Source: Campylobacterota bacterium (lineage in GTDB: Bacteria; Campylobacterota; Campylobacteria; Campylobacterales; Sulfurovaceae). Taken from it: a stretch of DNA of 24,787 nt. Each line of letters opens with the position of its first letter. Within the stretch, counting starts at the first letter, position 1. Location: the NCBI GenBank assembly GCA_034722955.1, contig JAYEOM010000012.1, positions 1-24,787 on the forward strand. The letters run 5' to 3'. Shown here piece by piece: positions 1 through 24,787 of this stretch. A program made the position numbers and the translations under genes. The notes under the pieces were generated by a model that was given only the letters and a program-made list of their open reading frames with translations, made no database searches and was not told where the DNA came from.

Positions 1-7
1 GAAACTT

Positions 8-32
8 TAGGGTCAGGTGTCTACCCACTACT
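8..32. repeat. Left arm of 25-bp inverted repeat flanking the RAYT pseudogene
   Basis: TAGGGTCAGGTGTCTACCCACTACT; its reverse complement matches 662-686 at 23/25 positions. Confidence 0.85.
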
Positions 33-609
33 AGCCCTAAATACTTTAGAAATCATAGCAGTTGATAAATCTAAATAGCGTGCTATTTCACCTTGTGTAT
101 AGCCATCGCTTAATGCCTTGATTATAGCAGAGTTTCTTGATGCTATCTCTGTGGAGTCTACAAAATGCTTTTCAAGTGTTTTTTCTTTTGTTTGTCTGAA
201 CTCATATTCATCTTGTACTATAGGTTTTTTTTGCTGAGTTTCTAACTTTTGTTGTTCTTTTTTGTTAAGTGGTCTCTCTAATAACTCCTGTATACCTTCA
301 TAGTAATACTCTTTTTTTAGTTTAGAGTGTTTAGCACAAGAGATAACATCTTGCTCTTTATTGAGAATGGAAGCTAGTAGAGTAAAAGGATACTCTCCTA
401 TACTAGAATACATTTTAGCCTTTAGTGGGTTATGTTCTATATATCTAAAGAGAGCGTAGAGATACTCTTCATTTATGATATACCAAGACTTGCAGAGTAT
501 CTAAGAACTTCTCTTTATCTTCATCACTTTTGTAAACATTAGAGCGTGCTACACCTCTGTTTACTATATGATGAAACCCATCTAGGTCTAGTCTTGGTTT
601 TCTTGCCAT
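21..609 (-). pseudogene. REP-associated tyrosine transposase (RAYT, Y1/HUH family) pseudogene with frameshift and internal deletion; C-terminal HTH retained
   Basis: From ATG at 609 (AGGAG RBS upstream) the minus strand reads MARKPRLDLDGFHHIVNRGVARSNVYKSDEDKEKFL, a typical RAYT N-terminus, then stops. A different frame gives LCKSWYIINEEYLYALFRYIEHNPLKAK (Y-I-x-x-N-P catalytic Tyr motif) running into ORF 21-413, which ends in an HTH (YTQGEIARYLDLSTAMISKV). The central HUH segment is missing. Confidence 0.85.
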
Positions 610-661
610 GCTATACTCCTTACTTAGTTTTACTAAAAGAAGTATAGCTTATTTTAGATTA

Positions 662-686
662 AGTAGTGGGTATACACCTGACTCTA
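662..686. repeat. Right arm of 25-bp inverted repeat flanking the RAYT pseudogene
   Basis: AGTAGTGGGTATACACCTGACTCTA vs reverse complement of 8-32, AGTAGTGGGTAGACACCTGACCCTA (2 mismatches). Confidence 0.85.
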
Positions 687-737
687 TTATTTTATTATTT
701 CTATTATTTTACTATTTACTATTCATCATCCCCATAC

Positions 738-782
738 GGGGACACAGGTTTCATTCACTGCGTTCACAAAACCAATGCCCCC
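738..782. repeat. REP-like imperfect palindrome
   Basis: GGGGACACAGGTTT-cattcactgcgttcac-AAAACCAATGCCCCC is a GC-rich imperfect hairpin in AT-rich intergenic DNA next to the RAYT gene. Confidence 0.55.
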
Positions 783-902
783 TGATTGTAGCCCAAGAGT
801 ATCTCCAGTGATTGGCTTCATCTACAAAATTTCGTTAGATTGTCTATTGTAGCTTTTAGGATTAAGTGTCTATTTTGTTACTGTAGCTCTCATGCGTATC
901 TT

Positions 903-919
903 GGGGGATGGGAACGAGC
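903..919. repeat. Degenerate REP-like half element (…TGGGAACGAGC)
   Basis: GGGGGATGGGAACGAGC; its reverse complement resembles GCTTTGTTCCACGCTCCTGC at 2162-2181. Confidence 0.35.
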
Positions 920-998
920 GATAGCGTATATGATGTTAAAAAAATCAAAAAGATGCATTGTTTTTAAAAGCTTCCATATTTCCTATTGCAATAGAATA

Positions 999-1007
999 TG
1001 ATATAAT
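999..1007 (+). promoter_or_regulatory. Extended -10 sigma70 promoter element
   Basis: TGATATAAT (TGnTATAAT) upstream of the MmeI-like fragment and the 1191/1612 gene pair. Confidence 0.5.
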
Positions 1008-1064
1008 AAACCCAAAACTCCACAATACCTTTAGCCAAGAGGAGTTAGAGGAGATAATCAAATA

Positions 1065-1148
1065 TATTACAGCAATAAAACTTTCAAGAGTGATAAAGAG
1101 AGTATAGAGTTTTTATTTGAGTTGTATGAGTATTTGAATGATGGATAG
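1065..1148 (+). pseudogene. C-terminal fragment resembling an MmeI-type (Type IIL) restriction-modification enzyme
   Basis: Reads YYSNKTFKSDKESIEFLFELYEYLNDG*, matching my recollection of the MmeI-family C-terminal pattern Y-x4-F-x-S-D-x-E-R-x-E-F-L-F-E-L-Y. There is no start codon, and an in-frame stop lies at 1032-1034. Confidence 0.55.
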
Positions 1149-1190
1149 AGGCAAAATAAGCTTAATATTTTAATAAAATAAGGAGAAAAT

Positions 1191-1625
1191 ATGACACAAG
1201 AGAGAGAAGAGACTTTTAATCAATACAAAAAAAATCTTGATAAGCTGTATGAAGAGATAGCTATGTGGTCAGAACAAAATAGCTTGACAACATCTAGTGA
1301 GACAATCGAAATAAGTGTAGATGCATCTGAGAGGGCTACACTCAAAAAGCTTTTGCTCAGAGATGAAAACCAAGATACTATAGCCACTTTGATTCCTATT
1401 AGTGCGTGGGTAATAGGGGCAAAGGGTAGAATAGACTTTGTGGGTACAAACGATAAAGCTATTCTTGTCTATCTCAAAGCCAATACTCCTCAATCCTTTT
1501 TTAAAAATATTGATGATGATGCTTGGTACTGGATTGAAGACAAACGACGGGGCAAAGCCTATAAACTAGATAATGAATTTTTTAATGAACTTCTCTTGAT
1601 GGTCTCTGATTATGAGTGCAATTGA
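1191..1625 (+). CDS. Hypothetical protein (144 aa), partner of downstream HEPN protein
   Basis: AAGGAG RBS and ATG. Conserved-looking core LIPISAWVIGAKGRIDFVG. Overlaps the next gene by 14 nt. Confidence 0.8.
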   Translation: MTQEREETFNQYKKNLDKLYEEIAMWSEQNSLTTSSETIEISVDASERATLKKLLLRDENQDTIATLIPISAWVIGAKGRIDFVGTNDKAILVYLKANTPQSFFKNIDDDAWYWIEDKRRGKAYKLDNEFFNELLLMVSDYECN

Positions 1626-2145
1626 TAAATTAGAAGAGATTTGGAATACTTACCAAGTAACAAAAGATTGTTTAAAAGTGACAGAACGAAGTATTAATAA
1701 AAAACCACATCATCTAAAAATATTGAGAAGTACAGACTTTATTACCGATACTTCACACGAAGCCAACCAAAAAATTAAATTGAGTCGAGATAATGCAGAT
1801 GACTATGTGATACTAGCCCTTTGGACAGTATTTGAACGCAAGTTATTTGAAGAGGTACAGGTAGAGAGTAGAAAAAACTTTGAAGATAATGAGTTTGCTA
1901 AACGATTACAAGAGGAGTGTGAAAACAAAGTCGAATATTGGAAGTTTGATGAGATTTTAGATATTTACAAATCATTTATAGATACTCAACTGATAGGTAC
2001 AGCAAAAAATATCAAAAAGTATCGAGATTGGGTTGTACACAAAAATCCTAATAAACAACAACCCGATAACATCACACCAACTTTGGCATACAATACACTC
2101 TATGAAATGCTTGAAAGATTAGAAAACTATAGAAGTCAATTTTAG
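1612..2145 (+). CDS. HEPN-domain protein, putative RNase (177 aa)
   Basis: All-helical pattern with N-terminal ILALWTVFE and C-terminal Rx4H motif KYRDWVVHKNP. Confidence 0.7.
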   Translation: MSAIDKLEEIWNTYQVTKDCLKVTERSINKKPHHLKILRSTDFITDTSHEANQKIKLSRDNADDYVILALWTVFERKLFEEVQVESRKNFEDNEFAKRLQEECENKVEYWKFDEILDIYKSFIDTQLIGTAKNIKKYRDWVVHKNPNKQQPDNITPTLAYNTLYEMLERLENYRSQF

Positions 2146-2161
2146 AGATTAGCAAAAGTGA

Positions 2162-2181
2162 GCTTTGTTCCACGCTCCTGC
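2162..2181. repeat. Degenerate REP-like half element (GTTCCACGCTCCTGC)
   Basis: GC-rich patch just after the HEPN stop codon, resembling GTTCCCACGCTCC-type REP arms; inverted relative to 903-919. Confidence 0.35.
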
Positions 2182-2299
2182 CGCTTAATCTTAACTTAAC
2201 TTAAGTACCGTGTATTGAATTTCTACTTTTGTAACTTTCTAAAACAATTTTAAACAAAAAGGGTCTGGCAACAACTACAACTTATTCTCTTGCTGTAGC

Positions 2300-4066
2300 T
2301 TAAAACTCAACAAAAAATCCATTTTCTTTGAGAATCTTTGTGAGTTTTGGTAACTCTTTTCTAGAGACTATGATACGGTATCCTGATGCTTTAGTGACTA
2401 GCTCTTGGAGTTTTTTGTTATTCATAAATATATTGAGCAGAGCTTTGTTATTTTCTAGTTCTATGACGACTTGTGAGGGTTCTCTTTTTAGGAGGTTTGA
2501 TTTGGCATATATCTCATCAAAGTAGTTATCAAACAGCACAGGTACAGGCTTGTCAAAGAGCGTGTAGAACTTGTCTATCTTGGCTTCTAGTATTTTATTG
2601 CTCTCGCAACCTTTAAATATTTTGCTATAGCTCAATATATATCGATTGCTATCATACTTATCTGTGTAGGGTTCGAGCTTGGCTAACATAATAGCATCAT
2701 TATTTTGTATAGTAATGATAGGTTTGTACTCATCAAATTTGACGGTAGAAGCTTTCTCTGCTATCTTGGGTGCAGTATATCTCTCTTCAAAATCAAAGAT
2801 ATATCTCCCAAGAGCAGTGAGCTTGACATATCTGAGTCCATCCCATACAGAGATATAGGGTTTTCCTTTGGCTGTGATACTATTGGGCAAAATACTACTG
2901 AGTGAAAGAGGGTCGTTATATTTGAGCTCTACGATGCCCAATGCTCCTAGATAAAAAAACATCCCTTTTAGCATAGGTTCAAAAATAATAGCATTATAGT
3001 TTTTATCCTCTGCAAAGAGCCTATCATCATGGACTCTTTGAGGGTCTACATCCATATAGTAGCGTTCTGTTGCATAAGATGACTCAAGATCTATACGAAA
3101 ATCCCTATAGTTACAGTAGTTAATAATATTATCAAAATCTACCCAACCCTTTTTTGGTATTTTCTCAATAACTATTTTGACAATATCAAAGAGCTCTAAC
3201 TGTTCGTCACTATATTTACCAAACTTCACCTTGCGGATATGACTCAGAAAAACTCGCGATATTGTATAGCTAAAGATATCATTGAGCTGTAGAGTAATAA
3301 AAGTTTTGAGCGTCTCTAGTGGTGTTTTTTTAAATCTTTGCTTCTCCCAATAATAGAAAGAAAAACTACGAGTCAACATATCCATAGCCAAGGAGTCCAT
3401 CTTTTTGGTAGGGAAAAACTCTTGATTGGAAGTAGTAGATTTAAGTATATTGAGACTTTTTGCGAGGGGTTTCTCTCCTGTTTTGCCAAATGCTATGAGG
3501 TTGGTCTTGAGCATCTCTTCGATAGTTGTTATTATACTTAGAATATTTGATTCATTACTGTAGGTGTAAGTTGTATCATCTATTTGATGAGCCTCTCTCA
3601 ACTCATAATCATCAGGCAGAGGATGGATAAGTTTGAGAATAGGTCGGATTCTCTGGTGAATATAGATACTATCTTCATTCCAATAACTGTATTTGTAAAT
3701 CAAGCTTAAATGACCATTGAATTTCTCTTCACTATAATCAACACGCGTTGTATTGTTAGAGTTTAGACCAAATTTATCTTCTCCCTCCTCTACGCTCATC
3801 TCTTTTTGTTTCCACAGGAGTCTATAGTAGAGCTCTTTAGATTGGGGTGTTGTAGTGAGTTGGTGATAAAACTTTGTTTTATACTCCTCATCTTTGATAA
3901 GTTTTGAGAGCAATTCGATCATCTGTCTCTTATTTTTTCTAGGCTGTGGATATTTTTTTTGGTCTATGAGTCCCTTTTGGTAACCAGTGATTGCCTTTAG
4001 TTGCAGCATAGTCGCACCATTTATGATATCAAACAACTCTTTGTCAGAGACTTGCATCCACTTCAC
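2300..4066 (-). CDS. Helicase-associated domain protein (XPB-associated Helicase_C_3/p52-like C-terminus), paralog 2, 588 aa
   Basis: Long ORF. GTG start overlaps the upstream TGA. Motifs YLGALGIVEL and YVKLTALGRYI; C-terminal VVIELENNKALL…RIIVSRKELPKLTKILKENG is similar to the upstream gene. Confidence 0.75.
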   Translation of the reverse strand: MKWMQVSDKELFDIINGATMLQLKAITGYQKGLIDQKKYPQPRKNKRQMIELLSKLIKDEEYKTKFYHQLTTTPQSKELYYRLLWKQKEMSVEEGEDKFGLNSNNTTRVDYSEEKFNGHLSLIYKYSYWNEDSIYIHQRIRPILKLIHPLPDDYELREAHQIDDTTYTYSNESNILSIITTIEEMLKTNLIAFGKTGEKPLAKSLNILKSTTSNQEFFPTKKMDSLAMDMLTRSFSFYYWEKQRFKKTPLETLKTFITLQLNDIFSYTISRVFLSHIRKVKFGKYSDEQLELFDIVKIVIEKIPKKGWVDFDNIINYCNYRDFRIDLESSYATERYYMDVDPQRVHDDRLFAEDKNYNAIIFEPMLKGMFFYLGALGIVELKYNDPLSLSSILPNSITAKGKPYISVWDGLRYVKLTALGRYIFDFEERYTAPKIAEKASTVKFDEYKPIITIQNNDAIMLAKLEPYTDKYDSNRYILSYSKIFKGCESNKILEAKIDKFYTLFDKPVPVLFDNYFDEIYAKSNLLKREPSQVVIELENNKALLNIFMNNKKLQELVTKASGYRIIVSRKELPKLTKILKENGFFVEF

Positions 4067-5823
4067 ACTATCGCTCCATGCTCTTTCAATACCTTTTTGA
4101 CATAAGTCAAATCATCCTTGAGAACCACTATATGGAGTTTGTCTGCTTTGAGTATCTTCTCTTGGAGTTTTGGGTGTGAGGCGATGATACCCTGTATCTC
4201 TTTGGGGTTTTTGATCTCTATGAGTATAGCAGAACGGCTCACGATAGTGATAGAGTCTATGCGTCTCTCTATAGTGTCAAAGAGCCTCTGCCAATTCTCA
4301 GGAACACTCTCGCATTTGGAGAGAAGCTCCTCTTTGAGGATATGGAAGCTTTGAGCTGTATCTACAATATTCATGAGCTTCTTGAGTGTGGTTTGGTATT
4401 TGTGTTCTGTAATCTGCGTCGCCATAGGGGAGAGGAGGAGTTCAGAGCGACTACTTGGATTGTCTACTGTGATCTCGAAGGCATAGGGGTTGAGTTTTAG
4501 AGTGAAGTTGCTCTCCTCTGCAAAGCTCTTCTCTAGCCCAAGTACAAAGCGACCCAACTTGGTTAACTTGATATACTCTATATTGATAAATGGTCTGTTA
4601 TAATAGCCATCAGATCGTTTTAACTCGTCTGCTATAAAGCTCTCTTTGGCTGTAGTCGCAAGAGTGAAGAGCCCGAAATTAGAGGCGATACCGACAAAGC
4701 TCTTGATAAAGTATCGTACAACCATCTTGAGGTCTTTGAGCTGGTTGTACCCATCGCGTCGACGGCGATAATCGTGCTCAAAGTTGTAACAGTAGGGGTA
4801 GCCATTGCTGATCTGTGTGATCACTTTATTGGTGAGTGGTATCTCCTCAGTGAAAAAGTCTATACTTATCCACTCATCGCTATTGAGATTGGCTATGGTC
4901 TCCAAGAGAGTTTTTCTAAATTTCGCAACATCTTTTCCTGAAGTTGCGTCAATATCAAATATAACAAAATTAAACTCTTGTTGCATCTTATGTGCGACAT
5001 ATTTGTCAAAGAGTGCCTGGATGAGTTTGCCATCATCTCTCATAATCACACTATCAAATGCTTTGGTGGGGAGTTTGAGCTGCGGCTTAGTAAGATATTG
5101 GATATCCAAAAGAAAATTGATCAACCAAATATAGTAGTGGGGATCCGCAGAGATACTCTCCTCTATGAATCTTCTACTACGGACGGTAAGTGTTCCTTTT
5201 TGAGTGATTTTGAGTTTGGAGTCTTTGGCAAGACGATAGAAAAAGCGTACAATAGAGACGATATCTTGAGGCTCCTCTACGATGAGCTTTTGCGAAAGAG
5301 GCATGAAGTCACCATCTACTTTGTGAATCTTGATACTGTTGATATCTTTGGTAGTGTCTGGGTGCTTGGCTGGTATAGGGGGTGTCTCTTTCTTGTTAGG
5401 GATTAGAGTATCATCTCCCAAAAATCTGAAAAAGTAGTATCTCAAGACCTCATCCATCTCATTTTGGTCTATGAAAAGTTCAAGCCACCAGACATAGATC
5501 ATCTGAGGACCTCTAGTCATAGAGACGATATCAAACTTAAACTTCTTCTTCACGGCAGCTCGTAGATTTCCCCCCCTATGGTTGACTATATACTTGAGTA
5601 TTTTTTGCTCTCTAGGTGTGAGCTTGCTATAGAAATGCTCCAAATACCCCTCGGATACAATCGTATCGGGGATGATATTTGTCGCTAGCTCTCTCTTTGT
5701 GGCACCAAAAAAGAAATTGATATCATACTTACTGCATAGGGTTTTGAGTGCACCCTCACTGAGCAGTATATACTTTTTATACACTATCTCTATAGACTCA
5801 TCCTCTTCATAAAACATATCCAT
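4063..5823 (-). CDS. Helicase-associated domain protein (XPB-associated Helicase_C_3/p52-like C-terminus), paralog 1, 586 aa
   Basis: Long ORF 4 nt downstream of the SNF2 stop. Motifs LKITQKGTLTVRS and YIKLTKLGRFVLG; C-terminal AILIEIKNP…LHIVVLKDDLTYVKKVLKEHG. Confidence 0.75.
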   Translation of the reverse strand: MDMFYEEDESIEIVYKKYILLSEGALKTLCSKYDINFFFGATKRELATNIIPDTIVSEGYLEHFYSKLTPREQKILKYIVNHRGGNLRAAVKKKFKFDIVSMTRGPQMIYVWWLELFIDQNEMDEVLRYYFFRFLGDDTLIPNKKETPPIPAKHPDTTKDINSIKIHKVDGDFMPLSQKLIVEEPQDIVSIVRFFYRLAKDSKLKITQKGTLTVRSRRFIEESISADPHYYIWLINFLLDIQYLTKPQLKLPTKAFDSVIMRDDGKLIQALFDKYVAHKMQQEFNFVIFDIDATSGKDVAKFRKTLLETIANLNSDEWISIDFFTEEIPLTNKVITQISNGYPYCYNFEHDYRRRRDGYNQLKDLKMVVRYFIKSFVGIASNFGLFTLATTAKESFIADELKRSDGYYNRPFINIEYIKLTKLGRFVLGLEKSFAEESNFTLKLNPYAFEITVDNPSSRSELLLSPMATQITEHKYQTTLKKLMNIVDTAQSFHILKEELLSKCESVPENWQRLFDTIERRIDSITIVSRSAILIEIKNPKEIQGIIASHPKLQEKILKADKLHIVVLKDDLTYVKKVLKEHGAIV

Positions 5824-5827
5824 ACCT

Positions 5828-8587
5828 CTACCCCAATATATAATCTAAATCAGAAGCAGTCAACTGCTTGAGTCCACCCTCATCACCACTGATGATCATA
5901 TCGGTCATATCCTGTTTTTGTCCTTGTAGCTCTAGTATCTTCTCCTCTATCGTATCTTTGGTGATCATCTTGTAGCTGAAGACTTTGTTTTTCTGTCCCA
6001 TTCGGTGGGCTCTATCTACAGCTTGATTCTCTGCCGCCCTGTTCCACCACGGATCAAAGATAAAGACATAATCCGCCTCTGTGAGGTTCAACCCTACACC
6101 GCCGACCTTGAGTGTCATGAGAAAGAGTTTGATCTTTTTGTCATTTTGGAACTTGTCGACTAGCTCTTGTCTGTTGCGTGTGCTTCCTGTCATCAGGAGA
6201 TGATCATACCCTAGCTCATCAGCTTTGGCGGAGATGAGGTCGAGTGAGCCTAAATAGTTGGCAAAGAGCAGGACTTTGTGACCATTGAGGATGATATCAC
6301 TTAGCATCTCAAAGAGATTATCTATCTTAGAAGAAGCGATATGGTTCTCCGACTTGAGTTCTGGAGCAGAGGCTATCTGTCGCAAGTCATTGAATGCTTG
6401 GAGTATCACAAAACGAGAATTTTGGATACCATTGGCTGCTATCTGTTGGTCGAGCAGCTGCTTGTAGTAGTCTCGCTTCTCATTGTAGAACTTCTTGTGT
6501 GGCTCCTCCATATCGACATAGACCACTTGCTCCTGTTTGTCGGGCAAGTCTTTGAGTACATCTTGCTTGAGTCGTCGCAGGAGGAACGGAGTGATCTTCG
6601 CTTTGAGTAGATGAGCGACCTCTTCGTCGGCTTCGGCTTGTATCGGGATAGCAAAATCTCGCTTGAAGTCAGCTACTCCAGAGAAGATCCCCTCATTGAG
6701 AAATCGAAAGAGAGAAAATAGCTCAAAGAGTGAATTCTCTATAGGTGTACCACTCAGTGCAAACTTATGTTTGCCATTGAGCAGCATCACTGCTTTGGAT
6801 ATCTTCGATTCGATATTTTTAACATTTTGTGACTCATCGAGGATGATGGTATCAAATTTCATCTCTCTTAGCTTCTCTATATCGTTTCTCACTATAGCAT
6901 AAGAGGTGAGTACGATATGGTGTTTTTGTATCTCCTCTACATCTCTCTCGTTCCCATAGTAGAGGTAGTAGGAGAGTTCAGGGTTAAATCTACTCAGCTC
7001 ATTTTGCCAATTGCTCAGCAGACTTCGAGGCATCACGATGAGTGAGGGGGTCTTGGTCTTTGGGTAGATAGTCGAGAGGAGTGTGATAGCTTGGAGGGTT
7101 TTTCCTAGCCCCATATCATCAGCTAGACAACCACCGAAGCCATTGTCATAGAGATACTTGAGCCATCTCGCTCCCTCTTTTTGGTAGTCTCTGAGGGTTA
7201 CATCTGCCAATTTCGGTAGTCTTGTTCTTGAAGATTTGAGCTTGTTGAATCCCTCATAGAACTTCCTGCTATCTTTGAAGACTCTCTGCTCTTTTTGGGC
7301 GATGAGCTCCTCTATCTCAGGGAGGTCAAAAAAGGAGACTTTGATTTTATCTTTGCCTTGTTTTTTAAATATCCGCTCTAGTCGTGAGATATAGGATTTG
7401 TCTACTATGGATTTGTCACCATTGGAGAGTGGGATATAGGAGTGTTTTTTGTAGAGGTTGACCATATCGAAGATATCGAAGCTATCATCACCGATAGTCA
7501 CACTCACATCTCCTGCATCCAAAAAGTCTATCTTATCTTTGAATGCGATGTTGAGTGATGGCGGATTGGTGTTATATTTATAAGCTTTGAGTTTCTCACT
7601 CCCAAAGAGTTCACACTTGGCGATGATAGTATGGAGGTGACTGAGGATAAACTCTGTCGCTATCTCCTCTTCGATGACAAACAATCCATCCTCTTCACTG
7701 AAACTGGCATTTTTGTTTTTTCTGTTCAGTGCTGTGAGGTTTTTAAATATCATCCCATAGACTTCAAAGACTTCAGAGAAGTCACACTCATGCAGAGAGA
7801 TGCTCTTCTCTAGCTCATTGATAAGTACGATTTTAGTGATATTGAAGTCATTGAAAAACTCTGGCGAGAGCTTACCTACGGTCGCAGAGGTGCGGAGTAT
7901 CAGCTCATTTTCTGCTGTGATCTTCTCAAATATTACGGCTGGCTTAATGATTTTAAGCTCCTCTTTTTGTTCGACACTGTAGTGGTCATAGTCTATGACG
8001 ATATTTTCAAAGTGAGTAGTAAGGATAGTGAGTAGCTCTTCGAGTTTGTTTGGCTCTATGGTGGTGTTGAAGTTTTTGAGTTGCCTGTAGTGATCTCCTA
8101 CGAAGTGTACCTGCTGAATGGACTCTCCTGCCAAGATATAGCTTGGAGTCAAAAACTTAAACTCACTCTCTCCACCGACCATAGAGGTTACTACAAGTTT
8201 GTCTGCTACACTCTGCGTATCTACATAGATGGCTACATCACGAATCCCATCAGCAAAAGAGAGCCCTTTGCCCTCCTCTGTGATGAGTTTGTCGCTTTGA
8301 CGAAGCAGTTCGAGCAGTCTAGGGTGTTTGTCGAGATAGACCTGTTCCCCCTCATCCTCCCAAGAAATCTCAAAAAAAGCCTCCTGCTTGCACTGGTCAA
8401 GAAGCTGGAGTATCTCTCTATCTAGTCCGCTATAGACACGATAATCTACTCCAGTAAGTAGTTTGAGCTTGTTGTCACACAACTCCAGATAAGCCCCATG
8501 ATTATCAAATTTTAACAGATAATGAAAGCTCCTCTTCTCTTTTGCACGGGTCAAAAAACTTTTATCTTGTTTGAAAATATCTAGCAT
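5828..8587 (-). CDS. SNF2/SWI2-family SF2 ATPase (DNA translocase), ~919 aa
   Basis: LRDYQKEG (Q motif), LADDMGLGKT (Walker A), ILDESQNVKN (Walker B), ALSGTPIEN, and FDPWWNRAAENQAVDRAHRMGQ (motif VI). Start moved from 8668 to ATG 8587 (MLDIF) because of a GAGGA RBS and an upstream extended -10. Confidence 0.93.
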   Translation of the reverse strand: MLDIFKQDKSFLTRAKEKRSFHYLLKFDNHGAYLELCDNKLKLLTGVDYRVYSGLDREILQLLDQCKQEAFFEISWEDEGEQVYLDKHPRLLELLRQSDKLITEEGKGLSFADGIRDVAIYVDTQSVADKLVVTSMVGGESEFKFLTPSYILAGESIQQVHFVGDHYRQLKNFNTTIEPNKLEELLTILTTHFENIVIDYDHYSVEQKEELKIIKPAVIFEKITAENELILRTSATVGKLSPEFFNDFNITKIVLINELEKSISLHECDFSEVFEVYGMIFKNLTALNRKNKNASFSEEDGLFVIEEEIATEFILSHLHTIIAKCELFGSEKLKAYKYNTNPPSLNIAFKDKIDFLDAGDVSVTIGDDSFDIFDMVNLYKKHSYIPLSNGDKSIVDKSYISRLERIFKKQGKDKIKVSFFDLPEIEELIAQKEQRVFKDSRKFYEGFNKLKSSRTRLPKLADVTLRDYQKEGARWLKYLYDNGFGGCLADDMGLGKTLQAITLLSTIYPKTKTPSLIVMPRSLLSNWQNELSRFNPELSYYLYYGNERDVEEIQKHHIVLTSYAIVRNDIEKLREMKFDTIILDESQNVKNIESKISKAVMLLNGKHKFALSGTPIENSLFELFSLFRFLNEGIFSGVADFKRDFAIPIQAEADEEVAHLLKAKITPFLLRRLKQDVLKDLPDKQEQVVYVDMEEPHKKFYNEKRDYYKQLLDQQIAANGIQNSRFVILQAFNDLRQIASAPELKSENHIASSKIDNLFEMLSDIILNGHKVLLFANYLGSLDLISAKADELGYDHLLMTGSTRNRQELVDKFQNDKKIKLFLMTLKVGGVGLNLTEADYVFIFDPWWNRAAENQAVDRAHRMGQKNKVFSYKMITKDTIEEKILELQGQKQDMTDMIISGDEGGLKQLTASDLDYILG

Positions 8588-8612
8588 GAAGTTCCTCATT
8601 TTGTTTATTGAT

Positions 8613-8621
8613 ATTTTAGCA
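8613..8621 (-). promoter_or_regulatory. Extended -10 for the SNF2 operon
   Basis: Minus strand TGCTAAAAT (TGnTAAAAT), about 26 nt upstream of ATG 8587. Confidence 0.5.
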
Positions 8622-8716
8622 CCTATACCTAAAATTTGATTGTTAGTGAATGATATATGAAGAGGCATGGCAAGAAATGAGCAATAATTTTTAGATTTTT
8701 GGATTCAATGCAAGAG

Positions 8717-8738
8717 AACCACGGGTCAAACCACGGGT
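8717..8738. repeat. Short direct repeat AACCACGGGT x2 upstream of the second RAYT remnant
   Basis: AACCACGGGT at 8717-8726 and 8729-8738. It is followed by TAGACACC (8743-8750), which also occurs in the RAYT inverted repeat (reverse complement of 16-23). Confidence 0.6.
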
Positions 8739-8786
8739 TGAATAGACACCATTCTGCAATAATACCAAAAACATAAAGGTCACACA

Positions 8787-8855
8787 ATGCCAAGAAGACC
8801 AAGAGTAGACTTAGTAGGATGTCATCATATCGTTAACCGTAGACAAATTAAATAG
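8787..8855 (+). pseudogene. N-terminal remnant of a second RAYT transposase
   Basis: Reads MPRRPRVDLVGCHHIVNRRQIK*, aligning with MARKPRLDLDGFHHIVNR of the 609 copy; AAGG RBS upstream. Confidence 0.8.
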
Positions 8856-8899
8856 ACCAGCTTACCAAAACAGACTCACCGAAAAAGCACAGAAGTTTT

Positions 8900-10306
8900 T
8901 TAGATAAATAACCGCCAGTAGGTCAAAGCCACTGAAAATGTCACTATAATTCCTACGATATTGAGAAAAAAACCTCTCTGTATCATCTGTTTGGTTTTGA
9001 CATGACCTGTGGACATGGCTATGGCATTGGGGGCGGTGGCTATAGGGAGCATAAAGGCATAACTAGCAGAGATGGCTACTATGAGCATAAAGAGTGTCGG
9101 ATCAAGTCCACTCTGCAGAGCAAAAGGATAGATGATAGGTATCATGATAGAAGTCAGAGCTGTGTTACTAGTAAGCTCAGTAGCAAATACCACACCTACA
9201 CCCACGATAAGCATCAAAACCGTAGGAGAGAGGTGGCTGAAACTCATCATGATGTTTGCTATCTCAGTGGCTAAACCTGTCTTTTGAAATGCCATAGCTA
9301 TAGAGAACCCTGCTCCAAACAAAAAGACAATAGCAAAAGGTATCTTAGCAAAATCCTCTTTCCACTCCAACAAATCTATCTTTGGCAAAAATAGCAGCAG
9401 TCCAAAAGCAAGCAGTGTCAGCTTTTCATTAACTACGATATCAAAAAAGTGTTTGAGTATGGGATTGGCCGCAAGTATGGTAGCTAGTAGGATGAGAATA
9501 GTTATGAGCTTCTTTTGGGCAAAGGTGAGTGGCTCTCTACTTATATCCATAGATACCAGCTCAAAATTCTCTCTCTTGAACCCAAAGAGCAGTATCTCAC
9601 AAGCAACTACCATCATCACGATAGCCAAAGGCAACATCATAGTCGTCCAAGTAGCAAAACTAATCATCTCTATACCATTCGTCTCCAAGAAGTCTTGCAG
9701 GATGAGATTGGGTGGCGTACCTACAGGTGTGATAATCCCACCTATGAGAGAGGCATACGCCACACCCAAAAGCAGACGAAACTTATAGTCACTATTGGTC
9801 GTCAAAAATCCTGCTATAGGGATAATAAGCAGTGCTGTAGTCGTATCTGACAGTATAGAGCTGAGTATACCCGCTGTCATCATCAGTGATAGCAGTACTC
9901 CCCGTGGTGTAGTAGGAAAGATAGAGAGGAGCTTTTTGGCAAGCCGTTTGTGAAGTTCTGACTTCTCTGTAGCGATAGCTATGAGAAATCCTCCAATAAA
10001 GAGAAATATAGTAGTCTTGGAGTAGTTAGTCACTACATCCTTAGACTCTACCAAACCAAAAACAGGGAAAAGCAGTATAGGCAGAAGTGAAACTGTACCC
10101 ATATGCAAGCCGTTATTTGTCCATAGTGTAACCAAGAAAGCTATCACTCCCACAAGCCGTGCCTGTAGATCTGAAAATGATGTTAATGCCAAAAAGTAAA
10201 ATGACAAACCTATAATAAGTGCAATAATAATAAGCTTATAGCTATCCAAAAATGATTTGATCATACTCAAAGAGGTTCCTTTTTTAAATAGATTATGTAA
10301 TGCCAA
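8900..10306 (-). CDS. SLC13/DASS family sodium-coupled anion (dicarboxylate/sulfate) symporter
   Basis: Highly hydrophobic. SNT-type motifs (LSDTTT, TSNTA), GIITPVGTPPN and AFMLPIATAPNA. Start is uncertain (TTG 10306 or ATG 10264). Confidence 0.9.
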   Translation of the reverse strand: MALHNLFKKGTSLSMIKSFLDSYKLIIIALIIGLSFYFLALTSFSDLQARLVGVIAFLVTLWTNNGLHMGTVSLLPILLFPVFGLVESKDVVTNYSKTTIFLFIGGFLIAIATEKSELHKRLAKKLLSIFPTTPRGVLLSLMMTAGILSSILSDTTTALLIIPIAGFLTTNSDYKFRLLLGVAYASLIGGIITPVGTPPNLILQDFLETNGIEMISFATWTTMMLPLAIVMMVVACEILLFGFKRENFELVSMDISREPLTFAQKKLITILILLATILAANPILKHFFDIVVNEKLTLLAFGLLLFLPKIDLLEWKEDFAKIPFAIVFLFGAGFSIAMAFQKTGLATEIANIMMSFSHLSPTVLMLIVGVGVVFATELTSNTALTSIMIPIIYPFALQSGLDPTLFMLIVAISASYAFMLPIATAPNAIAMSTGHVKTKQMIQRGFFLNIVGIIVTFSVALTYWRLFI

Positions 10307-10364
10307 AAACCACCATCGAAATCAACACTACACAATATAATGATTAATGTAGGTAAGGTGATTA

Positions 10365-10574
10365 TCACTTTCCGCCCAATGGATCATCACTCCTATTTTT
10401 TGCCTCTCTCTTTTCAAAGGCTTGATTAGAGGGGGTGTTTTCTTGAGAGAAGTACCCTACTCCAAAAAGGACACACCCCTTGCATCCTGGATCACATCTG
10501 TGGCTCAAGAGTCGGCACCACTCCTTCTCATCTCCGTGTGTTGTCAAGTGTTGACATCCCCATCCGCTACTCAT
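10365..10574 (-). CDS. Small Cys-rich hypothetical protein (69 aa), possible metal/Fe-S binding
   Basis: ATGA overlap with acylphosphatase stop; GWGCQH…WCRLLSHRCDPGCKGCVL contains 5 Cys. Confidence 0.7.
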   Translation of the reverse strand: MSSGWGCQHLTTHGDEKEWCRLLSHRCDPGCKGCVLFGVGYFSQENTPSNQAFEKREAKNRSDDPLGGK

Positions 10575-10846
10575 CGGAGTATCTCAAAGCCATCATAGAT
10601 GAGACCGGCATCATCGATCAAGCTATAGCTGATATCATCAACTTGAGAGAGTGGTGACCCCTCTCTCAGCAACTCTAGGAAATCTTCCAAATCGTCATCG
10701 ATCAATTCGGCAACTACCTCTACGCTACCATCTGATAAGTTTTTTATCGCACCTCTGATCTGTTTTCGCATCGCCGCTTGTGAAACAAACTTACGATAAA
10801 ATACACCTTGCACTCGTCCAAACACCATAAATCTATACAGCTCCAT
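10571..10846 (-). CDS. acyP: Acylphosphatase
   Basis: Signature VFGRVQGVFYR and KNLSDGSVEVVAE…GSPLSQV; 91 aa. Confidence 0.93.
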   Translation of the reverse strand: MELYRFMVFGRVQGVFYRKFVSQAAMRKQIRGAIKNLSDGSVEVVAELIDDDLEDFLELLREGSPLSQVDDISYSLIDDAGLIYDGFEILR

Positions 10847-11270
10847 ACTCCTCCTTTATACCCTCTAAAAACTCCAAGATACGCTGATGAAATATCTTGT
10901 CCTCCTCTTTATCTAGGCAATCACTAAATCGTTTCAGTACCTCTATATCTATCTTATCTGAAAATCGCTTATTATCCCTAGCTTCCCTCTCGACTAGAAC
11001 AATCAAATGTTCAAAATCAAGACCATTTTTTGTCTTGATCTTTTGAAAATACTCATTGACAGTATCGATCAATATATCTGCTCTCTCACTATCATCACTG
11101 TATATCTTGGATGCTACCTCTGCAAGCATCTGATGTTCACAAGGGTTGATCTCACTATCTGATGCGATCATCAGTGTGAGTATTTTGGCTCGAAACTCCA
11201 TAGAGCTATTGTGATATACAAGAAATTCACGAAACATTTTAAGAATATTCCGCTTGAATCTTTTCAACAT
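10833..11270 (-). CDS. Conserved hypothetical protein, TerB-like
   Basis: LMIASDSEINPCEHQML resembles the TerB A-D-G-x-I-x-x-x-E motif. ATG 11270 has an AAGGTG RBS; the gene overlaps acyP. Confidence 0.65.
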   Translation of the reverse strand: MLKRFKRNILKMFREFLVYHNSSMEFRAKILTLMIASDSEINPCEHQMLAEVASKIYSDDSERADILIDTVNEYFQKIKTKNGLDFEHLIVLVEREARDNKRFSDKIDIEVLKRFSDCLDKEEDKIFHQRILEFLEGIKEEYGAV

Positions 11271-11369
11271 TTTGACACCTTTAGACAATAATTAACATTA
11301 TTTTAACAAAACAACACTATAGTTTCAGTTATAAAACCAAATTTATCTCGAAAGCTTACATAACCACCT

Positions 11370-12155
11370 ATGAACAATATTGATCTTATCCTTATCTTTA
11401 CAACTGCATTTTTGGGAAGTGTCGGTCACTGCATTGGTATGTGCGGTGGCATCATCGTAGCATACAGCTCTACCAAAATAGACCACAAATCCTCTTGGGG
11501 TATACAGACTATCTCACATTTAGCCTATAACTTTGGACGCGTAACCACATATGCCATACTAGGTGCAATGTTTGGCTTGATAGGGCAGGTGATCGCCTTT
11601 ACCCCTGTCACCAAGGGTGTGCTTTTTTTATTGACTGGTATTTTGATGATACTCGCAGGGCTGTCACTCTTGGGAGAGTTCAAGTTTCTCAACTCTGCAG
11701 AAGCATCTATCTCCAAGGCTGGATGGTTTCGTGATACCTTCAGACGATTGATCTCAAGCAAAACAATCAGCAGTTTTTATCTATTGGGGATGCTCAATGG
11801 TATCATCCCTTGTGGTCTAGTCTACTCCTTTGCTATATTTGCTGCTAGTACGGCAAGTCCTATGTGGGGTGCTATAGTGATGGCTGTCTTTGGATTGGCT
11901 ACTATCCCTGCCCTCTTCTTTTTGGGTACTATCACACGATTTTTGCAGCGAGGATCACTACGGGGCACTATGATGAAATTAGCCTCTATGCTGGTCATAC
12001 TATATGGTATCTTTACACTCTACAAAGCTTACCAGTTTATAGCCCATCCACAAGAGACACAACAAGCCCTAGATGAGATGCAAGAGGGTAGTATCAAAAG
12101 TAAACTCGAAGGTAAATGCGGTGGTATGAAGTGTGCCCCGGGCAAATGCGGATAG
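11370..12155 (+). CDS. Sulfite exporter TauE/SafE-like (DsbD_2) membrane protein with C-terminal KCG repeats
   Basis: GHCIGMCGG and GIIPCGLVYS motifs, multiple TM segments, tail EGKCGGMKCAPGKCG. Confidence 0.85.
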   Translation: MNNIDLILIFTTAFLGSVGHCIGMCGGIIVAYSSTKIDHKSSWGIQTISHLAYNFGRVTTYAILGAMFGLIGQVIAFTPVTKGVLFLLTGILMILAGLSLLGEFKFLNSAEASISKAGWFRDTFRRLISSKTISSFYLLGMLNGIIPCGLVYSFAIFAASTASPMWGAIVMAVFGLATIPALFFLGTITRFLQRGSLRGTMMKLASMLVILYGIFTLYKAYQFIAHPQETQQALDEMQEGSIKSKLEGKCGGMKCAPGKCG

Positions 12156-12266
12156 GATTGTTGATTTTATGGAAGGTGTAGAGACTCAACCTTAACAAAT
12201 TTTAATATCTTAATTATTAAAATAGGAGTATACTTAAGCAAAATAGTTCATATGGGGGCATAAGTC

Positions 12267-13643
12267 ATGGATGAACAATACAACAAACTTCAAGCATTTA
12301 AAGTAGCAATGATCGCAGCGATAGGGGGATTACTCTTTGGTTTTGATACTGGCGTGATCTCAGGGGCACTGCTGCTGATCAAATCTGAGTGGCACCTTAC
12401 AGCTTTTAGTCAGGAGATTGTGACGAGTGCAGTACTGATCGGTGCGATGATCGGTGCACTTTTTAGTGGCAGGATAGCAGATATATATGGCAGGAAAAGA
12501 GTTATTATCTCTACTGCGATTATCTTTGCCATTGGTTCAGTGGCTTCAGCACTCTCACCAAATCCTGAGTCTCTGGTTATAGGGAGGATTGTACTTGGTG
12601 TAGCGATAGGTGTAGCATCGTTTACTGTTCCGCTATATATATCTGAAGTCTCTCCTAGTGCTATGAGAGGTTCACTAGTATCACTCAATCAGCTGATGAT
12701 CACTATCGGTATAGTTTTATCCTATTTGGTTGATTTCTCTCTCTCTTCGATGGTGGATGGATGGAGATATATGTTTGCATTTGGTCTAATCCCATCTATT
12801 TTACTCTTTTTTGGCATGTTTTTGTTGCCAAACTCCCCTAGATGGCTTGTGAGTATCAAAAAGATAGATGAAGCAGATGCATCACTTCGCCTCATATACA
12901 GCAAAGAGTCAGCCCGAAAAGAGCTCGATACTATCATAGCATCGACAGAAGAGAAAACCGAAAAAGTTAGCTATAGAATGCTTCTCTCTTCTAGAGTGAA
13001 ACCTGTATTGATCATTGGTGCAGGTATAATGTTTTTTCAACAAGTCACAGGTATCAATACAGTGATCTACTACTCTCCTACCATTTTAGAGATGGCTGGA
13101 TTTGCAACAGCACAAGATGCCATAGCCGCAGCACTGCCCATAGGTATAGTTAATGTATTGGCTACTATTCTATCTATCTTTTTGATTGACAAGATCGGCA
13201 GGAAACCACTTCTGTATATTGGGATTAGCGGGATGATACTCTCTCTGATCGTTCTTGGTGCTCTGTTTAGTACAGATACAGCAGCATCAGGCAACACTAT
13301 GAAATATGTTGCCGTTGGTAGTTTGATCTTCTATATCGCATCTTTTGCCATCAGTCTTGGACCGATCGCCTGGCTTTTGATCGCAGAAATATTTCCTATG
13401 CGTCTGAGAAATATAGGTATGAGTATCACAACGCTATTGAACTGGGGATTTAACTTTATAGTGGCATTGACATTTCTTTCGATTGTTGATTTGCTCGGAG
13501 CTAGTGGTGCTTTCTGGCTCTATGCACTATTTGGACTTGCTGCTCTTTGGTTTACTTGGCAGTATATTCCCGAAACAAAAGGAAAAACACTAGAAGAGAT
13601 AGAGGCACACTTTGCTTCAGGGAAACCTGCATCAGAGTTATAA
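12267..13643 (+). CDS. MFS sugar porter (GalP/GlcP-like hexose:H+ symporter)
   Basis: GGLLFGFDTGVISG, ADIYGRKR, YISEVSP…RG, QQVTGINTVIYY, IDKIGRK, PETKGKTLEEI. Confidence 0.95.
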   Translation: MDEQYNKLQAFKVAMIAAIGGLLFGFDTGVISGALLLIKSEWHLTAFSQEIVTSAVLIGAMIGALFSGRIADIYGRKRVIISTAIIFAIGSVASALSPNPESLVIGRIVLGVAIGVASFTVPLYISEVSPSAMRGSLVSLNQLMITIGIVLSYLVDFSLSSMVDGWRYMFAFGLIPSILLFFGMFLLPNSPRWLVSIKKIDEADASLRLIYSKESARKELDTIIASTEEKTEKVSYRMLLSSRVKPVLIIGAGIMFFQQVTGINTVIYYSPTILEMAGFATAQDAIAAALPIGIVNVLATILSIFLIDKIGRKPLLYIGISGMILSLIVLGALFSTDTAASGNTMKYVAVGSLIFYIASFAISLGPIAWLLIAEIFPMRLRNIGMSITTLLNWGFNFIVALTFLSIVDLLGASGAFWLYALFGLAALWFTWQYIPETKGKTLEEIEAHFASGKPASEL

Positions 13644-13663
13644 AACCCAAAAAAGGATCATTT

Positions 13664-14509
13664 ATGTTTATAGCCATGGATGTAGGCGGAACTCATATTC
13701 GTTATCGTATTATTGATCAGGATACTAGTGTAGTCTCCTCTGGAGAGATGAGCACACAAGATATAGGATTGATTCAGGCAATTGAGTCGATCATCAAAGG
13801 GTATACGGTCGAAAAAATAGGTATATCCTATGCCGGTGAAGTAAATAATGGGGTTATACTCTCCTCACCCAATATAAAAGTAGATGAACCCAATATAAAA
13901 GCATATTTTTTAGATGTACACCATATTGACCTCTCTATAGAGAATGATTTGAAATGTGCTGCATTGGCTGAACAGAGGTATTGGAGCTGCAGCACAACGA
14001 TGGTAGTTGCATCCATAGGTACAGGCTTTGGATCAGCTATCATAGAGAGTGGAAAACTATTTAGAGGTTCTCATAACTTAGCAGGCGAGATAGGACATAT
14101 CCCATACAAATACTCAAAGATCCCTTGTGGTTGCGGAAATCACTACTGTATTGAGGCATCTTGTTCAGGTATCGCACTTAGGCATTGGGCAGAGGAGTAC
14201 AGGCTTCCTATCAGGGAGGTTACCATAGAAAATCTGCGTAGTCTGCATAGTGATAAAGCCGATAAGATCATAGATAACTTTGAAGAGGGGTTGCTGTTTG
14301 CCATCGGTACGATCATCTCATTGATCAATCCTGAGATAATAGTACTAGGAGGCGGTGTTATCGTCCCCAATACCTATCTGCTAAATCTAATCCATGAGAA
14401 TATTGAAAAATATACACTTCCAAGCTCTAGAAAACAGACAAAAATTGTACTAAGCAGACTCGAAGATGCCCCACTGATAGGAGCTGAGATTTTGATGGAG
14501 TGTCGCTAA
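13664..14509 (+). CDS. ROK family sugar kinase (glucokinase-like)
   Basis: Start reset to ATG 13664 (AAGGA RBS). Motifs DVGGT, END, GTGFG and GEIGH…CGCGNHYCIE (Zn site); no N-terminal HTH. Confidence 0.9.
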   Translation: MFIAMDVGGTHIRYRIIDQDTSVVSSGEMSTQDIGLIQAIESIIKGYTVEKIGISYAGEVNNGVILSSPNIKVDEPNIKAYFLDVHHIDLSIENDLKCAALAEQRYWSCSTTMVVASIGTGFGSAIIESGKLFRGSHNLAGEIGHIPYKYSKIPCGCGNHYCIEASCSGIALRHWAEEYRLPIREVTIENLRSLHSDKADKIIDNFEEGLLFAIGTIISLINPEIIVLGGGVIVPNTYLLNLIHENIEKYTLPSSRKQTKIVLSRLEDAPLIGAEILMECR

Positions 14510-14572
14510 AGAATTTTAGATATAATAATAAAAATTATTTAAGATATTTTCCCTAATTTAAGGCACATTACA

Positions 14573-15844
14573 ATGAATCAAAAAATAGCAATTATCGGAC
14601 TAGGTTATGTCGGTCTTCCTTTGGCACATGCATTTAGTGAAAAATATGAGGTTGTTGGATTTGATATCAATAAAAACCGTATAGATGAGCTAAGCAGTGC
14701 ATATGACCGTACCCTGGAACTCAATGAAGCTCAGATGAAAGAGGCAATTGCTCGGGGTATGGAGTTTACTAATGTTTTAGATGAGATTGCTGATTGCAAT
14801 ATCTATATTGTGACTGTTCCAACACCCATCGACAGCTCTAACCGTCCTGACCTTACACCTCTGATCAAATCATCAGAGAGTGTCGGAGAGGTTTTAAGAA
14901 AAGGTGATATAGTGATCTACGAATCTACTGTCTATCCAGGTGTAACTGAAGAGATATGTGTACCAATTCTTGAAAAGAGTTCCAACTTGGTGTTCAATAG
15001 AGATTTTTTTGCCGGCTACTCTCCTGAACGAATCAATCCCGGTGACAAAGAGCATACTGTCACAAGGATACTCAAAGTCACTTCAGGCTCCACGCCCAAT
15101 ATCGCCAAACAAGTAGATGATCTCTACAAAAGCATTATCGTAGCTGGAACACACTTGGCACCCTCTATTAAGGTAGCTGAGGCTTCAAAGGTTATTGAAA
15201 ATACTCAGAGAGATGTCAATATAGCTCTTATAAATGAGCTTGCACTTATATTTGATACAATGGGTATAGATACAAACGATGTTATAGAAGCAGCCGCTAC
15301 AAAGTGGAATTTTATCAAGCTGACTCCTGGTCTCGTAGGTGGTCACTGTATAGGTGTTGACCCCTATTACCTTACCTACAGAGCTGAAGAGTTGGGATAC
15401 AAACCCAATCTTGTACTGAGTGCCAGACAGATAAATAACGGAATGGGTAAATATATAGCTGAGCAGACTATCAAAACAATGATAGCAAATGATAAGCATA
15501 TCAAAGACTCAAATATATTGATATTGGGTGTAACATTCAAGGAAAATTGCCCAGATATGAGAAATACTAAAGTTGTAGATATCATAGAGGAGTTAAAAAC
15601 TTATGGTTGCTGTGTAGATGTATACGATCCTTGGGTTGATCCAAAAGAGGAGAAACAACACTACAGACATGGTATTATCACCAATCCCTTTAAATCCAAT
15701 AACAGATATGATACGATAGTAGTCGCAGTTGCACATAAAGAGTTTAAAATTTTATCAGAGGAGGACTATGAAAGCATCTCTAATGGTTCTCCCATAATAA
15801 TGGATATTAAAGGTATAGTTAAAAGGCCAAGTTGGAGGCTGTAA
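14573..15844 (+). CDS. UDP-N-acetylhexosamine 6-dehydrogenase (WbpA/WbpO/TviB family), copy 1
   Basis: [52 protein letters not shown]. Confidence 0.93.
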   Translation: MNQKIAIIGLGYVGLPLAHAFSEKYEVVGFDINKNRIDELSSAYDRTLELNEAQMKEAIARGMEFTNVLDEIADCNIYIVTVPTPIDSSNRPDLTPLIKSSESVGEVLRKGDIVIYESTVYPGVTEEICVPILEKSSNLVFNRDFFAGYSPERINPGDKEHTVTRILKVTSGSTPNIAKQVDDLYKSIIVAGTHLAPSIKVAEASKVIENTQRDVNIALINELALIFDTMGIDTNDVIEAAATKWNFIKLTPGLVGGHCIGVDPYYLTYRAEELGYKPNLVLSARQINNGMGKYIAEQTIKTMIANDKHIKDSNILILGVTFKENCPDMRNTKVVDIIEELKTYGCCVDVYDPWVDPKEEKQHYRHGIITNPFKSNNRYDTIVVAVAHKEFKILSEEDYESISNGSPIIMDIKGIVKRPSWRL

Positions 15845-15846
15845 GA

Positions 15847-16806
15847 GTGAAGAACTTTGCACTTATTGGAGCATCAGGATATATAGCTCCTAGACACATG
15901 AAAGCCATAAAAGATACTGGCAACACTCTTGTAGCTGCACTAGATCCTTATGATGGTATTGGCATAATGGATAGTAACTTTCCACAGGCAGACTTCTTTA
16001 CAGAGTTTGAGAGATTTGATCGCTTTGTAGATAAATGGCGTAGAGATACTGGAAAAAAGATCGATTATATATCGATCTGCTCACCAAATTATCTCCATGA
16101 TTCTCATATAAGATTTGCATTGAAAAGCGGAGCAGATGCAATTTGTGAAAAGCCTTTGGTGCTAAACCCATGGAACATCGATCAACTCAAACTGATCGAA
16201 CAGGAGACAGGGCAAAAAGCTTATAATATTCTACAGCTTAGACTTCACCCATCTATCATTGCTTTGAGAGAGAGGGTTACTGAAGAGTTAGCAGAAAACC
16301 CAGATAAAGTTTATGATATTGACCTGACCTATCTAACCTCCAGAGGCAAATGGTATTTTGTCTCATGGAAAGGAGATCGATCAAAATCCGGTGGCGTTGC
16401 CTCAAATATAGGTGTTCACTTTTATGATATGTTGACTTGGATATTTGGAGATGTAGAAGAGAGCATAGTACACCTCAAAACTTCAGATTCAAGTGCAGGA
16501 AGTTTCAGACTGAAACATGCTGATGTCAGATGGTTTTTATCTGTAAACTATGACTATATCCCCGATACAGTCAAAGCACAAGGGCAGAGAACCTATCGAA
16601 GTATCACTGTAGACAGTCATGAGATGGAGTTTAGCGGTGGCTTCACTGACCTGCATACTCGAAGCTATGAAGAGATACTAAAGGGCAATGGATTTGGACT
16701 TGATGAAGCGTATAGTTCTATCAATACTATTTCGACCATTAGAAACCTTGAGCCTGTTGGACTGAAAGGTGAATACCACCCTTTTTGCAAGAGAGTGATT
16801 AGCTAA
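15847..16806 (+). CDS. wbpB: UDP-GlcNAcA 3-dehydrogenase (Gfo/Idh/MocA family)
   Basis: [51 protein letters not shown] 15847 lies after a GGAGG RBS. Confidence 0.9.
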
Positions 16807-17378
16807 TGGCTAACTACTTTGTGCATAAGTCTGCCTATATAGATGACGGTGTTGCTATCGGTGAGGGTACAAAAATTTGGCACTTCTCTCATATATTATC
16901 CTATACCACAATTGGCACAAACTGCTCTTTTGGACAAAACTGTGTTGTAGGTCCGAAAGTAACCATAGGTGATGGTGTCAAAGTACAAAACAATATCTCA
17001 ATCTATGAAGGGGTAGAGATAGAAGATGATGTTTTTTTGGGTCCCTCTATGGTTTTCACCAATGTTATCAACCCTAGAGCTTTTATCCAAAGAAGAGAAG
17101 AGTTTCAAAAGACACTACTCAAAAAGGGGTGCTCCATAGGTGCAAATGTCACAGTAGTATGTGGTGTGACTATTGGAGAGTATGCACTCATAGGCTCTGG
17201 AGCAGTTGTCAATAGGGATGTAAAGCCTTATGCTTTGATGGTCGGAGTACCTGCAAGGCAGATCGGCTGGGTAAGCAGAGCTGGAAATAGACTAATATTT
17301 GATATCAATAATCAAGCAGAAGATGATTTTGACAATAGCAAATATGTTATAATAGACAATGAATTAAAGGAGATTTGA
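16806..17378 (+). CDS. wbpD: UDP-GlcNAc3NA N-acetyltransferase (hexapeptide repeat)
   Basis: [40 protein letters not shown]. Confidence 0.9.
17345..17353 (+). promoter_or_regulatory. Possible internal extended -10 at the 3' end of wbpD
   Basis: TGTTATAAT about 22 nt upstream of the 17375 gene and its AAGGAG RBS. Confidence 0.4.
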
Positions 17379-17638
17379 TGCAGTTAAGTGTAGATATTCA
17401 AGATAATAACATAGCAGAAAAAATTTTATGGTTTTTAAGTACCTTTTCAGATAAAGGTGTCAAAGTAGAGAAAGTAGTACCTTCAAAAGTCTATGATGAT
17501 GAAGAGATAGATGAGGAGTATCTTGAGAAAAATTGGAGAGAATTAGTCGTGACAAGTGTTGATAGTTCTGACTACTACAAAAGTGAACAATATTATGCAG
17601 ATAGAGTAAAAGATTGCAAATCAAGAGATAAAATTTGA
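17375..17638 (+). CDS. Small acidic hypothetical protein, putative antitoxin
   Basis: AAGGAG RBS; 87 aa with an acidic stretch; translationally coupled to the downstream PIN-containing gene. Confidence 0.65.
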
Positions 17639-19152
17639 ATTATATATTAGATATTAATATCATATTAGACTGTTTCAATCATCACAGAAGAAGAAAATTT
17701 CAAAATTCTGTTAAAGTGTATGATTTGCTCTATAAAAGTGCAGAAAATACTTTTATATCTTCATCTTCACTTGATAACATTGCATTTGTAAAAAGAGATG
17801 AACTAAAAGAAGAGAAAGGTTATTCAACTCAAAAAGCTAAAAGAGTAACAAGTTTACTAATTAAAGATATTATAGCACATTTCAAGATAGCAAAAACACC
17901 ATCATATTTAAAGATAGATTATGAAGATATAGAAGACTCTCAATTGATAGCATCAGCAAAAGCAGTCAACGCAAAAGTAATAACAAGAGATAAAAAAATG
18001 TTGAAAAAACATCCAGATATTACAATAACAGCAGAGTCATTTTTAAAAAACCATCAATCAAAAAGAGTTATAGACTTCGCAAACCTAAAAAAACAGTACT
18101 ACATGTACCAATCAGAACTAGAAGAGGGGATGGACAGAGTCCTAAACAGTGCTAACTATATCATGGGTGATGCAGTAAGCCGACTAGAGACAAATCTACA
18201 AGAGTTCACAGGTACTAAACATGCCATAACTTGCAGTAGTGGTACAGATGCTCTGCTATTAGCTATGATGGCTATCGATATTCAACCGGGTGACGAGATC
18301 ATCACAACTCCCTTTACTTTCATAGCCACGGCTGAGACTATTGCCTTCTTAGGTGCCATCCCTGTATTTGTGGACATAGATGAGAAGAGTTACAATATCG
18401 ATCCCTCCAAGATAGAAGCAGCCATCACAGACAGAACCAAAGTAATCATGCCTGTAAGTCTCTATGGTCAACCTGCAGAGATAGATCTCATCCAAGCTAT
18501 CGCAGATAAACATGATCTTAAAGTTATCATTGACGGTGCTCAGTCATTTGGTGCTACCTACAGAGGCGAGAGAGAGAGTAGCCTGGGAGATATATCTACA
18601 ACTTCATTTTTCCCCGCTAAACCACTTGGTTGTTTTGGAGATGGTGGAGCAGTGTTCACAAATAATGATGCCCTTGCAAAGAAGATCAAATCACTCAGAG
18701 TACACGGTCAGACCAAACGGTACCATCACCAATATATCGGTATGGGCGGGAGGATGGATGCACTACAGTGTGCTATTGTGGATGTAAAGCTGAAGTACTA
18801 TCCAAGAGATTTGGCTTTACGGCAAGAGGTTGCTAGTAGATATATGAAGTCACTCAGAGGTAAAGAGCTGATAATCCCCTTCGTCTCTAACGATACTACT
18901 TCTGCTTGGGCTCAATACTCCATAAGAGTTCAAAACCGTGATGAGCTTCAAGCTAAACTGAAGGAAGAAGGTATCCCGACAGCTATTCACTACCCAAAGC
19001 CTCTACACCTACAAGAGGCTTTTAGATATCTCGGCTACAAAAAAGGAGATTTTCCTGTTGGAGAGAGTGTGAGCAGCGAGATCATATCCCTGCCAATGAA
19101 CCCATATTTGACAGATGAAGAGATACAATATATAGGTGAAAATATCAAATGA
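17635..19152 (+). CDS. wbpE: Fusion protein: N-terminal PIN domain + DegT/DnrJ PLP aminotransferase (WbpE-like)
   Basis: Residues 1-~140 carry PIN motifs (YILDINII, EDIEDSQLIASA, VITRDK). From ~18070 the sequence reads IDFANL…SSGTDAL, IIDGAQSFGA and SFFPAKPLGCFGDGG (PLP Lys). One continuous frame. Confidence 0.88.
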   Translation: MNYILDINIILDCFNHHRRRKFQNSVKVYDLLYKSAENTFISSSSLDNIAFVKRDELKEEKGYSTQKAKRVTSLLIKDIIAHFKIAKTPSYLKIDYEDIEDSQLIASAKAVNAKVITRDKKMLKKHPDITITAESFLKNHQSKRVIDFANLKKQYYMYQSELEEGMDRVLNSANYIMGDAVSRLETNLQEFTGTKHAITCSSGTDALLLAMMAIDIQPGDEIITTPFTFIATAETIAFLGAIPVFVDIDEKSYNIDPSKIEAAITDRTKVIMPVSLYGQPAEIDLIQAIADKHDLKVIIDGAQSFGATYRGERESSLGDISTTSFFPAKPLGCFGDGGAVFTNNDALAKKIKSLRVHGQTKRYHHQYIGMGGRMDALQCAIVDVKLKYYPRDLALRQEVASRYMKSLRGKELIIPFVSNDTTSAWAQYSIRVQNRDELQAKLKEEGIPTAIHYPKPLHLQEAFRYLGYKKGDFPVGESVSSEIISLPMNPYLTDEEIQYIGENIK

Positions 19153-19199
19153 CTAAGATACTGATCATTGCAGAACAATTACAATATGAACAGTTTATA

Positions 19200-19208
19200 T
19201 GTTATAAT
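19200..19208 (+). promoter_or_regulatory. Extended -10 upstream of gmm-fcl
   Basis: TGTTATAAT about 28 nt before the gmm start. Confidence 0.5.
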
Positions 19209-19236
19209 TATGCAAATTCTCTAAGAAGGTGTATAC

Positions 19237-19698
19237 TTGTCAATGTATAATGATCTCTCTGTTTTTATTGATGATTCTCTCTTTAGAGATATTATAGATC
19301 ATACACCACTAGTTTCACTTGATCTTGTGGTCAAAAAAGATGGAAAAGTCTTGCTAGGGCAGCGGTGCAATAGACCTGCCAAGGGGTATTGGTTTACGAT
19401 TGGCGGACGCATCCTCAAAAATGAGAAGATCCGTGACACGATTCATCGGATTGCTAGAGATGAGTTGGGGACAGAGTTGACTAATGCAGCTGAATTTGTC
19501 GGTCTGTTTGAACACTTTTACGATGATGGTATCTATGAGGGTGTCTCTACACACTATGTAAATCTGGTCTACGAAGCAGAGGTTGATGACCTGCCCGCTC
19601 TTCCGGATGATCAGCACGATACCTATCGATGGTTTGGCATCGATGAACTGCTAGAGAGTGAAAATGTCCATCAATACATCAAAGATATTTTCAAATAA
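19237..19698 (+). CDS. gmm: GDP-mannose mannosyl hydrolase (Nudix)
   Basis: [24 protein letters not shown]. Confidence 0.9.
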
Positions 19699-19708
19699 AG
19701 GAATTTTA

Positions 19709-20905
19709 ATGCACAAAAACAGTATTATTTTCATTGCCGGTGGTACCGGCTTAGTCGGTTCTGCCATCATCAAATCACTGCTTGCCAAAGGGTATACCAA
19801 TATTATCTCCAATTATCATCATCGAAAACCCCAAAATGATGCCATAGAGTACTATCCGCTCGATCTGACAAAGCAGCAGAATGTAGAGTATTTTTTTGAA
19901 ACTTTTAAACCCGAATATGTTTTTCTAGCTGCTGCCAAGGTCGGCGGCATCATCGCCAACAACATCTATCGTGCAGAGTTTATCTACAGCAATCTCGTGA
20001 TCCAAAACAATATCATAGATATCAGCTACCGCTACGGTGTCAAAAAGCTCCTCTTCCTGGGCTCCACCTGCATCTATCCCAAAGATTGCCCACAACCGAT
20101 GAGAGAGGAGTATCTGCTCACAGGTGAACTTGAATACACCAATGAACCCTACGCCATCGCCAAGATCGCCGGTATCAAGATGTGCGAGAGCTACAACCTC
20201 CAGTACGGTACCAACTTCATCTCTGTGATGCCTACCAACCTCTATGGTCCCAATGATGGTTTTGACTTGGAAAAGTCCCATGTCCTCCCCGCAATGCTCC
20301 GCAAGATGCACCTCGGTAAAGCCCTCGAAGAGAGTAACTGGGATGCCATTCGGGTAGACCTAGAGAAGCTGCCCATCGAAGAGATCGATGGAAACGCAAG
20401 CGAAGAGGATATTTTGTCAATTCTCAATAGATACGGCATCAAAACACCCGATACAGATCAGGGTGCTGTCCAGATCGAGATCTGGGGTTCCGGAAAACCA
20501 CGCCGCGAATTTCTCTGGTCCGAGGATATGGCAGATGCCTGCGTCTTCCTCATGGAAAACAGGGACTTTCAGGATATGTATCCATCCCGTCACTCCGAAC
20601 TCGATACAGAGCCTCAAGATGATGGCAAACTTTGTGACACTGCAACCCTACAAACAAGCTCTGAGATCCGCAACACCCATATCAATATCGGCACTGGCAT
20701 CGATATATCCATCAAAAAACTGGCAGAAACGATCAAGGAGATCATAGGCTACCAAGGCGATCTCTATTTCAACACAGACAAACCAGACGGCACGATGCTC
20801 AAGCTCACTGACCCTACTAAACTGCACGATCTGGGATGGCACCATACGGTTGAGCTGAGAGATGGGATAGAAAAGATGTATGCGTGGTATAGAGAGAGTA
20901 AATAG
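19709..20905 (+). CDS. fcl: GDP-L-fucose synthase (epimerase/reductase)
   Basis: [66 protein letters not shown] 19709 follows an AAGGA RBS. Confidence 0.93.
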
Positions 20906-20974
20906 GGGGTAGCCTTAAGTTCCGTGGTCAAAAATAAGATATAATAATACAAGTTAAAATAAAAAGGCTTAGTT

Positions 20975-21193
20975 GTGTATGCAGTAGAATTTGAAACACA
21001 TATTGAGAATGGTATAGTACAGGTACCTGAAAAATATACATCATTGCAATCTGTTGATGCGAAAATTATTATATTAGCGAAAGAAATGGCTGTTAATACT
21101 GCTTTTGATCCCAGCACTTTTTTTGGTTCTGCCCATGTTTCTAAAAAAGAGATAGATGCTTACTTAAATGCTTCCAAAGACGAATGGCAATAG
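20975..21193 (+). CDS. Putative antitoxin (72 aa)
   Basis: AVEFETHIENGIVQVP N-terminus; abuts a PIN gene; TATAAT upstream at 20940-20945. Confidence 0.65.
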   Translation: MYAVEFETHIENGIVQVPEKYTSLQSVDAKIIILAKEMAVNTAFDPSTFFGSAHVSKKEIDAYLNASKDEWQ

Positions 21194-21484
21194 ATGAATG
21201 CACTTCTTGATACGAATATATTGATTTATTATTTTAATGGGCTTATTGATGATGTAGAGTTAGATAAAAAAGCAAAAGCATTTGTCTCTTATGCAACATT
21301 GTTTGATTTAGATGATTCCATAGCACAAACAACAATAAAGTTAAGACGTAATTTTAAAACAAAAACACTTGACGCTATTATAGCTGCAACGGCATTGGTA
21401 AACAATATGTCAGTTGTAACAAATAATCGCTCTGATTTTGAGGTATTGGGACTAGATGTGATAGGTATAAATGTTAAATTATAG
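21194..21484 (+). pseudogene. vapC: VapC/PIN toxin with probable internal in-frame deletion
   Basis: LLDTNILIY and DAIIAATAL…VTNNRSDF are present, but at 96 aa it lacks the central S-x-I-T-x-x-E segment of PIN domains. Confidence 0.7.
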
Positions 21485-21489
21485 TAATT

Positions 21490-21533
21490 TGTCATTGTCA
21501 CCCCTTAGGATTTGGAGTGACAGCTAAATGACA
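21490..21533. repeat. REP-like nested hairpin
   Basis: TGTCATT…AATGACA outer arms; TGTCACCCC…GGAGTGACA inner arms (8/9 complementary). Confidence 0.55.
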
Positions 21534-21556
21534 TTAGCATCACCCCCCTTAGTTCT

Positions 21557-21584
21557 AATCACGAATTACGAATTACAAGTCACA
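21557..21584 (+). repeat. Heptamer tandem repeat (AATCACN type), intergenic
   Basis: AATCACG AATTACG AATTACA AGTCACA. Confidence 0.75.
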
Positions 21585-21621
21585 TTCAAAAAGGGTGGAA
21601 ACATAGTATTGAGCTTGAATA

Positions 21622-21630
21622 TGATATAAT
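21622..21630 (+). promoter_or_regulatory. Extended -10 upstream of dehydrogenase copy 2
   Basis: TGATATAAT; AAGGA RBS at 21650-21654. Confidence 0.55.
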
Positions 21631-21663
21631 GCATATGTATAACTGGTATAAGGAAAGCAAATC

Positions 21664-22977
21664 ATAAATAATATAAAAATAGCAGTAATCGGATTAGGGT
21701 ACGTTGGCTTACCATTGGCACATGCATTTTCGGAAAAGTATGAAGTAGTCGGCTTTGACATCGCACAGTGGCGTATTGATGAATTAAGTGATGGTCTTGA
21801 CCGTACTTTAGAGTTAAGTGAAGTTCAGGTGAAAGAAGCTATCTCTCATGGTATGCAGTTTACAAACATTTTGGGAGAGATCGCTGATTGTAATATCTAT
21901 GTAGTTACAGTTCCTACACCTATAGACAAACATAAAAAGCCAGACCTTACACCACTTATCAAAGCAAGCGAATCAATTGGTAAGGTACTGAAAAAAGATG
22001 ATATTGTCATCTATGAGTCTACAGTATACCCTGGTGCGACAGAAGAAGAGTGTGTTCCCGTACTCAAAAAATTCTCAGGACTAAAATACATCTCATCTGA
22101 AACCATTAACCAATCACGAATTACTAATCACGAATCACCAGAAACCAACGGTTTCTACTGTGGTTATTCTCCTGAACGTATCAACCCGGGAGATAAAGAA
22201 CACACTGTTACGAAGATCTTAAAAGTAACAGCAGGTTCTACACCTGAGATCGGTCAAAAAGTAGATGATCTTTATGCCTCTATCATCACTGCAGGCACAC
22301 ATCTTGCTCCAAGTATTAAAGTGGCTGAAGCTGCAAAGGTCATCGAAAACTCACAACGTGACATCAACATTGCCTTCGTCAATGAATTAGCGATCATCTT
22401 CAACAAACTCGACATTGACACAGAAGCAGTACTTGAAGCAGCCGGAACAAAATGGAATTTCTTACCATTCCGTCCAGGTTTAGTGGGTGGGCACTGCATA
22501 GGTGTAGACCCTTATTACTTGACGCACAAGGCACAAGAGGTCGGTTACAATCCGGAGATCATCCTTGCAGGACGTCGCCTGAATGATAACATGGGAATGT
22601 ATGTAGCCAATCAAGTACTCAAGCTGATGATCCAAAAAGAACATAAAATTGCAGGTGCAAAAGTCTTGGTTCTTGGTATTACCTTTAAAGAAAATTGTCC
22701 GGATATTAGAAATTCTCGTGTCATTGATGTCATAAAGGAATTACAAGAGTTTGGAACTGATGTCAGTGTCTATGACCCATGGGCTGATTCTGAAGAGGTA
22801 AAACGTGAATACGGATTGGATCTTTTACCGTCATTAGATACAAAATACGATGCTGTTGTTTTAGCTGTTGCACATGATAAGTTTGATGGACTTGATATTG
22901 AAAAACTAAAAAGTGGAAATGATACTGTCATTTACGATATCAAATCAAAACTTGAAGAAAGTGACGGGAAATTATAG
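21664..22977 (+). CDS. UDP-N-acetylhexosamine 6-dehydrogenase (TviB/WbpO family), copy 2; starts at ATA rather than ATG
   Basis: Homology to copy 1 extends upstream of the ORF-track TTG: ATA AAT AAT ATA AAA ATA GCA… = (I/M)[18 protein letters not shown]. Same catalytic motifs as copy 1. Confidence 0.85.
22105..22139 (+). repeat. Heptamer tandem repeat inside the dehydrogenase copy 2 coding sequence
   Basis: ATTAACC AATCACG AATTACT AATCACG AATCACC, within an 18-aa insertion relative to copy 1. Confidence 0.8.
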
Positions 22978-22987
22978 AGCTTTGCTC

Positions 22988-23015
22988 TGTGATTGGTAAT
23001 TAGTGAATGGTGATT
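22988..23015 (-). repeat. Heptamer array (inverted orientation) upstream of the four-helix-bundle gene
   Basis: TGTGATT GGTAATT AGTGAAT GGTGATT; 22989-23006 is the exact reverse complement of 23369-23386. Confidence 0.85.
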
Positions 23016-23026
23016 GGGAAAATAAG

Positions 23027-23352
23027 ATGAAAACTCATATGGATTTTGTAGAAAACATTTATAAAATGAGTAGTACGTTCCCTAAAGAAGAAATGTATGG
23101 TCTGACATCTCAAATTCGAAGAGCGGCTGTTTCCGTTCTGAGTAATATTACAGAAGGTGCATCACGACAAGGTTCTAAAGAGTTTATACAATTTTTATAT
23201 ATCTCTCTCTTGGTTCCCTTTCTGAAGTGGAAACACAAATCATGTTAGCAAAAAGACTAAATTTCGTTAACAATATAGATATAATTTTAAAAGAGATCAT
23301 AACCATTAAAAAAATGCTTAATGGATTAATTCGTAATGTAAAGAGTAAATGA
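23027..23352 (+). pseudogene. Four-helix-bundle protein (23S rRNA IVP/'S23'-like family), frameshifted
   Basis: MKTH-MDFVENIYKMSSTFPKEEMYGLTSQIRRAAVSVLSNITEGASRQGSKEFIQFLYIS, then a second frame LGSLSEVETQIMLAKRLNF…KMLNGLIRNVKSK*. Removing one TC unit from the (TC)4 tract at 23202-23209 joins the frames. Confidence 0.88.
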
Positions 23353-23366
23353 ATGAAAAAGAAATC

Positions 23367-23401
23367 AATCACTAATTACCAATCACTAGTCACCAATTAT
23401 A
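23367..23401 (+). repeat. Heptamer array downstream of the four-helix-bundle gene
   Basis: AATCACT AATTACC AATCACT AGTCACC AATTATA. Confidence 0.85.
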
Positions 23402-23411
23402 TTCCAAAGGA

Positions 23412-24542
23412 ATGTATGTAATGAACCAAGAACAAATCACCAATAACGAATCACTAATCACAGCTTTTGAAAAGCTCCTAGAGCAATTCAAAACCAACCA
23501 GAAAACCTGGCTGATAACGGGCAATGCCGGCTTTATAGGGTCTAATTTAACAGAGTTCTTACTTTCACACAATCAAAAGGTTGTTGGTTTAGACAACTTT
23601 TCCACTGGCTATCAACACAACATTGATGACATTTTGGCATCAGTAGGTGAAGAGGCTGCGAAGAACTTTACTTTTATTGAGGGTGATATTGCAGACTTTG
23701 AAACTTGTGTTAAGGCATGTGAGGGTGTGGACATTGTCTTGCATCAAGCTGCACTGGGTTCAGTTCCTCGTTCCATCGCTGACCCTGTGACTTCCAACCG
23801 TTCTAATATTACCGGTTTTCTTAACATGCTTACCGCAGCCAAAGATTCAGGTATCAAGCGGTTTGTTTATGCGAGCTCAAGTTCGGTTTATGGTGACTCT
23901 AAAGAGCTTCCTAAGGTAGAAGAGCGTACGGGCAATCTCCTCTCTCCCTACGCAGCGATGAAAATGACCAATGAACTCTACGCAGGTGTTTTCCAAAAGA
24001 CTTATGGCATGGAGACTCTTGGTCTGCGTTACTTTAATGTCTTTGGCCGCCGTCAAGATCCAGATGGTGCATACGCAGCTGTTATCCCCAAATGGGTAGG
24101 TTCTCTTCTTGAAGGTGAAGATGTCTACATCAACGGTGACGGAGAAACCAGCCGTGACTTCACCTACATAGACAATGTCATCCAGATGAATCTATTGGCT
24201 GGAACCACAGACAACACAGAAGCCTTTGGAGAAGCGTTTAATGTAGCAGTAGGAGGAAGAAACACCCTCAACGAACTTTACAAGATCATCAACGATAACC
24301 TCGTAGAGCAATTGCCCCGCCAGGAAATGCCCTTGGGGTGCAAAATTAATAATTTAAAATTTAAAATTCCCGAAGGCCCTGTTTTCAGGGACTTCAGGGC
24401 AGGCGACATTCGCCACTCCAACGCCAACATCTCAAAAGCCCAAAACTTTGTAGGCTATGCCCCAACTCATGACATATACCAAGGTATGCAAGAAGCCATA
24501 AACTGGTACATAGAAAATATAGGTAACAAGAATGAAAACTAA
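23412..24542 (+). CDS. wbpP: UDP-GlcNAc(A) 4-epimerase (WbpP/TviC family SDR)
   Basis: WLITGNAGFIGSNL, HQAALGSVPRS, SPYAAMK (YxxxK), LRYFNVFGRRQDP, GETSRDF, FRAGDIRHS. Start is ATG 23412 or 23421. Confidence 0.9.
   Translation: MYVMNQEQITNNESLITAFEKLLEQFKTNQKTWLITGNAGFIGSNLTEFLLSHNQKVVGLDNFSTGYQHNIDDILASVGEEAAKNFTFIEGDIADFETCVKACEGVDIVLHQAALGSVPRSIADPVTSNRSNITGFLNMLTAAKDSGIKRFVYASSSSVYGDSKELPKVEERTGNLLSPYAAMKMTNELYAGVFQKTYGMETLGLRYFNVFGRRQDPDGAYAAVIPKWVGSLLEGEDVYINGDGETSRDFTYIDNVIQMNLLAGTTDNTEAFGEAFNVAVGGRNTLNELYKIINDNLVEQLPRQEMPLGCKINNLKFKIPEGPVFRDFRAGDIRHSNANISKAQNFVGYAPTHDIYQGMQEAINWYIENIGNKNEN
23435..23462 (+). repeat. Heptamer array within the wbpP N-terminal extension
   Basis: AATCACC AATAACG AATCACT AATCACA. 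Confidence 0.75.
24342..24369 (+). repeat. AT-type heptamer array inside wbpP
   Basis: AAAATTA ATAATTT AAAATTT AAAATTC, encoding KINNLKFKI. Confidence 0.7.
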
Positions 24543-24645
24543 TAATACTTATACCATCAATCAAGAACCATGCAAAAGTTCATAATAGCACTTAGCACTT
24601 TTTAGATATAATAAAGCAAATATCGGTTTGAAATTAGGAGATAAT

Positions 24646-24787
24646 ATGCATCAATTGACGATAAATGTAAATGAAAGCTTTTATCCGCATTTTAAGGCAC
24701 TTATAGATAGTCTGGTAAAAAGTAAACAGTTAAATTATGTAGAAACAAAAGAGGATAAAAAGCAGTATTTTGACCAAATCATTCTAA
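24646..24787 (+). CDS. Small hypothetical (antitoxin-like) protein, truncated by the window edge
   Basis: AGGAG RBS, TATAAT upstream, open frame MHQLTINVNESFYPHFKALIDSLVKSKQLNYVETKEDKKQYFDQIIL…. Confidence 0.6.
   Translation, partial: MHQLTINVNESFYPHFKALIDSLVKSKQLNYVETKEDKKQYFDQIIL

Follow-up and report, generated by a model that had tools for sequence, protein, structure and literature searches.

In the 24,787-nucleotide stretch of Campylobacterota DNA analysed here (the window), three intact, tightly packed minus-strand reading frames encode a SNF2-family ATPase and two paralogous partners, pA and pB, and we hold with moderate confidence that their products form one DNA-motor module, in which a SNF2-type double-strand DNA translocase would work with adaptor subunits resembling p52 of TFIIH. 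The pairing of motor and partner is found again in several bacterial phyla, and our literature search found no paper on a SNF2 ATPase with a p52-like partner, in line with the preliminary description of this DNA, which had called the pairing undescribed.

Gene arrangement and the SNF2 motor

Four nucleotides separate the stop codon of the SNF2 gene (5828-5830) from the ATG of pA (5823), and the GTG of pB (4066-4064) overlaps the TGA of pA (4065-4063) in a GTGA, coordinates that bear out the tight operon of the preliminary description. The longest SNF2 reading frame is 5828..8668 (-); the start at 8587 given previously is nonetheless the correct one, because the relatives are 916-917 aa long, homology sets in at about residue 22-28 of the long frame, and the family consensus opens with MLEIFKQ. 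As for the claim that the operon has its own extended -10 element, the motif is indeed present (Table 1), but a generic sigma-70 scan found the region no richer in promoter-like sites than shuffled sequence (20 sites against 16.1 +/- 4.0). The operon contains no additional small gene that might encode a p8/Tfb5 counterpart.

Table 1. Location of the genes, predicted domains and candidate start signals in the window.
Feature	Position	Strand	Remarks
Paralog B (pB)	2300..4066	-	588 aa, GTG start; predicted p52-like; ortholog of the single partner of the two-gene form
pB C-terminal domain, residues 525-588	2303..2494	-	predicted Tfb2-C / Tfb5(p8) fold
pB clutch, residues 438-524	2495..2755	-	predicted fold of XPB N-terminal domain / p52 MD2
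pB winged-helix-rich N-terminal half, residues 73-429	2780..3850	-	model colinear with p52 NTD plus MD1
Paralog A (pA)	4063..5823	-	586 aa; putative p52-like partner; fast-evolving clade; three-gene form only
SNF2-family ATPase gene	5828..8587	-	919 aa from ATG 8587; ORF open to 8668
SNF2 ATPase core (SNF2-rel_dom + Helicase_C)	5996..7186	-	motifs I, II, VI intact; E 4.8e-69, 6.8e-20
SNF2 N-terminal accessory region, residues 1-458	7214..8587	-	several alpha/beta domains (AF2 model)
Shine-Dalgarno-like AGGA	8593..8596	-	5 nt before ATG 8587
Extended -10-like TGcTAAAAT	8613..8621	-	26 nt upstream of SNF2 start codon

The SNF2 ATPase is intact, as had been proposed: Pfam places SNF2-rel_dom and Helicase_C at residues 495-891 of the long frame, well over the cut-offs (PF00176, 233.1 bits against 24.9; PF00271, 71.8 against 23.5), and the motifs DDMGLGKT, DESQ and QAVDRAHRMGQ are complete. 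No Pfam domain was found before residue 490 of this frame, and downstream of the helicase domain neither a Pfam nor a PADLOC family. The AF2 model of the N-terminal region (pLDDT 82.8) contains a predicted ferredoxin-like domain at residues 214-335 and returned generic fold matches (Z <= 6.4); neither Foldseek nor VIA detected an XPB-NTD-like domain in it, and therefore the docking of a partner, if any, would be unlike that of XPB and p52, unless such a domain was missed. The SNF2 orthologs of the pair are full length and share 38-46% identity, N-terminal region included.

A p52-like model for the partner

The model of pB (pLDDT 88, pTM 0.81) supports a domain-by-domain correspondence with TFIIH p52/Tfb2, with the order kept. 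All of the best 20 matches of a Foldseek search against the PDB were TFIIH entries (best E 2e-5, probability 1.0), the targets being mostly chains of 430-460 residues with about 430-620 columns aligned; in 6trs and 6tru the title names the chain as p52. By VIA, residues 72-586 of pB are colinear with residues 48-462 of chain D of human TFIIH entry 8ebs (Z 8.1), a chain of 446 residues that we read as p52 because of its length and its colinearity with the p52 crystal chains 6trs and 6tru. Taken separately, the N-terminal half matched 6tru with Z 7.0-7.3 (209-215 aligned), the clutch matched the XPB NTD 6ro4_A (VIA Z 8.3, rmsd 3.1, 84 aa) and 8ebt_A (Z 7.4, first of 48,161 chains), and the C-terminal domain matched Tfb2-C 3dom_D (VIA Z 5.3, rmsd 2.2), 7o4i_5 (Z 5.8, rmsd 2.0) and 3dgp_A (Z 5.7). 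In a Foldseek-independent search of the 48,161 chains with pB, moreover, the top seven were XPB-NTD, p52, Tfb2-C or Tfb5. The VIA Z-scores are all <= 8.3, values that VIA itself rates as middling. As modelled, pB would have the colinear four-part architecture of p52/Tfb2, namely a winged-helix N-part, MD1, an MD2 clutch and a p8-binding CTD, following the domain scheme given in PMC7708078 and PMC6422496. Residues 27-157 of pB also resemble small transcription regulators (Z 4.1-4.7).

The Pfam Tfb2 models, which we take to be PF03849 (Tfb2) and PF18307 (Tfb2_C), matched neither paralog at E <= 0.1, so that by Pfam pA and pB are not p52/Tfb2 proteins, and sequence profiles of the pA and pB families found nothing in the PDB. 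According to the preliminary description, bacterial Helicase_C_3 (PF13625) proteins normally accompany bacterial XPB helicases, and the relation of both paralogs to this group and to p52, proposed there, stands by fold and by profile while the Pfam models stay silent: neither pA nor pB matches PF13625 at its 34.2-bit cut-off, but hhalign joins the broad family profile to a Rhodococcus protein (99.6%, E 5.9e-24, 393 columns, pB 171-587) that does carry PF13625 (45.1 bits); the domain spans its residues 434-541 and corresponds in position to the pB clutch. The Atlas neighbour clusters likewise bear PF13625, one of them together with Tfb2. PF13625 itself was found neither anywhere in this genome (E <= 1) nor in any of the 301 Campylobacterota genomes searched, and no helicase was seen among the 7 ORFs scanned beside the Rhodococcus gene.

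The paralogy of pA and pB extends further than previously claimed. By BLASTP their last 187 aa are 25% identical (E 9e-13), their family profiles match at 99.3% across pB 253-588, and the broad-family profile joins pB 46-586 to pA 42-584 (99.95%, E 9.7e-38), which is nearly full length. The motifs quoted at the time are found in both sequences (YIKLTKLGRFV / YVKLTALGRYI, and, towards the C-terminus, LIEIKN...LHIVV...VLKEHG / VIELEN...YRIIV...ILKENG), and neither protein has a recognisable ATPase or nuclease, the searches of Pfam, NCBIfam and PADLOC at E <= 0.1 having returned nothing beyond a chance-level HTH_6 for pA. A p52-type architecture is to be expected of pA only by way of its full-length homology to the pB family. 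Neither pA nor pB is a partition protein.

A conserved gene pair and its possible roles

The paralogs are kept beside this SNF2 clade, as foreseen, but the three-subunit unit of the preliminary description is not what is conserved. Among informative loci, the SNF2 gene is found upstream of a partner in 33 of 35 from Campylobacterota and in 69 of 70 from metagenomes (counts that leave out 18 and 9 contig-end loci, respectively). In distant bacteria the stop of one gene and the start of the other are often separated by just a few bases, and the conserved unit is SNF2 plus one partner; the three-gene form, found in 11 of 53 loci in addition to one independent duplication, is a lineage variant of this two-gene unit. 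At E <= 1e-3 the partner family numbers 1255 representatives, and the pair was found in Fusobacterium, a Bacteroidota plasmid, a Desulfococcaceae MAG and a Pseudomonadota MAG. Exceptions to the linkage are solo partners in two loci (L027 and L090), a locus (L058) that lacks SNF2 and has a degraded partner, and a broken SNF2 without partner (G144).

By analogy with TFIIH, where the ATPase of XPB is both stimulated and limited by p52 and p8 (PMC7708078), the partner would bind the SNF2 motor and tune or anchor its ATPase. Clutch and C-terminal domain are pairing modules in TFIIH, the former with the XPB NTD (PMC6422496) and the latter with p8. In the systems described here they might allow the single partner of the two-gene form to homodimerise, and join pA to pB in a heterodimer in the three-gene form; the winged-helix half may touch DNA or a client protein. 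For such a module, a role in genome maintenance, for example DNA opening, roadblock removal or repair, is the one towards which we lean, if without great assurance, and it seems somewhat likelier than defence against mobile elements. More tentative is the proposal that proteins of the p52 type form an ancient clutch of general use to SF2 translocases of double-strand DNA, with an XPB branch and a SNF2 branch, in which pA-pB mimics the pairings of TFIIH within a repair or replication motor. If this were true, the p52-type clutch would not be peculiar to TFIIH, one bacterial branch serving XPB and another a dedicated SNF2 clade, the pA-pB heterodimer would reproduce the pseudo-symmetric pairings of p52, p8 and the XPB N-terminal domain, and the motor would open or clear DNA for repair or replication.

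Possible, though rather unlikely, is an anti-phage or anti-plasmid defence built on the SNF2 translocase, comparable to Zorya (ZorD), DISARM (DrmD) and Dpd (DpdE), in which the p52-like proteins would be sensors or adaptors. The spread of the genes fits such a role: within the order, 8 of 201 genomes have the partner (none of the 14 from the same family does) and 11 of the 201 have the SNF2 N-terminus, while a same-genus genome (G180) has neither. This patchy distribution of the partner is more in keeping with an accessory gene than with one for core repair. Positions 1-2300 of the window had no DNA match in three relatives, a copy on a Chondrinema plasmid is flanked by IS110 and IS982 transposases, decayed copies exist (L024, L058 and G144), in one locus (L049) the module has another SNF2 on one side and an NsnB/AriA-like ATPase on the other, two others (L020 and L025) have PDC-candidate neighbours, and the best PADLOC matches of the SNF2 core are DpdE and ZorD, the latter also weakly colinear with the N-terminal region. 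Against defence, the trio has no nuclease or other effector domain in Pfam, PADLOC or NCBIfam, its scores lie far from the curated cut-offs (see below), and, in 15 loci, 111 of 120 neighbouring ORFs have no PADLOC match at E <= 1e-10, four of the nine matches being housekeeping-like (two RecQ, one of them Pfam-confirmed, one ThiF-like and one dCTP-deaminase-like). Defence-island surroundings were absent from most loci: in relatives the neighbours are mostly housekeeping genes, with some repair or replication genes, and differ in each genome, and the Fusobacterium pair is chromosomal, in the order MBL-fold gene, SNF2, partner, dnaE. Elsewhere, an MBL domain is fused to SNF2 (L110), RecQ overlaps the end of the partner (L041), a DnaQ-GIY-YIG-UVR gene follows the module (L114) and a UvrA-like gene precedes it (L064). 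Such repair-gene neighbours are limited to a few lineages and could be there by chance.

We regard as improbable a transcription-linked remodeller, RapA-like or NF053675-like, whose SNF2 motor displaces RNA polymerase or a nucleoid protein while the winged-helix partner directs it to particular loci. The partner is rich in predicted winged-helix-like domains, including the regulator-like stretch of pB mentioned above, XPB-p52 of TFIIH also works in transcription (PMC6422496), and the best curated model for the SNF2 is NCBIfam NF053675, "pilus expression-regulating Snf2 family helicase", matched at residues 294-946 and thus beginning N-terminal of the ATPase core. That match, however, covers the C-terminal two thirds only, and we do not count the protein as a member because its score of 401.7 bits falls far short of the 1100 required; the role of NF053675 is taken solely from the model name because the literature search found no paper on this family, and an RNA polymerase or regulator gene was never a recurrent neighbour in the loci examined. 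That the genes are mere neighbours whose products do not cooperate, the p52 likeness being convergent or a model artefact, would accord with the middling Z-scores but is highly improbable and already disfavoured, given the adjacency across phyla with starts and stops overlapping or nearly abutting, the fit of three separate domains to their p52 counterparts in order, and the independent profile link to a PF13625-bearing protein.

Comparison with known systems

Among defence systems, identity of the SNF2 with DrmD of DISARM (NF038318, 107.4 against 950 bits; NF038317, 38.3 against 610) and with DpdE of Dpd (NF041062, 30.7 against 500 bits) was rejected; the PADLOC DpdE match (418 bits) covers the ATPase core only, residues 461-928. 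ZorD of type I Zorya (PDB 8qy7) has a related SNF2 core (PADLOC ZorD1, 348 bits, residues 398-926) and an N-terminal region weakly colinear with that of our SNF2 (Foldseek E 2.2e-4; VIA Z 4.1, 216 aligned, 21-414 against 21-413), but NCBIfam ZorD NF041790 scores 226.2 bits against a cut-off of 1500. The other Zorya genes are absent here, as had been stated: PADLOC matched no ZorA, ZorB or ZorC among the six window ORFs scanned, and the five besides the SNF2 gave nothing at E <= 0.1 except four weak matches on the ORF at 21-413 (best E 9.5e-4).

Bacterial Helicase_C_3 proteins are alike by profile homology, whereas pA and pB adjoin a SNF2 motor. Compared with TFIIH XPB-p52-p8 (human XPB/p52/p8; yeast Ssl2/Tfb2/Tfb5), the motor is likewise SNF2 and not an XPB docked by a clutch-fold NTD, no such domain having been detected in the SNF2 and no XPB C-domain over cut-off in the genome, and "SNF2 replaces XPB" amounts to an analogy. 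The p34, p44 and p62 context is absent here, pB has about 70 additional N-terminal residues, and in place of a separate p8 gene there is a second full-length paralog with a homologous C-terminal region (by BLASTP and profile), which could fill the p8/Tfb5 role. What the two systems would share is an SF2 double-strand DNA translocase combined with a multi-domain adaptor, whose predicted winged-helix N-terminal half, XPB-NTD-fold clutch and p8/Tfb5-fold C-terminal domain follow one another in the same order.

The conserved unit and its three-gene variant

In the window, which comes from a genome of 2.5 Mb in 140 contigs, positions 2300-8668 are filled by three minus-strand ORFs coding for an SNF2 protein and two p52-like partners, pA and pB. 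Between the stop of SNF2 and the start of pA there are 4 nt, and the pA stop overlaps the GTG start of pB as GTGA, so that the tight three-gene operon of the preliminary description is indeed present. Although the SNF2 reading frame extends up to 8668, its start codon is ATG 8587, because relatives are 916-917 aa long, homology begins at about residue 22-28 of the long ORF, the family consensus opens MLEIFKQ, and an AGGA is spaced accordingly. An extended -10 belonging to the operon had also been proposed; the element is there, yet the promoter remains visible but unproven, because a generic sigma-70 scan found promoter-like sites no more frequently than in shuffled sequence. In Pfam, SNF2-rel_dom and Helicase_C occupy the C-terminal half of an intact SNF2 ATPase; its first ~460 residues gave no Pfam domain, and pA and pB gave no family from Pfam, PADLOC or NCBIfam. 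The G+C content is 0.33-0.35 across the left flank and pB (window 1-4000), versus 0.40-0.445 across pA and SNF2 (4001-8000).

Features of the window and of one plasmid-borne relative (window positions unless a locus is named)
Feature	Location	Strand	Remark
SNF2 gene	5828-8587	-	
pA	4063-5823	-	
pB	2300-4066	-	
130-aa ORF, weak HTH-like matches	21-413	-	no family above cut-off
Small overlapping ORFs, 144 and 177 aa, converging on pB	1191-1625 and 1612-2145	+	no family above cut-off
Shine-Dalgarno-like AGGA	5 nt before ATG 8587	-	read from sequence
Extended -10-like TGcTAAAAT	8621-8613	-	read from sequence
505-aa ORF	17635-19152		DegT aminotransferase domain 161-504, PIN_3 match 3-121
96-aa ORF	21194-21484		partial PIN domain
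PF13625-bearing partner relative	L157:5158-6888, Rhodococcus sp. JS3073		1.39-Mb plasmid record, 577 aa

The preliminary description had envisaged a three-subunit machine. The three-gene form is real, but it is a lineage variant of a widespread two-gene module: 11 of 53 Campylobacterota loci carry a pA ortholog, placed between SNF2 and pB. Judging from gene order, in fact, the conserved unit is SNF2 plus one partner, and their linkage is strict and ancient. Among 201 genomes of the order, 11 gave a match to the SNF2 N-terminal region, and eight of these, but no further genome, also to the partner; in two of the three SNF2-only genomes the contig ends just past SNF2, and in the third (G144) a broken SNF2 precedes unrelated genes. 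Neither was found in 14 genomes of the same family, same genus included. In the Campylobacterota set, drawn from a species-genome collection and with 18 loci cut by contig ends, SNF2 lies upstream of the partner in 33 of the 35 loci with enough upstream DNA, the exceptions being a solo partner (L027) and a degraded one (L058).

Named homologs are all from Campylobacterota, save those recovered by wide profile and plasmid searches. A partner-family profile search over 1.84 billion representatives returned 1255 relatives (as representatives at 50% identity) at E <= 1e-3, 403 of them at E <= 1e-30; outside the Campylobacterota clade these are proteins of ~600 aa, plus forms of ~860 aa. None of 18 relatives scanned had a Pfam family above its curated cut-off, and three of the longer form (P0277, P0289, P0306) had weak N-terminal HEAT-repeat matches, all below it. 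The few named distant relatives, all annotated as 'hypothetical protein', come from Hypnocyclicus, which we take to belong to Fusobacteriota, and from a Desulfococcaceae and a Pseudomonadota MAG, for which the result is partner-family membership only. Of 79 metagenome loci collected with a distant partner subfamily, 70 were informative and 69 of these had a full-length SNF2 ortholog upstream (L090 being without SNF2), a count that overstates independence because many are near-identical Fusobacterium-type contigs. These orthologs are 38-46% identical to the window's SNF2 over residues ~28-946, N-terminal region included. A gap of 700-790 nt follows SNF2 in 11 metagenome loci, and in the three checked (L076, L084, L087) it is accounted for by the partner ORFs themselves, which are 830-875 aa long and begin right after SNF2. 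Partner ORFs of 830-876 aa, in these loci and in L079, belong to a subfamily with an N-terminal extension of ~260 residues, where the three weak HEAT-repeat matches also lie. Between SNF2 and partner, L079 also has two ORFs of ~200 aa without a family (5104-6340), and L048 a 459-aa ORF with an N-terminal SEC-C zinc motif (1118-2497).

The SNF2-partner order was seen in Campylobacterota, in Fusobacterium and on a Bacteroidota plasmid, and the pair on a Chondrinema plasmid is labelled 'DEAD/DEAH box helicase' and 'hypothetical protein' in RefSeq. Compared within one and the same set of loci, identity to the window's protein is 65-74% for SNF2 and 34-47% for the partner; of the two, the partner has by far the higher rate of evolution. 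A search of 50,697 phage records gave no relative of pB. Modules in decay, with frameshifted or interrupted SNF2 and partner fragments, were seen in L024 (a three-gene copy), L018 (G144:C26), L058 and L068.

The p52-like fold and the paralogy of the partners

The AlphaFold2 model of pB, built on an alignment of 62 relatives, has a mean pLDDT of 88 and a pTM of 0.81. The reading of these proteins as relatives of TFIIH p52/Tfb2 and Helicase_C_3 (PF13625) proteins, which the preliminary description had offered together with a Foldseek check, was borne out by this fold and by sequence profile: the best 20 Foldseek matches of pB in the PDB were all chains of TFIIH entries, mostly of 430-460 residues with ~430-620 columns aligned, and included 6trs and 6tru, crystal entries titled p52 (best E 2e-5, probability 1.0). 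Chains 8ebs_D and 6nmi_D are read here as p52 from their length and their colinearity with the titled 6trs and 6tru chains. Whole-chain TM-scores against TFIIH chains are low (~0.2), owing to a different arrangement of the domains. Chain D of 8ebs, taken to be human p52, is colinear over its residues 48-462 with pB 72-586 (Z 8.1, 351 aligned). Part by part, pB 73-429 corresponds to the N-terminal p52 half (6tru; Z 7.3), 438-524 to the XPB/Ssl2 N-terminal domain (6ro4_A 72-164; Z 8.3, rmsd 3.1, 84 aa), and 525-583 both to the C-terminal domain of Tfb2 (3dom_D; Z 5.3, rmsd 2.2) and to Tfb5 (7o4i_5; Z 5.8, rmsd 2.0). Values of Z below 8 are middling by the tool's own warning, and the weight therefore rests on three domains each matching its counterpart in the same order. 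In a Foldseek-independent search of 48,161 representative chains, the XPB N-terminal domain, p52, Tfb5 and the Tfb2 C-terminal domain took the top seven places; sequence-profile searches of the PDB, started from alignments of pB, of pA and of the broad family, returned nothing meaningful.

According to the cited passages, p52 comprises an N-terminal domain, two middle domains and a p8-binding C-terminal domain (PMC7708078). The second middle domain, or 'clutch' (residues 306-399), shares its fold with the N-terminal domain of XPB, with which it pairs as a pseudo-symmetric dimer (PMC6422496). The literature consulted treats p52 as a eukaryotic TFIIH subunit. As supported by fold and profile, the complete p52 architecture is present in pB and in its large, unnamed family.

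The Helicase_C_3 assignment stood at the superfamily level, but the Pfam PF13625 model itself misses pA and pB. In a tblastn search of plasmid records, a Fusobacterium-type partner detected a 577-aa Rhodococcus ORF (E 1e-7) that carries PF13625 at residues 434-541, above the curated cut-off, and that aligns with the broad family profile at 99.6% probability (E 5.9e-24, pB 171-587 against 151-572). No helicase was found among the seven ORFs scanned around it, in a region where high G+C makes ORF calling unreliable. In the ESM Atlas, which we use as a lead only, the nearest neighbours were Fusobacteriota and Spirochaetota 'hypothetical protein' clusters, followed by Chloroflexota clusters whose share of PF13625 carriers ranges from 42% to 100%; one of these clusters also has Tfb2 in 10% of its members. 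It is the Rhodococcus profile link and these neighbours that place the family call right at the superfamily level. PF13625, sought as a source of XPB-type comparison partners, was found neither in this genome nor in 301 genomes of the phylum.

That pA and pB are diverged paralogs, as had been claimed, was confirmed, and the relationship extends over their full length. BLASTP aligns their last 187 residues only (25% identity, E 9e-13), a profile comparison of the two Campylobacterota families covers pB 253-588 (99.3%), and the wider-family profile aligns pB 46-586 with pA 42-584 (99.95%, E 9.7e-38). In a quick tree of 59 rows with SH-aLRT support only, the pA orthologs group together (100), with 2.51 changes per column on their very long stem, and the pB orthologs make up a clade of their own (100) in which pA is not nested. 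The duplication therefore predates the sampled pB clade and pA has changed fast, long-branch effects being possible. Two tandem partners in L091 are mutually closest (99) in this tree, so that a three-gene form arose there independently. In L015 (G051:C83, 9157-13350), SNF2 is followed by a 436-aa pA-like gene and a 22-residue remnant matching the pB C-terminus; here pB may have been lost while pA was kept.

Genomic surroundings

To the right of the trio lie a CitMHS-type transporter and then sugar-nucleotide and polysaccharide genes, and to the left three small ORFs without a family above cut-off. For the left 2.3 kb, three relatives gave no DNA match, and in a genome of the same genus the transporter is on a different contig, so that the region is strain-specific; the contig edge cuts off its left end. 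The three left ORFs and the transporter were rejected as parts of the system, none being near the module in any fetched locus. Two PIN-bearing ORFs in the sugar-nucleotide and polysaccharide cluster (table) may be left over from toxin-antitoxin systems, or an ORF may have been extended in error.

Other genomes each have different neighbours, most of them housekeeping genes. Across 15 Campylobacterota loci, nine of 120 neighbour ORFs matched PADLOC models at E <= 1e-10: two RecQ-like ('DpdF' models), one ThiF-like ('E1-E2' models), one dCTP-deaminase-like, and five defence-type candidates, in three loci. In a Sulfurimonas MAG (L049), a second, different SNF2 gene (1141 aa, DUF3670; 598-4020) directly precedes the three-gene module and an NsnB/AriA-like ABC ATPase follows it (10508-11644), which is the only clearly defence-like neighbourhood among the loci seen. 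Mobile contexts comprise IS elements on the Chondrinema plasmid and the decayed copies. The neighbours that recur or look suggestive are genes of DNA metabolism: RecQ overlaps the partner end in L041, a DnaQ-GIY-YIG-UVR gene follows the module in L114, a UvrA-like ORF lies upstream in L064, and the order in Fusobacterium is an MBL-fold gene, SNF2, partner and dnaE. Weighing these DNA-metabolism neighbours against the mobile contexts, we tentatively place genome maintenance somewhat above defence as a candidate role.

Among the Fusobacterium-type loci, a 237-aa metallo-beta-lactamase-fold gene (Lactamase_B_3) precedes the pair in L129, L149, L116 and L156, this fold is fused to the SNF2 N-terminus in L110 (1143 aa), and dnaE follows the pair in L129, L149, L110 and L156. 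The last of these, from Fusobacterium vincentii (NZ_CP084075.1:642713-662467), is labelled a plasmid in PLSDB, yet the record is 2.1 Mb long.

Proposed motor control and comparison with known systems

The model of SNF2 residues 1-458 (pLDDT 82.8) is a string of small alpha/beta domains whose sole Foldseek match below E 1e-3 is apo ZorD, the SNF2 protein of Zorya (8qy7, E 2.2e-4); residues 21-414 are colinear with ZorD 21-413, but with a Z of only 4.1. A ferredoxin-like domain spans residues 214-335; its many matches are generic (Z <= 6.4), and the Tfb2 C-terminal domain (Z 4.5), which is among them, is no better than unrelated rows. No match to the XPB N-terminal domain or the p52 clutch was seen in this model, a size at which single domains can be missed. 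Complex prediction for SNF2 20-458 with pB 72-588, a run without controls, gave no answer on their association (score 0.00, mark 0.32).

To see the SNF2 as standing in for XPB is a reasonable analogy, though an unproven one. Following it, the partner would dock on the motor and regulate its ATPase as p52 and p8 do that of XPB, where the cited passage reports stimulation plus a speed limit (PMC7708078). The clutch and C-terminal domains, each of which pairs with a domain of the same fold in TFIIH, could allow a partner homodimer and, in the three-gene form, a pA-pB heterodimer, while the winged-helix half might bind DNA or a client. In CC-licensed PMC articles and bioRxiv we found no description of a prokaryotic SNF2 paired with a p52-like protein, and a literature search gave no source paper for the 'pilus expression-regulating Snf2' family; PMC10910872, considered as a prior report of Tfb2 with SNF2, was rejected as it concerns unrelated CRISPR associations.

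If the partner does regulate the motor as p52 does XPB, the module would provide a simple two-protein bacterial model of SF2 translocase control, a function for hundreds of 'hypothetical proteins', and a data point on the origin of the TFIIH bottom lobe. It would also bear on the possible control of ZorD and other SNF2 motors in defence systems. Unlike p52 in TFIIH, the p52-like family of the window is tied to an SNF2 translocase and not to XPB.

Follow-up and report, generated by a model that had tools for sequence, protein, structure and literature searches.

The window, by which we mean the whole stretch of 24,787 nucleotides that was analysed, carries between 21664 and 24542 two sugar-metabolism genes with a third, much smaller gene lodged between them. 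All features described here are given on the forward (+) strand. The upstream gene (21664..22977) encodes a UDP-sugar dehydrogenase of the UDP-glucose/GDP-mannose family (Pfam PF03721, PF00984 and PF03720) and was delimited by means of an alignment with seven homologues. Its first ATG, GTG or TTG codon is found at 21715, yet the Rossmann motif lies upstream of 21715, and the position aligned to the ATG of the same-genus genome G001 is an ATA at 21664. The downstream gene (23421..24542) encodes an NAD-dependent sugar epimerase, WbpP-like by family (PF01370, E 3e-58). The small gene in between (23027..23352) belongs to the four-helix-bundle family PF05635/TIGR02436, the '23S rRNA intervening-sequence protein' (IVP), as identified by Pfam and NCBIfam profiles. 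Its N-terminal part (23027-23209) matches PF05635 with E 1.8e-22 and 80 bits (cut-off 33.8) over profile positions 7-66, and TIGR02436 with 79.4 bits (cut-off 24). The C-terminal part (23212-23352) is read in the +2 frame and scores below the cut-off (E 3.7e-05, 24.4 bits), with the PF05635 profile continuing exactly at positions 67-106.

Two lesions interrupt this gene. Near 23203-23211 a (TC)n run has one TC too many, which causes a +2 frameshift relative to the intact genes of two orthologous metagenome loci, L149 and L150, and 27 nt are gone after codon 5, i.e. the nine codons that read DLDVWKKSM in the same two orthologues. No intact ORF of about 110-130 residues is present here, while the orthologous genes are intact at 122 aa (L149) and 124 aa (L150). 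Judged from its sequence the four-helix-bundle gene of this genome is a pseudogene, unless frameshift and deletion are assembly errors. A profile search found this one PF05635 locus in the whole genome. No transposase, integrase or reverse transcriptase was detected by Pfam in the 23 window ORFs scanned, and no rRNA or other Rfam family reached the gathering threshold in the window or in two dispersed-repeat copies.

The pseudogene is enclosed by an inverted repeat composed of 7-nt units. GTGATTGGTAATTAGTGA (22989-23006) and the sequence at 23369-23386 are reverse complements of each other over 18 nt without mismatch, by direct reading as well as by repeat search, and lie within arms of 21 nt with 95% complementarity (22989-23009 and 23366-23386); an alternative register (22997-23020 and 23376-23399) pairs 24 nt at 83%. 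Both arms are held by period-7/14 arrays in opposed orientation (22989-23015 and 23366-23397). The 5' (G-type) arm at 22988..23017 reads GTGATTG GTAATTA GTGAATG GTGATTG G, with its four units at 22988-23015; it begins 11 nt past the dehydrogenase stop codon (22975-22977) and has its orthologues in the 5' arms of L149 and L150. Its perfect partner, the 3' (C-type) arm no. 1 (23366-23401; AATCACT AATTACC AATCACT AGTCACC AATTA), is a lineage-specific addition. It lies inside a genome-specific segment of about 68 nt (23353..23420) that is missing in L149 and L150 (alignment columns 469-534) and that also carries a new Shine-Dalgarno-like AAGGA before the epimerase ATG; the repeat search found a direct-repeat family with a spacing of 68 at this segment. 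Arm no. 1 corresponds to the 5' arm in 18 of 18 bases, two of which are unlike the 5' arm of L149. The ancestral 3' arm (23435-23462; AATCACC AATAACG AATCACT AATCACA) is located further downstream and forms codons 5-14 of the epimerase, a 12-residue N-terminal extension when compared with G001. As a side observation, GGAATGTATGTA is a 12-nt identity between the new ribosome-binding region and the dehydrogenase, which is within chance for 3 kb.

Arrays of the same family recur at 21557-21584, 22112-22139 and 23435-23462, the last two within the dehydrogenase and epimerase ORFs, and a tolerant scan of the whole window returned five arrays, none of them 5' of 21557. The initial annotation, made from the sequence letters, had described a four-helix-bundle gene, taken to be a transposase-less cassette, inside a perfect 18-bp inverted repeat, with both arms in oppositely directed 7-nt arrays and with further arrays in two ORFs and none in the first 21 kb; rereading, profile searches and repeat searches agree with it on these points, and the locus is a discrete cassette. 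The two gene lesions, the lineage-specific nature of arm no. 1 and the degenerate left-arm remnant go beyond that description. The strict pattern (A[AG]T[CTA]AC N, at least three units) occurs four times in the 2,512,544 bases of the draft genome (140 contigs), always on this contig between 21557 and 23462. Outside the locus only two-unit matches are found (7 of the 13 two-unit hits), and all arrays of at least three AATYACN-type units in this 2.5-Mb genome fall within 1.9 kb of the PF05635 gene. The most upstream array is part of a gene-less remnant 5' of the dehydrogenase (21483..21584), which consists of a degenerate left-arm stretch of G-type (21483-21497, TAGTAATTTGTCATT) and a C-type array (21557-21584, AATCACG AATTACG AATTACA AGTCACA); the matching spacer of G001 has no array. 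The in-frame array of the dehydrogenase (site A, 22098..22146) comprises about seven units with the core AATCACG AATTACT AATCACG AATCACC at 22112-22139. It is an insertion relative to five of the seven aligned homologues (L150, G001, G005, G020 and G038), with an identical-type insert in L149 and an array of an unrelated unit in G014. The epimerase carries an in-frame insert of a second type (24310..24368), a 38-nt piece of a dispersed repeat followed by about four units AAAATTN, which encodes ...PRQEMPLGCKINNLKFKIPEG... and is missing at the matching site in L149, G001 and G004. Its dispersed repeat gave 26 further BLAST rows in the genome, about 17 of them with a long conserved flank, and the epimerase N-terminus of G005 is built from the same element.

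The comparison of filled and empty sites that the initial annotation had envisaged is provided by G001, where the dehydrogenase stop overlaps the epimerase ATG and neither cassette nor arrays are present. In L149 (79% nt identity, and 92% aa identity across 60 compared residues) and L150 (80% aa, 70-75% nt) the gene order is kept, the IVP gene is intact and there is one 3' arm. The IVP stop overlaps the epimerase ATG in both loci (TAATG), and translation of the 3' arm yields the N-terminus of the epimerase. Because the cassette is common to lineages that are only 70-79% identical in DNA, recent mobility does not apply to this copy. We infer the following order of events. The cassette would have entered the dehydrogenase/epimerase overlap before the split from the two metagenomic lineages, and its stop-free 3' arm would have become the first epimerase codons, translationally coupled to the IVP gene via TAATG. 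Later, in this genome, the IVP gene would have died through the 27-nt deletion and the +2 slip. The 68-nt segment would then have been gained, and with it a new 3' arm, probably a complement copy of the 5' arm, together with an independent ribosome-binding site.

Among the orthologous loci, arm-unit arrays within ORFs are found at different sites, namely at dehydrogenase site A in this genome (G000) and L149, at dehydrogenase site B in L149 and L150, and in an epimerase loop in L150. The cassette-less genomes G001, G005, G020 and G038 have no dehydrogenase arrays, and G001 and G004 have no epimerase arrays. Stretches of at least 14 nt identical to the own arm region and more than 250 nt away from it occur in 30 of 131 loci of relatives, compared with 7 of 653 pairs in a cross-locus control. 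None of the 13 other same-genus genomes has the unit, which within the family occurs in 26 of 151 genomes, this one counted. Array-rich family genomes hold solo AATYACN arrays without a PF05635 gene of that unit, and arrays can therefore persist, perhaps arise, without one. We propose that solo arrays and gene-less hairpins may be seeded from the arms into DNA up to about 1-2 kb away and that, within ORFs, seeded arrays would survive solely in the stop-free (C-type) orientation and in frame. The earlier idea that such a cassette could spread and leave heptamer scars fits the same-unit arrays in the neighbouring ORFs.

The layout is by no means restricted to this genome. An enrichment of heptamer inverted repeats around four-helix-bundle genes, also put forward initially, recurs in many phyla: arm complementarity lies above the 95th percentile of the cross-locus control in 66 of 94 loci from genome contigs and same-family genomes and in 41 of 66 metagenome loci, all of these being the closest relatives of one protein, many from MAGs, and non-independent. 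The G-rich arm is on the 5' side in 100 of 107 loci; in three relatives (L063, L069 and L103) the arrays are direct instead of inverted. Period-7 arrays number 81 in 23.2 kb beside the ORFs versus 66 in 176.5 kb farther away, and the lag-7 autocorrelation is 0.408 versus 0.265 distally. Arms are mostly 4-5 units long (mode four units, 60 of 192 arrays; median five). A strict AATYACN scan around 17 PF05635 genes of five array-rich family genomes found none of them flanked and was rejected as the wrong test, because the inverted arrays around each gene are built from a unit of that gene's own; by eye, inverted arrays, each with an own unit, surround 16 of 17 PF05635 genes in five same-family genomes.

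RNA folding gave a mixed picture. For this copy, MFE and centroid structures both join 22988-23017 to 23363-23397, in a fold whose stability (z -4.0) was reached by 0 of 100 shuffles, and the fold of the gene-less remnant (21478-21590) has a z of -3.05. In L150 the stem is predicted, with the whole fold no stabler than shuffles (z -1.04); in L149 no long-range stem is predicted (z -0.13, 36 of 100 shuffles as stable). The transcript stem with the ORF in its loop, as initially proposed, is thus predicted for this copy and fails for the orthologue L149. Arm mismatches over 66 loci are G·U/U·G in 81 cases and A·C/C·A in 80, i.e. without G·U bias, so that no selection on a sense-RNA stem can be seen; the same null is compatible with an RNA stem, because unit heterogeneity (Y/R positions) yields both classes equally. 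The transcript arms could form a stem of about 30 bp, a putative RNase III substrate by analogy with Coxiella's intervening sequence (IVS), and an RNase III gene (rnc homologue) is found in the genome. On this analogy the RNA may be cleaved at the arm stem. In L149 and L150 a cut in the arm would detach the epimerase start codon, because the 3' arm there is the epimerase N-terminus.

An IVS of Leptospira was reportedly described by Ralph and McClelland in 1993. The sole published parallel that we found is the 23S IVS of Coxiella burnetii. According to the available sections of its description (PMC4990558), the IVS sits in 23S helix 45, where RNase III cuts its 28-bp terminal stem at the first repeat, and tandem heptamers (GACAGAT, two to three copies, strain-variable in number) lie upstream of the S23p start codon. 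The same sections report a decayed ORF in some strains, a GC content below that of the host and a distribution that suggests horizontal transfer, and they present the heptamers as a local detail and not as the building principle of both arms. As far as these sections go, the likeness extends to the protein family (S23p is PF05635), the size of about 430 nt, the terminal stem of about 28 bp around the ORF, the tandem heptamers 5' of the ORF and the decay of the ORF. Of the features of a 23S IVS, the present locus has the ORF-enclosing inverted-repeat stem (21 nt, 95%; not in L149) and the 5' tandem heptamers. Known IVS, in the sections available, lie within a 23S rRNA helix (9, 25 or 45) and are excised by RNase III, whereas the cassette described here is flanked by two protein-coding genes in a glycan operon, with no rRNA in the window. 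Also in contrast to Coxiella, one arm is translated in the downstream protein and arm copies are found within neighbouring ORFs. A literature search, covering the main texts of largely open-access journals, returned no publication on PF05635 genes outside rRNA within heptamer arrays.

Avd, the accessory protein of diversity-generating retroelements (DGR), is likewise a small four-helix-bundle protein of related fold and family; it is pentameric and binds nucleic acid. The match to the bAvd profile PF22296 is weak (E 0.0011, 19.9 bits versus a cut-off of 40), and NF033474 matches the relative L062 below its curated cut-off (E 6e-4). Further parts of an Avd system were not seen: Pfam detected no RVT domain in the 23 window ORFs, and there was no template/variable repeat pair. 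Small dispersed repeats of Nostoc, nested in heptamer arrays and in some cases in frame within coding regions, were reportedly described by Elhai et al. in 2008 (Genome Research). They resemble the present arrays in being very small elements with tandem heptamers and, in some cases, frame-preserving coding insertions, and no gene cassette is known to have been described with them. Heptamer arrays have also been published for Geobacter metallireducens (GGGACCG x4 at 49 sites, both between and inside genes; PMC2700814) and for Beggiatoaceae and cyanobacteria (TAACTGA; PMC4679880). In the available portions of both papers these are, as here, short runs of some 4-5 heptamers, scattered in and between genes, with several arrays in some of the genes, and regulatory RNA roles are proposed for them; neither a link to PF05635 genes nor an inverted arrangement is found in these portions. 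The arrays described here, in contrast, are confined around one cassette and share its arm unit.

In our view the locus is probably a decaying copy of a widespread transposase-less cassette, in which a PF05635 gene lies between inverted 7-nt arrays inside an mRNA operon. Its build is that of an ORF-bearing 23S rRNA IVS, but it is lodged in an mRNA operon. The comparisons above establish its anatomy, its empty site, its orthologues, its local spread and its generality. The arms would be the active part of the cassette and would be kept complementary by concerted, templated arm-to-arm copying, which we infer to proceed via template switching at the quasi-palindrome.

A different role of the arms, as operator or binding sites, is possible but doubtful. 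The four-helix-bundle protein would then bind its own 7-nt units, in DNA or RNA, and the cassette would be a self-recognising unit whose protein regulates, protects or mobilises its own arms. The strict 7-nt period with typically 4-5 units per arm resembles a multimer-binding array, and five chains are present in each of the PDB entries 2GSC and 2RLD, which are homologous to the intact orthologue. Arm word content is moreover correlated with protein identity (Spearman 0.215, a value reached in none of 2000 Mantel permutations); cross-phylum pairs follow the trend (mean cosine rising from 0.037 to 0.151), and the GTGATT unit occurs with three of the 15 proteins nearest to that of the window, from Deferribacterota and Bacteroidota. 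The link is loose, however, as the arm-word cosine is at most 0.20 in 11 of these 15 (57-64% identity), and since the correlation is weak we claim no protein-to-unit recognition code. Furthermore, the arms are near perfect here despite the dead gene, and the solo arrays occur in genomes without a PF05635 gene of that unit. It is quite unlikely that the cassette is a non-autonomous, MITE-like DNA transposon with a passenger gene, its arms being terminal inverted repeats served by a transposase in trans. The inverted ends, the filled and empty sites and the gene-less hairpins of the same unit nearby (21483-21584 here, and in G014) would agree with such an element, but arm sequences vary among cassettes, even within one genome, and one transposase could therefore not recognise them; the cassette is single-copy in this genome, and no transposase was found by Pfam in the scanned window ORFs. 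The whole insert is flanked by AGCTTT, a direct repeat of 6 nt (22978-22983 and 23462-23467). As a target-site duplication it was rejected: it is not retained in L149 or L150, and 6 nt are within chance given the freedom of placement.

It is very improbable that the arrays are simple-sequence contingency repeats, with heptamer slippage switching dehydrogenase and epimerase and the small gene a mere neighbour. Each 7-nt unit does change the frame by one, there are arrays within the dehydrogenase and at the start of the epimerase, and about 44% of the downstream neighbours of related cassettes (32 of 73) are nucleotide-sugar or polysaccharide genes by Pfam name; phase-variable heptanucleotide repeats are reported for the capsule-modifying gene neuO. 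The units are heterogeneous, however (AATCACC AATAACG AATCACT AATCACA), and slippage is therefore suppressed. The epimerase-start array has four units in each of G000, L149 and L150 despite 70-79% nt identity; because unit number is constant, phase variation at this array was rejected, and the regulation of glycan genes suggested in the initial annotation finds no support. The inserts at site A differ by 6 nt, not by 7, between G000 and L149, inverted arrays also flank PF05635 genes near his, ATP synthase and hydrogenase genes, and slippage alone leaves the inverted arrangement unexplained. An origin of the inverted repeat by chance or misassembly, which a draft genome of 140 contigs might suggest, is next to negligible when set against 18 perfect nt within about 400 nt (95th percentile of perfect inverted repeats in the cross-locus control, 10.2 nt) and a layout shared with two independently assembled orthologous metagenome contigs and more than 100 other loci.

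A bolder and rather unlikely reading is that the heptamer arms are written, not inherited: one short unit would be added, reiteratively and from a template, at the two 3' ends of an intermediate that is linear or a hairpin. The G-rich array is 5' on either strand (100 of 107 loci), and both 3' ends of the cassette therefore bear the identical C-rich unit. Written arms would account for cassette-specific units with matching arms, for the arm length of 4-5 units and for the fresh perfect arm of a dead gene. An Avd-like pentamer, whose DGR cousin escorts a reverse transcriptase, might recruit or guide the copying enzyme, and abortive events might seed solo arrays that become in-frame peptide inserts in neighbouring genes. 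If true, bacterial mobile elements would gain a new class, and protein insertions a new source.

To our knowledge, no function is known for PF05635/TIGR02436, a very large protein family that has been familiar since the 1990s solely as the ORF found in rRNA IVS. The packaging of its genes almost everywhere in inverted heptamer arrays, in ordinary operons and especially in surface-glycan clusters, turns an rRNA curiosity into a general kind of cassette with experimental handles, i.e. arms, empty sites and intact versus decayed orthologues. The locus itself forms a time series that runs from an empty site, through intact copies with coupling to the downstream gene, to a dead gene whose arm has been renewed. 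It provides direct comparative evidence of arm units copied into nearby genes as tolerated in-frame inserts, shows concerted evolution of both arms, and may tie the long-noted, unexplained heptamer arrays of Geobacter, Beggiatoaceae and cyanobacteria to one gene family. PADLOC returned no defence-system match for the intact orthologues L149 and L150; in the available part of the FLSHclust paper, '23S rRNA IVP' is listed among CRISPR-adaptation associations (PMC10910872).

The analysis concerns a cassette made up of a four-helix-bundle gene (the IVP gene, 23027-23352) and two heptamer arms. The exact inverted repeat claimed in the initial annotation was confirmed by direct reading, with GTGATTGGTAATTAGTGA at 22989-23006 being the reverse complement of TCACTAATTACCAATCAC at 23369-23386. 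A repeat search extended this pair to 21 nt at 95% (22989-23009 / 23366-23386) and also returned a second, register-shifted pairing of 24 nt at 83%. Both arms lie within period-7/14 arrays according to Tandem Repeats Finder (TRF), which places further arrays at 21557-21576, 22112-22138 and 23435-23461; the four direct array copies form one repeat family in the repeat search. As the annotation had stated, the first 21 kb are free of such arrays: a tolerant scan of the whole window found five, all at or beyond 21557. In the complete assembly (2,512,544 bases, 140 contigs) three or more consecutive A[AG]T[CTA]AC-N units occur four times, every time within 21557-23462 of this contig. Six of the 13 two-unit matches fall within 21483-23462, the other seven on other contigs with none exceeding two units, and elsewhere in the genome a TRF run found this unit in no more than 2.3 copies. 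The segment 21483-21584, upstream of the neighbouring dehydrogenase gene, resembles an arm pair without a gene (RNA fold z -3.05).

The genome has no PF05635 locus besides the IVP gene. Positions 23027-23209 match PF05635 (23S_rRNA_IVP) at profile positions 7-66 (E 1.8e-22), the profile continues at positions 67-106 in a different frame (23212-23352), and the NCBIfam match is TIGR02436 ‘four helix bundle protein’. A metagenome scan using the N-terminal part of the IVP protein as query recovered two orthologous loci with an intact gene, L149 (92% identity in protein, 79% in DNA) and L150 (80% in protein, 70-75% in DNA). Aligned to these, the gene under study carries two lesions of its own, namely a (TC)n run lengthened by one TC (TATATCTCTCTCTTGG versus TATA--TCTCTCTTGG) and a 27-nt deletion near the 5' end that removes nine codons. 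On this comparison the gene is, as assembled, a pseudogene. The intact orthologue matches the solved, uncharacterised structures 2GSC and 2RLD, with five chains in each deposition; PADLOC assigned it to none of its families.

The flanking genes are a dehydrogenase (21664-22977) and an epimerase (23421-24542). Of 41 genomes covered by a DNA search, the one under study included, G001 and G005 have these two genes side by side in this order. The comparison of filled and empty sites that the annotation had asked for thereby becomes available: in G001, a genome of the same genus (72-77% nucleotide identity), the dehydrogenase gene ends in a stop that overlaps the ATG of the epimerase (TTATAATG), the IVP gene is absent, and no heptamer array is present at the junction or upstream of the dehydrogenase. 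The spacer of G005 holds another small element. L149 and L150 both show the order dehydrogenase, intact IVP gene, epimerase, with the IVP stop overlapping the epimerase start (ATATAATG) and a single 3' arm that forms epimerase codons 5-14. Relative to them, about 68 nt (23353-23420) have been added here between IVP stop and epimerase start, supplying an additional 3' arm (23366-23401) and, eight nt ahead of the epimerase ATG, an AAGGA. It is this added arm and not the ancestral 3' arm that is the perfect partner of the 5' arm. Since it follows the 5' arm even at the two positions where the latter departs from its L149 orthologue, we infer recent copying from arm to arm. The order of events would then be insertion of the cassette in the common ancestor of the three lineages, translational coupling of the epimerase to the IVP gene, loss of the IVP gene in the lineage under study, and recovery of an independent epimerase start via the 68-nt segment.

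Protein alignments identify arm-unit arrays as in-frame inserts at differing places in the flanking genes. In the dehydrogenase, site A is filled in the genome under study and L149, and site B in L149 and L150; in the epimerase, a loop insert (…ITNHQSPIT…) is seen in L150 and an N-terminal insert in all three. No arm-unit insert was found in the dehydrogenases of the cassette-less genomes G001, G005, G020 and G038 or in the epimerases of G001 and G004. Judged from these few loci, of which the three filled ones are kin, sites A, B and the epimerase loop are separate insertion events. G014, from another genus, carries an IVP cassette 1 kb downstream of the dehydrogenase gene, within which lie several arrays built from other units. 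The four in-ORF arrays at this locus (L229, G014:C21:39300-44500) are ACTCARC at the N-terminus and at site A and inverted AATTGAK / ATTATCC near the C-terminus; gene-less hairpins of the locus's own arm unit, GAAGGNW, follow the cassette at 3160-3239 and 4563-4722. Among relatives, 30/131 loci repeat 14 nt or more of their own arm region without mismatch at a distance of over 250 nt from the gene, as compared to 7/653 cross-locus pairs. The suggestion that the element might spread and leave heptamer scars thus gains ground, and local spread of arm units is supported by these sequence comparisons. In G124 and G043, solo AATYACN arrays occur inside housekeeping ORFs or at their ends, and no PF05635 gene with an AATYACN unit was found in either genome. 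The AATCACG-type copies there (L146, L148, L147) lie in the N-terminal part of mutS, within a phosphomannomutase gene, and in an open frame before a PhnA-domain gene; the first Pfam domain of the phosphomannomutase is matched in two stretches.

Three AATYACN units in succession are present in 26 of 151 same-family genomes, the one under study included, and in 0 of 13 other genomes of the genus. AATYACN arrays flank none of the 17 PF05635 genes of five array-rich family genomes; by eye, 16 of these 17 genes have inverted 7-nt arrays of other, gene-specific units, and the remaining one has an array downstream only. Heptamer inverted repeats around four-helix-bundle genes also recur in homologous loci of other phyla. 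Among named genome contigs, the 80 best relatives cover about 20 phyla at 51-74% identity. A perfect inverted repeat of at least 12 nt joins the 120-nt flanks in 24/76 usable loci (cross-locus 95th percentile 10.2 nt), and a mismatch-tolerant arm score exceeds the cross-locus 95th percentile in 66/94 loci and the 99th in 46/94. Period-7 arrays number 81 in the 23.2 kb beside ORFs versus 66 in 176.5 kb farther off, and period-8 arrays 30 versus 18. An array of 6-8-nt period stands on at least one side in 71/80 loci and on both in 44/80. Arrays mostly hold 4-5 units (mode 4, 60/192; median 5), and in a few loci (L063, L069, L103) they are direct, not inverted. On independent metagenome contigs, arm complementarity exceeds the 95th percentile in 41/66 loci, and lag-7 autocorrelation is 0.408 versus 0.265 in distal DNA. 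In 20/34 loci with a clean consensus for each arm, the upstream unit is within one base of the reverse-complemented downstream unit, versus 54/816 cross-locus pairs. The data as a whole support the cassette as a discrete, insertable unit of general architecture.

The 5' arm (here 22988-23017) contains more G than C in 61/66 loci and, in a second set, in 39/41. As an inverted repeat is identical on either strand, the G excess does not reflect gene orientation but which of two possible configurations is adopted, namely 5'-G-rich…C-rich-3' on either strand. Within three units, GTGATTN-like repeats bring a TGA into each frame. The C-type arm is devoid of stops, and is therefore the sole orientation found inside ORFs and able to act as an N-terminal extension; stop content may be either the cause of the arm configuration or a by-product of how arms are made. 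The correlation between arm word content and protein identity is weak (Spearman 0.215; reached in 0/2000 permutations), with the same tendency present in cross-phylum pairs. We claim no recognition code, because only three of the 15 nearest proteins share clearly the same arm unit, with a fourth intermediate.

The annotation also envisaged a transcript stem with the ORF in its loop, open to processing or to regulation of glycan genes. Such a stem is predicted for the genome under study, which encodes RNase III: in the sense transcript 22975-23410, 22988-23017 pairs with 23363-23397 in both MFE and centroid structures, and the fold (-97 kcal/mol, z -4.0) was equalled by none of 100 shuffles. 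The orthologues count against a function at the RNA level. In L149 the arm-arm stem is not formed in the predicted fold (z -0.13), in L150 it is predicted within a fold no stabler than shuffles (z -1.04), and the 3' arm is translated in both; arm mismatches in 66 loci are likewise divided evenly between those tolerated in sense RNA (81) and the opposite class (80). RNA excision and glycan regulation are hypothetical here, and the comparative data for this lineage weaken both.

In the Coxiella intervening sequence (IVS), two to three tandem GACAGAT units, strain-variable in number, precede S23p, and RNase III cleavage occurs where the first of these repeats begins; that paper notes heptamers in this one IVS (PMC4990558). 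For Geobacter metallireducens, 49 four-unit heptanucleotide elements within and between genes are described, with no link to a gene drawn there (PMC2700814). Our literature search returned no paper with PF05635 genes outside rRNA enclosed by heptamer arrays. Relative to the literature searched, the cassette is new as an IVS-type element residing in mRNA operons, and the locus adds orthologue-based evidence, drawn from alignments, on decay, arm renewal and in-ORF seeding. A figure legend in PMC10910872 names ‘23S rRNA IVP’ as one of the new associations of CRISPR adaptation modules; repeat finders might take heptamer arrays beside IVP genes for CRISPR-like arrays.

The cassette lies in a nucleotide-sugar cluster spanning 14.5-24.5 kb of the window (Pfam), which comprises a first UDP-sugar dehydrogenase, a GFO/IDH/MocA oxidoreductase, a hexapeptide acyltransferase, a DegT aminotransferase, a NUDIX protein, an epimerase and a PIN-domain pair, followed by the second dehydrogenase, the cassette and the second epimerase. 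Pfam searches of 23 window ORFs bear out the description as transposase-less, with no transposase, integrase or reverse transcriptase. Among relatives, neighbours lie on the same strand downstream in 62/73 and upstream in 65/73 loci. By Pfam names, sorted into our own classes with ABC transporters lacking a Wzt domain left out of the glycan count, 32/73 downstream neighbours are nucleotide-sugar or polysaccharide genes, a figure that may overstate the family-wide tendency since sampling was confined to the nearest relatives of a glycan-locus cassette.

Several further features of the window were observed. The dehydrogenase has no ATG, GTG or TTG ahead of its Rossmann motif (21625-21717); ATA at 21664 aligns with the ATG of the G001 gene, with AAGGA 7-9 nt before it, so that either a rare start codon is in use or this gene is decaying too. 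At 20975-21484, inside the glycan cluster and just upstream of the array-bearing region, a 72-aa ORF without Pfam match precedes a 96-aa PIN-domain ORF (VapBC-like). The DegT ORF (17635-19152) has about 160 additional N-terminal residues before its domain, in a stretch of low GC (0.32-0.34), and the epimerase at 19658-20905 (415 aa; GC 0.45-0.47, high) exceeds the usual length by about 90 residues, with its Pfam match in two parts; both may hold further inserts. A possible defence-type island lies on the minus strand at 2300-8668, where a 946-aa SNF2/helicase protein adjoins two ORFs, each about 590 aa long and without Pfam match; the first 3.5 kb differ from it in GC. The genome also contains a dispersed repeat, about 80 nt long (…attgcccgYaggaaatgcccttggggtRcaaaaacgattaacg…gggaaacctcataaagcccgtaggg…) and without match in Rfam, at C56:7105-7138, C39:7940, C28:31695, C10:1849, C100:33237 and other places; BLAST returned 26 further rows for it in this genome, of which about 17 include the long conserved flank. 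In the epimerase at 23421-24542, a loop (24310-24368) holds in frame 38 nt of this repeat and then about four AAAATTN heptamers, and the N-terminus of the G005 epimerase consists of the same piece and AAAATTC heptamers.
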